Shown in pieces: positions 1 to 64,000 of a stretch of 64,000 bases of DNA. The position numbers were made by a program, and so were the translations under genes. Where the stretch lies: assembly GCA_963730935.1 (NCBI GenBank), contig CAVSTP010000004.1, forward strand, positions 704,001-768,000. The letters are read 5' to 3'. This DNA comes from an uncultured Nitrospiraceae bacterium (lineage in GTDB: Bacteria; Nitrospirota; Nitrospiria; Nitrospirales; Nitrospiraceae). Positions within the stretch are counted from its first letter, which is position 1, and each line of letters starts with the position of its first letter. The notes below the pieces were generated by a model. That model saw only the letters and a list, made by a program, of their open reading frames with translations. It searched no databases and had not been told where the DNA came from.

Positions 1-2434
1 CGATGTGTCCGTTCATGCTCTCGATGACCCGCTTCACGACATCCATGCCGACCCCGCGGCCTGCTTGGTCGCCGACCTGTTCGGCCGTGGAGAATCCCGG
101 CAGGAAAATGAACTTGATCGCTTCAGCTTCCGGCATGTTCTTGGCGATGTCCGAGCGGACCAATCCCCGCTCGACCGCTTTGGCGCGGATCTTCTCGATA
201 TCGAGTCCGGCGCCATCGTCTTCGACTTCGATCAAGACGGCGTTGCCGCGATGGGAGGCATGCAGATAGATCGTACCGGCCGCGGGCTTCCCCTTCGAGA
301 CACGCATGGCCGCCGGTTCGATGCCGTGGTAGACGGCATTGCGCACCAAGTGCACCAACGGATCCACCAGTCGTTCGACCACGCCCGTGTCCACTTCGGT
401 GTGCTCACCGGACGTGACCAGGGTGACTTCTTTTCCTGTCGCTCTGGCCATCTCACGCGTCGCCCGGCGGAACCGGGTGAATGGCGTCCCGACGGGCACC
501 ATCCGGGCGCGGGCAATCTCATCCCGCATACCGAGGGTGAGTTGCTGCAGCTGGCTCATGTCTTCGTGCGACCGACGGATAGATGCACTCAACTGCGTCA
601 TCGATTCGGAGATGTCGGCCGTCACCTCGCTGATGCGCCGGGCCAGAATGTTGAAGTCGTCGTATTTGTCGAATTCCAGGCTGCCGAAATCGCTCAACCC
701 CTGAAAGGCTGCCGCTGCACTTCCCGTCCTTGCCTGATCCGCGGTACCGCCGGCAGAGGTTGGAAGGGTAAAGGTGTGTTTTTCTTCGAACGAACGAACT
801 GAATCTGTCAATCGAACTTTGCAAGCCAAGACCTGTTGTGAGAGCTGCTCCAACACACTGAGGCGCTGTTCAAGCCGTCCACGGCCGATGACCAACTCGC
901 CCACGAGATTCAGCAGGCGCTCGAGTCGATCACGGCTGACCCGGATGACTTCGCGGTCTTCGGTGCCGGTTTCTCTGGCCTTGGTCTGCTCGGCCTCTGG
1001 CTGGGGTTTCTCCTCGACAACCGCGGGTTCGGGAGCCGGCTGGACGGGTGCCGCCTTGGCGACCGTCTCAACCGCCGTCGACATCTGCTCCAGCTGCTTG
1101 AGCCCTTTCATGGCCGCGGCAAACCGCTGCCGGACGGTTCCCGTCAAGGTCGGATCGCGGCGCATGAGCAGGCGCACGACGTCCACCGATCGCAGGAGCA
1201 CGTCGGTATGACCCGGCTGCACCTTGACGCGGCCTTCGCGCACCGCGCCCATGAAATCCTCAATATAATGGGTCAGGTCGCCGATCGACTGGAATCCGAC
1301 GGTGTACGCCGAGCCCTTGAGCGTGTGCGCCGTGCGAAACAGTTGGTTGATCAGATCCGGGTTCTGGGGTTCCTTCTCGAGCCGCAACAGCTGCGCTTCC
1401 AGGCTTTCCAGATATTCCTGCGCTTCCGGGGCGAAATACGACAGGACTTCCGGGTCCAGCTGCGGCATCAGATACTCATCCGTCAATGAGGGACCAGTCG
1501 GGGTCGCGGAAGCGGTGTCGGACGGTGGTTCAAGCACGGCCGTCGCGACCTTGGCCGCCAGCGGCTCAGACGCGAGCGCTGGGGCCGGCGCCGGCACACC
1601 GACCGGCTGCCCCTGTTGAATCTGCTGCAGCGTCTGGGTAATGCCCGGGACATCCTGTCGCAATTGGTCGAGCTTGCCCTCGTCCCGTTTCATCAGGAGT
1701 CTGATCACACCGACCGCGTCGCCGATCGTCGAGAGCAGTGCCGACGACATCGGGATCCTGCCGTCCCGCACGGCGGTCACGCAGGCCTCCATCGGATGCG
1801 CAATATCGCCGATCACCTTGAATCCGATGGTATGGGCTGAACCTTTGAGCGTATGGGCGGTGCGATAGAGCGACTGGATCGTTTCAGCATCGCCGGGATT
1901 TTCTCTCAGGCGATTCGTCAGCACTTCGAGCGTCTGGAGATATTCGTCAGCTTCCGGCGCGAAATAGGACAGCACTTCGGCATCGATTGTGGGAACCAGA
2001 TACTCAGGAGACAATCCTTCCATCCCATTCGCAGGGGCGGAGGCTGGTAACAGTGCCCCCACCTCCTTTTTCCAGTGTGCGCTCACCGCGGGATCCTCGC
2101 TGCCGCCCGTTTTTACGACTTCCAGCTGGGATTGAAACGCTTCCACCATGCCGCGGAGGATACCCACCGTCTTCAGCCAGAGCGCCGGATCGATGGACGT
2201 GGATTGCTCCAACGTGGCTTCGAGGAGTTCTCCCAGGAGCGAGAGGCCGCTGAAACCGTAAATGCCGGAGGCGCCCCGGACTTTGTGCGCCCACACATAC
2301 TGGTTTTGAAGTTCTTGAGGACTGGGCAGGGCATCGCCGGGAGGATTGACGGCTGCGGAAAGAGCGGCCAGTGCTTCCGCCGCTTCCATGACGAAAATAT
2401 CGAGGAGGCCCTGGCGGTCCAGTTCGGAGCTCAT
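1..2434 (-). CDS. cheA: CheA/ChpA-like chemosensory histidine kinase with three Hpt domains; 3' end runs off the window
   Basis: Absent from the ORF track. Manual minus-strand translation from ATG 2434 (upstream AGAAAGGATAGG) gives MSSELDRQGLLDIFVMEAAE..., Hpt motifs AHKVRGASG, AHTLKGSAHTIGF and AHTLKGSAYTVGF, the dimerisation segment IRVSRDRLERLLNLVGELV, and HATPase motif FLPGFSTAEQVGDQAGRGVGMDVVKRVIESMNGHI. The frame at the start and at base 2 agree. Confidence 0.93.
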   Translation of the reverse strand, partial: MSSELDRQGLLDIFVMEAAEALAALSAAVNPPGDALPSPQELQNQYVWAHKVRGASGIYGFSGLSLLGELLEATLEQSTSIDPALWLKTVGILRGMVEAFQSQLEVVKTGGSEDPAVSAHWKKEVGALLPASAPANGMEGLSPEYLVPTIDAEVLSYFAPEADEYLQTLEVLTNRLRENPGDAETIQSLYRTAHTLKGSAHTIGFKVIGDIAHPMEACVTAVRDGRIPMSSALLSTIGDAVGVIRLLMKRDEGKLDQLRQDVPGITQTLQQIQQGQPVGVPAPAPALASEPLAAKVATAVLEPPSDTASATPTGPSLTDEYLMPQLDPEVLSYFAPEAQEYLESLEAQLLRLEKEPQNPDLINQLFRTAHTLKGSAYTVGFQSIGDLTHYIEDFMGAVREGRVKVQPGHTDVLLRSVDVVRLLMRRDPTLTGTVRQRFAAAMKGLKQLEQMSTAVETVAKAAPVQPAPEPAVVEEKPQPEAEQTKARETGTEDREVIRVSRDRLERLLNLVGELVIGRGRLEQRLSVLEQLSQQVLACKVRLTDSVRSFEEKHTFTLPTSAGGTADQARTGSAAAAFQGLSDFGSLEFDKYDDFNILARRISEVTADISESMTQLSASIRRSHEDMSQLQQLTLGMRDEIARARMVPVGTPFTRFRRATREMARATGKEVTLVTSGEHTEVDTGVVERLVDPLVHLVRNAVYHGIEPAAMRVSKGKPAAGTIYLHASHRGNAVLIEVEDDGAGLDIEKIRAKAVERGLVRSDIAKNMPEAEAIKFIFLPGFSTAEQVGDQAGRGVGMDVVKRVIESMNGHI

Positions 2435-2484
2435 CCTATCCTTTCTGACCCGGAGCGCCATAGCGGCGCTCCGGGCACCAGACC

Positions 2485-4359
2485 TTAGGCCAGCTTGAAC
2501 TGCGCGACCGACGCCGACAGACCATCGGCGAGCTTGGCCATGTCTTCGACGGTCAACCGCGCGGCATCAGTAGCCTTTTGCGTCGCGACGGCACCGCCGG
2601 TGAAGTCCTTAATCGAGCGACCCACCTGATCCGTGGATGCCGTTTGCGTCGCCGCGGAGCTGGCGATGGTTTGCGCCAATTCGGCGGAGCGTTGCGCGAT
2701 GCCTGAAATTTCGTTGAACACTTCACCGGTACGCAGCGCGGAAGCCGATCCTGCTTCCACCGCCTGGGTTTCCTGTTCCATGGCGACCACCGCGTCCTGG
2801 GTTTCGCTTTGAATGACTTTCACAAGATCCGCGATTTCTCTTGTCGCTTGCGTCGAGCTTTCGGCCAGTTTTCGCACCTGGTCGGCGACGACCGCGAATC
2901 GCGCACCGGCCTCGCCGGCGCCGGCCGCCTCGATGGCGGCGTTGAGCGCGAGCAGGTTGGTTTGGTTCGCGATATCTCGAATCGTCGACACGATTTGCGA
3001 AATTTCCAACGACCGGTCGCCGAGGCCCTTGACCTGCTTCGACATGCGCTGCACCGCTGAACGAATGCTCTGCATGTCCTGCACGGTTTCCTGCACCGCG
3101 ACACGACCGCGTTCCGTCGCTTGCAACACTTGCTTGGCGGATTCTGAAGACGCACCGGCTGTTTCGGCGACCTGACGCATTTGCGCGGCCAGCTGTTCGA
3201 CGGCGGTGAGCGTCTTGACTGACTCGTCCGCTTGGTGTTTGGCGGTACCGGCCATCTGACCGGCGCTGTCGCGCAACGTACCGGCTGACTTGTTGACGCG
3301 CTCGGCGGCCTCTCGGACTTGTTTGAGCAGCTGTCCGAACCGGGCGATCATGAGGTTGAAACCGTCCGCCAAGTTGCCGAACATGTCCGCCGTCACTTCA
3401 CCGCGCTTCGTGAGGTCGCCTTTACCGACGTCCGACACGAGCACGAGGAAGTTCATCAACCGCTTTTGCATCTCGTCGCGTTCACCTTCCGACGTCACGA
3501 GGGCCGTAATGCGGTCCAACATGGTGTTGAACGAGGTCGCCATCTGGCCCAGCTCGTCCTTCGAGGTGATCTTGGCGCGCGCTTGATAGTTGCCGCTCGC
3601 CGCTTGTTGGGCGACACTGGCGACCTGTCCGATACCCAGAGACAGTTTGTGGGCCACCCAATATCCGAGGGCCAAGCCCAACAGCACGGCGGCGACACCG
3701 CCGACGACCAGAATCAGGGTTGCGTTGGACGCCATGGCCTTCGCTTCGTCTGAGAGGTCCTTGGCGACTTCCGACATGGTCTTAATTTGTTCGGCGTGGC
3801 GCTGCGTCACCTTTTCGAACGCCGGGCTCAAGCTCACCGTGATGGCGAGAGCGCCCAATTCCCGCATGGCCAAGGCCTGGCCGGTGGACAACGACCGGTT
3901 TTCGAAGCTCTCTTTGATGGTGCCGATCGCAGCGTCGCCCTGACCAAAGAATTCGTTGAGCGCTGTCTTCAACTCGGCCAAATCCTTCGCTTCATCCCGG
4001 CCTGTGCTGGACGTCCGCAGGGTCGTCTTTTCGTAGCTGTTGATCAGACGCTCGATTTCTGTGCGGTAGGGCGCGATATCCTTCAACTCGATTTCGAAGT
4101 CTGAGGCGCGCGGCGTCCTCGCGACGTCGACCAGAGATTCGTGGTAGCGGTTCACGTTGAACAGGAGCTGGTTGAACTCGGTCAACGGAACCGTGTAGTC
4201 GAGGTACACCGTTTCCGCTTGTGTGGACAAACGGCCGTTGGTCACGATGCCCACGCCGGCCATGGCGGCGATGATCACACCGACCAAGCCGAACACCGTC
4301 AGCAGTTTGGCTTGGGTCTTTAAGTTTTCAAACCATTGAAAAAAATTGGTCCTGAACAT
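2485..4359 (-). CDS. Methyl-accepting chemotaxis protein (periplasmic helical sensor, HAMP, MCP signalling domain)
   Basis: Two TM segments, HAMP ([13 protein letters not shown]) and MCP hairpin [38 protein letters not shown]. Confidence 0.95.
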
Positions 4360-4431
4360 GGGAACCTCCTCCTTCTCGCTCGCGATACGATCGAGCCTTG
4401 AATCTCACACCCTGTCTTGACGATCTTCCAA

Positions 4432-4953
4432 TCAGCCTGTGCCCTCAAAATGAGAAAGAACGACGGACGTCTCCAACACGCCACGCAGCCGGTCTTCCAG
4501 GTTCACGACGGTCGATACGAAGGGATTCCCCCCGTCCCCCATGCCGACCGGAGCCGGTAAAAATTGATCCTTCGACAAGGTGCGAATCTCGGGAACCGTA
4601 TCCACCAAGACCCCGACTTGCCAGTTGCCGTGCTTGACGACGACGGCATACTTCAGGGCGCTCTCAGCGGCGAGGCCGATCATCTGCCGCAAATCGAGCA
4701 AAGGCACGACAGATCCGCGTAGGTTCGTGACGCCGACCAACCCGGCCGGCATGCCTGGGACCGGCGTGATGGATTCCACCACGAACACTTCTCGCACATT
4801 CTGCAGATCGATCGTGAATTGTTCGCCCCCCAAGGACACGATCGCAGCCCGCATCGTTCCCATTCCCGTCGTCGGGGCAGCGTTGCCCTGACCGCCAGTC
4901 TGGGTATCGGCATTCTGGGTTGCGAGGGAGGTTGCGCTCTGCTCAGCAGCCAT
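4432..4953 (-). CDS. cheW: CheW coupling protein
   Basis: ITPVPGMPAGLVGVTNLRGSVVPLLDL motif; sits in the operon with the MCP and CheA. Confidence 0.93.
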   Translation of the reverse strand: MAAEQSATSLATQNADTQTGGQGNAAPTTGMGTMRAAIVSLGGEQFTIDLQNVREVFVVESITPVPGMPAGLVGVTNLRGSVVPLLDLRQMIGLAAESALKYAVVVKHGNWQVGVLVDTVPEIRTLSKDQFLPAPVGMGDGGNPFVSTVVNLEDRLRGVLETSVVLSHFEGTG

Positions 4954-4958
4954 GACGG

Positions 4959-5321
4959 TTATCCCAACACCCGTTTCACCGTCGCGAGCAGTTCTTCGCC
5001 CTTGAACGGCTTGACGATATGCGCATTGGCGCCCTGCTGCTGACCCCAGAACTTGTCGCTTTCGTTGCCTTTGGAGGTACAGAGAATGATGGGGATGTTC
5101 TTGGTCCGGTCGTCATTCTTGAGGTCGCGGCAGGCCTGGAAGCCGTTGCGGCCCGGCATGACGACGTCCAGCACGATCAGATCGGGCTTCTCGCCGACCA
5201 CCTTGTCCTCGAGCTTCTCGGTATTGGGATACGACACCACCGTATGGTTCGCCCCCTTCAACACCCCTTCAATGACTTGCAATTCGGCGTAGGAATCGTC
5301 TACGACAACAATCTTGCTCAT
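4959..5321 (-). CDS. Single-domain response regulator, CheY/PilH-like
   Basis: VVVDDS, LDVVMPGRNGFQACR, DKFWGQQQGA, IVKPF. The KFWG..QGA segment resembles PilH. Confidence 0.9.
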   Translation of the reverse strand: MSKIVVVDDSYAELQVIEGVLKGANHTVVSYPNTEKLEDKVVGEKPDLIVLDVVMPGRNGFQACRDLKNDDRTKNIPIILCTSKGNESDKFWGQQQGANAHIVKPFKGEELLATVKRVLG

Positions 5322-5376
5322 CGCTTTCTCCTTGGTTCTAGTTATGAATGACGTCCCAATACTTATGACGACGCGA

Positions 5377-6114
5377 TTACTTCAGGGGCAGCACGACGCT
5401 GATCGCACCGGCCAGGTCCCCTTCTTTCCATCCCTCTTTGTGACCGCCCGTAATGTCCTTTCCACCCTTCGGCGCGCCGTGACAGGCTAGACAGGACGCG
5501 GCCGCATACTCCGGGTCCATCATACGCAGCACCGGCCGCCCGTCGAGCACCGTATTGCGTACATAGGTCTGCCCCTTGGGGTGGCGCGGATCGTTGAACA
5601 TCCGAAGCACTTCGGCTTCGAAGTCATCCGGCCGGTTGTTGATGTTGCGATAGTCGATTCCCGTGAGTTTCAACTTCACGCCGGTCTTCTTGTAAAAGTT
5701 TTCTCCGGTCTTGCGGGCAAAGACGGCGGGGATGAACCCCTTGAAGCCGATGCCGGGCCGGTTGATCACCGGCTGCGCCTCATCCACGACTTCCTTTTCG
5801 GCCTCGACCAAGGCCAGATACAGCGGCGCTTGAGGAACGGCATTGGGAATTCTCAAATCGATTTTGGTCTTCTTCTTGAACCGCTCGATGACCTGACCGG
5901 CCATGTAGTCGCCCGTAAAGCCCTTGCTGGCCTTGGAGGCATCGTTGATGTTTCCCATCTGCTCCGACATGACGCCACGGCCGATCTTCACGAGATCAAT
6001 CAAGTGTTCCGCCACTTCGGCCTCGTTGCCCGCAAGGACCGGGCTCACGTGACACAGTAGAGCCACCGCCGCAATCCCGCCCGCCATCCGCCAATTGCAC
6101 CATGTCGCGTTCAT
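5377..6114 (-). CDS. Exported DUF3365/Tll0287-like protein with one c-type heme motif
   Basis: Signal peptide, RNINNRPDDFEAEVL, CLACH (CxxCH), GWKEGDLAGAISV. Start chosen at ATG 6114, 6 nt after AGGAGG. Confidence 0.8.
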   Translation of the reverse strand: MNATWCNWRMAGGIAAVALLCHVSPVLAGNEAEVAEHLIDLVKIGRGVMSEQMGNINDASKASKGFTGDYMAGQVIERFKKKTKIDLRIPNAVPQAPLYLALVEAEKEVVDEAQPVINRPGIGFKGFIPAVFARKTGENFYKKTGVKLKLTGIDYRNINNRPDDFEAEVLRMFNDPRHPKGQTYVRNTVLDGRPVLRMMDPEYAAASCLACHGAPKGGKDITGGHKEGWKEGDLAGAISVVLPLK

Positions 6115-6629
6115 ACCCATCCTCCTTCGTGATGTCACTTGATCGGATTCTTCGTTCCTTGTCTCATTCTTCGCGTTCATCAGCTAGCAATAACTGTTTT
6201 TTCGCAGGCCATGACGTCGATGCACGCGCCTCACGGCGCACACAATCATTTTCGAAGCCTGCGCCCCACTCTGCAAAGGTTGTGCTTATGAGTCTTCGAG
6301 AGACCGCTACGTGAATACCGAACACAAAACACTTGGCCTTTCAGAGATTTACGTACTCTACACAGGAACATCGTTCATCCTCGTTCGTCGCATGACTGTT
6401 CAGGTTGCGACAAAATGATGCCGTTTGGGCAAAAATTGGCCACTCGAGGCGCCGAATCATCTTTGGCAGTGCGTCTTCTCATGGTCCCGATCCTTATTGA
6501 AACCGATGAGAAGTGTAGCAGGCGTCTCGACGCAGGCATTGTTCGCTCGTATGAGACGCCAAGATTCACGACAGGCAGGTGTGGGCCAGAGCCCAACACT
6601 GGGAGAGGGAGATGTGGAGAAGGGATCTC

Positions 6630-7385
6630 TCAGGCTGACGCGTGGGGGCGATCGGCCTGACGCGAGCGGGTCTGACACCAGCGGGTAGAACGAGTGAGCC
6701 CTGCTTGAACACAACGGGTCACGAGCCGTCCAATCATTGCACCGATCTCAGTATGTGTCCCGCTGTAGGGCACTCTATGGATGCCCTCCAGGCTGCTCGC
6801 GATGACGACCGCATCGGTCCCGGTCCCTGTGGCCAGCGACGATTTGCGTGAACTGCTGGGGATCTTGTGTTTGATCAAGGTTCCGGTTTTGCTTTCCGTG
6901 GCCACTTGCACCGCCCCCACCATGGCCGTCATGGTCAATGTCGCGTTCGTGACCAGGATGATATTGATTGTGCCCGGGGCATGGCGTTCATCCATGCGCC
7001 GTGTGATTGAAAGCGTTTCTCCCGCCCGCACAGCGTTGGTCACGCCGACGGTACAAAAACATTCGATCCAGACCGGCCCGGATTGCTCACGGTCCACAAC
7101 AAGCTGTTTCATCGGGACAGCCGTCATGAGCCCTACCATCGGCATCGCGGCCTTCATCCGTACGGCCAAGCGGCCGAGATACCGTGCCGGATCGCCCCAT
7201 GTCCTCTCGACCTGACGCTTGAGCATCGAGGGATTGGCCGGGACTTGGTGATTGAGAATGGACCGCGCTCGGAGGATGCCTCCTCCTCGCGGAGCGGACG
7301 AAATGATCCGATGCACGCGCTTCAAATCGATGACTAACGTCCCTCGACGGATGCAATAGTCGATGCGCCCCTGTCTCCCCTTCAT
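6630..7385 (-). CDS. cbiZ: Adenosylcobinamide amidohydrolase
   Basis: GLMTAV, TVGVTNA, GTINIIL, ATESKT and ATGTGTDAVV motifs; last gene of the cob operon. Confidence 0.85.
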   Translation of the reverse strand: MKGRQGRIDYCIRRGTLVIDLKRVHRIISSAPRGGGILRARSILNHQVPANPSMLKRQVERTWGDPARYLGRLAVRMKAAMPMVGLMTAVPMKQLVVDREQSGPVWIECFCTVGVTNAVRAGETLSITRRMDERHAPGTINIILVTNATLTMTAMVGAVQVATESKTGTLIKHKIPSSSRKSSLATGTGTDAVVIASSLEGIHRVPYSGTHTEIGAMIGRLVTRCVQAGLTRSTRWCQTRSRQADRPHASA

Positions 7386-7398
7386 GTGTCGCCTACTA

Positions 7399-8493
7399 TC
7401 ACCGTAACAGCCCGGCCAATGCGGCCAGAAGCCGGTCGTTGTCTTTCTTCGTCCGTACCGCGATGCGAACCATACGCGCTGTACAGCCTTCCGTTGACGA
7501 ACAGTCGCGGATCAGCATGCCCCGCCGGCGAAGCTCCGCCGTGATCGCACTTGCGCGGAACACCCTGGGCAGTTCGACCAGAAGAAAATTGGCGGAAGAG
7601 GGAATCACCGTCACCCCGTGGAGCGAGGAGAGCCGCATGGCCACACGCGCTCGTTCCCTTCCGACGTACGCGAGGCAGCGTCCAGTATGTCGATCGTCCA
7701 TGAGTGCTGCTTCCGCAGCCCGCTGGGCCACCATATTGACGGACCAGGGCGGCAGATACCGTCTCAACAACTCCGCGACATGTGGCGAGGAAAGGCTGTA
7801 CCCGATTCTCAGACCGGGCAGCCCATAGAATTTGGTCAAGCTGCGAAGGATGATGAGACACGAATGAGCAGATAGCTGCGGCAGGCAGGTCAATCCATTG
7901 CAGTATTCGATAAACGACTCGTCGACGACGACCCATGCTCCTGCCCGCCCCGCAGCGCCGAAAAGCGCGTGCAGATCTTGCGGTCCGCAGGGACGGCCGG
8001 TTGGACTATTGGGATGACAAATAAAGACCGCATCGATCGCCGGCCTGGCTCGGCGCTGTCTGGACAACTGATGCAAGACCTGCTCGAGCGGAGGACGGTA
8101 CTCCTCTTCTTTCTTCGCCATCACCATGCTGGTTCGGCCGCCTGCATGACCAACGGCACGGACGTATTCTGCATATGTCGGCCCGACGATCACGGCGGAG
8201 CGAATGGACAGGGCGCGAGGAATGACATCGATCAGTTCGGTCGAGCCGTTTCCAACGACGATATGGTCCGGCGAGATGTGCCATCGACGTTCTATCGCGC
8301 GCTTGAGACTGACGCAGTCTGGATCGGGGTAGTGCTGAACAAGCTGGGCCGCATCGACCAAGGCCCGGACTGCCTTGGGTGAGGGCCCCAACGGATTGAT
8401 GCTCGCACTGAAGTCAAGAATGGACCCGATGGGCCTGCGCAGTTCACGCGCCGCGGCGTGGACGTTGCCACCGTGCACCGGCGGGTGGTTCAC
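7399..8493 (-). CDS. cobD: L-threonine-O-3-phosphate decarboxylase (PLP-dependent)
   Basis: HGGN, DFSASINPLG, GNGSTELI, PNSPTG, RSLTKFYGLPGLRIGY. The GTG start overlaps the cbiB stop. Confidence 0.9.
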   Translation of the reverse strand: MNHPPVHGGNVHAAARELRRPIGSILDFSASINPLGPSPKAVRALVDAAQLVQHYPDPDCVSLKRAIERRWHISPDHIVVGNGSTELIDVIPRALSIRSAVIVGPTYAEYVRAVGHAGGRTSMVMAKKEEEYRPPLEQVLHQLSRQRRARPAIDAVFICHPNSPTGRPCGPQDLHALFGAAGRAGAWVVVDESFIEYCNGLTCLPQLSAHSCLIILRSLTKFYGLPGLRIGYSLSSPHVAELLRRYLPPWSVNMVAQRAAEAALMDDRHTGRCLAYVGRERARVAMRLSSLHGVTVIPSSANFLLVELPRVFRASAITAELRRRGMLIRDCSSTEGCTARMVRIAVRTKKDNDRLLAALAGLLR

Positions 8494-9443
8494 CACGACA
8501 GAACCCCCACCACTCCCACGATGGCCATCAGATAGGCGGCGGTCATGATGCGTTCGGCACGATCCACGTGCCTGACTGACAAGGGTGCCTCGGCATCCCC
8601 AAGCACAGGCCGTTCAGCACGACGGCGTCCGTAGAAGTTGACGCCCCCAAGCTGGATGCCTAATGCGCCCGCCATCGCCGCTTCAGGCCTTCCGCTGTTT
8701 GGACTGGGATGCTTGTGCCCATCTCGTAGCAAGATGGCGCCGCTCCGCGTTGCCGCGTTGGCACTCAGGAGTACGAGTCCAGCCGCAGCAGCAATCGACC
8801 AGGCCGTGATGCGTGCCGGAATCCAATTGACGAGGTCATCGAGCCTCGCCGAGGCCCATCCGAAATCTCGATATTCTTCGTCGCGATGCCCGACCATCGA
8901 ATCGAGAGTCGACACGGCTTTGTAGGCCAACGCCAACGGCGCGCCCCCGACCACCAGAAACAACAACGGCGCGATGACGCCGTCGCATGCACTCTCCGCG
9001 GTGGTTTCGACCGCGGCTCTGACTACTTCTTGCTCGGACAAGTCCTGCGTGTCTCTGCCGACGATTAAGCCGACCGCTTGCCGAGCGCGTTCCAACGATC
9101 CGGATTTCAAGGCCCGGGAGACCGCGCGTACATGGTCAACCAAGTCTCTCCAGGCCAGCGTGGTCGAAGCCAAACCAATCCCGATACCCTGCCCGATCCA
9201 GTCATGAACCGCTGTGCCAGCCGCGATCGAAGCCCAGCCGACTATGAATGCCGTCGCCGGCAAACCCAGCGCCAACACAGCGCCGGCGGCGCGAAGCGAG
9301 CGTGGTCCCATCCCAAGGGTGCGCACCCGCCGATGCACGCAGGCTACCACGCTGCCCATCCACCGCACAGGGTGGGGCATGACGCGCGGATCGCCCACCG
9401 CCGCATCAAGCGCGCAGGCCGCCACGACCTCCATGGCAGTCAT
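8490..9443 (-). CDS. cbiB: Adenosylcobinamide-phosphate synthase
   Basis: GDPRVMPHPVRWMG, IVGRDT, YKAVSTLDSMVGH, HPSPNSGRPEAAMAGAL. True start is ATG 9443, overlapping the cobS stop; the track ORF is over-extended to 10094. Confidence 0.92.
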   Translation of the reverse strand: MTAMEVVAACALDAAVGDPRVMPHPVRWMGSVVACVHRRVRTLGMGPRSLRAAGAVLALGLPATAFIVGWASIAAGTAVHDWIGQGIGIGLASTTLAWRDLVDHVRAVSRALKSGSLERARQAVGLIVGRDTQDLSEQEVVRAAVETTAESACDGVIAPLLFLVVGGAPLALAYKAVSTLDSMVGHRDEEYRDFGWASARLDDLVNWIPARITAWSIAAAAGLVLLSANAATRSGAILLRDGHKHPSPNSGRPEAAMAGALGIQLGGVNFYGRRRAERPVLGDAEAPLSVRHVDRAERIMTAAYLMAIVGVVGVLSW

Positions 9444-10204
9444 GACAACGTCAGGAGCAACGGCATGAGGAGAACGAAGCTCACTTCGATGAGCTCGTTG
9501 GTCGCTCCAAGCGTATCGCCGGTGATGCCGCCGAGAAGGTGGCGGTAGAAGACCGTGGCGAGCCGGCTGAACAGACCTCCGAACAATACGGCGGCCAGCG
9601 CAGGCACGGCACCGAAGGACCAGACCATCAGACACAGGACAACGACGGTCGCCCCAAGGACGTGCTTCGCCGAGAGATGTGCGAGAAACGGCGCAGCCAG
9701 GCCTCCCTCTGCTCGTGCGTAGGAGGCGCCATAGGCTCCGACGACCATGCCCCAGCGTCCGATGGCCGGCATGCATAACAGAACAGGAAACCTCAACGCC
9801 TCCGGCAGAGACACGAGCGCGCCGTAACGCAGGATCAATGAAAGAAAGAGGCCAGTCGCACCAATGGCTCCGATGCGGGGATCCCTCATAATGGTCAGGC
9901 GATCGGAGACCGTGCGGCCTCCGGCCAAGCCGTCGAGGGTGTCGGCCAGCCCGTCCTGATGGAGGCCACGGGTCATGGCGACAAGCACAAGAATGAGCAG
10001 CGCGGCGACCGCCTCGCGCGGCAGCCATCGCGCCAGGAGCACATCCGTCATCGCCAGGAGCCCCCCAAGAAGAACGCCCACGAAGGGGTACCACAACATC
10101 GATCCGGCTAATTCATCAGGAGCCGGATCATGGAAGTCCCGACTCACAGGCACCGCCGTCAGAAATTGCCAGGCACAAACCAATGGCTTCAGATGGGTCG
10201 TCAC
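9440..10204 (-). CDS. cobS: Adenosylcobinamide-GDP ribazoletransferase (cobalamin synthase)
   Basis: QFLT, GLHQDGLADTLDG, IMRDPRIGAIG, GGITGDTLGA. Confidence 0.95.
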   Translation of the reverse strand: MTTHLKPLVCAWQFLTAVPVSRDFHDPAPDELAGSMLWYPFVGVLLGGLLAMTDVLLARWLPREAVAALLILVLVAMTRGLHQDGLADTLDGLAGGRTVSDRLTIMRDPRIGAIGATGLFLSLILRYGALVSLPEALRFPVLLCMPAIGRWGMVVGAYGASYARAEGGLAAPFLAHLSAKHVLGATVVVLCLMVWSFGAVPALAAVLFGGLFSRLATVFYRHLLGGITGDTLGATNELIEVSFVLLMPLLLTLS

Positions 10205-11256
10205 GCGTTCCGTCCCGAAACACCGGCCTCACCGAAGGTCGCCATTTCCGTCAGGATCTTGATCGCGGCCTGGACAAGTCCGATTCCCAGACAGGCCCCC
10301 GTCCCCTCTCCCAACCGCAGATCGAGATCGAAAAGCGGCTTCAATTGTAGTCTTTCGAGAAGCACTCGATGACCTCGTTCAACGGACCGGTGAGAGGCGA
10401 TCATGTATTGCCGACAGCGCGGCTGCAACCCAACCGCGATCGCTGCGGCGGCTCCGGAGATGAATCCATCCAAGACGACGGGCACACGCGCTGCGGCGCT
10501 GCCCAACATGACGCCGGTCATCCCGGCAATCTCAAGACCGCCGACTTTTGACAGGACATCCATGGCGTCGTGTGGATCCGGCCGATGACAGGCCAGCGCC
10601 CGCTCGATCACGGACACCTTTCGCACGAGGCGGTGCTCGTCGATTCCAGTTCCCAAGCCGGTCACATCCTTCACCGCCTCTCCGGTCATGACCGCGGCAA
10701 TCGCCGCGCTTGCGGTGGTGTTCCCGATGCCCATTTCACCTGTGCCGATCAGCCCGATGCCTTGACGAGCCGCGTCGGCAGCGATCTCGATGCCGATCAT
10801 GACCGCTTGTTCCGCCGTGGTTCGATCCATGGCGGGAGTGTGAAGCATATTTCGAGTGCCCATCATCAACTTGCGGTGCGTGAGTCCGGTGATGGGCCCG
10901 AAATCATGGGCCACCCCGATGTCGACGACACGGACCTCGACGTCCGCATGGCGGGCCAGAACATTGACCCCGGCGCCGCCCCGGAGAAAATTCAGCACCA
11001 TCTGCGCCGTCACGTCCCGAGGATAGGCGCTGACGCCTTCTTCCACCACACCGTGATCCGCAGCAAAGGTCACCACCATGGCCCGTGGCACCGCGGGCTT
11101 GCGTTCCGCGGTGATCGCGCAGTATTGCACGGCCAATTCCTCGAGTCGGCCTAAACTGCCCTGGGGTTTCGTCAGCCGATCCAGCCGTCGCTGCGTTTCT
11201 GCGGCAACACCTGCATCGGTGTCTTCTATCTGCGCTAACGCTTCGGTCAGGTTCAT
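10201..11256 (-). CDS. cobT: Nicotinate-nucleotide--dimethylbenzimidazole phosphoribosyltransferase
   Basis: LTKPQGSLGRLE, FAADHGV, GEMGIGNTT, LRLGEGTGA. Confidence 0.96.
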   Translation of the reverse strand: MNLTEALAQIEDTDAGVAAETQRRLDRLTKPQGSLGRLEELAVQYCAITAERKPAVPRAMVVTFAADHGVVEEGVSAYPRDVTAQMVLNFLRGGAGVNVLARHADVEVRVVDIGVAHDFGPITGLTHRKLMMGTRNMLHTPAMDRTTAEQAVMIGIEIAADAARQGIGLIGTGEMGIGNTTASAAIAAVMTGEAVKDVTGLGTGIDEHRLVRKVSVIERALACHRPDPHDAMDVLSKVGGLEIAGMTGVMLGSAAARVPVVLDGFISGAAAAIAVGLQPRCRQYMIASHRSVERGHRVLLERLQLKPLFDLDLRLGEGTGACLGIGLVQAAIKILTEMATFGEAGVSGRNA

Positions 11257-11810
11257 GGCTCCTCTTCTTTCAAAGGAATGAGTAATCCACTCACGACGAA
11301 ATAGGCGTCATCCGCCTCTTGAGCGACGAGGCGATTGACTTCCCCGCCCAATTCACGGAAACGGCGCGATGCCGCGTCAACGGGAACCACGCCCATACCC
11401 AACTCATTCGACACCAGCACCACCCGTCCTCCGATTCGTCGGATCATGCGGAGCAATGCCTTCGTCTCCTCGATGATTTCGCGTTCTTTCGTCCCCCGCT
11501 CGCGGTGATTCGAGAGCCACATGGTCAAACAATCGACCAACATGACGCGATAGTTTCGTCCCTGTTCCTCGAACCATGCGCTCAGCTCGAGCGGCACTTC
11601 CGCCGTCACCCATGCCGATGCTCTCGACTGCCGGTGCCGAGCGATCTTCATGGTCATTTCTTCGTCCAGCCCTTCACCAGTCGCCACAAAGGCACGCGAC
11701 GCTGTCTTGGCGATTCCCCTGGCGGCCAGGCGCAGCGCCGCCTCGCTTTTCCCCGATGAGGCACCCCCGACGAGGAACACCAACTGAGATCGCCTGCGAC
11801 GGAGAGCCAT
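11253..11810 (-). CDS. cobU: Bifunctional adenosylcobinamide kinase/guanylyltransferase
   Basis: GGASSGKS P-loop, IARHRQSR, LVDCLTMWLSN, VSNELGMGVVP. Confidence 0.94.
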   Translation of the reverse strand: MALRRRRSQLVFLVGGASSGKSEAALRLAARGIAKTASRAFVATGEGLDEEMTMKIARHRQSRASAWVTAEVPLELSAWFEEQGRNYRVMLVDCLTMWLSNHRERGTKEREIIEETKALLRMIRRIGGRVVLVSNELGMGVVPVDAASRRFRELGGEVNRLVAQEADDAYFVVSGLLIPLKEEEP

Positions 11811-11813
11811 CGT

Positions 11814-13310
11814 CTACACTCCTTGCTCCAGAAGCCGATCAATCAGGGATAGGTCGAGATGCCGTTCCACGAAATCGGCCAAGCGGTCCAATCTGGCATC
11901 GAGCGAAAGGCGCTGAGTCTCTGGAAGCCCCGTCCATCCTTTTGACTCCCTTAAGCGGTTTACCCACCAGCGGCGAAATGGCGCCTGATCGAAGATCCCA
12001 TGGAGATAGGTTCCAAAGAGCCGGCCGCCGTGAAGGCACATCCCCTCGGGCCAGTGCTCCGAGCTATCGTTCACTGTCAGTTCAAGGAATGGCTGCGCGT
12101 CCGATGGAACGACGGTTCGTCCCATTCGTACCTGATAGCCCACAACAGAACATCCGCTCTCGGCATGCCAGCCTGATGTCTGTACGACGATCTTAGGAAC
12201 GGCAAAGGTCGTCTCGACTGGAAGCAACCCCAGACCGTCCACGTCTCTATGAGATGATTCTAGACATTCAGGATCGCGAATGACCTTGCCCAACAGTTGA
12301 TAGCCGCCGCAGATGCCGCCCACCGCCCCGCCTGCGGCCAAGACGCGATGCGCCAGACGATCGAGACCTCGCTCACGCACGAAGCGCAATGCTTGGATTG
12401 TCTGCTTCGAACCTGGAAAGATGACGGCATCCAATGGACGGTCGGTCGCTTCACTGAGTCGAACCACTTCGACATCCGGCTCTCCCGTCAACGGTTCGAA
12501 GTCCGTGAAATTGGAAATGCCGGGCACATCGGCGATCCCGATCACGACCCGATCGGCTCTCTCGGGCGCTCGCCGCTGCCAACCATCCCATCCCAAGGCA
12601 TCCTCTTCGGGCAGATCCAAGTCGCCCCAGTGCGGAAGCACGCCGGCGCAGGGCAATCCCGTTTCGCGGGACACACGTTCGAGTCCATCGTGAAGCAGGG
12701 TCGTCTCACCACGGAATTTATTGATGGCGAACGCCTTCAGGTGCCGTCGGTCGGATTCATCGAGCAGAGCCCAGGTCCCCACAAGTGAGGCGAACACGCC
12801 CCCTCGCTCGATGTCACCGACAAGCAGTACCGGCGCCCTGGCATAATGCGCCATCTGCATGTTGACGACGTCGCAGTGCCGCAAGTTGACTTCAGCCGGA
12901 CTGCCGGCGCCCTCAAGCACCACGACATCGAAGGCTTGGGAAAGGCGTTGAAAGGCCTCCTGCGCCGCACTCCAATACTCCCGACGCACGAGACCAAAAT
13001 CCTTCGCGGACAAGGATCCAGTCACCTCTCCTCCAACGACAAGTTGCGCTGTCGTTTGAGATTCTGGCTTGATCAGGATCGGATTGAAGTCGGCTCGGGG
13101 AGGCAGGTGACAGGCCGCCGCTTGGACCGCCTGTGCCCGGCCAATTTCTTTGCCATCCGGCGTGACGAAGGAATTGTTGGACATGTTCTGAGCTTTGAAG
13201 GGCGCGACGCGCAGCCCCCGGCGGAGAAACGATCGGCACAAGGCCGCCGTGAGTACGGACTTTCCGACATGAGAGGCGGTTCCCTGAATCATGATTGTCC
13301 GCGCCGGCAT
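11814..13310 (-). CDS. cbiP: Cobyric acid synthase (CbiP/CobQ)
   Basis: QGTASHVGKS, PFKAQNMSNNS, EGAGSPAEVN, GICGGYQLLG, GTYLHGIF. Start at ATG 13310. Confidence 0.96.
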   Translation of the reverse strand: MPARTIMIQGTASHVGKSVLTAALCRSFLRRGLRVAPFKAQNMSNNSFVTPDGKEIGRAQAVQAAACHLPPRADFNPILIKPESQTTAQLVVGGEVTGSLSAKDFGLVRREYWSAAQEAFQRLSQAFDVVVLEGAGSPAEVNLRHCDVVNMQMAHYARAPVLLVGDIERGGVFASLVGTWALLDESDRRHLKAFAINKFRGETTLLHDGLERVSRETGLPCAGVLPHWGDLDLPEEDALGWDGWQRRAPERADRVVIGIADVPGISNFTDFEPLTGEPDVEVVRLSEATDRPLDAVIFPGSKQTIQALRFVRERGLDRLAHRVLAAGGAVGGICGGYQLLGKVIRDPECLESSHRDVDGLGLLPVETTFAVPKIVVQTSGWHAESGCSVVGYQVRMGRTVVPSDAQPFLELTVNDSSEHWPEGMCLHGGRLFGTYLHGIFDQAPFRRWWVNRLRESKGWTGLPETQRLSLDARLDRLADFVERHLDLSLIDRLLEQGV

Positions 13311-13314
13311 ATTT

Positions 13315-13911
13315 CTATTTCTCCTCGTCCGAGCCGTCGGTTTCCCGTTCCCACAGAAATTCCGGTTCTCCTTGTGTCTTGGCCACCCATCGAGCCCAGA
13401 CAAAGAGCGCATCGCTCAGGCGATTCAAAAATTTGATGATCTCCGCATCGAGCGTTTCTTCCCTGGCCAAGCGAACGCAGATTCGTTCGGCCCGGCGACA
13501 GATCGTCCTAGCCTGATGCAGCGTCGCCGCCACTTTGCCGCCACCTGGCAGAATGAACTCTTTGAGCGGCGGCAACTCTTTCTGGCAGCGATCCATCATG
13601 CGCTCAAGTCGAGTGGCATCCTGCGCCTTGATCGTCGGCATGTTCTTGAAGACCTGTCCCGGAGCGGTCGCCAGTATGCCGCCGAGATCGAACAGCTTGT
13701 TCTGCACCCAGCGAAGATCCTGTTCCAACTGTTTGGCCGACGCGCGACCAACCTCCGCGTTCATCGCCCGTACCAGCCCGACCGAGGCATTCAATTCATC
13801 CACCGTGCCATACGCCTCGACGCGCAGACTGTCTTTGGAGACCTGTTGTCCGCCGGCCAGCCGAGTACGACCCGCGTCACCGGTTCTCGTGTACACCTTG
13901 GTAATTCGCAC
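13315..13911 (-). CDS. pduO: ATP:cob(I)alamin adenosyltransferase, PduO type
   Basis: KVYTRTGDAG, AYGTVDELN, FILPGG, RTICRRAER, LNRLSDALF. Confidence 0.93.
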   Translation of the reverse strand: MRITKVYTRTGDAGRTRLAGGQQVSKDSLRVEAYGTVDELNASVGLVRAMNAEVGRASAKQLEQDLRWVQNKLFDLGGILATAPGQVFKNMPTIKAQDATRLERMMDRCQKELPPLKEFILPGGGKVAATLHQARTICRRAERICVRLAREETLDAEIIKFLNRLSDALFVWARWVAKTQGEPEFLWERETDGSDEEK

Positions 13912-13920
13912 CGTTCCCCC

Positions 13921-14127
13921 TCATTGCGGTTTCGTGACAGATGCGGGGCCGAGCCTGCCTTCGACCACATGTTGAAGACAAATCGGGCAGAGGCAATCAT
14001 GGAACGACTTTTCGATCCAATCCATCTGCTGTTGGGTAACCACCATCTTCCCGCACCAGCATTGGTATCCGCCGCACTCGAACACTTGCCCGCAGTTCTC
14101 GCAGGTTTTGTTAACCGGCCCTCTCAA
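13921..14127 (-). CDS. Small cysteine-rich CWC-family protein
   Basis: CENCGQVFECG...CWC...CLCPICL; start overlaps the cobO stop. Confidence 0.75.
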   Translation of the reverse strand: MRGPVNKTCENCGQVFECGGYQCWCGKMVVTQQQMDWIEKSFHDCLCPICLQHVVEGRLGPASVTKPQ

Positions 14128-14723
14128 AACTCGACTCCCGGCTGCGCCTTGATGCCTTTCCGAAATGGATGCTTTATTTGTTTCATTTCAGTGACGAGGT
14201 CGGCTTCTTCGGTCAACATGTCGTTGGCGCCTCGGCCTGTGATGACGACATGTTGCCTCGAAGGACGGGCGCGAAGCACCGGCAAGACCTCTGCCACATT
14301 GACGTAGTCATATTGCAAGGCGATATTAAACTCGTCGAGAATGACCATCGCATAGGAAGAATCGCTCAGGAATTCGCAGGCCTTTCCCCATGCAAGACGG
14401 GCGAATCTCGTATCTCTCTCGCGATCTTGCGTTTCCCAGGTATAGCCTTCTCCCATCCGAAGAAAGACCACTCGATCGCCGAAAGACTTCAACGCGCGCT
14501 CTTCGGCCGTATCGATAGCGCCCTTGATGAACTGCACCACCGCAACTCTCATCCCATGACCAACACACCGTAGTGCCATACCTAACGCAGCGGTCGTCTT
14601 TCCCTTGCCGGCGCCCGTATAGAGGATCAGTAGGCCTTTCTCCTCTTGAGCGGTTTCGATCCGCCGATCCACCGACGCCTTCAGCCGCTCCATTCTCGCC
14701 TTATGTTCAGCTTGATTCGTCAT
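14124..14723 (-). CDS. cobO: Cob(I)yrinic acid a,c-diamide adenosyltransferase, CobO/BtuR type
   Basis: YTGAGKGKTTAALG, VQFIKG, ILDEFN, ITGR, KHPF, GVEF. Confidence 0.95.
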   Translation of the reverse strand: MTNQAEHKARMERLKASVDRRIETAQEEKGLLILYTGAGKGKTTAALGMALRCVGHGMRVAVVQFIKGAIDTAEERALKSFGDRVVFLRMGEGYTWETQDRERDTRFARLAWGKACEFLSDSSYAMVILDEFNIALQYDYVNVAEVLPVLRARPSRQHVVITGRGANDMLTEEADLVTEMKQIKHPFRKGIKAQPGVEF

Positions 14724-14725
14724 CG

Positions 14726-16132
14726 TTAAAATCCACGCCGCAGTCCGCCACCCTGAAACAGACGGGACCGACGTGCAGCCGCGAGCAAGCCCTTGGCAAT
14801 TTGTGGCTGACTCGCAAAATGCAGATGCGTGTAGCAGGCGAGAACGTTGCCCATCATGAGACCATCCTGTCCGGTTAATTGCCCTCGTGCATCACGCAGT
14901 TCACAGGCATATGTAAGAGATCCTTTGGGGACTAACGTCGAATAGTGGAACTCGTGCCCTCTGGCGGTCAGCCCTGCTGCACCAAGCGCACAATCCCGTG
15001 AACAGGCCATCGTCCGATAGCCCAACGTCATTGATGATTTCTGCATCACTGCTTCAGCCGAAAACAGTCCGACCATTTCGTGTGAACGGCCATCGAAGCC
15101 TCTGATAGCCTCTGTGAGGTACATCATGCCTCCGCACTCCCCGTACACGACCCCACCCCGTTCTGCGAACGAGCGGACCGCTCGCCGCATAGCAACGTTG
15201 CTAGCAAGTGTGTCGCCATACAGCTCCGGATAGCCGCCTCCCAAATACAGCATATCGACACTCGGCAATGCATGGTCGCTGATTGGCGAGAACTTCACCA
15301 GTTCGGCGCCTTCGGCCTCCAATAATTCAAGATTCTCCAGATAATAGAAGCAAAACGCGGGATCATAGGCAAGGCCGACACGAACCTTCCTCTCCCCGCC
15401 CTTGGGCGGAGAAAGGGCCTCGAGCGTTGACGGAAACCCTTCGGCCGACCGAGCCAAGGATTCGATGAGGTCTAAGTCGATTGTGTCCATGGCAGCTTTT
15501 GCCAGTTGATCGTACAACTTCGCCGACTTCTGCTCGACGGCCATGACCAGACCAAGGTGTCGATCTTGTATGGTAACGGATGGATCTGGCTGGAGGTAGC
15601 CTACGACGCTCACGTCCGTTCCTGTCTCGACGGCATCCTTCAACAGTCGGTAATGACCTTCATTGCTGACACGATTGAACAAGACCCCAGCGACCGGCAG
15701 CGCGGAATCAAATTTCGCATAGCCCGATACCAACGCGGCGACCGAACGGGCCATGGCACTCCCATCGACCACGAGCAAGACCGGAGCTTGCAACTGCTTG
15801 GCAAGTTCGGCTGTGCTCCCTGTTTCATTGATCGCGGAGCTCCCATCAAACAGCCCCATCATCCCCTCTATAATGGAGAGATCAGCATCGGCCGCTGCCC
15901 GCGTGAAGCTGCCGCGATTAAAAGCCGCTCCCAACATCCAGGAATCCAGATTGCGTGAAGGCCGACCGGTGATCGCCGTGTGATGACTGGGGTCGATAAA
16001 ATCCGGTCCCGCCTTGAAGGCTTGCACGCGGCGGCCACGGCGTTTCAAGGCCGCCAGCAGCGCCAATGTCACCGTCGTCTTGCCGACACCACTATGAGTT
16101 CCGGCGACGATTATTCGTGGATAAAGGTTCAT
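14726..16132 (-). CDS. cbiA: Cobyrinate a,c-diamide synthase
   Basis: SGVGKTT, FKAGPDFIDP, EGMMGLFDG, GGGYPE, YGECGGMMYL, GHEFHYS. Confidence 0.95.
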   Translation of the reverse strand: MNLYPRIIVAGTHSGVGKTTVTLALLAALKRRGRRVQAFKAGPDFIDPSHHTAITGRPSRNLDSWMLGAAFNRGSFTRAAADADLSIIEGMMGLFDGSSAINETGSTAELAKQLQAPVLLVVDGSAMARSVAALVSGYAKFDSALPVAGVLFNRVSNEGHYRLLKDAVETGTDVSVVGYLQPDPSVTIQDRHLGLVMAVEQKSAKLYDQLAKAAMDTIDLDLIESLARSAEGFPSTLEALSPPKGGERKVRVGLAYDPAFCFYYLENLELLEAEGAELVKFSPISDHALPSVDMLYLGGGYPELYGDTLASNVAMRRAVRSFAERGGVVYGECGGMMYLTEAIRGFDGRSHEMVGLFSAEAVMQKSSMTLGYRTMACSRDCALGAAGLTARGHEFHYSTLVPKGSLTYACELRDARGQLTGQDGLMMGNVLACYTHLHFASQPQIAKGLLAAARRSRLFQGGGLRRGF

Positions 16133-16138
16133 TGGATG

Positions 16139-18156
16139 TCACAGGGGCACATCAAAATTGACTCGTACGCCTCCAAACACCGACTGGATCGGAGTGCCGA
16201 AGAACAACACCTCTTCATACTTCCGATTGAAAATATTGTCCGCCCGTCCGTAAATCTGAACCGTCTTAGTGACGTCATAGGTGAACGAGGCATTCCACAC
16301 GTAGAAATGCGGAAGCGACTCGACATTGCTGGTATCGTTAAAACGCTGCCCGACAAATCGCCCTTCCAGATTCGCGCGCAACGCTTCGATAGGTTGGTAA
16401 CTTAGTATGGTAGACCATTGATTGAGAGGCCACTTGGGTAGGCGTGTGTCGGCATTGTCCGTCAAGTTTTCTGTACTCGTATACGTGTACTGAAACTGCA
16501 GATCCAAACTCTTGATCCATGGCCGGTCACGAACAAGCTGAACCTTTGCACTGGCTTCGATTCCCTCCGCCCTTGAGGTGCCGATGTTCTGCGCGCAGAA
16601 CCCCTGCGTGTCTGGGATAGCGGCACACCCCACGGGATCGAACACTGAGAGAATGAGATTTTGATACCGATTCCAGAAGTATCCCGCACTGAGAAATACG
16701 CGATCATTGAGCAAAGACTGTTCGAGCGCAATATCCAGCCCTTTGCTTTTTTCCGGTTTCAAATTGGGATTGCCGAAACCCGGGAAAAATAGTTGATTGA
16801 TGGTCGGTGCCCGAAAGCCGGTCCCGTAGCTCCCTCGTAACTTGGTGCCGGTCTCTTTGTGGAGATATCCAGCCGTGACGCGATAGGTCGTCGCGCTACC
16901 GAAAACATTGTACTCGTCCTGCCTAATGCCCGCCGTTCCAAATAGTCGATCCCAGAGATTCAATTTTGCCTCGGCAAATCCTGCATTGCTGCTGACTATT
17001 TTGGTTGGTATGGTAGTAGCGCCCGTCAGCGTATCCAGATTCTCTCCCAGCTGTTCGCGAAATTGATAACCGGCGGTGACCGCCAGAGGCTTGGCGATCT
17101 GAAAATCGTGCTGCCATTCAATGCGATTGCTGGTCGTATTGATTTCTGAGGCAGTCTGAAATGGGATGTCCTCCACGCCCGTCACGAGATTGCGCTGAAA
17201 ACTTCCCAGATATGAGGTCAGACTCTCCGTTGCGCGCGCCAGGGTCAGCTTTTGCGACCACCATTTCGTAAAAGGTTGAGTGTAGCTGCCCGAATAGACA
17301 TACTGCTGACTTGTGGATTTGGCGCCCAACACGTCAGCTGGATCTGAAGTGAATGTAGCCGGGTTAAATGCAAACCCATCAAAATTAGTGATCCCGTCCA
17401 TCCAGCGGAAATTAAACTCCAGCCGTCCGTCATTCGGCAGGTCCACGCCGAGCCTGACGGACCCTTGCCAGTTATGAAATCCGTCACGTTCTGATGCGCC
17501 GCGGCGATAGTTGATGGCGGAGAAACTCGACGCGTCCCAGCGTGTGAGCGCCGCGCCAAATCGACCGGTCCCTTTTTCCCTGATAGCTGGCACCTTCCCG
17601 GATCGTCGAAAACGAACCATACTCCGAAAACGCAGAGATTTCCGAGTTTCGCGTCCTCGCTTTGTGGTGATATTGATCACGCCACCCATCGCATCCGCTC
17701 CCCACAACATGCTCTGGCTGCCTCGAAGGATTTCGATCCGCTCGATGTTGTCGGTGGTCAAATTGGCAAAATGTAGGACCCATCGTGGCGCTGTTCATGA
17801 TCGCGCCGTCGATCACCACCAGCACCTGATCTGGCGTCCCTCCCCGCATGCGTACTCGACATGAGTGCCCGGCCCGCCATTCGGAAGACGGTGAGTCCCC
17901 TGGCTGAGACGCAGCGCATCCACAACGGTCTTCACCTTCCGACGCTGCATTTCCTCGCCGGTAATGACTTCCACGGCGCTTGTCACTTGGTTGACCGGAA
18001 CTGCTGTCTTCGTTGCAGAAATGACCACTTCCTGCGTTTCGATCTCGCCGGTTGATCGGCCATGGCCACTTCCTCGGCGATGCGGGTTGAAGATCAAGGC
18101 GGAAGCACAGAACGACAACAACATACCGCACACAGAAGACGAAGGACTCCACGCAT
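16139..18156 (-). pseudogene. btuB: TonB-dependent corrinoid receptor (BtuB-like) with several frameshifts in the 5' third (possibly sequence errors)
   Basis: ATG 18156 follows GGGAGG. The TonB box/plug (EVVISATKT, RMRGGTPDQVLVVIDG, NIERIEILRGSQSMLWGADAMGGVINITTKRG) is spread over three frames. The barrel is intact to the stop at 16139. Lies directly below a cobalamin riboswitch. Confidence 0.85.
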
Positions 18157-18197
18157 AGAAACCTCCCTTTGACTCGAAGGGCTATGTCGAAACGTCC

Positions 18198-18345
18198 GTC
18201 GGTTGGGTCTCCTGACTCGCGGATCGTCGTTTCCCTGCGCCTTCCCATGTGCCGAAGCACACAGTGGCATTGTGCAGGGTCACTCCCCGCTTACAGTGGC
18301 GGCACCGTGATGGATTTGCACCATCTTCCCCGGCGCTGACGGTCT
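18198..18345 (-). ncRNA. Cobalamin riboswitch upstream of btuB and the cob operon
   Basis: Minus strand reads GGGAAgatGGTGcAAATCC...CGGTGCCGCCACTGTAA...GCCACTG...GGGAAGG...GAGTCAGGAGACC (B12 box). Confidence 0.93.
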
Positions 18346-18445
18346 ATCCCTGATAAACCCTCCACACGACAGGACGCGCGCTAGTGATGACGGTCTTAGA
18401 AAAGAGAAGCGCGCATTCTCTTTCTATCTGTCGTAAGCTTCTCAC

Positions 18446-19214
18446 CTATTCCCCTAGATACTCGACGCGATATTCAGTGGAAAGCGGAGCCATCGCGCGA
18501 AAATCCCAGTCAAAGGTCAGGACAGCGGAACGTTCGGAGCTATGGGAAAGGGTACGTTTCCCATCTTTCACGACAAGACTGGGAGCCTTCCAAAATCGAA
18601 TGTCCTCTCTGCGCCAGTTCGGTTGCAGACTAATAACGGAAGACCTGTTTCCCGCGTTCGCTGCTCCCACTCGCCATTTGGCCCGTGGATCCCCGGCCCC
18701 CAAGAAGCCGCCGAAACTAGCATTTGAGCGCCCTTAGACTTCAGTTCGTCAGTAATATTCCGCGTGTACAGATCGCTGCAAATGGGGAGGCCGACACGGA
18801 TGCCATCACATTCAACTGGAGCGACGACGTCTCCGGGACTTGACCAAGACAAGGAATCGCTCGCGACATTTATTTTCCGATGTTTGCCGACGACTTCGCC
18901 ACGTGGATTGATGACGAACACTGAGTTGTAGAGCTTCTCTGCATCCCGATCAGGACAAGAAATGAAGACGGTCCGCTTTAAACCTTTCACAAGCCGACAG
19001 AACTGTTGCATCCATGCGTCTGGTTGCGGCTGTATCCAGTCAGTGCCAATAATCGGCACAAACTGGAGCCCACACACGGCAAGTTCGGAGCAATTATCCA
19101 CTGTGCGCCTTGGAAAGCGGCATGTTTGACGCCCTCAACAATGACATACCGGTTGCGTTTGATGTCGCCAGGAACCAAGGAGATGTGAAGAAACGCAATT
19201 CTGCCTGAAGTCAT
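18446..19214 (-). pseudogene. Nitrilase/carbon-nitrogen hydrolase family protein with two -1 frameshifts
   Basis: Joining track ORFs 18987-19214, 18568-19101 and 18446-18703 gives WIIAP[E]LAVCG...KLYNS...GKHRKI...PICSD...NRTG, i.e. the Glu-Lys-Cys triad. Breaks at about 19087 and about 18593 (T-run). Confidence 0.8.
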
Positions 19215-19215
19215 T

Positions 19216-20096
19216 TCAAGCGCCCGCAGTGTCGCGCCCCGGCAGCGTCACTCGAGGCAACCCAGAACGCGGGTGCTGTCAACCAGCACTTGGCACCGAT
19301 ACACCGCCTCCAATACCTCCGGCCGAATCACGTCGTCGGGAGTACCAAGCCGAAACACCTGTCCACGATCCAAGAGCATGAGCCGGTCGCAATACTGGCT
19401 GGCCACATTTAAATCATGGGAAACCAAGACGACTGTGAGGCCGCGCTCCTCCTTCAACCGGTTCAGCACTGAACAAATCTCAATTTGGTGTTGCAGGTCA
19501 AGAAAGGCGGTGGGCTCATCAAGCAAGAGCACGCGAGGATCCTGTGCGAGAGCTCGGGCAATGATTACACGTTGACGCTCTCCGCCGGAGAGTTCCGTAA
19601 CCGAGCGCTCGGCGAGGTGCCACACGTCCATCGTTTTCATCGCCTGCTGCGCAACGGCACGATCATCCGGACTATCCCAACCAAATCCCCAGTCCCAAAC
19701 CGTTCGGTGGTGATGAGGGAATCTGCCCATGAGCACGGTCTCGGCCACGGTGAATGGTAACGTCTGCGAAGAATCCTGGGGAACGAACGCAACGCTTTGT
19801 GCGACAGCCTCCTGCCGTAGATCGGACATTGAGCTCCCGAACAACGCCACCGATCCTTGTTGCACCGGAACCACCTTCCCAAGCAGCTTCAGCAACGATG
19901 TCTTCCCGGAACTGTTCGGGCCGACAATGCCCAGCATCTCTCCTGCTTCTACAAAAAAGCTCACGTCACTGAGAACCTCCCGCAGAGTCCCAGAGCCTGA
20001 GCCTCCATACTGAAAATGGAGTCCTTGGACCTCGTAGACCCGCCCGGTGGTGCTCAGAGGATCCCTCGATCTATCGACGCTCTGAGCCTGGTTCAC
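19216..20096 (-). CDS. btuD: Corrinoid/iron-chelate ABC transporter ATP-binding subunit
   Basis: GPNSSGKT, LSGGERQRV, LLLDEPT, VSHDLN. A likely frameshift near 19277 would restore ...HPRSGLPRVTLPGRDTAGA* ending at 19216, next to the nitrilase ATG. Confidence 0.85.
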
Positions 20097-21244
20097 GACA
20101 TCCGATCCTTCCGCCAGACTAAGAGATAAATAAAGAAAGGCCCGCCCACTAACGCCGTCAAGATGCCAACCGGCACCTCAGAGGGCGAAAGAAGCGTCCG
20201 GGCAAGCGTATCAGCAACCATCAAGAATGTTCCGCCGACCAATGCTGAAGCAGGCATGAGGAGACGATGATCCGCTCCGACGATCAGGCGAATCGCATGT
20301 GGAACCACCATTCCAATAAAACCGATCATGCCGCTGACAGAGACGACGGCTCCCGTTATCAGTGCTGACAGGAGAAAAATATATCGCTTGGTTCGGTCGG
20401 TATCGATACCAAGTGATCGCGCTGGTTCCTCGCCGAACGCCATAATGTTCAACACCCTGACGTGCTTCAATAACAAGCCGAGACCGATGATCAGGTAGAG
20501 TGAGAACACCAGAAGCGTAGGGTACGCTGGAGCCGTGAGCGACCCCATCAACCAGGTCATCATGCCGAAGGATCGGTTTGGATCCATAATCGATGTTACA
20601 AACATGACCAGCGCCGAAAAAATCGCATTGAGGATCACGCCAGCCAACAGAACACTGTGAATCGGCAGTCGGTCGTAACTGGCGGCCATTCGATAGATCA
20701 CTACTAGCGCGATCAGGCCGCCTCCTAGACCACAGAGCGGTAAGGCAGACACCGCGAGCATGGTCGAGCCGACCCCAAACAGCACGGCAATTGACACGCC
20801 CAGTGCCGCACCACTCGACACGCCGAGTACGTACGGATCCGCCAGTGGGTTTCTCAGCAACGCCTGCAATGCGACGCCGACTGATGCGAGAGAGCAGCCT
20901 ACGAGAAATCCCAAAAAGACTCTCGGCAGACGGACGTGTAACAGAATCGTGGCCGTCGCATCGGAGTCGACAAACTGATCATGCGTTCCCCAGGCCATTT
21001 GAACCACTATGCGCACGATCTCACTCAATCCCACATACTGCGCTCCAAATTGAAGACACAGCAATGCGGCGAGAATGCCTAAGGCTGACAGAAAGGCCAT
21101 GGCCGTCATCCAACGCCGCGCCGTCAGCGTTGACTTCTCAAAGAGTTGATCGTCGGCCGAACTGGAAAGAGGCTGGTTGGGCTCCGGTGACACACCAAGG
21201 ACACCGACAGATTGTGGAGATGATGGGTGGTCTGACGACATCAT
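20093..21244 (-). CDS. btuC: FecCD/BtuC-family ABC permease
   Basis: VRLPR, LRNPLADPYVLGVSSGA, GEEPARSLG, GMIGFIGMVVPH, EVPVG. Confidence 0.92.
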   Translation of the reverse strand: MMSSDHPSSPQSVGVLGVSPEPNQPLSSSADDQLFEKSTLTARRWMTAMAFLSALGILAALLCLQFGAQYVGLSEIVRIVVQMAWGTHDQFVDSDATATILLHVRLPRVFLGFLVGCSLASVGVALQALLRNPLADPYVLGVSSGAALGVSIAVLFGVGSTMLAVSALPLCGLGGGLIALVVIYRMAASYDRLPIHSVLLAGVILNAIFSALVMFVTSIMDPNRSFGMMTWLMGSLTAPAYPTLLVFSLYLIIGLGLLLKHVRVLNIMAFGEEPARSLGIDTDRTKRYIFLLSALITGAVVSVSGMIGFIGMVVPHAIRLIVGADHRLLMPASALVGGTFLMVADTLARTLLSPSEVPVGILTALVGGPFFIYLLVWRKDRMS

Positions 21245-22193
21245 GGTTGGGGAAGGTCTGTGCCGGAGCGATAGACTTCTGGATGAATAGCGCGAGCCAG
21301 ATGCTCCAATCCCTCAACCACCCGAGGCCCCGGCCGATTGAGGGCATCCGATGACACATCGCGGAGTTGTCGATTTCGAACAGCTGACAAATTGCCCCAT
21401 CGATTCCATTCCTGCTGTTCACTCTTGGGAATACTCTCCATTGATCCGACGGGAAAAATGAGAACCTCCGGATCTTCCTTTAACACCGTTTCGAGGCTGA
21501 GTTTGGGATAGGCAGACGGACTGCCGGCGGCGATGTTGATCCCACCCGCCAAGCCGATCATTTGATGAATATAGCTTCCGGGACCGACGGCGATGAGCGG
21601 GTGGCTATTGAGAACGTAGAGCACACGTTTTTTTGCCGCTGCGGCGACACGTCCGGTCTACTTCGGCCATTCGAACTCGCATGGAACCGGTGACGGCGTC
21701 GGACATTGACGTTCGGTTGAAAATTTTCCCGAGGCTTTGGATTTGGATCAGGATATCTTCCACCGACTTCGCGTCTAGCAAGAAAACCGGGATTTTCAAT
21801 TCTTCCAATTTGGCGATGGGATCGGCCCGGATGAATTCCGCGGAGCGACAATCAGGTCCGGCCGAAGCGCGACCAACGACTCGAGATTGGGTTGCGCATA
21901 GCCGACTTCGGTTTTTTCGTGCGCCTGCGGGATAATCGCAAAACTCTGTGACGCCGACGATCTCTTCATCCAGTCCCAGGCGAACAGCATTTCCGTGATG
22001 CTCGGCGCCAGCGACACCACGCGCGTCGGCGCCTTGGCAAGATAGACTTTCTTCCGGCGTCGTCGACGAAGGTGCGCGGCGTAATATTCGCCATGAACGG
22101 CATGCCGGTGAGGATGCCCTGCTGCCGTCGCTTCATGTGTGAAGTCTCGTCGCCACTGAACACGAGCCCTGGCCAAGCGGCAAATAGCAGCAT
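21241..22193 (-). pseudogene. btuF: Periplasmic corrinoid-binding protein (BtuF-like) with multiple frameshifts
   Basis: RVVSLAPSITEMLFA, IVGVTEFCDYP, PNLESLVALRPDL, KLEELKIPV and LNRPGPRVVEG fall in alternating frames. About six indels, mostly in short homopolymers. Confidence 0.85.
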
Positions 22194-22243
22194 CGCTCCT
22201 AGAGCGCCCCGAACAATCGGCCTAGTGAATTTTCAAGCGAGGC

Positions 22244-22284
22244 AAATAAAAAATCCTCAAGGCCTTCGATAGACCCTGAGGATT
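22244..22284 (-). terminator. Intrinsic terminator (probable riboswitch expression platform) upstream of btuF
   Basis: Minus strand AATCCTCAGGG-tctatcgaagg-CCTTGAGGATT followed by TTTTATTT. Confidence 0.75.
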
Positions 22285-22340
22285 GCACCCGCTTCTTCAT
22301 CCTCGCCTGTTCCCCAGCCCTCGAGGGAACGATGGTCAAT

Positions 22341-22490
22341 TATCCGGGCAGGTCTTCTGGCTCATGGTTCGTCCTACTCCCCGTGCCTTCCCATCCGTCA
22401 AACCGGACAGTGGCGTTGGCGGGTTTCGTCCCCATTCACAGCGGCGGGACCGCGAGGGATTTCGCACCCTCTTCCCTTACCCGGAAATCA
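22341..22490 (-). ncRNA. Cobalamin riboswitch upstream of btuFCD and the nitrilase gene
   Basis: Minus strand AAGGGAAgaGGGTGcgAAATCCC...CGGTCCCGCCGCTGTGA...GCCACTG...GGGAAGG...GAGCCAGAAGACCTGCC. Confidence 0.93.
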
Positions 22491-22505
22491 TTAATGTGAG
22501 GTGGC

Positions 22506-22535
22506 ACTCTAGGAGACAGGGTCAATTCTTGTCAA
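22506..22535 (-). promoter_or_regulatory. Sigma70-type promoter for the riboswitch-btuF transcript
   Basis: TTGACA-N18-TAGAGT just upstream of the aptamer. Confidence 0.6.
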
Positions 22536-22731
22536 GTTCATTAATGTGCGGGCATTCATGTCCGGCTGCAATGGCTGCACAACAGCCGCTAACAACTGTC
22601 CGAAACATCACGACTTTCCAGTGCCCGCAACGGCACGGCGTTTGCCTGATTGTATATAAGGGATAGTAACTTGGAGCCGTCTCCGCACAGGCGATCTTGT
22701 GGGAGGCGCCGGTTGATTCTACGTATTACCC

Positions 22732-24147
22732 ATGAAGCACCTAGCTATTGCAGCGGTCATCCTGTGGGCGGCCTTCCATTTCGGAGGGATGTTCTTTTCC
22801 TCAGAAGACCGTGCGACGGAGACCGCGTTCAGCAAACTGATCGAGGCACCTCAACGATCGATCGAGAACCCTTATCGCAACGGGTATTTCTACCTCTTCG
22901 GGCTGACGGCGGCGTCTTCCTTGGATCCTGCCAAAACCGGCTACGAAATTTGGGTGGACGAAACCGAGGACGCGCGGCGCGCGGAATTTGCTGAGCGGAG
23001 AGCGACTAGAGCCGATCTCGTCTACACGCTGACGCTCGAGGCGACCGCTTCATCCTGGGAAGCCGACGATCCGCTCGGTGAGTTTCGGAAAAAAGATGCG
23101 CCCTTTCAGGCGGCCACAGGCCAATACCGTATTCTTCTCCTTCGCTATGACCACTGGATCGGCATGCCGTTCGATGATTGGGGATTCGGGCGCCGAACCA
23201 CGACGCTTGGGATGGACATTCTGGCCGTTCACCGTTTGTATGTCGCGGAAGGCTTTTCCAACAGCACGATGGAAGGCGTGGAACGGCTCCACAAAGACTT
23301 TCACTTGTGGCGCACCGTGCTTCGTGAAGCCAAAACCATCAGCACCAAAGTCCTCGCGCAGATCGTGATTGCCGATGATTTGCAATTGCTGTCACGGATG
23401 CTGGCCAAACCAACGGTGGACAAGACGATCTTGACGATGGGACTTCAACTTACCTTACCGCTGTCCGGTCCGGAATATTCCCTCCGCTGGCCCATCAGGC
23501 ACCAGTTGGCGTTGGCCATGAAAGACCGCTCGGCAGGCTTCAAACATGAGAGCGACCAGGCACGGCGCCGCCTCTATGAAGAGTGGCTGAGTCGGACCGG
23601 GCATCTTCCTCCCGACGCGCTCGACAGCATCATTCATCCGCCCGCTCGTACAGCGGGCGGTGGTTTCCAGTGGGGGCAAGCCGCCGGTGCCTATGCGGCC
23701 TATTACGAGGCCATCATCAAGTCTTCCGAGAACAACGTGAACTATTTACCAGGGATGCAGGAAGTGGTGGGAACGCTTCATCGCGGCATGTTCGAAGGTG
23801 TCCTGAAATCACGTCCGGTTGAACCCGGCTGGGAAATCTTCCATGGCCAGTTGGTTGAAACTGACACGCGGCTGCGTCTGGCCTCCCTGCAGATTCAGCT
23901 TCGGCGCCCAAGCCCGCAAACCGCAGTACCGACCAGACTCGCAGAAGTCGGCTCTCAATACTTTGATCCTTTTACGGGACTGCCAATGTTGTGGAGCCCT
24001 ACCCAACAAAAACTCTATAGCGTCGGGAGAGATCGATTGGATGACGGCGGCGATCCGACCTTCGATATCAGCGTGCCCGCCGTGGTGGGACAAGCACAAG
24101 CCAACTCCGCTGCTCCGCCGATGGTCACTCGTCAGGGACGCCGCTGA
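22732..24147 (+). CDS. Hypothetical exported or membrane-anchored protein
   Basis: 471-aa ORF with an N-terminal hydrophobic segment. C-terminal DPFTG...LYSVGRDRLDDGG resembles the GspG-type C-terminal motif. Confidence 0.7.
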   Translation: MKHLAIAAVILWAAFHFGGMFFSSEDRATETAFSKLIEAPQRSIENPYRNGYFYLFGLTAASSLDPAKTGYEIWVDETEDARRAEFAERRATRADLVYTLTLEATASSWEADDPLGEFRKKDAPFQAATGQYRILLLRYDHWIGMPFDDWGFGRRTTTLGMDILAVHRLYVAEGFSNSTMEGVERLHKDFHLWRTVLREAKTISTKVLAQIVIADDLQLLSRMLAKPTVDKTILTMGLQLTLPLSGPEYSLRWPIRHQLALAMKDRSAGFKHESDQARRRLYEEWLSRTGHLPPDALDSIIHPPARTAGGGFQWGQAAGAYAAYYEAIIKSSENNVNYLPGMQEVVGTLHRGMFEGVLKSRPVEPGWEIFHGQLVETDTRLRLASLQIQLRRPSPQTAVPTRLAEVGSQYFDPFTGLPMLWSPTQQKLYSVGRDRLDDGGDPTFDISVPAVVGQAQANSAAPPMVTRQGRR

Positions 24148-24246
24148 TCAGCGCGGATGAGCTGGCTGTGCGGCACTTGTCATCACTGAATCCCTTATGG
24201 TACAGTCACGTGCATTGTCAGTAATTTCTGAGTGAAGGAGTACGCC

Positions 24247-24438
24247 GTGGCATTCGTATGTGACATCTGCTCGAAGAAACATCAGTCAGGACATAACGTC
24301 AGTCACGCCAATAACAAGACAAAGCGAACCTTCAATCCCAACCTCCAGCGTGTGCGCGCCGTGGTCGATGGATCGACGAAGCGCATCCGAGTCTGCACCC
24401 GTTGCCTCCGGAGCGGTAAGGTCCGGAAGGCTGTCTAG
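24247..24438 (+). CDS. rpmB: 50S ribosomal protein L28 (Zn-ribbon form)
   Basis: CDIC...[20 protein letters not shown]...[12 protein letters not shown] start after GAAGGAG. Confidence 0.97.
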
Positions 24439-24446
24439 TCGCCTTC

Positions 24447-24761
24447 TCACGGCGCCGACCACAAAATTCGCCCCGTACGATCAGTGAGCTTGACGGCCAC
24501 CGAGCCGTCGGGGGACAAGGCCAAGGTTCGATTGCCGTCCCGGCTGGTTAAGACCAGACCGACTTCCCCGTCGGAGTCCAACCCCAAACCCGCACGGGCT
24601 TTCCCCGCTTGATCCAGCAACAGAAATTCCTCGGCGTGCACACCGTTCGCCTTCTGTGCGTGTACGACCCCGGCGACGAATAGCCGCTCGCCCAGAATTC
24701 CGCCGGTCAGGCTGCCGACGAACGTGGTTGCCAGCACAAAAACCCATGAGAGTTTCGTCAT
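24447..24761 (-). CDS. Hypothetical exported protein
   Basis: AGAAAGGA RBS, N-terminal hydrophobic segment, beta-rich EEFLLLDQAGKARAGL. Confidence 0.7.
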   Translation of the reverse strand: MTKLSWVFVLATTFVGSLTGGILGERLFVAGVVHAQKANGVHAEEFLLLDQAGKARAGLGLDSDGEVGLVLTSRDGNRTLALSPDGSVAVKLTDRTGRILWSAP

Positions 24762-24952
24762 GACTCATCCTTTCTTGCTATCGATCGATGTGGCAGATTT
24801 CAGGAGTCGGAAGCGATGATGGGCATCACACCTGGCTCGTCGTGCTTCACATCCAGCATCCAGGACAGATAAACGGCATGAGGTGTTTTTCCGGCGGCGA
24901 TAATGAAGAGAGACCTCGCCTGATGAGCCGCCGGTACGCACGAAGTGCGGTT

Positions 24953-24999
24953 TGGAGCGGGCGATGGGATTTGAACCCACGACAACTAGCTTGGGAAGC
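24953..24999 (-). repeat. Displaced 3' half of tRNA-Gly(CCC); att site of island B
   Basis: 47-nt exact copy of 32497-32543 (anticodon loop through CCA); the identity stops just past the anticodon loop. Confidence 0.93.
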
Positions 25000-25058
25000 G
25001 GGTTCGTCTTTTGTACCCAGAGATACACAATCACACGCCACGCAACCGCGAATAACAG

Positions 25059-25166
25059 TATCAACTATTTAGGGAGACAGCAAGATACAGGACGGTACAG
25101 CGAGACACGCGGGCAACCGTGACAAGAACCGGAAACGGAAGCATGAACCGTGACGGAAACCGGAAA
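25059..25166 (+). promoter_or_regulatory. att-arm architecture: IHF consensus, 10-bp periodic repeats and two arm-type sites
   Basis: TATCAActatTTA (25059-25071) matches WATCAANNNNTTR. Periodic GAGACAG/GATACAG/GGTACAG/GACAC follow. AACCGTGACnnnAACCGGAAA occurs at 25115 and 25146, with a third copy at 32428. Confidence 0.7.
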
Positions 25167-25485
25167 TCTTTTCCTGCCTCTCTACAGGAAGGCCCCCCGC
25201 CATGTTCAGGCAGGCGGGGTAACCTCCATGAGCCTCGACGGCATAGCCTCATATCCATGTGCTTCTCTACAAACTGAAATCACAGATCTTGAAGCCTCAG
25301 ACGCTTCTCCTAGGGTCATCAGCCCGCTAAACAAGAACCTTATGAGCCGCTCTTCCACTGTTAGCACAGGCACAATTTTGATAATTGAGCTGGTTTCTTG
25401 AACGGTATCCGCACTTTCAAGGCAAGAGTGCTTATTTCAAGCTGCAAACGTCACCCTTGGATCATCTGCTTCTTCTATCCCATGC

Positions 25486-26163
25486 TTACCGCAAGTTTAG
25501 CGCAGGGAGAATCGCGCGTAAGAATTCCTTCGCGATTGCCTGGTGGCCGGCGTTATTCGGGTGGAATCCGTCCACATCGAAGACAAGATCGTCCTGAACG
25601 GGAATGGAGAAGAAATTGACGAGCTTGGCGTCGACGCGCTTGGCTTCCTCCGTGATAGCCAAATTATAGGCTGCGATGCGTTCAGGCGTGACAGAAGGAT
25701 TGGGTCTCTCCCGAAAACGGGGAAGCTTGGTAAGGTCCGGAAGATTCGCCATCACTATGGTCTTGGATATATCGCCCTTGACTATGCCTAGCAGCGCCCG
25801 GAGGTCCTCTTGAAACACCTTCGGATCATCTCCATTTACCAGATCGTTAGCTCCGGCCCAGAGGGTGACGAGCTGTGCCTTCGTTCCAACCTGCGCGGCG
25901 AGGCGCACTTCCTCCTTAATCAGATCGATTCGCGCAGCAGGAACCCCAAGATTCATCAGAAAGACCCCCGGCATCCGCCGGTCCAAATCACGCTTGATGA
26001 GATAGACATATCCCTCAGTCAAAGGGATGGCGCCCACACCGACTGCATCGCTCGCGCCGAGTGCCAGGTACACAAATTTGATCGGACGATCACGTGAGCC
26101 AGCACAAAAGGTCAGGGTGAGCGCGCAAGTCAGGACCGCAAAAGTCTGTATAGCCAGTTTCAT
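25486..26163 (-). CDS. SGNH/GDSL hydrolase, exported
   Basis: YLALGASDAVG, NLGVPAA, WAGANDL, DGFHPNNAGH. ATG 26163 follows AAGGAGA. Confidence 0.88.
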   Translation of the reverse strand: MKLAIQTFAVLTCALTLTFCAGSRDRPIKFVYLALGASDAVGVGAIPLTEGYVYLIKRDLDRRMPGVFLMNLGVPAARIDLIKEEVRLAAQVGTKAQLVTLWAGANDLVNGDDPKVFQEDLRALLGIVKGDISKTIVMANLPDLTKLPRFRERPNPSVTPERIAAYNLAITEEAKRVDAKLVNFFSIPVQDDLVFDVDGFHPNNAGHQAIAKEFLRAILPALNLR

Positions 26164-26244
26164 AAAAGTTTTCTCCTTGTCGTTACTAAAATCCTGCAAT
26201 GAGTAAATTCGTCATGCGTCCTGGCCTCGAATAGAAAGAATTGT

Positions 26245-26523
26245 TCAATTTGGCAAGGGCGCAGTGGCTTGTCGAGTGGGCCTTACCCGTTGCATGAAGT
26301 CCATATAGCATCCAGAACAATAAGTATGGGTTAGAGCGCTTCCCATCAAGGTGACTCCATATCTCTGTTCATACGCTTGGCATGTGATCCACCGATCAGA
26401 TTCGGCAGTAAATGTCTTCCTTCCTCGAACCAGTCCGCATACACAACACATAGCGATGACCGCGCTTTCTCCCGGCGAAGCTTCGTACTTGATGCCTGAG
26501 CGGAACGGCAGTTTTTGAGCCAT
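26245..26523 (-). CDS. Small putative Zn-binding protein
   Basis: MCCVCGLVR...LTHTYCSGC; GAGG RBS. Confidence 0.65.
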   Translation of the reverse strand: MAQKLPFRSGIKYEASPGESAVIAMCCVCGLVRGRKTFTAESDRWITCQAYEQRYGVTLMGSALTHTYCSGCYMDFMQRVRPTRQATAPLPN

Positions 26524-26783
26524 AAGTTTACCTCAAGAGTTGGGCTGGCATGCACAGCGGTGGGAGCAAACTCCACGCCAGCCCTTTATCGCGTGTAGAC
26601 CAAGATTTCCTGCCAGACATGCCCTAAATGCTTGTACATTCGTGTTTATTCGTCTCGTCTGTGTGTATCCGTCTACTACTAGGAGGGTCCCTAGTCACAT
26701 GAATGACCTGGTCAGGCTCATAGCTGAATAGTATCCTGCCACTGACAGACGGCGACCGATGACCTGTCAGCCTTGGCTCTACA

Positions 26784-27253
26784 ATGGAAGCGCCTAGACC
26801 ACTATTGCCACCGTTCGATGCATCAAAGGCTGTTCACAAAGTCCGTACTGCGGAAGATGCGTGGAACACCCGTGACCCAGAGCGTGTCGCATCAGGGTAT
26901 ACACAAGATAGTGTGTGGCGGAATCGTTCCGAGTTTTTTGCGGGGCGCGAGGCCATCCTCCAATTTTTAACCCGGAAATGGAATAAAGAATTAGACTATG
27001 GGCTCATCAAGGAGCTCTGGACGTTTCAAGGTAATTGGGTTGCTGTACGGTTTTGCTATGAGTGGCATGATGATTCTGGGAATTGGTTTCGCTCCTATGG
27101 CAACGAGAACTGGGAGTTTGACGGCAGCGGGTATATGCACGGCAAATTGCAAGCATCAACGATGTGCGCATAGAAGAAGGTGATCGAAAGTTCCACTGGC
27201 CGCTTGGGCGCAGGCCGGATGACCATCCAGGCCTTTCAGAGTTAGGTCTGTAG
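26784..27253 (+). pseudogene. DUF1348 (SnoaL/NTF2-like) protein, frameshifted near the 3' end
   Basis: RPLLPPF...[14 protein letters not shown]...[13 protein letters not shown]. The tail [34 protein letters not shown] is in another frame. Confidence 0.85.
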
Positions 27254-27327
27254 GCTCAGTAATCTTTCAGTCTGCGAATCTGCAATTCACAGATCATGAT
27301 TCATCCCGAGAAGCTAGAATCAGAAGA

Positions 27328-27690
27328 TCAGTGAGCCAGTTCATATCGGACGGCACGGAGCAGCTCTTCGATGGCGAATGGCTTGTGCAAGGTTTGACGG
27401 GCGCCTAACAGCTTGGCCAGATCTAAGAAGCGCTGGTACTCAGGCACCCCGGAGATCGCGATCACCTTCACATCGAGGAATTCCCGGGTCAGCTCCATGA
27501 TGACATCGAGGCCATTCAGTTCAGGCATGTGGATGTCGGCAATGACCAAATCCGGCGGCCGCTGACGGAACAGACCCAGCCCTTCGCGCCCATTAGATGC
27601 CTCCAGCACCTCGTAGCCAACGGACTGAAGCGCAGAGCGGACCACCACACGCACAGACTCTTCATCGTCGAGGACTAAGACGGTCGCCAT
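27328..27690 (-). CDS. Stand-alone receiver-domain response regulator
   Basis: VLDDEE, IADIHMPELNG, IAISG, LHKPF. Confidence 0.9.
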   Translation of the reverse strand: MATVLVLDDEESVRVVVRSALQSVGYEVLEASNGREGLGLFRQRPPDLVIADIHMPELNGLDVIMELTREFLDVKVIAISGVPEYQRFLDLAKLLGARQTLHKPFAIEELLRAVRYELAH

Positions 27691-28434
27691 CAGGTCTCTC
27701 GGGATTCTAGCTCAATGTAGATCCCGCAGATAATACTACCTCAGCCAACCTATCCCCCGAAGAAATCACAAAGCAGGCCGGTTCCTAGTGGATATTGAGC
27801 GGGCTGAAGAAATGGGAGGTGGAAGCGTCCACTCAGGATGACGGAAATGAAGCCGGACGATGGTCCAGCTGTTGATCAAATAGCCACAACCCTTGGCAGG
27901 CTTGAGTCAGCCAAATCGATACTCATTTGCGCAGTGTAAATTCCGGACATCGGCGCGGTAAACGGAGAGGCGATTTCCATCGTGGCTTTCATGCACGGAA
28001 GGATCAGCATGGCCTGGCAGCCTAACCTCGCATACTTGGCTTCAAGATGACGCAGCTGAAGTCTTACTGCCAGGTCAAAGACACGATGTGCGCAAGACCT
28101 GACATCGCGCCGTATCTCTGCCGCAGTTAAAGGGAAGACCGACACCGAAGCGCCTCTGGTGTCTGAGTATGAGCGGGTTATCCCTTCTCCTAACGCAATA
28201 AGCACAATGAAGGGCACCTCGTTCCCGCTGCCAGGTAGTGGACAGATAGCAAACGGAGGTCGGTGCGGCCCCCATTCCGGTTGCGCCAGCAACGTCAGAC
28301 GCAAGCCAGGCCACCGGCCGATTTCCCATTCGTGGCCGTTATCATGGGACCACTTAAACTCGGCCAGTTCCATCAGCGTGAGAGCGAATAACATTTCTAC
28401 CGGTCGCTCGCACCGATCAATGCCAAGGCGCTGC

Positions 28435-28572
28435 TCAATACTCGCGGCCATAGTAACGGATCCAATCCGGTGTGCTAGCTGGTTGCTTTGTCGTCTTATG
28501 AAATGAAAGCCAGACCCAACACGAGAGGAGAACAAGGAGAACGAGGAGAACCATAACGAGCAGGTACAACAT
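28435..28572 (-). CDS. Putative 45-aa single-TM microprotein
   Basis: MLYLLVMVLLVLLVLLSCWVWLSFHKTTKQPASTPDWIRYYGREY*. GAGGAG lies upstream and a 3x9-bp repeat encodes VLL. Confidence 0.45.
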   Translation of the reverse strand: MLYLLVMVLLVLLVLLSCWVWLSFHKTTKQPASTPDWIRYYGREY

Positions 28573-28863
28573 TTCAAGGCATAATTTTAACTCTCCTCAC
28601 GTTGACGCCCTACGACTTTCTGAAAATGAGTAGCCTTCATTAGAAGACCTGTTAAACGGAAAGATCAAGGCAAGGAAGCCTTCGCGGTGAACAATTTCTT
28701 CCATGTTGGATATTTGCACGTACAGCTCAGAACGGTAGCAAAAATCGTCAGCCGCTCTAAAGCTCTCGTAATTGGCTTACTAGCATTGGACTTCCGATCC
28801 GATCTCGTATGGCATCGCCGTTGCAAGTGAACGGAAACTCGAAGACAACGAACGAGGTATCCC

Positions 28864-29509
28864 ATGCGTCTCCTTCGATGTGCGGCCAAGGTCTTGTCGC
28901 TGGCCTTAGTGCTCGGTCTCTGGAATTCCCCTGACACATGGGCGTTAACGGCGAGTCCGGCATCACTAACCTTTCAAGCCGTACAGGGGGGAAAACAATC
29001 CAGCCAGCCAGTCGGTCAACGTGTCCAAACCGAATAAGAAGAACACGAATTGGACGGCATCAGTTAGCGCCAGCTGGGTCTCCGTGTCTCCTGCGATAGG
29101 AAGTTTTACAAGCTCGTCACAGATTTCCGTACTAGTGAATACAGCCGGATTAGCAGCGGGTACTTATTCTGCCACCGTGACAGTAACGGCGTATAAAGGC
29201 GGGAGCGTATCTATTCCTGTGTCCTTGACGGTTGCTCCGACCACGACGACCAGTTCGTCGACATCGACCAGTAATACAGCAGCTTCGCTGACCTGGGATC
29301 CCGTTACGGATACAGGTATCGCGGGTTATAACGTATACGTGGGAACGGCTTCCGGTGTCTTCGGAACGCCCATCAATGTAGGGAATGTCACCTCGCGCAT
29401 CATCAATAATCTCGCCGTGGGATCTACCTACTACTTCGTTGTGACCGCCTATGACACTAGTGGTGTGGAGAGCAATCCCTCCAACGAGGTTAGCAAGAGC
29501 GTTTATTGA
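28864..29509 (+). pseudogene. Secreted BACON-like plus fibronectin type III protein with a +1 frameshift in a G/A run near 28990
   Basis: GAGGT RBS and signal peptide MRLLRCAAKVLSLALVLGLW..., then ASPASLTFQAVQG | NPASQSVNVS...SLTWDP...GYNVYVG...YYFVVTAYD...ESNPSNEVS. Confidence 0.8.
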
Positions 29510-29681
29510 CAAACCATGCCCTTGAACGGTTTGATCGTGACTCAAACCTGACCGGAACCGTGACTTGCCGCGGGGATGTATCGGCAAGACGGGTGCCTAA
29601 TGAGGACTCCAACGCCTAGCCTGACATACACGGCTGTGCCATGAATGGATAATCATGTTCCGCTTTTTGATATCAGAGTTT

Positions 29682-30131
29682 CTACGGTTGAACAACCCCG
29701 TTAATCGTCAGGGTGGAGGCGTCGAATACACTGCCAGCGTTGACACGTAAGCCAGGACTCCTGATGTCGATGGTGTCGAAACCGAGAATCTGAGTGTTCG
29801 TCAGCGCCGTGTTCTTACCGTCTAAGGTGACCGCCCCGAGGAAAAAAAGCGGGTTGGTGGTGATTTGAGTGTCTGTCAACTCAATCTGGTTACCTTTTAT
29901 TTGAATGAGGCCCCGAAATCGAACTGCCGTAATCATACTCTGGTCAATCGTGAAGCGGGCTCCGCCATCGATCAGAATGGCGCCGCCGTTCCGACCGGCT
30001 CCAGCTATCTCGAGCAGGGTACCATCGCTTAGATGCACGGCCTTTGTCGCCTGGAGGCTGATTAGACCGGGATCGCCCTCACCGTGAACATGGAGATAGG
30101 TGGCGCGTAGCGAGATGGTGGGGGCAGCCAT
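29682..30131 (-). pseudogene. C-terminal remnant of a filamentous-haemagglutinin-like beta-helical protein
   Basis: Repetitive GGAILID/IELTDTQITT/TALTNTQIL pattern; no signal peptide or N-terminal domain. Confidence 0.5.
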
Positions 30132-30506
30132 AACAATAGAGCGAGAGCCGCCATTACCTTCGGAACCGGAAAAACTTTTACGGTGATGCGCGTGAATGGG
30201 ATAGTGGAGGATGTGGCGCTACTATTTAAGGCTGACGTACTCCGACCAGACCTGGCAAACCACTATCCCCCTTATTGGAAGGAAAGGGGAAAGCTTCTGG
30301 AAGACGTGAAACGGCATGACACGGCATTCCGTAAAACGGCAACCCGAGTGTCTAAGACGCTTACTTTGCTCTCGTATGCGGAGACGGGCAATCACCCACC
30401 ACTTCTACGTAAAAACGATCCCCTACGAAAGCGTGACTTGTTTATCTCTTACGTAGTCGTCTAGCCTGTCGCTCCACCATGTGAATATAGTGGAAGAGGG
30501 CGAATT

Positions 30507-30662
30507 ATGCACATTCCCGTCCGCGACGAAATCTTGGCCTGCACGCGTGCCTGTGAGGAAATACTGGCCAGTGGTATGACGTTGTCCGAGGAAGAGCGCA
30601 GCCTTCTCGAATACTACATGTCCCGTCTGTCACAGATCCCAAGAGCGATTCCGTCACCCTAA
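30507..30662 (+). CDS. 51-aa small protein of the CE..YY family, paralog of 31327-31536
   Basis: Below the track cut-off. MHIPVRDEILACTRACEEILASGMTLSEEERSLLEYYMSRLSQIPRAIPSP*; GGAAGAGGG upstream. Confidence 0.7.
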   Translation: MHIPVRDEILACTRACEEILASGMTLSEEERSLLEYYMSRLSQIPRAIPSP

Positions 30663-30809
30663 ACGGCACCGTGAGCAAGCGTTAGAAGCTCTGACATTCC
30701 TTCGCCGCCTGCTCACAGATTCGCTGAATATCTCGCAACCAGCCGGATCCGGCGGATTTCATCAAGGGGAAGATCGATATCCGACCAAGTAAGGTAGCCA
30801 GGTGACCGT

Positions 30810-31190
30810 ATGATTGATGTTCTCATCGTTGATGATCATCCCGTCATGCGCGAACTACTGGCGCAGGTGGTGCAGCGATACCCCGACCTATCTCTCATTG
30901 CAGAGGCCGGATATGGTGAGGAAGCCGTCAGCCAGGCAACCCGATTACAGCCTGCCGTTGCTTTGGTTGACGTCCATCTGCCCACGATGAGTGGGATTGA
31001 AACGACGAGACTGATCAAGCTGCGAAGCCCCTTGACCGTCATCATTGGTCTAACCGCTAGCGAACCAAACGATAACGACATGGCCATGCTGTCTGCTGGA
31101 GCAAGCGCAGTGATCAGCAAGGCGGATCTGTTTCATCGCCTCTACCCCTGCATCCTAGACGCGGTGAAAAGTCTAAAAGCTGCTATCTGA
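30810..31190 (+). CDS. Stand-alone NarL-type receiver domain
   Basis: IVDDHP, VDVHLPTMSG, GLTA, ISKA; no HTH. Confidence 0.9.
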   Translation: MIDVLIVDDHPVMRELLAQVVQRYPDLSLIAEAGYGEEAVSQATRLQPAVALVDVHLPTMSGIETTRLIKLRSPLTVIIGLTASEPNDNDMAMLSAGASAVISKADLFHRLYPCILDAVKSLKAAI

Positions 31191-31214
31191 TCTTTCAGCA
31201 GGTCGAATGACCGC

Positions 31215-31243
31215 TTGACCCAGCCTTCTAGAGCGCCTACGGT
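31215..31243 (+). promoter_or_regulatory. Sigma70-type promoter of the leader/small-protein unit
   Basis: TTGACC-N17-TACGGT; a related, degraded copy starts at 33292. Confidence 0.55.
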
Positions 31244-31276
31244 AGCTTCACTTCACTCCACTCCACCCTGTCCTGC

Positions 31277-31322
31277 GGCCTCCTGGAAGGCCCGACCGCC
31301 AGACACCTAATGAAAGGCGGTC
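31277..31322 (+). repeat. Repeated two-hairpin leader element (other copies at 25176-25219 and 33351-33399)
   Basis: GGCCT-cctgga-AGGCC then GACCGCC-N15-GGCGGTC, immediately before ATG 31327. Confidence 0.7.
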
Positions 31323-31326
31323 CTCG

Positions 31327-31536
31327 ATGTCTAGCTCACCACTGCCCATCCGCCAAGACCTTCGTGATTTTTTCCGTGACTGCGAGCGAGTGTTAGCCAC
31401 CGTTCATGCTCCAGATCATGCGCCCTTCTCGCACGATGAACTGCAGATGATCTGTTACTATGCGAACGAAGTCGCCACGATGGCCGATTCGCAAAGGCTT
31501 GCTGAGCACAGGAATGGAAAACCGGCACTGACCTAG
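31327..31536 (+). CDS. 69-aa small protein of the CE..YY family
   Basis: PIRQDLRDFFRDCERVLA...FSHDELQMICYY aligns with the 30507 ORF. Confidence 0.72.
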   Translation: MSSSPLPIRQDLRDFFRDCERVLATVHAPDHAPFSHDELQMICYYANEVATMADSQRLAEHRNGKPALT

Positions 31537-31573
31537 GATCGGATCCTCACGCTATTGCGAAGGATGTGTGATA

Positions 31574-32002
31574 ATGCTGCACGTTAAGCCAGGTCCCATC
31601 CGAGTTATCCTTGTCGACAATCACCCGTCATTTCGGCAAGGTTTACGATCCTTATTTGGCTCATATACGGACATTGAAGTCGTCGGCGAGGCCGAGAACG
31701 GTGAGGAAGTGGTCCATTCAATGCCCTATCTTTGTCCTTCGGCCATTGTCATGGACATAAACATGCCAAAGGTGAACGGCATTGAAGCTACCCGTACAAT
31801 CAAGGCTCATTATCCTCATGTGGTGATCGTGGGGTTATCTGTTCATGCGGACAACTTTTATCAAACGGCCATGCTTGCAGCCGGTGCTAAAAGCGTCGTC
31901 TCGAAAGGGATGGCGGGTCTCTTTCTGTATCGGCAGATCAAAGCCGGGGTAGAGAATTTACCGCCACTGCCCAACGCTGCCCAAAATAGTCATTTTTATT
32001 GA
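31574..32002 (+). CDS. Stand-alone NarL-type receiver domain
   Basis: ILVDNHP, VVGEAENGEE, VMDINMPKVNGIEAT, GLSV, VSKG; no HTH. Confidence 0.9.
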   Translation: MLHVKPGPIRVILVDNHPSFRQGLRSLFGSYTDIEVVGEAENGEEVVHSMPYLCPSAIVMDINMPKVNGIEATRTIKAHYPHVVIVGLSVHADNFYQTAMLAAGAKSVVSKGMAGLFLYRQIKAGVENLPPLPNAAQNSHFY

Positions 32003-32125
32003 TTCCTGACCTAGAAGGCCACGCCGATCATGCCCTGCGAGCTATCTCACATGGGCTCGCCGGCACCTCATCGTGCTTCCGCTCCACTAGTGCGTGAGCA
32101 ATTTTGACCAGCCAGGTAGTTCCCT

Positions 32126-32518
32126 ATGCCTAGACCGCCCCAAAAGCGCGGACTCCAGCGAAACTTCTATGCTCGGATCTTCCGCCCTGCAGTCAACGCG
32201 GCCAAACTCGAGGACGGCGTGGGCTGGCACGCCCTCCGCCATACCTTCGCCTCACGGCTGGCGATGAGCGGCCAAACCGAGGGGACCATTGCCACCCTCA
32301 TGCGGCATAGCACGACGGCGCTGGTGCGACGGTATGCCCACCTGTCCCCATCCTACCTGCATGCCGCCGTCGAAACGGTAGCCGCCTACGGCAAGCCAAA
32401 CCCGAAAAGTGCGCCAATTTCAGTGGGAACCGTGACAGAAACCGGAAAGGGTCTCGGACACGGCGAAGGGAATGGAACGGAAGTGATTGAAAAAGTTGGA
32501 GCGGGCGATGGGATTTGA
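32126..32518 (+). pseudogene. Tyrosine integrase C-terminal remnant of island B, ending antisense inside the tRNA 3' half
   Basis: WHALRHTFASRL...LMRHST...RRYAHL (HxxR, H, Y catalytic residues). N-terminal domains are missing; the stop at 32516-32518 is within the tRNA. Confidence 0.88.
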
Positions 32519-32571
32519 ACCCACGACAACTAGCTTGGGAAGCTAGGACTCTACCACTGAGCTACGCCCGC
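32497..32571 (-). tRNA. tRNA-Gly(CCC)
   Basis: GCGGGCG-TA-GCTC-AGTGGTA-GAGT-C-CTAGC-TTCCCAA-GCTAG-TTGTC-GTGGG-TTCAAAT-CCCAT-CGCCCGC-T-CCA; 75-nt cloverleaf. Confidence 0.97.
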
Positions 32572-32950
32572 TCGCTTCGGTTTGTCGAGCACTTAGGGAT
32601 GTACCACCAACTGCCACAGGCTCAGGTGTTATTACGGTGTTAGTTCTGAACGAGTGCAGCTGCCCCGCCGATTTGTGGAGGTCTTGCGGCTCAATTGTAG
32701 TGCATCCGATCCGACTTGTGACCAACGATTTTCATCGCCGTCGCCGTATCAACACCTGCCCGTCTCATATTCGTACTGGCGGTATGGCGAAAATCATGGA
32801 TACGCAGGTTGGTGATTCCTGCTCGGCGACAGGCCGCCTTAAACGCCGTCCCAATTCGCTGTATAGGCCTATCGTTATACAGGAACACCCGTTTGGTGTC
32901 TAGGAGACGCTCCTTCCATAGCTCTGCAAAAACTTGGTGTACGGCTGGTT
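32543..32950 (-). pseudogene. Tyrosine integrase C-terminal remnant of island A, reading into the tRNA 5' half
   Basis: VFAELWKE...VFLYND...LRIHDFRHTASTNMRRAG...IVGHKSDRMH, a frameshift near the catalytic Tyr, then TIEPQDL...NTVITP...EASGRSSVVES* with the stop at 32543-32545 inside the tRNA. Confidence 0.85.
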
Positions 32951-32964
32951 TTGCCCCATCGAGT

Positions 32965-33207
32965 TTAGGCGGCTTTATGGGCGATTTCAGCCCTTCTGGT
33001 GGATAGCTTTTTCGCCCTTGCTTTTCCGCCCTTGAGTCCTCCTAGCCGTCCAAGGGTTACGGCAGTAGGGTTCCTCTCGGGCTGGCCAGACTCCCCATCC
33101 TTCTTAACGGAACGAGCTAGACGGGGCTTATTTTCATCCTTCGTCACTTCTCGCAGAATCTCGAAATCCGTTACGTTCACATCGGTGGATTTCTTCTTTT
33201 TAGCCAT
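32965..33207 (-). pseudogene. Small basic 'histone H1-like' IS passenger ORF with premature stop
   Basis: RNPTAVTLGRLGGLKGGKARAKKLS...EIAHKAA*TRWGK, adjacent to an IS-type terminal repeat. Confidence 0.6.
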
Positions 33208-33257
33208 GCGGTCACTATACATGACCGCTTAAGCACGTGACTGTGCTATATCGTACC

Positions 33258-33277
33258 TTTCAAACTGACCCACTACC
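33258..33277 (-). mobile_element. Solo terminal inverted repeat resembling IS1-family ends
   Basis: Minus strand GGTAGTGGGTCAGTTTGAAA; no partner end or transposase seen in the window. Confidence 0.55.
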
Positions 33278-33419
33278 GAGAATGGGCTTGCTTGACACCA
33301 GCCTTCTAAAGAGCCTGGCTATCGGACAAGCTACATACACAACTGCCGACGGCCTCTTTGGAAGGCCCGACCGCCGACATCTTTGTGAGAAAGGCGGTCG
33401 CCCACTCTGCCATCTCAAA

Positions 33420-33809
33420 TTAGCGCTCCTTGTTTAGCCATTCGGTAGCATCTTGTAGAGTCTCAAAGACCCTGAGCATCGCCCCTCGATTCACGGCCAC
33501 GGTTTCCGCGAATCTTGCCGGGTCACGAAGAGGCTCATGGATAACATACGCAAACCGCAGATGGATGTTATGCTCAACGACAATCCTGTGAGTTTCTGTC
33601 GCGGCGAATTCGCCGTAGTAGAAGCGCTCCATGTGCTTGGGGTTTCCGTGCACGTTCCGGCCATCAAGTAATATTTTCTCAGCCTTATGTCGGACAACAG
33701 GGTCAAGCATTTCAAGGAAGGACTTTTTGGCCTCCTCCAGCGTGAACTCTCCGCTTGCAACCACGTTGAGAAAGCCCGACTGAAAATGCATGTTCTGCCG
33801 TATGCTCAT
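33420..33809 (-). CDS. Hypothetical protein, SpoIIAA/STAS-like
   Basis: 129 aa; VVASGEFTLEE...KILLDGR...FAETVAVNRG..RVFETLQDATEWL pattern. Confidence 0.65.
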   Translation of the reverse strand: MSIRQNMHFQSGFLNVVASGEFTLEEAKKSFLEMLDPVVRHKAEKILLDGRNVHGNPKHMERFYYGEFAATETHRIVVEHNIHLRFAYVIHEPLRDPARFAETVAVNRGAMLRVFETLQDATEWLNKER

Positions 33810-34213
33810 TCTATATTAGTGACGAGGAGTGAAGAATTTCGAGCGGAGGCTGTTCGACAGCGCATGTTGCATGGACAACTCTGGTAATTGTCGCCACGAT
33901 GAAAAGGTACATCAACAGCGTTTGTCGAACAAGCGCCAGTCCAGCGCTTTCATGGTCAGCTATGATCCACCCGATTGCTTTTTGGGATCATCCCTGTATG
34001 CGCCTTTACCTGACTGGCAGTCGGCCATGCTACCTCCTGGCGCAAGGGTGGCTTTAGGCTCACCGCACCTCACACCGCGATAGACCCCGCCCAGGTGAAA
34101 AGTAGAAAAGCCCATCGCAGAATGTCTACACTGTAATTCGCTCTCGTTTTGCATTCTACGTCTTGAGGTTCCCTAGCGGCGGCAGTAGGATGCGGCCCAA
34201 GAGGAGTTCAGTT

Positions 34214-34759
34214 ATGACTACACATCCTTCCACCCCTCAGTCCAACATCGAGCTTATGCGGAGAGCGTTCACGGCATTGGGACGTAAGGATGTGGATGCC
34301 TGTGTGAAACTTATGCCGTCGGATTTCACGATCAACATCGCTGGAATGCCTTACCAAAAGAGAGGAACCGACGCCTGGCGAAAGCACGCTGAAATCCTCT
34401 TCTCAGCATTTCCAGACATTCAAACACACATTGAGGATATCTTCGCCAGCGACGACAAAGTCGCTGTTCGCATGCGCTTGACGGGCACGCATACCGGGGA
34501 ATTCCTTGGAATTCAACCCACGGGAAAGAAAGTAGAGTACGAGAGCAACGAACTTTACCGCATTGCCGATGGAAAGATTGCCGAGGAGTGGATTTGCTCC
34601 GACATGCTTACGCTGATGGCCCAAATAGGCGGGACTGGGCTTTCGATGGGCAAGCTCGCGTCCATGTGGCTTGCTGGTTATCGGGTATGGTTCGCGCTTT
34701 TTCTTGGCATCGCCATCGGGATGCTCTCGATGGTACTGCTGCGCTTCGTATTATCATGA
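34214..34759 (+). CDS. SnoaL-like ester cyclase with a C-terminal TM segment
   Basis: AFPDI...DDKVAVRMRLTGTHTGEFLGIQPTGKKV...DGKIAEEW; GAGGAG RBS. Confidence 0.88.
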   Translation: MTTHPSTPQSNIELMRRAFTALGRKDVDACVKLMPSDFTINIAGMPYQKRGTDAWRKHAEILFSAFPDIQTHIEDIFASDDKVAVRMRLTGTHTGEFLGIQPTGKKVEYESNELYRIADGKIAEEWICSDMLTLMAQIGGTGLSMGKLASMWLAGYRVWFALFLGIAIGMLSMVLLRFVLS

Positions 34760-35089
34760 GCCTCTTGGCCCTCCCTCCCCTATTTCACCGTGGAACAAGG
34801 CCGGCGTGGAGACGTAGAATGCGGCGATGGGCGCTGAAGCTGCCCTGACCGACCTCTGAACCTCCCCTGCCGCGCGAAGCGACAGAAATCCCCATCAAAT
34901 AATTTTTCCGCAGGACTTCACTTCACATCGCTAGGGTTCATACTGCAAATAATCCCTCTTCTGGGGAATGTAATACTGCCCGGCAAAGTCCTAAGCTGTC
35001 GTCATGGGTGGCACTCGAAGGGCGCACTCGGTTGAGAAAGGCGTGTTAGGACCCCCTCTCGCGCGGATTTCACAGGTGGAAACGCTACA

Positions 35090-36520
35090 ATGACTCTAAG
35101 CATCTCTCGACAGAAAAATGACTTACTCCTTCTTGCGTCCCTCATTCTGCTCGAATTGTCGACCGCTGTCGTGCCGATGGCGATTTACATGAAGGGGGAT
35201 AGGCCCTTTGCGGAGTTTCTCTCCAGCAGGCCAGGCATCCTGTTTCTTTTGGCCATCGCTACCATTGTCGTAACTGGGGCAGTCCTTGTTCATCAATTTC
35301 TGGCACACAAACGGTCGCCATCGGGCCATTTTCCTATGATCGTGACAGTGAACCTCGTCACCGTGATACTTATTGTGGTTACCGGTGAGGTCGCTCTTAG
35401 AGCAGTCTCTCGTAGTTCAGTGGAGGGCGAGACAGTTGGCGGCGTAGTCTTGAAGCCGAAAAACTGGGACACGTTCGTCCAACACTACCGCCAGCTGAAC
35501 AATCGAGCCGGCGGGGATTTTTCCTATCTGGTCTATGACGATCTCATGGGCTGGACGGTAGGACCAAATAGACGGAGCGCCAATGGGCTTTATCGCTCAA
35601 GCGTGGAGGGAATACGCGCGTCTGAGGAAGGGGTTTCGTTCGCACGGCCCGAAGGAGGAACAAGGATAGCTCTGATAGGCGATTCACACACCTTCGGCGA
35701 AGATGTGAAGTATGAGGAGACGTGGGGGTATTTTTTAGAAAAGGAGTTAGGTCCCGAGTTTCAGGTCTTGAACTTCGGGGTCTCGGGGTATGGTTTGGAC
35801 CAAATGTTCCTTCGGTATGAAAAGGATATCCGCCGATGGAAGCCCAGAATCGTGATCTTTGGCTTCACCTCTCATGATACTGAGCGTACGATGTTCGTGT
35901 ATCCCTTTATCTCCTTTCCTGAGTGGGACATGCCGTTTTCAAAATCTCGTTTCATCTTGCGAGAGGGAGAACTCGCGAACATCAATGCACCAGCCCCTGC
36001 TCCAGAAGTCATCTTTTCCCGAGCATCGATTGTCAACCTTTCCGCTCTTGAGTATCACAGAGGCTACACGCAGAGCGATTGGGAGAGACGCTTTTATCAT
36101 CTCTCCTATCTCGCCCGGCTGTTCGTGTCCTGGGTGCCTCGCTGGACAATCGAACACTCCGATGTGTCTGAAAAAGCGCTTGTGACCGTCAATGCATCCA
36201 TTTTGAAGGCATTTACACGGTCAACAGTGGAAGCGGGCGCGATTCCTCTCATCATCTATTTCCCCAATAAGGAGGAACTTGAGAAAGGGAACTCGCCTGT
36301 GAGTAACGGCAAAAGAGTATTGCAAGAGGCGGGCATTGCCTACACTGATCTCACCTCTTGTCTCTTGCCGCTAAACGCCGCTGATCTCTACGTCCCGGCA
36401 CATCGTCACTACTCGTCACAAGGCAACGCAGTGGTTGCGAACTGTCTCCATAAGGTGGTGAATGAGGCGCTCGCAAGATCGCACAAACCAAAGCCAGCAG
36501 CCGTTCACACGCACCGGTGA
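35090..36520 (+). CDS. Membrane-anchored SGNH/GDSL hydrolase or acyltransferase
   Basis: Three N-terminal TM segments, IALIGDSHTFG, LNFGVSGYGLDQ, HYSSQGN. Confidence 0.85.
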   Translation: MTLSISRQKNDLLLLASLILLELSTAVVPMAIYMKGDRPFAEFLSSRPGILFLLAIATIVVTGAVLVHQFLAHKRSPSGHFPMIVTVNLVTVILIVVTGEVALRAVSRSSVEGETVGGVVLKPKNWDTFVQHYRQLNNRAGGDFSYLVYDDLMGWTVGPNRRSANGLYRSSVEGIRASEEGVSFARPEGGTRIALIGDSHTFGEDVKYEETWGYFLEKELGPEFQVLNFGVSGYGLDQMFLRYEKDIRRWKPRIVIFGFTSHDTERTMFVYPFISFPEWDMPFSKSRFILREGELANINAPAPAPEVIFSRASIVNLSALEYHRGYTQSDWERRFYHLSYLARLFVSWVPRWTIEHSDVSEKALVTVNASILKAFTRSTVEAGAIPLIIYFPNKEELEKGNSPVSNGKRVLQEAGIAYTDLTSCLLPLNAADLYVPAHRHYSSQGNAVVANCLHKVVNEALARSHKPKPAAVHTHR

Positions 36521-36690
36521 AATTATATACGTCCTTGGAAAGCTGCATATCCCTTCTTAGAGAGATGCAGAAGACTGTCAGGTGGTAGGCCTCGGTGGCT
36601 CCTGCTTTGATGACCGACGACGAGCGCAGCCATTGCTGGCATGTGCGCAAGAGTTTTACAGGCCGTAGGAAACGGAGAAGCTCGCGGTGC

Positions 36691-36828
36691 TCAACCAACA
36701 GTATGAACGCTGGCTTGGACGCTGGCGTGGATTTCGGTGCCCATGAAAAGAACCAACCAATACAGCAAGACGACCATGAGCAAGGCGCCAATCACAGTCA
36801 TGATCCAAAGCTGTGTTTGGTACTTCAT
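36691..36828 (-). CDS. Putative 45-aa single-TM microprotein
   Basis: MKYQTQLWIMTVIGALLMVVLLYWLVLFMGTEIHASVQASVHTVG*; GAAGGGG RBS. Confidence 0.5.
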   Translation of the reverse strand: MKYQTQLWIMTVIGALLMVVLLYWLVLFMGTEIHASVQASVHTVG

Positions 36829-36883
36829 ATCTGCCCCTTCGAGCTAAGGTGGCTGCTCTTTCCAGAAGATCGAGGCCACCCGG

Positions 36884-37402
36884 CTATGCTGTGCCCTGTG
36901 CGTTAACTTCTATGACTGTGAGTGATTTGTTTTTCTGATTCCGCTGAATTTTCCAGCGACTGTGGACAGTGACCAGCGAGCCGTCACGACGCCTATGGAT
37001 TAGCTGCCCTTCCCACGACAAGTTTTTTCGCGTTTCTCTTTCAATTCTAGTCAGTGACGTAGGAAATTTTGTCTTGAAAAGGTTGTGCGTACGCGCGCCA
37101 AGCACTTCTTGCGGCGTCCATCCGTAGATGAGCTCAGCTTCTCTGCTCCAATACCGAATTGTCCCGTCCTCATCACGCACGATCAGCGCTTCCAGAGTCC
37201 TATCATCAGACCGTTCGTTGAATGCGTGATCCTGGGTAAAGTCAAACGAAGGCAGGTGCTGCAGAAACTCCCGGATCAACCGACGCACAATTTGTGATGC
37301 GCTGACCCGACTGCCGGTACGCTGCGTCTCTATCTTGCCCAGGCGCTCCAGCGCCTTTAGATCCAGATCGTCGAGGTGCAGCGATGTTCGCTTCATCGTC
37401 AT
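36884..37402 (-). CDS. Ribbon-helix-helix plus PAS domain protein
   Basis: N-terminal MKRTSLHLD...SASQIVRRLIREFL (CopG-like). C-terminal ALIVRDEDGTIRYWSREAELIYGWTPQEVLG...WEGQLIHRRRDGS (PAS/PAC). Confidence 0.82.
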   Translation of the reverse strand: MTMKRTSLHLDDLDLKALERLGKIETQRTGSRVSASQIVRRLIREFLQHLPSFDFTQDHAFNERSDDRTLEALIVRDEDGTIRYWSREAELIYGWTPQEVLGARTHNLFKTKFPTSLTRIERETRKNLSWEGQLIHRRRDGSLVTVHSRWKIQRNQKNKSLTVIEVNAQGTA

Positions 37403-37409
37403 CTCGACT

Positions 37410-37439
37410 ATTTTATTACAAAGGTAATAACAAAGTAAA
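37410..37439 (-). promoter_or_regulatory. Promoter with embedded palindrome upstream of RHH-PAS
   Basis: TTTACT-N18-TAAAAT ending 7 nt before the ATG; perfect TTATTAC-N4-GTAATAA palindrome at 37413-37430. Confidence 0.6.
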
Positions 37440-37941
37440 CTACACTTGAAGGCAGCTGCAGCTTGTGGTCACGGACATGAATGCTCTTCGGTGCGAGCAC
37501 ATCTATGTTGCTGGTGGGAGTATGCAATCAGCTGGTTTGGATGGTACCCCTGGCGGTGCTGCCATTGTCGCACACGTAAGTGGTTACGAGTGTTTTAGCG
37601 TTATGCAGGCACCACTACAACACATGAACACAGCGGCCCCAGTGGACGTTAAGACCGATGACATTCGACAGGTAATTCTCGACCGTCAAAGAGGCAGGCA
37701 CTTACTATGTGGCTAAAGCGTGACAGAACTATCGTGCCCGATGGGTTTGCATCAGGCGCAAAGGGACCATCACGGGCGCGGCATAATCATGCTCAGAATG
37801 GGGTCACCGCCACCAAAGTCGAACGGGCTGAATCGAGGCCAGTTCAGGCCCTAGAGGCCCGTTCAGGAGATTTGTTTGGGGGTCGGATCAGAGGGACCGA
37901 GATCAGGTAGCTAGAACGGGGACCAAAACCGGGATCAACAC

Positions 37942-38256
37942 TTATTTTCTTGTTTTCATTAGGGGGTACCCTTTCTTGGACATACATTTGTGAAATTTAA
38001 CGCGTGACTCGGGTGTTGCACCAAACAGGATGACGGACGGGCCTTCACTGTATGCGTCGAAGTCAGGATCGTCTCGATGGACCGATTGGGTGCAACTATC
38101 AACCGCGCGTTCAAGGTCGCTACGTAAGGTCCAAAATTCTATCACTGCGGTTCTGTAGTCATGCAGTTCGAATGCTTTATAGGCTTCAGAGAAACCCGTC
38201 AACCCGGGTACTGGGAAGAGGAGGATAATCGTGATGAGGAGAATGCCTTTTCTCAT
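37942..38256 (-). CDS. Hypothetical exported protein
   Basis: Signal peptide MRKGILLITIILLFPVPGLTG; two Cys; FHKCMSKKGYPL. Confidence 0.6.
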   Translation of the reverse strand: MRKGILLITIILLFPVPGLTGFSEAYKAFELHDYRTAVIEFWTLRSDLERAVDSCTQSVHRDDPDFDAYSEGPSVILFGATPESRVKFHKCMSKKGYPLMKTRK

Positions 38257-38545
38257 TGGGCTTCTATCATTTGTTTGTAACTGCGAGCGGGGTCCTTCCC
38301 TCCCGTCGTAATAGCCATAGCACGCAGCAGTCTACCCTGCTACTTTTCAGTTAAAAACTGGCACCAGAAACGGTTGGCTCCGGTACCGACGAACCCGAGG
38401 TGCTATTACGGTGTTAGGAATTGAGACGGAAGCATCAGGAAAGACCACAACTGGGAAGGATAGAAGGGAAACGGTCGACGACTGAATCTCCAGGAATTAA
38501 ATGGGATTGCGCATGAATGCTTAGCTTAGGCAATCCCTCTCTCTC

Positions 38546-38588
38546 AGCTTGCGAAGCTAGGACTCTACCACTGAGCTACGCCCGCTCG
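38546..38588 (-). repeat. Displaced 5' half of tRNA-Gly; att site of island A
   Basis: 42/43 identical to 32532-32574. The single mismatch turns the anticodon CCC into CGC. No T-arm or acceptor 3' strand follows. Confidence 0.92.
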
Positions 38589-38603
38589 TTCAAACCAGCC
38601 GGA

Positions 38604-38632
38604 ATCCTACGATGGCACTAACGCCAAGTCAA
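38604..38632 (-). promoter_or_regulatory. Original tRNA-Gly sigma70 promoter
   Basis: TTGACT-N17-TAGGAT between the tyrS stop and the 5' tRNA fragment. Confidence 0.7.
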
Positions 38633-38645
38633 GGAAGCCCTTCGC

Positions 38646-39881
38646 TCATCTGGACTCGGCCTTCCATTCAACAAGGGCAAACTTCTTTCTTCCAATCTTC
38701 AATCGGCGCTGTTGATTGAGTCTAAAGCGAATGAGCTTGTTCGGGTCCGGTTCTTTCTCGCCGTCAATCTCGATCCCTCCTTGAATGATCAACCGCCTGG
38801 CCTCGCTCTTACTGGCGACCAGATTCGTCTTCATCACCAAATCGGGAAGCTTGATATCGCCTTCGTCACCCCCGTCAAGCCCGGTCATATCCGTCGTCTG
38901 AAGCTGCACGACCGTATCCGGGACATCGGGGAACTCCCGGTCTTGGAACTTTTGCTGAAACCCTGCAAGGGCATTTCGGGCCGCCTCTTGCCCGTGATAC
39001 CGCTCGACAAGTAGACCCGCCAGTTGCTGTTTGGCTTCCATGGGATGCGCCGTCTTGACCCGAGCCAGATCCTCGGTCGTCAGGAGCTCATAGTAACGGA
39101 GCATCAAATCGTCGCTGATGGACATAATCTTGCCGAACATGTCTCCCGGCACATCTTCGAGTGCCACATAGTTGCCGATGCTCTTGCTCATTTTCTTCAC
39201 GCCATCCGTGCCCTCGAGCAATGGCATCGTGACGACGACTTGTGGTTCCTGTCCGTAATCTCTCTGCAGTTCTCGCCCCACCAGGAGGTTGAATTTTTGG
39301 TCGGTGCCACCCAATTCGACATCGGACTTCAACGCCACGGAATCATATCCCTGCACGAGCGGATACAGGAATTCATGAATGCTGATCGGCTTTTGCTCTT
39401 GGAAGCGCTTGTGAAAATCATCCCGCTCCATCATGCGCGCGACCCGATAGTGCGCGGCCAGCTCGATGAGGTCCCCCGCTGTCATGGGTCCCATCCATCG
39501 ACTGTTGAATTCAATCAGGGTCTTTTCCTGATCGAGAATCTTGAAGATCTGCCGCTGATAGGTCTTGGCATTGTCTTGCACTTGCGCCTTGGTGAGGACC
39601 TTTCTGGTTTCGGACACTCCGGTGGGGTCGCCGATCAAGCCCGTAAAATCGCCGATCAGGAAAATGACCTGGTGGCCAAGATCCTGGAAATGCTTGAGCT
39701 TATGGATGAGCACCGTATGGCCGAGATGCAGATCAGGCGCCGTCGGATCGAAGCCGGCCTTAATGCGTAGCGGCCGGCGTTCCTTGAGCGAGCGCACCAA
39801 CTTGGATTCCAGCTCCGCCTCTTGAATGACCTCGACCGCACCTCGAAGGATCAGATCGAGCTGACGCGACAGTTCGCTCAT
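38646..39881 (-). CDS. tyrS: Tyrosine--tRNA ligase
   Basis: [26 protein letters not shown] and C-terminal S4 domain. Confidence 0.98.
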
Positions 39882-40339
39882 GCGGTCTTCCTCGCAGATC
39901 TTGTGATCCCCGCCGGCAGAACGGCAACGAAGGCGCGTATCCGTTCGAACGTCTTTTTTCCAATGCCCTTTACACGACGCAGCTGTTCGATGTCTTGGAA
40001 TGCTCCTCGCGACTCCCGATACTCGACAATGCGGCGGGCCAACACGGGACCGATGCCGGGCAGCCGTTCGAGATCCCCTTCAGTCGCCCGATTCACATCC
40101 AGTGTGAGCGGGGCAGAGGGTCGCGAAAACGCTCGCACATGCCGCTGAGAAGGCGGCGTCGACGGCACTTCCGGCGTGGCTGGCGGAAGCGGCAGGAGAG
40201 GAGATCGATCGGCCTCTACGGGTCCTTCAGCATGCAGTATCTCAGCATCGCGCGAGGCTGGGATCGTCCACCCGATCCAGCAGACAATGCCCATGGTCAG
40301 GGCCACCATGGCCAGCTTGGCGAGCAACGAGAAGAGCAT
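39878..40339 (-). CDS. comEA: ComEA-family helix-hairpin-helix DNA-binding protein
   Basis: LDVNRAT...[17 protein letters not shown]...VKGIG. Confidence 0.88.
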
Positions 40340-41769
40340 CAGCCGACCTGCTTCTTTACGTGATGAATGGCTTTGTCCTCTGCATCTTCCGCCGCCTCCA
40401 TCAATCCTTCGGCAAGCGTCGGATGCGCATGAATCATCTCGGCGACCTGCGAGACGGTAGCCCCCACTTGCATGGCCAGAGCGGCTTCATGAATCAGATC
40501 TGCGGCATGCGCGCCGACGATGTGGACACCGAGAATCTTGCCGCTGTGGGCGTCTGCAATCACCTTACAGAAGCCGGCGGTGTCCCCTGCCGCCTGAGCC
40601 TTCCCCAACGCCGCGTATCGAAAGCGGCCGATCTTGAGCCCGCCGTTCGGCGCGCCGCCGTTCGTCTCCGTTCGTTCCCGTGCTTGCGCCTCAGTCAGTC
40701 CGACCCGACCGATTTCAGGGAGCGTAAAAATCCCCGCAGGAACCACGTCGTACTGCATGGAGGTCCGGTGGCCCAGGATGTGTTCCACGGCCACCTTGCC
40801 TTGGGCCGACGCCACATGGGCCAACATCGCCTTTCCCGTCACGTCTCCGATCGCATAGATGCCCGACACCGACGTTTCCATCTGTGCATTGACGAGAATC
40901 TCTCCTCGCCGGCCGGTTTGCACACCTACGGCTTCCAATCCGATTCCCCGGCTGTTGAGTCCACGGCCAACCGAGACCAAGAGCACTTCGGCTTCCACGG
41001 TCGCGCCGTCTTTGAGATGCGCCGCGACGGTGTGCTCCTGGCGGTCGAGCCGTTCCACCGTCGTTCCCGTGATAACGGTGACATTCCGTTTTTTCAGCTC
41101 CCGCGACATCGTGGAGGACACGTCTTCGTCTTCGAGCGGAAGGATTCGATCCATCAGTTCGACGATCGTCACGTCCGTGCCGAGTCCGCTGTACAGGGCG
41201 GCAAATTCACAGCCTTCCACACCGCCCCCGATGATCAGGAGTCGCCTGGGAATCGCGGTGAGGTCCAACAGCTGCTGACTCGTCAGGATCTGCCGCCCGT
41301 CAATAGGAAACTGGGAAAGATCAGGCCAGGATGACCCGGTGGCGATGATGATGGCATCGGCGCTTATCGACCGCTCGGCGCCGTCTTTCAGCACGACTCG
41401 TAGCCCGTGCCGGTCTTGGAGTAGGCCACGGCCTTCCACGTACTCAATATTCCAGGCTTTGAAGAGGGTGGCGATGCCTTTGACGAGGCCGGTTACGACC
41501 TGGTTTTTTCTGACCACCATCTGCGAGAGATCATAGGTCACAGGTCCGTTCACATGTAGCCCCATCGCCGCAGCCTTCTTGACCTTGTCACCGAGTTCCA
41601 CGACGGCCAGAAGCGCTTTGCTCGGAATGCAACCCCAATTGAGGCACACGCCGCCTAGGGCTTGCGCTTCAACGACACTCACACGCGCCCCAAGTTGGGC
41701 GGCTCTGATGGCGGCGACGTACCCGCCCGGCCCGGCACCGAGAATGGCGATATGAGGTTGAACTGGCAT
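40339..41769 (-). CDS. lpdA: Dihydrolipoamide dehydrogenase
   Basis: GAGPGGYVAA, GGVCLNWGCIPSK, HAHPTLAE. Confidence 0.96.
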   Translation of the reverse strand: MPVQPHIAILGAGPGGYVAAIRAAQLGARVSVVEAQALGGVCLNWGCIPSKALLAVVELGDKVKKAAAMGLHVNGPVTYDLSQMVVRKNQVVTGLVKGIATLFKAWNIEYVEGRGLLQDRHGLRVVLKDGAERSISADAIIIATGSSWPDLSQFPIDGRQILTSQQLLDLTAIPRRLLIIGGGVEGCEFAALYSGLGTDVTIVELMDRILPLEDEDVSSTMSRELKKRNVTVITGTTVERLDRQEHTVAAHLKDGATVEAEVLLVSVGRGLNSRGIGLEAVGVQTGRRGEILVNAQMETSVSGIYAIGDVTGKAMLAHVASAQGKVAVEHILGHRTSMQYDVVPAGIFTLPEIGRVGLTEAQARERTETNGGAPNGGLKIGRFRYAALGKAQAAGDTAGFCKVIADAHSGKILGVHIVGAHAADLIHEAALAMQVGATVSQVAEMIHAHPTLAEGLMEAAEDAEDKAIHHVKKQVG

Positions 41770-41840
41770 ACCAGGATTGTCGGCGGAGGTCGGAGTTCAG
41801 AGAGACAGGGTCTGCTCCGGCGCTCGTCCGGAGCGGTGAC

Positions 41841-42227
41841 TCAGCCTTTCTGGTTGGCAAGAAACGCGTCGTATTGTGTCGCCGTCATCAGTGTGTCGAC
41901 TTCGCCGGCATTCGAAAGCTCAATGACCACCATCCAGCCCCGGCCGTAAGGCTCGCTGTTGACGACCTCCGGATGGTCTTTCAGTTCCCCATTGACCTGG
42001 ACGATGTTGCCGCTGACGGGCGTGTATAACGTGGAGGTGGTCTTCGTCGATTCGATTTCCCCGATTTGCTGTCCGGCCTTGACGGTGGCGCCAACCTTCG
42101 GCAGATCGATGAACACGATGTCGCCCAGCGCGTCCTGTGCGAAGTCGCTGATGCCCACTGTGGCCTGATTGCCCTTCAGTCGTACCCATTCGTGCTCGTT
42201 GTGATACCGCAGATCTGCTGGAATCAT
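41841..42227 (-). CDS. gcvH: Glycine cleavage system H protein
   Basis: HEWV, VGISDFAQDALGDIVF, IESTKT (lipoyl Lys), NSEPYGRGW. Confidence 0.95.
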   Translation of the reverse strand: MIPADLRYHNEHEWVRLKGNQATVGISDFAQDALGDIVFIDLPKVGATVKAGQQIGEIESTKTTSTLYTPVSGNIVQVNGELKDHPEVVNSEPYGRGWMVVIELSNAGEVDTLMTATQYDAFLANQKG

Positions 42228-42244
42228 GCCGGATGTTCCTTCGC

Positions 42245-42670
42245 TCATCGCCCGTCGTGAATCTCCATGCCGGGAAAGAAAAAGCCGATTTCGAATTTCG
42301 CGGTTTCAGGCGAATCCGAACCATGTACTGCGTTGAACTCGATGTTCGTTCCGTGCGCCGCACGGATGGTGCCCTGTTCCGCCTTCGCAGGATCGGTGGC
42401 CCCCATGATCTCCCGGTTTTTCTTGATGGCATTGTCGCCTTGCAAGACCAGCACGACCGACGGCCCCGACGACATGAAGGTGCAGAGGCTGTCGAAGAAG
42501 GGCCGCGCCTTGTGCACGGCATAGAACCCTTCTGCCACGGGTTTGGCCATAACCACCAGCTTCATCGCCACCGGCTTCAATGCGGCCTTCTCATAGCGGG
42601 TGATGATGTCACCGATGGCCTGTTTTCGGACAGCATCCGGTTTGATGATCGCGAGCGTTCGTTCACTCAT
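42245..42670 (-). CDS. ndk: Nucleoside diphosphate kinase
   Basis: [26 protein letters not shown]. Confidence 0.98.
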
Positions 42671-42723
42671 TGCTTGAACTCTTCCTCAAATCTCAAGACA
42701 AATCGCGTGAAAAATATCGTCGC

Positions 42724-42752
42724 ATTATAGGGATGGACATCCGGACTTTCAA
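42724..42752 (-). promoter_or_regulatory. Sigma70 promoter of the ndk-gcvH operon
   Basis: TTGAAA-N17-TATAAT. Confidence 0.65.
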
Positions 42753-42765
42753 GGGAGCAGAGGAC

Positions 42766-43797
42766 TTAGGAGGCAAACCGCCGAGCGAGTTCCTGCGGCG
42801 TGAACACACCACGCTCGGTGATGATGCCGGAGACCAATTCCGCGGGTGTGACGTCGAAGGCCGGATTATAGACGCTCACTCCTGCCGGGGCGACAGGATG
42901 GCTGCCATGAATCGTCGTCACCTCCTGGGCATTGCGCTGTTCGATCGGAATGTCCGCTCCTGATTTCGTCCGAAGATCAATCGTCGAATACGGGGCGGCG
43001 ACGTAGAACGGGATACCGTGCGCCTTGGCGAGCACGGCCACTGAATATGTCCCGATCTTGTTCGCGACATCGCCATTGGCGGCGATGCGGTCGGCGCCCA
43101 CGATGCAGAGATGGATCTTGCCCTGGCGCATCAAGGATCCCGCCATGTTGTCAGTAATCAGCGTCACCGGGATCTTGTCCTGCATGAGTTCCCACGCCGT
43201 TAGCCGGGCCCCCTGCAACACCGGCCGAGTTTCGTCGGCGATCACTTGGATCTGCTTGCCCTGCTCCCATGCGGCGCGGATGACCCCGAGTGCCGTCCCG
43301 TATCCCGCCGTCGCCAATGCCCCCGCATTGCAGTGCGTCAGAATCGTCTGGCCTTGTTGAATGAGCTCTGCGCCATGACGGCCCATCGCTTTGCACAGGG
43401 CAATATCCTCCTCAAGGATAGCCTGCGACTCTTTCAACAACGCGGCCTTGATGGCAGCGACCGGCTCGCCTCGTACCGCTGAAAGTTTCTGCTTCATCCG
43501 CTCGATGGCCCAGAAGAGATTGACCGCCGTCGGTCTCGTGGCAGCCAAGCGGTCACAGATCGCCAGCAGTTGCTCGGCGAACGCCTCGTACTCCGCCGCG
43601 GAAATCGCTTGCGCACCCAGGGCAACGCCCATCGCAGCGGTCACTCCGATCGCCGGCGCCCCGCGCACTTTCAACTCACGAATCGCGACAACCACCGCCT
43701 CCACATCCTGGCAATCGAGAAACGCTACGGTCTCCGGGAGGCGGCTCTGATCGAGCAGGCGCACGGCGCCTTTATGCCATTGAATGGTCGGAACCAT
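42766..43797 (-). CDS. mtnA: Methylthioribose-1-phosphate isomerase
   Basis: [53 protein letters not shown]. Confidence 0.96.
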
Positions 43798-43883
43798 GGT
43801 CGACACTTGTAGCGGGATTCATGTGGCCAGTGCAAGAGGAAGGGGCTGACGGGTCTGATCTGGATCGACGAAGAGGAAGGGAG

Positions 43884-44084
43884 TTAACGGCTGTTGGCTC
43901 TTTTGGCTGTCGAAACGAGGGTCAGCGGCTTCTGCTCCGGCATCTGCTGATCGATTTTTGCCAGTTCACGCTCCAACATGGCCCGGATAAAGCCGCTGGT
44001 CGTATAGCCCTGTTGCTTCAGGCCGTCCAGGCGAGTCTTCAAATCCATCGGCAGTTGGATCACGATACGTACAAGCTTGCCCAT
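43884..44084 (-). CDS. Small ribbon-helix-helix-like protein
   Basis: MGKLVRIVIQLP...TTSGFIRAMLEREL; GAGGAG RBS. Confidence 0.7.
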   Translation of the reverse strand: MGKLVRIVIQLPMDLKTRLDGLKQQGYTTSGFIRAMLERELAKIDQQMPEQKPLTLVSTAKRANSR

Positions 44085-44124
44085 GGCAGACTCCTCGGAA
44101 GAAGCTGGTCCGGCCGGTTGTGAT

Positions 44125-44140
44125 TGCACACGCTATGCCT
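44125..44140 (-). promoter_or_regulatory. Sigma54-type promoter of the small RHH gene
   Basis: AGGCATagcgtGTGCA, i.e. GG-N10-GC, about 40 nt upstream of ATG 44084. Confidence 0.55.
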
Positions 44141-44262
44141 TGCCAGCATGGAATTGGCACTGAATAGAATTGAGGACTTAGCCGGAGCACGTTGTGCCTC
44201 CGTAAGTCTTTTGCCTATTTTCGGCTGTACTTGCCCTCAATTGTACAACGGCGGTTTCCGCC

Positions 44263-46791
44263 CTATTCACGCCAGCGATCGATCAATCGCTCCCAATTGA
44301 GCCGCTCGCAGGCCCAGAGGCAGCCGGGGAACTGTACGCGCTGCGCCTGCTGTTCGCGTGTGTGGTGAAGCTGAAGACCCGGCGCCGAACACCGTCCTGT
44401 GACCCAAATTCCGCCGTCTCGGTCCGTGCGAAGCGTTGAAATCCCGCGCTCGGCATAGGCCTGCAACACCCCCGAGGTTGGGTGTCCATAGGCATTATGC
44501 CGTCCAACCGAGATGATTGCATATTGGGGATTCACTCGCTCCAGCCATTCACGCTGCAGGGAGCTCCCTGCGCCGTGATGTGGAACCTTCACGAGCTCCG
44601 CTCGCGCCGACTCCTCTTCTCGACTCATCCGTATCAACGCATCCTGTTCGACGTCGGCGGTAAACAGCACTCTGTGAGGCCCACAAGTAAGCGCCGTGAC
44701 GATCGACCGATTGTTAAGCGCATGACCTTCCTGTCTGCGGCCGCCCCGCTCCTGAGGAAATCCGGCCCCCTGCGGCGGATTCAACACCGCGAGCCGGCAT
44801 GGGCCGAGCGTGATGACGTCTTGCCGTTGCCGGGCAATGTGTTCGGTCAATCCCCGTTCCGTCAGCGCCTCCTGGAGGCGCTGATAAAAGGGCTCTTCCC
44901 GCACATCACCGGTGCCCCAGAATTGCCGCACGCTAAAATGCCGCAGGACGTACGCCAGGCCGCCGACGTGATCGAGTTGAGGATGCGTCGCAATGACATA
45001 ATCAATCGTCCGAATCCCGCGGTTCCAAAGATAGGGCGCGACGACGCCACGGCCCATGTCGAACCGCTCGTAACTGGGGCCACCGTCGATCAACACCACC
45101 TCACCACCAGGCAGCTCGAGCACCGCGCTATCGCCTTGTGAGACATCTAGGAAGGTAATGCGGAAACGGTCCCCATCTAGTAAGGATCTGGGCGACCACA
45201 TCCACCAGCCGAAGATCAAGACGAGGCCAGTTCCTGCAATCCATACCGTACGTCTTCGGTTGGATCCGAGCCACAGGGCTGCAAGGCAGGCATAGAACAT
45301 CAGGAGGCTGGGAAGCGCTGGCGCAGCGAGGTGCCACTCGCTGCCGGGCAATCGCGAAAGACCGCTGAGAATGGATACGAAGCGGTCCATCGACCACTGG
45401 ATTGCCGCTGCAAACGGTAATCCCCCTCCCTCCGTGCCACCATGGGAAAGAGCCGCGAGAAGTCCCATGGGCACCAGCACGCCGCCCATAAGGGGGACCG
45501 CAGCCAGATTCGTCACGAGTCCCAGCCACGACACCTGGTTGAAATAGAACGCCACTAGCGGAATCGTAGTCACGGTCACGAGAGCACTCATGGCAAGCGC
45601 GTCCATTCCCCACTGCCTTGCCCGCGAGAGTCCGGATGGCTTGATGTCCTCCTCCTCTTGGATCCCTGTCGATTGCGCCAGCCGCCAGCCAACGGCACAG
45701 ACGGACAAAAAGGAGAGCTGAAACGAGATGTCATAAATGACCTGCGGGTCGTGCAAGACGATCGCCATGGCTGCGGCCGCGAGCGCATGGAACATGCGCT
45801 GTTCACACCCAAGCCATTTTGCGAGAAGCGCGACAACTATCATCACGAGCGATCGGACGGTCGCCACTTCCGCTCCTGCGAGACAGGCATAGGCGGTTGC
45901 CGGGAAGAGGGTGGCAGCGGCGGCGAGTCTCGTGGGGGTGATCCGACGGGACATCCCCAGCAGCCACGAAGCCGGAAGCCACAAGAGACAGTGCTTGATC
46001 GCGGTGAACGAGAGCATTGCGACCAAACCCAGATGGCTGCCGGAAATCGACAACAGATGCACGGTGCCGGTGATCATGAATTGATCGCGTACGTCGGGAT
46101 CGAGGTAACCACGTTCTCCGATCACAATCCCGAGAAAAAGACCCAATGCAGGCTGCTCGAGACTTTGAAGCGCGGAGAGCCGTATGGCGTCCCGCCATCG
46201 GTCGAATTGATTCAACAATCGCCAGCGCAGACTGTCTCGACCCGATTCCAGTACCTCGACGGCTTCAATCCCGTTGACCGTCGCCACGGCATCAATGCCT
46301 TGCCGCTCCAGATAGGCCGCATAATTGAAGCCGCCCGGATTCAAGGAACCGGTGGGCACCCGCAATTTCGCTCGAGCCGCGATCCGATCTCCTTGGAACA
46401 GACGCCGCTCGGACGCACGCCAGGTCAAGCGGACAATGAGCGGGCGACCACCGTCAACCGCGTCGCACTGCACGACCACCGTCATACGGCCTGGCGAATA
46501 TTGGACGGGCGCAATCACGCGTCCGGCGCACGAGTGAAACGTTTCAGGCTCAGGTTCGTGGACTGCCGCCTTGAAAGGTCCTTCGACGGCCTGGAACCAA
46601 TACAGAATGCCGCACAGGAGACAACCGAATGAGGCCGTTGCCGTGATGGCAGCGATCCGCGCTTTGGCTTCAGACAAGCTGAGCCCAGCCGCAAAGACGC
46701 AGAGGAGGAGGAAGACGGATAGCGGGTAATAGGGAATGATCGAACCCAGCGCGAGACCGCAGATGAAGGCGAGCGTCAGGAAGGGCAGCAT
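44263..46791 (-). CDS. comEC: ComEC/Rec2 DNA uptake channel with metallo-beta-lactamase domain
   Basis: NPGGFNY, HLLSISGSHLG, SFQLSF, THPQLDHVGG, VPHHG. Confidence 0.95.
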   Translation of the reverse strand: MLPFLTLAFICGLALGSIIPYYPLSVFLLLCVFAAGLSLSEAKARIAAITATASFGCLLCGILYWFQAVEGPFKAAVHEPEPETFHSCAGRVIAPVQYSPGRMTVVVQCDAVDGGRPLIVRLTWRASERRLFQGDRIAARAKLRVPTGSLNPGGFNYAAYLERQGIDAVATVNGIEAVEVLESGRDSLRWRLLNQFDRWRDAIRLSALQSLEQPALGLFLGIVIGERGYLDPDVRDQFMITGTVHLLSISGSHLGLVAMLSFTAIKHCLLWLPASWLLGMSRRITPTRLAAAATLFPATAYACLAGAEVATVRSLVMIVVALLAKWLGCEQRMFHALAAAAMAIVLHDPQVIYDISFQLSFLSVCAVGWRLAQSTGIQEEEDIKPSGLSRARQWGMDALAMSALVTVTTIPLVAFYFNQVSWLGLVTNLAAVPLMGGVLVPMGLLAALSHGGTEGGGLPFAAAIQWSMDRFVSILSGLSRLPGSEWHLAAPALPSLLMFYACLAALWLGSNRRRTVWIAGTGLVLIFGWWMWSPRSLLDGDRFRITFLDVSQGDSAVLELPGGEVVLIDGGPSYERFDMGRGVVAPYLWNRGIRTIDYVIATHPQLDHVGGLAYVLRHFSVRQFWGTGDVREEPFYQRLQEALTERGLTEHIARQRQDVITLGPCRLAVLNPPQGAGFPQERGGRRQEGHALNNRSIVTALTCGPHRVLFTADVEQDALIRMSREEESARAELVKVPHHGAGSSLQREWLERVNPQYAIISVGRHNAYGHPTSGVLQAYAERGISTLRTDRDGGIWVTGRCSAPGLQLHHTREQQAQRVQFPGCLWACERLNWERLIDRWRE

Positions 46792-46838
46792 CGCTTCCGT
46801 TCAGCACCACTGATGGTCGAATGTGACTGTGCAGGAAA

Positions 46839-48188
46839 CTAACTGAGGTGGGCCGTGACGATTCGTGCCAACCGATCGGCCTCTTCGCGGATGAGACTGT
46901 CGCGTTCGCCTTCAATCATGATCCGGAGCAAGGGTTCGGTGCCGGAATAGCGGACGAGAACGCGGCCGCTCCCGTTGAAACGGCGCTCGCTTTCGGCAAT
47001 GGCCTGCTGCAGATCCGGGATGCTGTCCAGATTTGGCTTCTTCGAGACCTTCACGTTGAGCAACACCTGCGGCACCGCCGTCATGGCTTTCGCCAGTTCG
47101 GAGAGCGGTTGCTCCGTTCGTTTCATGAGCGAGAGTACTTGCAGCGCTGAAATCAATCCGTCGCCGGTCGTGTTGTGATCCAAGAAGATGAAGTGGCCGG
47201 ACTGCTCGCCGCCGAAGGTGTATCCTTCTGCGAGCATCCGCTCGAGTAAATAGCGGTCTCCGACGGCGGTCCGCACCAACGTGATGCCGGCACGGTTCAG
47301 CGCCAGTTCCAAGCCAAAGTTGCTCATCACCGTGCCGACAACCGTCTGTTTGGCGAGAAGGCCGTGACGATGCAGGTCCAATCCGAGCGCGGCCATGATG
47401 TGATCGCCGTTGATGACATCGCCTTGCTCACAGACGAAGATGGCGCGGTCGGCATCGCCGTCCAAGGCAATCCCGAGATGCGCATCGAATTCTTTCACGG
47501 CGCGCTGAAGCAGCGCGGGATGGACCGCACCGCAACCCGCGTTGATGTTCATGCCGTCCGGCTTGTTGCCGATGACGTCAACCTTGGCGCCCAATTCGCG
47601 CAGCACGGTCGGGGCCACCTTATACGCTGCACCGTTCGCACAATCGACCACAAGTTTGATGCCTTGAAAATCCAGATCCCTGGGTAGTGACCGCTTCACA
47701 AATTCGATGTAGCGCCCTTCAGCGTCGTCGATACGAAACGCCTTCCCAATCGCGTCGGCTGTCGGACGAAGATGCGCGATCTCATTCGAGACGATCAATT
47801 CTTCGATCCTCGCTTCGATTTCATCGGCCAGCTTGAGACCATCGTTCGAGAAAAATTTGATGCCGTTGTCCTGATACGGATTATGCGAAGCGGAAATCAT
47901 CACGCCGGCATCGGCCCGCAGGCTCCGCGCCAAGAAGGCGATCGCCGGCGTCGGCAGCGGACCGACGAGCAGTACGTCGACGCCCATGGAGCAGATGCCC
48001 GACATCAAGGCCGCTTCCAGCATATAGCCGGAGACCCGCGTATCCTTCCCGATGACGATCTGATGACGCCCGGCCCTGCGCATGAAAATATGCGCGGCCG
48101 CGCGTCCCAACTGCATCGCCGTTTCGCTGGTCATCGGCTCGAGATTCGCCGTGCCCCTCACGCCGTCGGTACCGAAGAGCTTACGCAT
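46839..48188 (-). CDS. glmM: Phosphoglucosamine mutase
   Basis: [36 protein letters not shown]. Confidence 0.97.
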
Positions 48189-49053
48189 GTTGTTCTCGCA
48201 CTCCAGCGGATGTTCGCCGCGCGATCGCGACGGTGATCTTGGCGACGTCTTTCATCGATCCGACATCGTGCACACGAAGAATGTTCGCGCCATGCTCGGC
48301 CGCCAGGGCGACGACGGCTGCGGTCCCCCACCCCCGCGCCTCCACGGATTGATCCGTGAGCTGTCCGATGAACCCTTTTCTCGATGGACCAACCAGCAGG
48401 GGGTACCCCAATTCCGTGAAGACACGGAGATTCGCGAGGAGATCCAGATTATGGTCGAGCGTTTTGCCGAATCCGATGCCAGGATCCACCACGATCCTGT
48501 CCTTCGCCACCCCGTGGTCGATTGCGAAGCGTGCCCGTTCAGCCAGAAACCGGGCGACCTCCCCGACCACGTCGACGTAGCGGGGCGCGTGCTGCATGGT
48601 TTCAGGAGTCCCTTGCATGTGCATCAACGCAAGACCGGCACCTGCTTGCGCCACGACATCGACCATGGCGCTGTCGCCGCGCAAGGCCGTGACGTCGTTG
48701 ACCATGACGGCGCCTGCGTCAATCGCGGCCCTGGCCACCTCCGCTTTAGACGTATCGACGGAAATGGGGACGGACACGGCCTTCGCCAATGCCGCGACGA
48801 CGGGCACAAGCCGACGGCGTTCTTCCTGCTCATCAACAGGGGAAGCACCAGGTCTGGTCGATTCGGCGCCGATATCCAACAGGTCGGCCCCTTCATCGAC
48901 CAGTCGCAACGCATGGGCAACCGCACGCTGAGGATCGCAAAACCGCCCCCCGTCAAAAAAGGAGTCCGGGGTCACGTTAACAATCCCCATCAACAAGGGG
49001 CGATCAAGAACAAGACGCTGTCCTTTGAGCTGGAACTCCATCGATGTGACCAT
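48181..49053 (-). CDS. folP: Dihydropteroate synthase
   Basis: [42 protein letters not shown]. Start uncertain (49041-49101). Confidence 0.96.
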
Positions 49054-49241
49054 GTCTTCACAACACGGCAGCACTGTATCCCTGTGGGAATCAAGATACA
49101 ATCCTGTATCCCGTCTGACACGGGTGTCGTGACGCTATCTGCTTGAAATACCGCAAAAGAGACGGGAACCGCCTCTTCCGTTGATACGACGTACGATCCG
49201 CTGCAACTCCAGTGCCCTGAAGCCGCAGCGTTTCGCAGCCA

Positions 49242-51053
49242 TCAGGCAGGCACAGTCTGAGAGGAACTCTGCATCAAGATCTGATCGATCTCCGGGGCAT
49301 CGAGCACTTCTTTCTCCAGGAGAGCTTCCGCCAGAGCCTTGAGGCTTCTCATGTGTTCGGTGAGGAGCCGCTTCGCCCGTTCGTAGTTCTCAGTGACCAG
49401 ACGCTTGACCTCGAGATCGATCTCGAGGGCGACTTGGTCGCTGAAATCGCGTTTAGTGGTCAGCTCTCGGCCAAGGAATATCTCTTCTTCCTTACGGCCG
49501 AACGTCAAGGGGCCAAGCTTTTCACTCATGCCCCATTCACAGACCATTTTTCTGGCGAGATCCGTCGCGCGCTCGATGTCGTTCCCCGCACCGGTCGTGA
49601 TGTGTTTCAACACGAGTTCCTCCGCCACACGCCCGCCCATAAGAATCGCAAGGTTATTGTAGAGAAATTCCTTCGAATAGTTGTGCCGATCATCGGTCGG
49701 CAGCTGCATGGTCACACCCAACGCCCGTCCACGGGGAATAATCGTCACCTTGTGCACCGGATCCGTGCCGGGCAATAGCTTGGCCATGAGGGCATGACCG
49801 GCTTCATGGTATGCGGTCGTGCGCTTTTCTTCATCGCTCAAGATCATGCTCTTGCGTTCGGCGCCCATCAGGACCTTGTCCTTGGCCATCTCGAAGTCGA
49901 TGACCTCCACTTCCTTCTTGTTCTGACGGGCTGCCCACAGTGCTGCTTCGTTCACAAGATTTTCGAGGTCCGCGCCCGAGAAGCCTGGCGTACCCCGGGC
50001 GATCTTTTCCAACTCGACGTCCACAGCAATGGGCACCTTCTTGGTGTGCACTTTGAGAATTTCGGAGCGGCCCCGCAGATCCGGGCGATTGACAACAACC
50101 TGGCGATCAAAACGACCCGGCCTCAGCAACGCAGGATCGAGCACGTCCGGCCGGTTGGTCGCCGCGATCAGAATGACGCCTTCCGTCGTATCGAATCCAT
50201 CCATTTCTACGAGCAGTTGGTTCAGCGTCTGTTCGCGCTCATCGTGCCCGCCGCCCAAGCCGGCTCCCCGCAAGCGTCCGACCGCATCGATTTCGTCGAT
50301 GAAGATAATGCAGGGCGCATGCTTTTTCCCCTGCTCAAAAAGATCGCGCACACGGGACGCCCCAACGCCGACGAACATTTCGACGAAATCTGACCCGCTG
50401 ATGCTGAAGAACGGCACACCGGCCTCCCCGGCGATCGCTTTGGCCAACAGGGTTTTTCCGGTCCCGGGAGGTCCCACGATCAGCACCCCTTTTGGAATGC
50501 GTCCGCCGAGCTTCTGAAACTTGCGTGGGTCCTTCAAAAATTCGATGATTTCGAGCACCTCTTCCTTCGCTTCATCGATGCCAGCCACGTCGGAAAAGGT
50601 CACTTTTTTCCGTTCTTCGGTCAGCATCCGCGCCCGGCTCTTGCCGAATGACAAGGCCTTGTTGCCGCCAATCTGCATCTGGCGCATCAAGAAGAACCAC
50701 AAGCCCAGGAAAAGGACGAACGGTCCCCACGTGACGAGGAAGGTAATGTACCAGGGGCTTTCATCGGGCGGCTTGGCTTCAATCTGCACGCCCTTTTCAC
50801 GCAGGACTTTCACGAAATCGGGATACTCCGCGGTAAACGTCCGGATGCGGGTTTTGTCCTTCAGGACGGCACTCACGTGATTGGACTTAATGATGACTTT
50901 TTCGATGTCCCCTTTGTCGAGTTTCGCCATGAAATCGCTGAAAATGACTTCCTCTTCGGGCGCATGGGTCGGCACGCTGAACAGGTTGAACAGCAAGATC
51001 ATGAACAGGCCGACAACGACCCAGAAGAGCAGATTTTTTGCCCTGGAATTCAT
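49242..51053 (-). CDS. ftsH: ATP-dependent zinc metalloprotease FtsH
   Basis: [28 protein letters not shown]. Confidence 0.99.
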
Positions 51054-51152
51054 CCAGTTCTCCTTGTGGCAGGTGCCCTTAACTCGCGAGAAAATCCGCG
51101 AGTTTGAGTGATGTTACCACAGGCCTCTTCAGACTGACAACCTCGCCCTCTC

Positions 51153-51692
51153 CTATTCCTGCTCGCCTTCCACATCGAGAACGGCCAGGTAGGGAAGGTT
51201 CCGGTATTTCTGTTGATAATCAAGCCCGTATCCGACCACGTATTTATTGGGGATCTTGAAGCCGATGTAGTCGAGCACCACGTCGATCGTTCGCCGCTCT
51301 GGCTTGCTCAGAAGCGTGCAGACCTTGATGGATTTCGGCTTTTGTTTGGTGAGGGTCTTGATCAAGTACTGAACGGTCAACCCGGAATCAACGATATCCT
51401 CGACCAGCAGGACATCCTTTCCCTTGATGTCCTCGGTCAGTTCGGTGATCACTTTCACCTTTCCCGAGGTCTTGGATTGCCCGCCATAACTCGTGACGAT
51501 CAAAAAATCCACCCGCATCGGAATTCGAATAGCTCGCGCCAAATCCGCATAAAATGCGTACGCCCCTTTCAAGACCCCGACGAGGACGAGGTCCTTGCCG
51601 GTGTAATCGTTCGCAATTTGTTTGCCGAGTTCCTTGATGCGTGCACGCATCTCCTCTTGCGTGACGATCGGCCGTCCGAATATCCGCTCCAT
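51153..51692 (-). CDS. hpt: Hypoxanthine phosphoribosyltransferase
   Basis: VLLVEDIVDSGLT, VVGYGLDY, YRNLPY; start at ATG 51692. Confidence 0.97.
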   Translation of the reverse strand: MERIFGRPIVTQEEMRARIKELGKQIANDYTGKDLVLVGVLKGAYAFYADLARAIRIPMRVDFLIVTSYGGQSKTSGKVKVITELTEDIKGKDVLLVEDIVDSGLTVQYLIKTLTKQKPKSIKVCTLLSKPERRTIDVVLDYIGFKIPNKYVVGYGLDYQQKYRNLPYLAVLDVEGEQE

Positions 51693-51694
51693 CC

Positions 51695-53161
51695 CTACTC
51701 GGCTCCTTCGCTTTCCGCCTGTGATTGCACCGTGGCCACGAGACAACGGGACGTGCTCTTGCGCGCCACAAACCGTTCATCTTCCCGTTGTCCGACCACC
51801 CAGAGAATCCCTTCGGGCGAGGCGAGGAGCGGGATCCGCATCCGTTCCTCCCGGCTCAGCTTCGAGTCGGTAAAAAAATCCTGCAGCTTCTTGCTCTTTC
51901 CGCCCATGCCCCGCGGATGAATACGGTCGCCGGCCTGCCATGGCCTCAGCACGAGCGGCGCTGACAGACGAGCCATGTCAAACACTCCGCGCTCGCGCGT
52001 CCGATGCTTGAGCAACGGCTCTGCCGCCTGTCTCGTCATCTCTTGTACATGAATTTCCTGCCCGGTACCAGGCCAATACACGGTCGATGGGACGACCACG
52101 GGCACCGGCCCTGCAACGGGGATGGTCGACCGGCGGTCTGACGCGTGATGCTGTCGCTTTCGCCTGATGACGACCACCCGTTCCCGGTCTCGGACCACGT
52201 CGGCCCCGCGGAGCGACACTCGTCGACCCTTCGACTTGCCCGACAGGAAGCGCAGCACGCCTTCGACCACGCGCAAGCTGGGAGCCTGCTGATCACGATC
52301 CGTGCCTTTGAGAATGTGGCGGACGAGACGGCGCTTGAGCGCATCGGGAAGCGCATCCACGGCTTGGCGCTCGAACCGCTGATCTCCTTTGGCATCCACC
52401 GTGATCAACGACCGATACAGTTCATCCACAACCTGCTCGAGGTAGGCATCATCGGCCCGCAGGACATCGGCCTGCCGCTCCAACAGGCGCACAATGCCTG
52501 GCGTGATGTCTTCCATCACCGGCAACAGATCCCGTCGCACCTGGTTACGCCGATACAGTCCGATAAGATTGCTGCTGTCCTGCCGGTATGACAGGCCTTC
52601 CTGCTTGAGGTAGCTCAATATTTCGTCACGCGTCGTCTTGAGAAGCGGGCGCACGATGATCTTTTCCCTGATGAACGGCATGCCCGCCAGTCCTGTCAGT
52701 CCCGCTCCCCGGAGCATCCACATCAACATGGTCTCGGCCTGATCATTGGCGGTGTGACCGGTGACGATTCGATCCGCGTGAAGCTCATGAGCCAGCGATT
52801 TCATGGCCTCATACCTCGCCCAACGCGCAAGCTGCTGGAGCGAGGAGGCTCGAGGCTGTTTCGACAGAACAGGCCGTCTGACGACCAGCGGAATGTTCCT
52901 GGCTTGGCAGAACGACGAGACGAATGCTTCATCACCGTCGGACTCGCTGCCGCGTAGTCCATAGTTAAAATGGACGACGGTCAGCTTGAGCCGCCAGGAC
53001 GGCGCCAAGGCCGCCAGAAGCGACAGCAGCGCAATCGAATCTGGACCGCCAGAAACCGCCAGCAGCAAGTGCTGACCGGCACCGAACAAGCGGCGTTCCT
53101 GGATGGTCCTGACGACCCGGTCCAACAAGGTGGGCCGCCTTCTCGTGGTATGGGTCGTCAT
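51695..53161 (-). CDS. tilS: tRNA(Ile)-lysidine synthetase
   Basis: AVSGGPDS, GHTANDQAET, RPLL, DSSN, RNQVR. Confidence 0.96.
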   Translation of the reverse strand: MTTHTTRRRPTLLDRVVRTIQERRLFGAGQHLLLAVSGGPDSIALLSLLAALAPSWRLKLTVVHFNYGLRGSESDGDEAFVSSFCQARNIPLVVRRPVLSKQPRASSLQQLARWARYEAMKSLAHELHADRIVTGHTANDQAETMLMWMLRGAGLTGLAGMPFIREKIIVRPLLKTTRDEILSYLKQEGLSYRQDSSNLIGLYRRNQVRRDLLPVMEDITPGIVRLLERQADVLRADDAYLEQVVDELYRSLITVDAKGDQRFERQAVDALPDALKRRLVRHILKGTDRDQQAPSLRVVEGVLRFLSGKSKGRRVSLRGADVVRDRERVVVIRRKRQHHASDRRSTIPVAGPVPVVVPSTVYWPGTGQEIHVQEMTRQAAEPLLKHRTRERGVFDMARLSAPLVLRPWQAGDRIHPRGMGGKSKKLQDFFTDSKLSREERMRIPLLASPEGILWVVGQREDERFVARKSTSRCLVATVQSQAESEGAE

Positions 53162-54111
53162 GGATGACGCACCCCTTCCGCGTGGCGGCGCAGGCTGGCT
53201 TTCGCGCGGTCGACGTCGCGTGCGATCTGGGCGGCAAGTTCCTGCGCCGATGGAAACGTGTGGTCGCCCCTGAGGCGCTCGATGAATTCAACCGCGATCG
53301 ACTTGCCATAGAGGTGATCCCGGTGGTCGAGCAGATTGACCTCGATCAATCGCTCCCCGGCTCCGAACGTCGGCCGGCTGCCGATGTATGCGACCGCATC
53401 GTACTGCTTCCCGTCATACGAAGCCCGTGCGGCATAGACGCCATCCGGCGGAGTCACCCGTTCAGGCGGAATCCGGAGATTGGCGGTCGGCCAGCCGAGC
53501 GCTTGTCCCTGCTGCATGCCCGACACCACCGTGCCCCTCAGACCGTACGCCCGTCCCAGCAAGGCGGCCGCCTCTTCCATATTACCCGCCTGAATCAACG
53601 TTCGGATTCTCGTGGAACTGACCACTCCGCCGTTGAGTACCACAGGGCGCACCGGATGCACCGCGAATCCCAACGATGCCCCAAGCCGTTCCAGGTCGGC
53701 GATCCGTCCGACGCGTCCTTTTCCGAACGCAAAATGTTCTCCAACAAACAGCTCGGCCACCCCCAGACGGCGGTGCAGAACGACGTCCGCAAACTCGTCG
53801 GGCGTCATGACCGCCAATGCCGGCGTAAATTCGAGAAACACGACTTCATCGACACCGGCAGCCATGAAGCGTTCGAGCTTTTCCTCCGGGTTCGTGAGAA
53901 ACCGCAGTTCCACATGAGGCGCCAGTACCCTGATAGGGTGCGGATCGAACGTGACCACCATGGCCGTGCCCCCTACTTCGCGAGCCCGTGCCACCACTGT
54001 TTGTAAGAGGGAAAGATGGCCGCGGTGATGACCGTCGAAGTTTCCGATGGTCACCACCGGGTGCGGTCTTGACCGGACGTCTCCGAAGCCGCGCGTCACC
54101 GTGAAGGTCAT
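53158..54111 (-). CDS. ribF: Bifunctional riboflavin kinase/FAD synthetase
   Basis: IGNFDGHHRGH, VSSTRIR, GWPTANL, GVYA. Confidence 0.96.
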   Translation of the reverse strand: MTFTVTRGFGDVRSRPHPVVTIGNFDGHHRGHLSLLQTVVARAREVGGTAMVVTFDPHPIRVLAPHVELRFLTNPEEKLERFMAAGVDEVVFLEFTPALAVMTPDEFADVVLHRRLGVAELFVGEHFAFGKGRVGRIADLERLGASLGFAVHPVRPVVLNGGVVSSTRIRTLIQAGNMEEAAALLGRAYGLRGTVVSGMQQGQALGWPTANLRIPPERVTPPDGVYAARASYDGKQYDAVAYIGSRPTFGAGERLIEVNLLDHRDHLYGKSIAVEFIERLRGDHTFPSAQELAAQIARDVDRAKASLRRHAEGVRHP

Positions 54112-54113
54112 CG

Positions 54114-55085
54114 TCAGGTGAAAGAGCGCGCCGCGTCCTTGGCGAAGTAGGTCAAAATGAGGTCTGCGCCGGCCCGCTTGATGGCCAGAAGCGATTCCAG
54201 CATGGCCCGCGATTCGTCCAGCCAGCCGGCCTTGCCGGCCGCCTTGATCATGCTGTATTCGCCGCTCACCTGGTAGGCGGCGACAGGCAGGCTCGTCTGC
54301 GCTCGGGCGGCGGCGATGATATCGAGATAGGGCAGCGCGGGTTTCACCATCACGATATCGGCGCCTTCCTCCACATCAAGCGCAATTTCCCGGAGGGCTT
54401 CACGACGGTTCGCCGGGTCCATTTGGTAGGATTGGCGATCACCGAACTGGGGAGCGGACCCCGCTGCGTCTCGGAACGGCGCATAAAAACAGGAAGCGAA
54501 TTTGGCGGCGTACGCCATGATCGGCAGTTCCGGATACCCCGCCAGGTCCAACTCGGACCTGATGGCTGCAACCCGTCCGTCCATCATATCCGACGGCGCG
54601 ACCATGTCGGCCCCCGATTCGGCATGCGTCTTGGCCATCGCACGCAAACACTCCAGCGTTTCATCATTCAGGATCTGGCCGTCCTTGACGATGCCGCAAT
54701 GGCCGTGAGTGGTGTATTCATCAATGCAGACATCCGTGATGACCAGCACGCCGGGGACATGGTCTTTCACGGTTTTGATCGCACGCTGGACAACCCCATT
54801 CGGATCGTAGCCCGATGTGCCGCGCTCGTCCTTGCGATCGGGAATGCCGAACAGCATGATCGCAGGAATGCCCAGCCCGGCCACCTCACCGGCTTCCTTG
54901 ACCAGCAGATCGATCGACAGTCTGAATTGCCCCGGCATCGAGGCGATCTCCCGCCGTTGATCTTTTCCTTCCATGACGAACATGGGATAAATCAAATCGG
55001 ACGGCGACAGGCGCGTCTCACGCACCATGCGGCGGAACGATTCGTGCTGCCGCAGCCGTCTGAGCCGTTGGATGGGAAAGGCCAT
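54114..55085 (-). CDS. hemB: Porphobilinogen synthase
   Basis: [34 protein letters not shown]. Confidence 0.98.
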
Positions 55086-55088
55086 GGC

Positions 55089-55481
55089 TTATTTCCTCGG
55101 CAGATTCGTCAAAAACACGACGAGATCGCGCACAGAAATCATCCCGACAAGCTTTCCGTCCCGTGATACGCCCAGATGGCGTACATGGGCCTGCGCCATC
55201 AAATCGTTCGCATCCAACAGCGTCTTGTTCTCCTCGATCATCAGGATCGGCGCAGACATGATCTGCTCGACCGTGGTCTTGTTGGGGTCGCTGCCGGACG
55301 CGACGATCCGCCGCAACATATCCGTGTCGGTGAGAATACCGATGATATCTTTTTGATTGGTGACGAACAAACTGCCGATACCGCGGTCGCGCATGATGCG
55401 CGCGGCAGCCTGCGCGTTCGTATCGCGTTCCACCGTGACGAATTTCTCCCTCGTGACCATGAACGATTTCACTGGAACCAT
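55089..55481 (-). CDS. CBS-domain-pair protein
   Basis: IGILTDTDM and LVGMISVRDL; AGGAGG RBS before ATG 55481. Confidence 0.88.
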   Translation of the reverse strand: MVPVKSFMVTREKFVTVERDTNAQAAARIMRDRGIGSLFVTNQKDIIGILTDTDMLRRIVASGSDPNKTTVEQIMSAPILMIEENKTLLDANDLMAQAHVRHLGVSRDGKLVGMISVRDLVVFLTNLPRK

Positions 55482-55518
55482 GAAGACCTCCTGTACCTGG
55501 TAAGAGCGGCCGATGCGG

Positions 55519-57081
55519 TTATCGAGACGCAGGAACCGCCACGCGAGCCCCTTCGCTGTAGAATCGCACAATGGCCTGTGCCAAGGCCGGCACCGTATTT
55601 TCCCCCGGCATGATCGTCACCGGCAATCGAAATTCTTCTGCCGTCCGGGCGGTGATTGGCCCGATGCAGGCAATGGTTGTTTTCGTTCCCAGCCGGCGGG
55701 CTTCCTCAGCCCCGCCGATCAACTCGACGAAGTTGGACACCGTTGAGGAACTCGTAAACGTGATCACGTTAATCGCCCCTGCCAGAATCTGCTCCTTCAG
55801 CCGGCTCAAGCCGGATTCGGGAAGCACCGTCCGGTACACGGGGATCACATCCACTGTGGCCCCCTTGACCCGTAATTGCTCCGGCAGCATCTCGCGGGCC
55901 ATCTCGGCGCGCGGAATCAGAATCCTGGTCCCCCGCAGCTCGTGCTGGCTCAGCGCACTCACCATGCCTTCAGCCTGATATTCAGACGGAATGAGATCGG
56001 CGGTCAATCCGTATCGCGTCAGTTCGTCCGCAGTTCTCGGCCCGATGGCTCCAATCTGCAGATGCGCGAGCGCACGCACGTCTCTCCGAGCCTTGTTCAG
56101 CCGCTCCATAAAAGGAGCGATTCCATTGACGCTGGTAAACACCAGCCACGAATAGCTGCTGAGCTTCGCGATGGCCTGGTCAAGGGCGTCCCAACTGGGA
56201 GGTGGAACCATCTTGATGGTCGGCGCCACAATCGGTTCGCCGCCGTAGGCCGTCAACAGTCGGGCAAATTCTCCCGCCTGTTCCCGGGCGCGGGTGAGCA
56301 CGATACGCTTACCGAACAGCGGCCGCTTCTCGAACCAGTTCAACTGGTCCCGCAGCCTCACGACCTCTCCGACCACGATGACGGTCGGTGGTTCCAGTCC
56401 GGCTTCCGCCGTCTTGGTGACGATGTCTCGCAAGGTGCCGATGATCGTGCGTTGCTCTGCCTTCGTTCCCCACCGTATGGCTGCGACAGGCGTCTCGGCC
56501 GGTCTTCCGTCTTCGAGCAAACGCGCGACGATCATGGGTAGGGTTTTCATGCCCATCATGAAGACCAGCGTCCCGGACGTTGCTGCCAGCTTCGGCCAAT
56601 CAATGACGGTCGTGCCTTTGGAGGGATCTTCATGGCCGGTCACCACGGTCATTGTGGAGGCCAGGGTACGATGCGTGACAGGGATGCCTGCGTAGGCTGG
56701 AACGGCGACGGCGGCTGTCACGCCCGGCACGACTTCGAACGGCACTCCGGCTGCCGCAACGGCTTCGGCTTCTTCCCCGCCTCGCCCGAAGACGAAGGGA
56801 TCGCCGCCCTTCAACCGCACCACGACTTGCCCCGCCTGTGCGCGCTCGATCATCAATTGATTGATTTCCGTCTGGTCTTGGTACTGGCCGCGACCACGTC
56901 GTCCCACATAGACCCGCTGCGCATGGGCGGGCGCATGGTCCAGCAGCGCCGGATTCGCGAGGTAATCGTACAGGACGACGTCGGCCTGCTCAAGGCATTC
57001 CTTGCCCTTGACCGTCAACAGCCCTGGGTCTCCGGGACCTGCACCCACCAGATACACGATGCCGCGACGTGTACTAGTCAT
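55519..57081 (-). CDS. cobA: Uroporphyrinogen-III C-methyltransferase / uroporphyrinogen-III synthase fusion
   Basis: [12 protein letters not shown] and [16 protein letters not shown], followed by HemD motifs FTSVNG and FTSSSTV. Confidence 0.95.
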
Positions 57082-58028
57082 GGAGCCGTTCCATAAACTG
57101 TCTGGAGTATCCGCTCGCCTCCCCGCGCAAGTAACCGCTCGGCAAGCTGGATGCCCATTGAGCGCGGATCATCAGCGGTGCCGGTGACACGATCGCGAAT
57201 AACTTCCTTGCCGTCGACGCTGGCCACCAACCCCTCGAGCACGACCTCGGAGCCGGTGATGGTGGCATGGGCTGCAATCGGGACCTGGCAGCCTCCCTGC
57301 AACCGGTGCAGTAAGGCGCGCTCGGCCATCACCGTGGTGCGCGTAGGCCCGTGTTCGAGCCTGCTCAGCACCTCGCGCACGAAGGCATCATCGCGTCTGC
57401 CCTCGATCCCCAATGCGCCCTGACCAATCGCCGGCAGACTGATCTCCGGTGCAAGGTACTCGGTAATTTCCCGTTCCCATCCCAAGCGGCGCAACCCCGC
57501 GGCAGCCAACACGATCGCATCGAACTGTCCCTCGCGCAATTTCCTCAATCGGGTATCCAGGTTGCCCCGCAGCATGCTAATCGAAAGATCCGGCCTGGCC
57601 TGGAGCAACTGGGCCTGACGCCTGAGACTGCTCGTCCCGACCCTCGCCCTCGGCGCCAAGTCCTTGAACCGTTTGCCATCGCGACTAATCAGGGCGTCGC
57701 GCGCGTCCTCGCGGAACGGGATACAGAGCAGATCCAATCCAGCGGGTAATTCGGTCGGTACATCCTTCATGCTATGAACGGCGAGATCGATGTCGCCTGA
57801 GAGCAAGGCTTCCTCGATTTCCTTGACGAACAATCCCTTGCCCCCGATCTTGGCCAGGGGCACGTCGAGGATTTTGTCGCCCGAGGTTTGGATCTGACGC
57901 AACGTGACGGTCACCTGGGGGACCAGTTCCTGGATCCGGGCTTGTACCCACTCGCTCTGATGAACCGCCAGCTTGCTGCCGCGCGTTCCCAGGACCAAGG
58001 TCGATCGCTTTTGCATCACTCCGGTCAT
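57078..58028 (-). CDS. hemC: Hydroxymethylbilane synthase
   Basis: GTRGSKLA, GGKGLFVKE, AVHSMKD, GTSSLRR, RGNLDTRL, GGCQVP. Confidence 0.98.
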   Translation of the reverse strand: MTGVMQKRSTLVLGTRGSKLAVHQSEWVQARIQELVPQVTVTLRQIQTSGDKILDVPLAKIGGKGLFVKEIEEALLSGDIDLAVHSMKDVPTELPAGLDLLCIPFREDARDALISRDGKRFKDLAPRARVGTSSLRRQAQLLQARPDLSISMLRGNLDTRLRKLREGQFDAIVLAAAGLRRLGWEREITEYLAPEISLPAIGQGALGIEGRRDDAFVREVLSRLEHGPTRTTVMAERALLHRLQGGCQVPIAAHATITGSEVVLEGLVASVDGKEVIRDRVTGTADDPRSMGIQLAERLLARGGERILQTVYGTAP

Positions 58029-58029
58029 G

Positions 58030-58371
58030 TCAGCGGTTCGCATCCGGCTCAGGAGGATAGACCAGCGGAGCATGACGGGCTCCGGGAAGTTTCTCGTCCG
58101 CCGACACGGAAGGCGCGAGACTCGTCGCGGCCGACGGCGGGCTGCTCGAAGCCGGTTCCATAATCAATGTGCGATAGGAGGACGACACGAGCAGGTAACT
58201 GATCAGGCCCAATACCGAGAGCAAATAGACCAGCACGTCCCATCGAAATCCACCCTTCACTCGGTAGTCGTAGCCGCAAGAGGGACAATCAGGCAGCGGA
58301 TCATGCCCCAAATACGCTTTACGGCATCTGGGACACGTGAACAGCTTCGGGCCTTTTCCTACCAACCCCAT
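58030..58371 (-). CDS. Zn-ribbon membrane protein of unknown function
   Basis: CPRC...CPSC followed by a TM segment; GGAG RBS; lies between hemA and hemC. Confidence 0.7.
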   Translation of the reverse strand: MGLVGKGPKLFTCPRCRKAYLGHDPLPDCPSCGYDYRVKGGFRWDVLVYLLSVLGLISYLLVSSSYRTLIMEPASSSPPSAATSLAPSVSADEKLPGARHAPLVYPPEPDANR

Positions 58372-58386
58372 GCGTTCTCCGCCGGA

Positions 58387-59721
58387 TTACCCGGGCTTGT
58401 TTGCGCTCGTTCGGGTCGTCGGCGCTTCAATCTCCAGGTCTTCGGGACTCGACACCTCAGCGAGATTGAAAAAGCGCCTGGCCGCTTCCACAAACGCCGC
58501 CCCGTCCGCCGAGGCCACCTCCGACTTGAGCGTGATCATCGTATTATGGATCAGCTTGTTCACAATGGATGACGCCATGGCCTCGACCAACGCGCGCTCT
58601 TGGGGTGCCAGGTGCGTGAGACGTCCGAGCACCTTTTCCACTTCAGCCCGCTTGATATCCTCGACCCGGCTTTTCAGCGCCACGATGGTCGGCGTGACCT
58701 CCAACGACTTTAGCCATTGCCGGACAGCGCCGACTTCCTCGATGACCATATGCTCGGCCTGCTCGGCCTCTTGCAGGCGCCCTCCGCGATTTTGCTCGAC
58801 TCGAAACTTGAGGTCGTCAATATCGAAGAGGAAGGCATTGTCGACGTGGCGGACCGCGGGATCAATGTTGCGCGGCACCGAGATGTCGATCAGAAACATG
58901 GGCCGATTCATGCGCTGCTTGACCGCTCGCTGCACGTCGTCGTTGCCCACGAGATAATGCGCAGCCCCGGTCGACACCAGCACGATATCGGCCGCCGCCA
59001 TTTCTTCACGAAACTGCTCAAAGGGAACGGCCGTCCCGCTGAACCGATCGGCCAGCGCAACCGCATGCTGAGGTGTCCTCGTGGTGACGCGCACGTGCCG
59101 CACACCGCTCGCGATGAAATGACGCGCTGCCAGCTTGGCCATTTCGCCAGCCCCCACCAGCAACACGGTCTTGTCCCGGAGATCGGAAAAGATTTTCTTC
59201 GCCAACTCGACTGCGGCATAGCTGACGGAGACGGCGGTTTCGGCGATCTTTGTATCGGTTCTTACCCGCTTGGCGACCGTGATCGCCTTCTTGACGACTT
59301 TATTGAGGATCAGGCCGGTCGTCTTGTGCGTCAGCGCCATCTCAAAGGCATCTTTGACCTGTCCGAGGATTTGGGATTCGCCGACCACCATCGAATCGAG
59401 GCTGCAGGCCACGCGGAACAGATGTGCGACGGCTCGGTCACCGGTTTGCCAATACAAATGAGGGGTCAACTGCTCCGATGCCACGGACAAATGGGCGTCA
59501 GCAAGAAATTCCTGAATGCGGCTGTACCCAGCCTCGAGTTCCTCCACGACCGCATAGACTTCGACCCGGTTGCAGGTCGACAACAGCATGCCTTCTTTAA
59601 TCCCTGAGTATCCGCAGAGCCTGGTGAGGGCCTCTCCGAGACGGCTCTCGGGAACAGCCAACCTTTCCCGGATCTCGACAGGTGCGGTTTTATGGCTGAG
59701 TCCGACGACGACGATGTGCAT
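58387..59721 (-). CDS. hemA: Glutamyl-tRNA reductase
   Basis: GLSHKTAPV, STCNRVE, SLDSMVVGESQILGQ, GAGEM, DISVPRNI. Confidence 0.98.
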   Translation of the reverse strand: MHIVVVGLSHKTAPVEIRERLAVPESRLGEALTRLCGYSGIKEGMLLSTCNRVEVYAVVEELEAGYSRIQEFLADAHLSVASEQLTPHLYWQTGDRAVAHLFRVACSLDSMVVGESQILGQVKDAFEMALTHKTTGLILNKVVKKAITVAKRVRTDTKIAETAVSVSYAAVELAKKIFSDLRDKTVLLVGAGEMAKLAARHFIASGVRHVRVTTRTPQHAVALADRFSGTAVPFEQFREEMAAADIVLVSTGAAHYLVGNDDVQRAVKQRMNRPMFLIDISVPRNIDPAVRHVDNAFLFDIDDLKFRVEQNRGGRLQEAEQAEHMVIEEVGAVRQWLKSLEVTPTIVALKSRVEDIKRAEVEKVLGRLTHLAPQERALVEAMASSIVNKLIHNTMITLKSEVASADGAAFVEAARRFFNLAEVSSPEDLEIEAPTTRTSANKPG

Positions 59722-59722
59722 A

Positions 59723-60526
59723 TCAGGACACCGACCCGAAACTCTTGATGGCGACACCTACTAATGTAAGGACCACGCCGGCAAACCCGATAATCGTCAG
59801 ATAGGCCGCACGTTTGGCCCGCCAACCGACAGTCAGCCGCCCGACCAGAACGACGAAGTAGAAAAGCCAGGTCACGAGCGCCCACGTCTGTTCCGGATTC
59901 CAATTCACGTAGGTGCCGCGAGCAAATTCGGCAGAGATCGCCCCGGTGATGATTCCCAGCGTGAGGAGAGGGAAGCCCAAGACGATCGATTGTTGATTCA
60001 AATCGTCGAGAAAATCCAAGGCGGGCAATTTGGAGTAGAGCACGTTGAATCGCTTTGACTTGAGAAGTCCATCTTGAATCAGATACATGACACCCGCGAC
60101 GAAAGCCACGGCAAAGCCGACGGTGCCGAGCATACTCAACGTGACATGGACCCAGAGCGTCCGAAACACCGGCTGAAGGGTCGGCACCGTGTCGGGCAGC
60201 GCCGCGGCCGACACCAAGGAGACCAGCGCCAGCGGGACAATAAATGATCCCAGCACGTGAAGGCGATGACGGAATTCCACGGCGAGAAAGACAAGGATGA
60301 GCATCCAGGAGAAAAAGGATAAGGCTTCATGAATGCTCGGACTCGAAGCTCCCGGCCCTGTCAGCATCCGTGTGACCAGTGCGACCGTATGCGTGGCAAA
60401 GCCGACCGCCGTAATGGTCAGAGCAAAGGTGGACAGGGCATCCGCCCGGCGAACCAACAATGCGAGGAAGGACACCGTGGCGGCAAAATACAGCGCCATA
60501 GTGACCATGAAAAACACGGCGGCCAT
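59723..60526 (-). CDS. Cytochrome c assembly (CcsA/HemX-like) membrane protein
   Basis: Multi-TM; WVHV, GFPLLTLGIITG, WNPEQTWALVTW, GWRAKRAA. Confidence 0.88.
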   Translation of the reverse strand: MAAVFFMVTMALYFAATVSFLALLVRRADALSTFALTITAVGFATHTVALVTRMLTGPGASSPSIHEALSFFSWMLILVFLAVEFRHRLHVLGSFIVPLALVSLVSAAALPDTVPTLQPVFRTLWVHVTLSMLGTVGFAVAFVAGVMYLIQDGLLKSKRFNVLYSKLPALDFLDDLNQQSIVLGFPLLTLGIITGAISAEFARGTYVNWNPEQTWALVTWLFYFVVLVGRLTVGWRAKRAAYLTIIGFAGVVLTLVGVAIKSFGSVS

Positions 60527-60578
60527 GAGGTCTATCCCCTGAACTTTTCAGGACAATTGGCCTGGGTAAGTGCGTAGA

Positions 60579-60608
60579 ATTATATCGATGAGGCGTCAAA
60601 GGAGTCAA
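60579..60608 (-). promoter_or_regulatory. Sigma70 promoter of the heme operon
   Basis: TTGACT-N18-TATAAT. Confidence 0.6.
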
Positions 60609-61331
60609 CAAACCTCTCGCAACGCGTCCAGTTCCGAGCACAATCGTCGTTACACCGGCACGCTCTTCATCGTCGGGACGCCGATCGGATCACTGGACGA
60701 CCTGACCCTCCGTGCCCGGACCATCCTCGGACGGGTTTCCGTTGTGGCGGCAGAAACTCCGCTGGCCACTCGAGCGCTCCTCGACCATCACGGGATTGCT
60801 GCAACCATCACCGGTTACACAGGCGACGAAGAAAAAATCGCCGTCCTCCTCGACCGGCTCGATGCCGGGCACGATATCGCTCTTGTATCCGACAGCGGTA
60901 TGCCGGTCATCTATGATCCCGGCCGACTGTTGATCTCTGCCGCACGGACGTCCGGATTCCAGGTGACGGTGATTCCCGGGCCGTCGGCCTTGACCGCTGC
61001 TGCGGCGCTTTCGGGCGAGAGCGCCGACCGGCTGTTGTTCCTTGGCCGATTGCCTCAGTCCGCTCAGCGGCTTGACGGGCTTTTCAGGGAACTCCGACGC
61101 GAAGTCGGAACCACCGTGATGTTTGCGCCGTCCTCCGCGCTTCCACGTATTCTCAAGCGCATGCGCCGCATCCTGCCTGACCGGAAGCTCACGCTGGCCG
61201 TAGACATGACAACAGCTGATGAACGCCTGCATCAAGGAGACGCGAGCGCCCTCCTCCAGCAGGTCCACTCCTTCTCAAAGGACTCGGAAGTCACGCTGGT
61301 GCTGTCGGGTGCACGGAAGGTACGGAAGTGA
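60588..61331 (+). CDS. rsmI: RsmI-like SAM-dependent methyltransferase
   Basis: GTLFIVGTPIGSLDDLTLRA, LVSDSGMPVIYDPG, IPGPSA. Several motifs diverge from the canonical ones. Confidence 0.8.
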   Translation: MRRQRSQQTSRNASSSEHNRRYTGTLFIVGTPIGSLDDLTLRARTILGRVSVVAAETPLATRALLDHHGIAATITGYTGDEEKIAVLLDRLDAGHDIALVSDSGMPVIYDPGRLLISAARTSGFQVTVIPGPSALTAAAALSGESADRLLFLGRLPQSAQRLDGLFRELRREVGTTVMFAPSSALPRILKRMRRILPDRKLTLAVDMTTADERLHQGDASALLQQVHSFSKDSEVTLVLSGARKVRK

Positions 61332-61332
61332 A

Positions 61333-61581
61333 TTATTGCCGTCGGATCATGACTCGGTAGGATGCGTCGAGCGGCTCTTGGGAAAGGACTTCATGTCCCT
61401 CATTGCTGACGCTCATCGGCACATTGCGGATGGGATCGCCGGCGTCGAGAATGACGGAGAGAATCTGCCCTTGTTCCATGGTCTCAAGCTTTAATTTCGT
61501 CTTGACGAAGTTGTACGGGCAGATCACCCCGCGCAAATCCAATTCGGCGTCCGGTCGCACCGCTTGTTCCTGCTCGCTCAT
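61333..61581 (-). CDS. TusA-family sulfur carrier
   Basis: LDLRGVICPYNFVKTKL; GGAGAG RBS. Confidence 0.9.
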   Translation of the reverse strand: MSEQEQAVRPDAELDLRGVICPYNFVKTKLKLETMEQGQILSVILDAGDPIRNVPMSVSNEGHEVLSQEPLDASYRVMIRRQ

Positions 61582-61660
61582 GCACTCTCCAATCGCGTTC
61601 ACGAAAATCGTATCAAGGAGTCGGTCCCGCCGCAACGGCCTTTGCGTACGCCGATATTAA

Positions 61661-61692
61661 TAAAAAGGGGCAGCCTTGCGGCTGCCCCTTCT
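61661..61692 (-). terminator. Intrinsic terminator
   Basis: AAGGGGCAGCC-gcaa-GGCTGCCCCTT followed by TTTATT, downstream of stop 61716. Confidence 0.85.
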
Positions 61693-61715
61693 CTCAGTCC
61701 GACCGAGTTGTCTAC

Positions 61716-62480
61716 TTACTGCAGACCCTTGATCAAGTTCGGCTTCGCCACCTCAGTTCCGTAGTCTGATTTGTTCTGTATCTTGGTCTCCGGCGCAACC
61801 GTCTGATAGCCCCATCCCGGCTGCGGTTCACAGTTCCAGCAAGGTGCTGCACCGGTGAACTCGCCGATCGTGGTGCTGATCGATCCACCGGTCGCCGTGC
61901 CGGGAAGCACTCCGCCGCTGATGCCGCCGGTGACTCCACCGCTGTTCGTGACAATGCCGCGCTCGGTCATCGGATTCGGCCGCTGACCCAAACCACCGAA
62001 TCCTGCGAGCTTCTCGTTCCCACGCATGACGCTGATGTCACGAACCAGCTTGCGGCCGGTGCCGAAAGGCTGGCCTGCGGTCGTTTCCTCGAACACTTGC
62101 ACAATGACATCGTCGCCGGCTTCCAGTGTGCGAACTTGATCCATGTTGGTCTTGTCATCGAGATACACGGTGCGATAATTCATCGCACCCCCGCCCGCAC
62201 GACCCTCATCGTGAGAGCTGCCGCCGCTTTCCAGGTGCAACTTTTTGCCGGGAAGATCGACGCCCAACACACGACCATACACGGTTTCCGCCTGCGACAA
62301 CCGCTCAAGGAAGCTCGAACGATCAAACACATTTACGCGCGTGCTATTTCCAGATACGTCACCGACGCCTTCGCCCACGCCCATTCCGGATTGGTTGCTC
62401 TGCAACCGCTCCTGGGCGACCGCTACACTCACGGAGCCGACAAAGAGAATTGCCGCTCCTAGCGCCAACACCTTACGCAT
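61716..62480 (-). CDS. Exported hypothetical protein, Gly-rich, with C-terminal CxxC
   Basis: AAGGAGG RBS, signal peptide MRKVLALGAAILFVGSVSVAVA, own promoter and terminator. Confidence 0.8.
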   Translation of the reverse strand: MRKVLALGAAILFVGSVSVAVAQERLQSNQSGMGVGEGVGDVSGNSTRVNVFDRSSFLERLSQAETVYGRVLGVDLPGKKLHLESGGSSHDEGRAGGGAMNYRTVYLDDKTNMDQVRTLEAGDDVIVQVFEETTAGQPFGTGRKLVRDISVMRGNEKLAGFGGLGQRPNPMTERGIVTNSGGVTGGISGGVLPGTATGGSISTTIGEFTGAAPCWNCEPQPGWGYQTVAPETKIQNKSDYGTEVAKPNLIKGLQ

Positions 62481-62585
62481 GTGCTGCCTCCTTGGTGAGT
62501 TAGAAAATAAATGTAATGACGGACAACAGGACAGGACGATAGATGACCGATGAAATCGTTTTATTTTCATGACACTAGGGGCCGG

Positions 62586-62614
62586 ATGATAGGCCAGTCC
62601 AAAAAACAAGTCAA
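62586..62614 (-). promoter_or_regulatory. Sigma70 promoter of the 62480 gene
   Basis: TTGACT-N17-TATCAT; inverted repeat ATGAAA-N9-TTTCAT downstream at 62550-62570. Confidence 0.65.
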
Positions 62615-62636
62615 GAGGGGAAACCATGGTACCAGA

Positions 62637-62723
62637 TGGTGCCCGGAGGGAGGGTCGAACTCCCACTCTCTTGCGAGAACCGGATTTTGAGTCCGGCGCG
62701 TCTGCCAGTTCCGCCATCCGGGC
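62637..62723 (-). tRNA. tRNA-Leu(CAA)
   Basis: GCCCGGATGGCGGAACTGGCAGACGCGCCGGA-CTCAAAA-TCCGG, long variable arm, GGGAGTTCGACCCTCCC, TCCGGGCACCA; 87 nt. Confidence 0.97.
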
Positions 62724-62866
62724 AAAGTGAAGGGGGGCCACTTCTAACATGAAGTTTCATAAGGGTCAATCGCCGGAGGCTCTAGGGTCTCCCTCTTTTC
62801 TTTGGAACCAGGGCGATGCTACAATCTCCGCAGAAGTTGGCTTCATTCAAGGAGGATTGAGACACT

Positions 62867-63148
62867 ATGACTCAAGTCCAGTGCGTCACGTGCGGACAGG
62901 CTGGTGAACCGATCACGGATCCCCTATTCATGGGAAAACTTGAAACAGAGATTAAATCCAAGGTCTGCAAACCCTGCTGGAAAAAATGGGAATCCATGCG
63001 GGTCATGGTGATTAACGAGTATCAGGTCAACCTGGGCGATGAGAGCGGGCGTGAACTGGTGAAGAAGCAGATGAAGGCGTTTTTAAAACTCGAGGGCGAG
63101 CAAACGGACACCTCCAAACTGGATCAAAACTATCGCCCGCAAACCTGA
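62867..63148 (+). CDS. YggX-like Fe(II)-trafficking / Fe-S protection protein
   Basis: VQCVTC...VCKPCWKKW...VINEYQVNL...QMKAFL; AAGGAGG RBS. Confidence 0.8.
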   Translation: MTQVQCVTCGQAGEPITDPLFMGKLETEIKSKVCKPCWKKWESMRVMVINEYQVNLGDESGRELVKKQMKAFLKLEGEQTDTSKLDQNYRPQT

Positions 63149-63311
63149 CCGCGGTCCTTCTACCGCGGTAGCGTACTCCTGGGATGCCTGGCTTGCCGAT
63201 TTTCCTCTTGGATCTCGCCAGGTTCGTTGACAGGCCAAATTCAAAAATGATAGGGTGCAAAATTCCTTTTGTGTCCAGATAATTTCGCGCGTTCGGGGAG
63301 CGTCGTTTACC

Positions 63312-63767
63312 GTGATTACCCAAATGCATCTCAAGGGGTTGATGTTCGACCCCTATAACAACGCCTACATTGTCGTACTACGCGACGAAGACGGGCACGA
63401 AATGCTCCCTATTTGGGTAGGCAAAGCGGAGGCCGGCGCCATCAGCATGGCGCTTGAAAACGTTGCCCCTCCCCGTCCGATGACGCACGACTTTATGAAA
63501 TCGATCCTCGATGCCTATGACGCCAAAGTGATCAGCGTGGTCATCACGGATCTCAACGAGAACACCTATTTCGCAAAAATCCATCTCATGTACCAAGACT
63601 CGGAATACACGGTCGATGCGCGTCCCAGCGATGCCATCGCGCTCGCGTTGCGCTCCAACGCGCCGGTGTTTGCCAAGGAATCCGTGCTCAACAAGCAGAG
63701 CTCTGAAGAACTGGAGCAGTGGCTGGAAAACTTGAAGCCCGAAGATTTCGGGAAATTGGATTCGTGA
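63312..63767 (+). CDS. Bifunctional nuclease family (DUF151) protein
   Basis: LPIWVGKAEA, PRPMTHD, TYFAKI, VDARPSDAIALALR. Confidence 0.92.
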   Translation: MITQMHLKGLMFDPYNNAYIVVLRDEDGHEMLPIWVGKAEAGAISMALENVAPPRPMTHDFMKSILDAYDAKVISVVITDLNENTYFAKIHLMYQDSEYTVDARPSDAIALALRSNAPVFAKESVLNKQSSEELEQWLENLKPEDFGKLDS

Positions 63768-64000
63768 TGGCCCAGACCAACCCTGCTTCCCAACAACGAC
63801 TGGTCGAATACGCCGTGGATCGCGTGCTCGACGAGACCAACACTGATACCAAAATCCTGGTGCTCGCCCGTCAGGACGGCCATCCCGACAGCTTTCCGAT
63901 CTGGATCGGCGCAGCGGAAGGCCATGCCATCAAGCTGGCGCTCGACACGACGTTGACGCCTCGGCCGATGAGCCATGATCTGGTCAAAAGTTTTATGGAA
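63767..64000 (+). CDS. Second DUF151 paralog, runs off the window
   Basis: Not in the track. TGATG overlap; MAQTNP...FPIWIGAAEGHAIKLAL...PRPMSHDLVKSFME. Confidence 0.85.
   Translation, partial: MAQTNPASQQRLVEYAVDRVLDETNTDTKILVLARQDGHPDSFPIWIGAAEGHAIKLALDTTLTPRPMSHDLVKSFME

Follow-up and report, generated by a model that had tools for sequence, protein, structure and literature searches.

How can a bacterial tRNA gene be intact while both of its halves also lie displaced, one on either side of it, and to whom do the halves of the intact copy then belong? This question is raised by the tRNA-Gly(CCC) gene of an uncultured Nitrospiraceae bacterium (GCA_963730935.1, contig CAVSTP010000004.1), which is the sole Gly(CCC) gene in a genome with 50 tRNA calls. 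All coordinates refer to the window, meaning the whole stretch of 64,000 nt that was analysed (positions 704,001 to 768,000 of the contig). Parts of this stretch are shared by 20 of 24 listed sequencing runs (best 0.56 of words; two RNA runs with small shares), which documents word sharing only and provides no evidence on the layout.

Layout of the tRNA-Gly(CCC) locus

Along the minus strand the promoter-like site is followed by the 5' half, island A, the intact tRNA, island B and the 3' half (Table 1). An initial annotation of the sequence had proposed this very order, and its promoter, intact tRNA and 3' half were recovered as described. The 5' half, which it had placed at 38588-38546, is likewise present, but the tRNA part is restricted to 38585-38546, the remainder being three upstream bases, and a single mismatch had been overlooked, which is located at the middle anticodon base (38552) and converts CCC to CGC. 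The displaced 3' half is 100% identical to the intact tRNA. The displaced 5' half lies 6,014 nt upstream of the intact tRNA on the same strand, and the chance expectation of its 40-mer in the genome is about 1e-15. The displaced 5' block stops 3 nt past the 7-nt loop and the displaced 3' block begins 2 nt before it; the stretch of identity that A-type and B-type junctions have in common is confined to tRNA positions 30-37, which contain the loop (31-37), and the crossover presumably took place in the anticodon loop or next to it.

Table 1. Features of the double-occupied tRNA-Gly(CCC) locus (window coordinates).
Feature	Position	Strand	Remarks
Host flank: rpmB and 104-aa ORF	24232..24761		rpmB 24232-24438 (+); ORF 24447-24761 (-)
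Displaced host 3' half	24953..24999	-	tRNA positions 29-75; outer junction of island B
Island B	25000..32496	.	7.5 kb; conventional, 3'-restoring
Far arm-type repeats of island B	25115..25165	+	two copies, 25146-25165 and 25115-25134
Integrase B remnant	32126..32518	+	C-terminal 130 aa; converges on tRNA 3' end
Near end of island B	32428..32490	+	arm-type repeat 32428-32447; IHF-site-like motif 32481-32490
Intact tRNA-Gly(CCC)	32497..32571	-	chimera of an A-derived 5' half and a B-derived 3' half; crossover zone around loop 32541-32535
Integrase A remnant	32543..32948	-	residues 275-403 of a 412-aa homolog; stop and frameshift
Island A	32572..38545	.	about 6.0 kb; 5'-restoring; absent at empty sites
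IHF-site-like motif of island A	32583..32595	-	fixed spacing across family
Near arm-type repeat of island A	32625..32642	-	104 bp from middle anticodon base
Candidate replacement promoter in integrase A	32874..32902	-	TAGACA-17-TATAAC; 302 nt upstream of tRNA
Putative far arm-type repeat of island A	38399..38416	-	motif recurs in homologous junctions, 169-174 nt from tRNA position 1
Inverted repeat, outer end of island A	38503..38537	-	decayed here; conserved hairpin in Gly/Pro subclade
Displaced host 5' half	38546..38585	-	tRNA positions 1-40; outer junction of island A
Host tRNA promoter-like site	38604..38632	-	TTGACT-17-TAGGAT; now separated from intact tRNA
tyrS, host flank on promoter side	38646..39881	-	Pfam tRNA-synt_1b, E 5.8e-78; adjoins tRNA in relatives

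It was confirmed that two unrelated islands reside inside the same tRNA-Gly gene, one on each side, and that the intact gene is composed of two donated halves. The 150 nt upstream of the displaced 5' half are 95% identical to an empty site (L031) and the 150 nt downstream of the displaced 3' half match the host flank of L031 and L060 at 80% identity, while the upstream flank of the intact tRNA matches an A-type end (84%, L056) and its downstream flank a B-type end (72%, L036). The origin of the flanks in independent genomes hence agrees with the expected side in 4/4 cases and, together with the orientations of the integrase families described below, bears out the earlier proposal of a 5'-restoring island A and an oppositely oriented, conventional island B that jointly form a chimeric tRNA. 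A misassembly around the tRNA repeat can be regarded as a negligible alternative, as the repeats measure just 40-48 bp, all four junction flanks fit, the arm repeats pair across each island and the same layout occurs in another genome.

Each island possesses its own tyrosine-integrase remnant directed at the tRNA and its own end repeats, as had been annotated. Both remnants match Pfam PF00589 (E 2.3e-12 for A, 2.3e-9 for B), the two families sharing 28% identity over 215 aa; the frame of remnant A terminates within the tRNA, and its full-length homolog (P0007) scores far under every Xer and integron cut-off. Homologs of integrase B with open frames of about 400 aa adjoin tRNA-Gly(CCC) in two relatives (L232 and L233). 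The motif at 32583..32595 is putative and was labelled IHF-site-like by its match to the consensus. The outer inverted repeat of island A amounts to -16 kcal/mol here versus -23 to -33 in homologs, with z = 0.0 for the wider stretch around it. An adaptation to 5' entry was considered for this hairpin and rejected, because it is present in a convergent member of the clade (L125) and was not found in the Arg subclade.

The GC content of island A (0.522) and island B (0.532) compares with 0.559 and 0.594 for the flanks and 0.575 for the genome. The cargo of island A includes SnoaL-like, GDSL-like, PAS and SpoIIAA-like proteins, that of island B three receiver-domain proteins, fn3/BACON, DUF1348 and a GDSL lipase; six small island ORFs matched no NCBIfam family. 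A Pfam search that covered 16 distinct island ORFs, out of 121 ORFs listed for the wider region, returned no virion or conjugation genes, so neither island classifies as prophage or ICE. Active integrative elements they are not either, as only C-terminal integrase remnants are retained, and tblastn with these remnants identified no intact close homolog of either integrase elsewhere in the genome. Both islands are fossils with broken integrases, and the arrangement is probably fixed.

Empty sites, double entry and orientation of the integrase families

The initial annotation had predicted that an empty site would join both displaced halves as one tRNA. At least 13 of 40 stretches from relatives indeed carry tyrS, the promoter, a single intact tRNA and the side with orf104/rpmB, free of islands, and a spare 5' half is found in 0/13 of them; the L031 empty site aligns with 96.8% identity over tyrS and the 5' half and 92.7% over the rpmB side. 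Rfam, applied to three relative loci, reported tRNA and cobalamin riboswitches only. A census of 60 stretches of 20 kb, picked for long contigs among 150 listed of 201 genomes, revealed A alone in 12, B alone in 7 and both in 2 genomes. Double entry is recurrent, at about the rate expected from independent occupancy. One relative (L277) shows the same double layout with both integrase frames open (417 aa and 495 aa), its displaced 3' half differing in sequence from the restored one.

Formally, the same end state, i.e. host halves split around an internal complete tRNA, would result from a single composite element that carried a complete tRNA in its middle, inserted once and thereby both split and complemented the host gene as in tRNA-dependent lysogeny, and the similar GC of A and B and the repeated layout in L277 are in line with such an event. 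This reading is already disfavoured and very improbable, given that the two halves are each bounded at both ends by arm repeats of their own and carry integrases of different families, that either island alone is commoner than both, and that the outer junctions have about 12 nt around the loop in common but differ in arm type.

For two separate elements, the orientation of their integrase families is informative. Integrase B homologs converge on the tRNA in 25/25 loci with a tRNA call (5/30 loci are without such a call), and this family is of the conventional type. The Nitrospirota integrase A clade comprises 160 loci: in 128 the integrase is co-directional and points into the 5' end of the tRNA, in 13 it is directed at the 3' end, and 19 contain no whole tRNA. 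Since the loci are related and the sets overlap, these and the other counts overstate independence. Nine of these 19 loci possess at least 100 nt downstream, and here the integrase is directly followed by a tRNA half (7) or a short piece of it (1), or is cut by a contig end (1). The displaced 5' fragments that had been anticipated upstream of such homologs are present within the retrieved DNA in 14/128 co-directional loci (within 10 kb in just 13 of the 50 with at least 5 kb upstream) and at 17-147 kb in 9/10 loci followed further out, L130 being the one without. The 5'-restoring type, which had been called uncommon and indeed accounts for 159 of 3,919 tDNA islands in the part of the Islander report drawn on here (PMC4383910), is the norm for the integrase A clade.

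Besides Gly(CCC), the clade enters single-copy Pro(TGG) and Arg(TCT) genes, and Arg(CCT) in both orientations. The arm-to-anticodon distance is 103-105 bp in 111/111 co-directional and 13/13 convergent loci in which the arm motif was located (it was not located in 17), and this equal spacing indicates mirror use of one core. That a single clade combines the two orientations with an unchanged spacing of 104 bp demonstrates cleanly, in a natural setting, that integrases can act on the symmetric anticodon arm from either direction, hence one tRNA gene provides two independent sides for entry. Two orientation flips, as needed by a quick tree, were not upheld, as a single convergent clade remained acceptable in the AU test (p 0.73), the tree so constrained being better by 17.85 log-likelihood units; our claim is one or more flips. 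The integrase frame stops inside the tRNA in 74/128 co-directional versus 0/13 convergent members; a designed feature was rejected as explanation, as 54 stop earlier and B-type frames also enter the tRNA antisense. It is quite doubtful that tRNA 5' processing would strip the stop codon from the integrase message, an effect which would be limited to the integrated state.

The analysis has shown how the locus is built, that empty sites exist, where all four flanks come from, which way the integrase families are oriented and that the spacing is equal. It is very probable that two tyrosine-integrase elements, unrelated to each other, used one and the same symmetric site for recombination, the anticodon stem-loop of tRNA-Gly(CCC). 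Island B would have brought a tRNA 3' half in the usual mode, displacing the host 3' half downstream, whereas island A would have entered in mirror orientation with a 5' half beside its integrase gene end, stranding the host promoter and the host 5' half 6 kb upstream. Their order cannot be told, since after one insertion, whichever it was, the second element would still have met a complete target. Both integrases would have decayed afterwards.

Maintenance and expression of the rebuilt tRNA

A host promoter-like motif directly precedes the intact tRNA in 48/60 census genomes; here it was left behind upstream of island A. In 12 pairs, 444 nt of restored 5' halves contain 0 changes, as against 7 in the displaced halves, and 44/44 restored Gly tRNAs preserve the variable 28:40 stem pair, figures that refer to intact tRNAs called by ARAGORN and are biased toward undecayed genes. 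Judged from its sequence, the chimeric tRNA-Gly(CCC) appears to be still in use.

The possibility of a promoter immediately before the restored tRNA was considered and rejected, with no excess over shuffles for Gly, Pro or Arg(TCT). As a separate observation, which is a hint only and does not follow tRNA essentiality, the pattern TTG-17-nAnnnT occurs at a fixed position in 26/41 Pro(TGG), 3/6 Arg(CCT), 0/38 Gly and 1/25 Arg(TCT) ends.

The site inside integrase A, the best candidate for a replacement promoter, is not listed by a stock promoter scanner, because this scanner demands a T at position 6 of the -10 element. The corresponding site ranks first within the gene in 15/16 Gly(CCC), 23/23 Pro(TGG) and 3/3 Pro(GGG) integrases versus 0/10 convergent ones, two convergent clade members scoring 7.5; in the Arg subclade it is weak (first in 7/30). 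In seven differently deleted integrase remnants the site is kept 11-73 nt from the tRNA start, often as the sole surviving piece of the decayed gene, and it is entirely missing from 3/19 promoter-less loci. Equally strong sites occur in 25/300 random 700-nt windows, and two further promoter-like sites (9.6 and 9.4) lie upstream of the tRNA studied here. On balance we lean slightly towards transcription of the tRNA from a sigma70-like promoter within the integrase A coding sequence; this would be the reason that the piece in question has survived longer than the remainder of the gene.

By contrast, the same two insertions may have left a tRNA that is silent or fed just by read-through from upstream island genes, the in-gene motif then being a by-product of the protein sequence. 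By established wobble decoding Gly(TCC) can read GGG, which would render Gly(CCC) dispensable, and a Gly(TCC) gene is present in the genome. Consistent with this are the promoter-like score of 0.4 within 75 nt of the restored tRNA as compared to 11.1 for the host site, the 0/37 A-type Gly ends reaching 8 within that distance, a co-directional 85-aa ORF upstream, and synonymous shuffles that are not significant per sequence (median p 0.39-0.49), amino acids largely accounting for the promoter-like score. We nevertheless consider it unlikely, as the same clade enters the single-copy genes named above, the integrase remnant before Pro(TGG) in this genome begins at the in-gene motif, independent deletions end just short of it and restored tRNAs remain unmutated.

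For the clade as a whole, a tentative extension of the in-gene promoter reading is that the promoter problem of 5' entry was solved by a sigma70-type promoter in the catalytic domain, whereby host tRNAs including single-copy Pro(TGG) would be transcribed from the integrase gene through the arm sites. If true, the host could not lose that island piece, and this would account both for continued tRNA expression after entry of a 5'-restoring element and for the persistence of integrase fragments.

Comparison with known systems

Integrons provide a known case of a promoter that is located within the coding sequence of a tyrosine integrase and drives neighbouring DNA; there, Pc faces away from intI1 and drives cassettes, whereas the candidate described here lies on the sense strand and would drive a host tRNA. 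Islands with dusA-associated integrases likewise replace the 5' end of their target and supply putative -35/-10 sites, but according to the excerpt used (PMC4482086) the target is a protein gene and the promoter is not placed inside the integrase gene. In the classification of integrase-tRNA arrangements (PMC2951348, in part), island A corresponds to SIT (same orientation, integrase before tRNA) and island B to OC, SIT and OD together making up under 8% of 1,273 pairs and OC 438/1,273; the portion considered deals with autoregulation of integrases rather than with tRNA transcription that starts within an integrase gene.

In tRNA-dependent lysogeny, too, integration at a short core splits a tRNA gene, after which tRNA supply depends on element DNA, but in the part consulted (PMC10865867) the phages carry a separate complete tRNA, whereas the present gene was reconstituted where two arm systems meet and A-type ends carry a 5' half only. 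Reversed use of a tRNA target, judged by the title and the passage citing it in PMC6563490, resembles island A in its orientation; here a whole clade is reversed, which contains normal-orientation relatives with identical arm spacing.

Also closely similar are the Islander tDNA islands, defined in the part of PMC4383910 used here by an intact tRNA plus a cognate fragment in an allowed configuration and a tyrosine integrase inside, at 2-200 kb; that part reports 2,083 islands at the anticodon-centred site A and 125 tandems of two or more, and mentions neither two-sided occupancy nor promoter replacement by the 5' class. Island A displays the 5' class, with a 5' fragment 2-200 kb upstream on the same strand, a PF00589 integrase (its gene broken here) and a precise empty site; island B displays the 3' class, with a downstream 3' fragment, an integrase in the interval and an empty site. 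Island finders seeking 3' fragments only would miss A-type elements, traces of which precede this tRNA in 12/60 genomes. Islands on the 5' side were thus already known from Islander, and what sets the present locus apart is the presence of both classes on one tRNA gene, as a consequence of which neither tRNA half is the host's own.

Locus anatomy and origin of the flanks

All parts placed by the initial annotation (promoter, tRNA halves, intact tRNA, integrase remnants and repeats) were reproduced at their positions, whereby the intact, restored tRNA-Gly(CCC) is preceded by the 5'-restoring island A and followed by the conventional island B. A feature absent from that annotation is the anticodon of the displaced 5' half, which is CGC (Ala) instead of CCC (Gly), in the middle of the presumed overlap. 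If island A were excised exactly, a Gly tRNA bearing this Ala anticodon could in principle result; the CGC is probably decay. The predicted island-free site, in which a promoter of the TTGACT/TAGGAT type and a single tRNA lie between tyrS and the orf104/rpmB side, was present in at least 13 of 40 stretches fetched from relatives, and a spare 5' half was absent from these sites. The closest relative, L031, matches the window with 96.8% over tyrS and the 5' half and with 92.7% over the far side, and its tRNA 3' end bears nothing but a 165-bp module. Such GC-rich, multi-hairpin, integrase-less modules of 124-253 nt duplicate tRNA positions 51-75, open with the T-arm in inverted form and were identified in L031 and seven further relatives (see table) and at 11 of 60 census loci (22 distinct copies overall); comparison of three loci with Rfam gave no match, and blastn identified none in the source genome (G000), in which the window spans C4:704001-768000. 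In a group of relatives (L034, L035, L036, L037, L039, L040, L062) the whole tRNA-Gly(CCC), promoter included, lies in inverted orientation with respect to orf104/rpmB, and in L046 two complete copies, spaced 2.2 kb, locate downstream of tyrS.

As the sequences of the tRNA halves hardly differ, their origin was read from the flanks, which were globally aligned over 150 nt (background identity about 40-50%). The host-left flank of the window is 95% identical to L031, and the flank following the displaced 3' half resembles host DNA (L031 and L060, 80%). The flank preceding the intact tRNA resembles A-type ends (L056, 84%; L281, 71%) and the one following it B-type ends (L036, 72%); therefore, the intact gene sits between two island arms. 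In relative L277 the restored and the displaced 3' halves differ in sequence, in direct agreement with exchange.

Islands A and B are both fossils. The integrase A remnant covers residues 275-403 with one stop and one frameshift, and that of integrase B 130 C-terminal residues. Cargo proteins are of the receiver-domain, SnoaL, GDSL, PAS and fn3 types, and in the scanned ORFs Pfam revealed neither virion nor conjugation families. Several stretches of island A recur elsewhere in the source genome (see table).

Coordinates of features (window positions unless a locus or a G000 contig is named)
Feature	Position	Copies or further loci
Displaced 5' half	38585-38546	
CGC anticodon of displaced 5' half	38552	
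Restored tRNA-Gly(CCC)	32571-32497	
Displaced 3' half	24999-24953	
476-aa GDSL-like cargo gene, island A	35055-36474	93.7% identical, G000:C4:1133865-1135282
Clustered repeat, 30-50 nt, island A	~34058-34107	~15x within G000:C4:801409-837526
85-aa lysine-rich ORF just upstream of integrase A remnant (no family in Pfam or NCBIfam)	32965-33222	DNA 92.5%, G000:C2:635056-635398
3'-end module	L031 18301-18465	L033, L046, L047, L050, L051, L053, L061
Two tRNA-Gly(CCC) copies	L046 2143-2217, 4322-4396	
tRNA-Pro(TGG) with 5' and 3' fragments	G000:C4 321442-331764	
tRNA-Arg(TCT) with 5' and 3' fragments	G000:C4 424631-433687	
tRNA-Ser(CGA) island region	G000:C4 93608-97534	

Orientation and spacing of the two integrase families

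Named homologs of the integrase belong to Nitrospira and Nitrospirota. For family A, an alignment of 31 of 120 listed homologs served as query, and 160 loci (the best 80 of 163 plus the best 80 of 276) were considered. The assumption that integrase A homologs lie upstream of a tRNA was borne out, as 128 of the 160 are directed into the 5' end of a tRNA: Gly(CCC) 44, Pro(TGG) 46, Pro(GGG) 3, Arg(TCT) 29 and Arg(CCT) 6. Another 13 converge on a 3' end (Thr 9, Arg(CCT) 3, Lys 1), and at 19 a whole tRNA is missing, 13 of these having less than 250 nt of sequence left; in most of the 19, where sequence allows, a tRNA half directly follows the integrase. Displaced 5' fragments, likewise expected, were seen at 14 of the 128 co-directional loci, and at 13 of the 50 with at least 5 kb upstream; for 9 of 10 followed-up misses a genome-wide search located the displaced half 17-147 kb upstream, with its end at the loop or slightly beyond it. 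Five of the 128 also carry an anticodon-type 3' fragment. Tandem arrays of A-type islands were observed on the 5' side in L051, L159, L161, L277 and L337, where island-type sequence, not the host promoter, precedes the displaced 5' half.

Wherever the arm repeat was found (124 loci, of both orientations), its distance from the middle base of the anticodon is 103-105 bp (104 bp for island A of the window). This equal spacing is the best evidence for mirror-image use of one core. Within clade A there is at least one orientation flip; two are not supported. The labels 'arm-type' and 'IHF-like' are drawn from lambda-type att sites. Of 30 family B loci, one being that of the window, 25 lie near a called tRNA (Gly(CCC) in 9), and each of these 25 faces the tRNA 3' end; A and B proteins of full length are 28% identical over 215 aa.

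Apparent tRNA maintenance and a candidate promoter within the integrase gene

Restored genes show 0 changes in 444 nt versus 7 in displaced halves and keep the 28:40 pair in 44 of 44 cases; they thus look maintained, although ARAGORN itself favours intact genes. Scanning with an approximate E. coli sigma70 weight matrix revealed no promoter-like site within 75 nt of the restored tRNA. A candidate, T[AG]GACA-17-TATAA[ACG], lies about 313 nt upstream inside the integrase codons L-D-T-x-x-V-F-L-Y-N/K (in the window 302 nt, scoring 9.9 versus 11.1 for the host promoter with the same approximate matrix). In a set of 82 long integrases it ranks first within the gene for 41 of the 42 Gly and Pro members; the figure is 7 of 30 for co-directional Arg members and 0 of 10 for convergent ones. 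Of 19 intact tRNAs without host promoter but with upstream DNA available (leaving aside L060, at the end of a contig, and four rows whose host promoters are variants), 14 match the pattern, 3 lack it and 2 fall in a divergent subclade in which a variant is seen. At 4 of the 14, and likewise ahead of three displaced 5' halves, deletions spared little except the motif, which stands 11-73 nt from the tRNA start at seven different spacings; the G000 remnant before Pro(TGG) likewise starts at the motif. These remnants point the same way as the motif ranking, and a promoter within the integrase gene is slightly favoured. Against it, however, the amino acids alone yield the score (p ~0.4-0.5), such a site occurs in 8% of random windows and the counted sequences are related.

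Frequency of double entry and known systems

In the census (60 genomes of the family, with 10 kb on either side of the tRNA) the host promoter was found at the tRNA in 48 and absent in 12, of which nine show an A-type integrase or fragment and three a short integrase-derived motif. B-type marks occur in 7 of 60 and both types in 2 of 60, about 1.4 being expected if independent; in L277 both integrase frames are open. Within G000, Pro(TGG) and Arg(TCT) each have 5' and 3' fragments, Arg having two 5' halves, and Ser(CGA) has a 5' fragment and a 5'-type island whose open integrase belongs to another clade. As the 3' sides of Pro and Arg yielded neither an A-like nor a B-like integrase, it is the fragments that suggest two-sided entry there.

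The literature searched, mainly titles and abstracts with few subscription papers, gave no account of two-sided tRNA occupancy, clade A or an in-integrase tRNA promoter; these islands may be catalogued in supplements or Islander/TIGER tables outside it. Islander accepts 5' fragments upstream and counts 159/3,919, and 125 tandems (PMC4383910), 5'-side recombination is described as considerably less frequent (PMC6563490, citing Zhao and Williams 2002) and the integrase-tRNA arrangements SIT and OD together make up less than 8% (PMC2951348). Analogies are given by dusA-associated integrases for an island replacing its target's 5' end (PMC4482086), by the promoter Pc embedded in an integrase coding sequence for the candidate in-gene promoter (PMC8120332) and by tRNA-dependent lysogeny for a tRNA gene split by integration (PMC10865867). 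The arrangement is real and recurrent and combines two known island classes; the evidence of mirror use is unusually clear.
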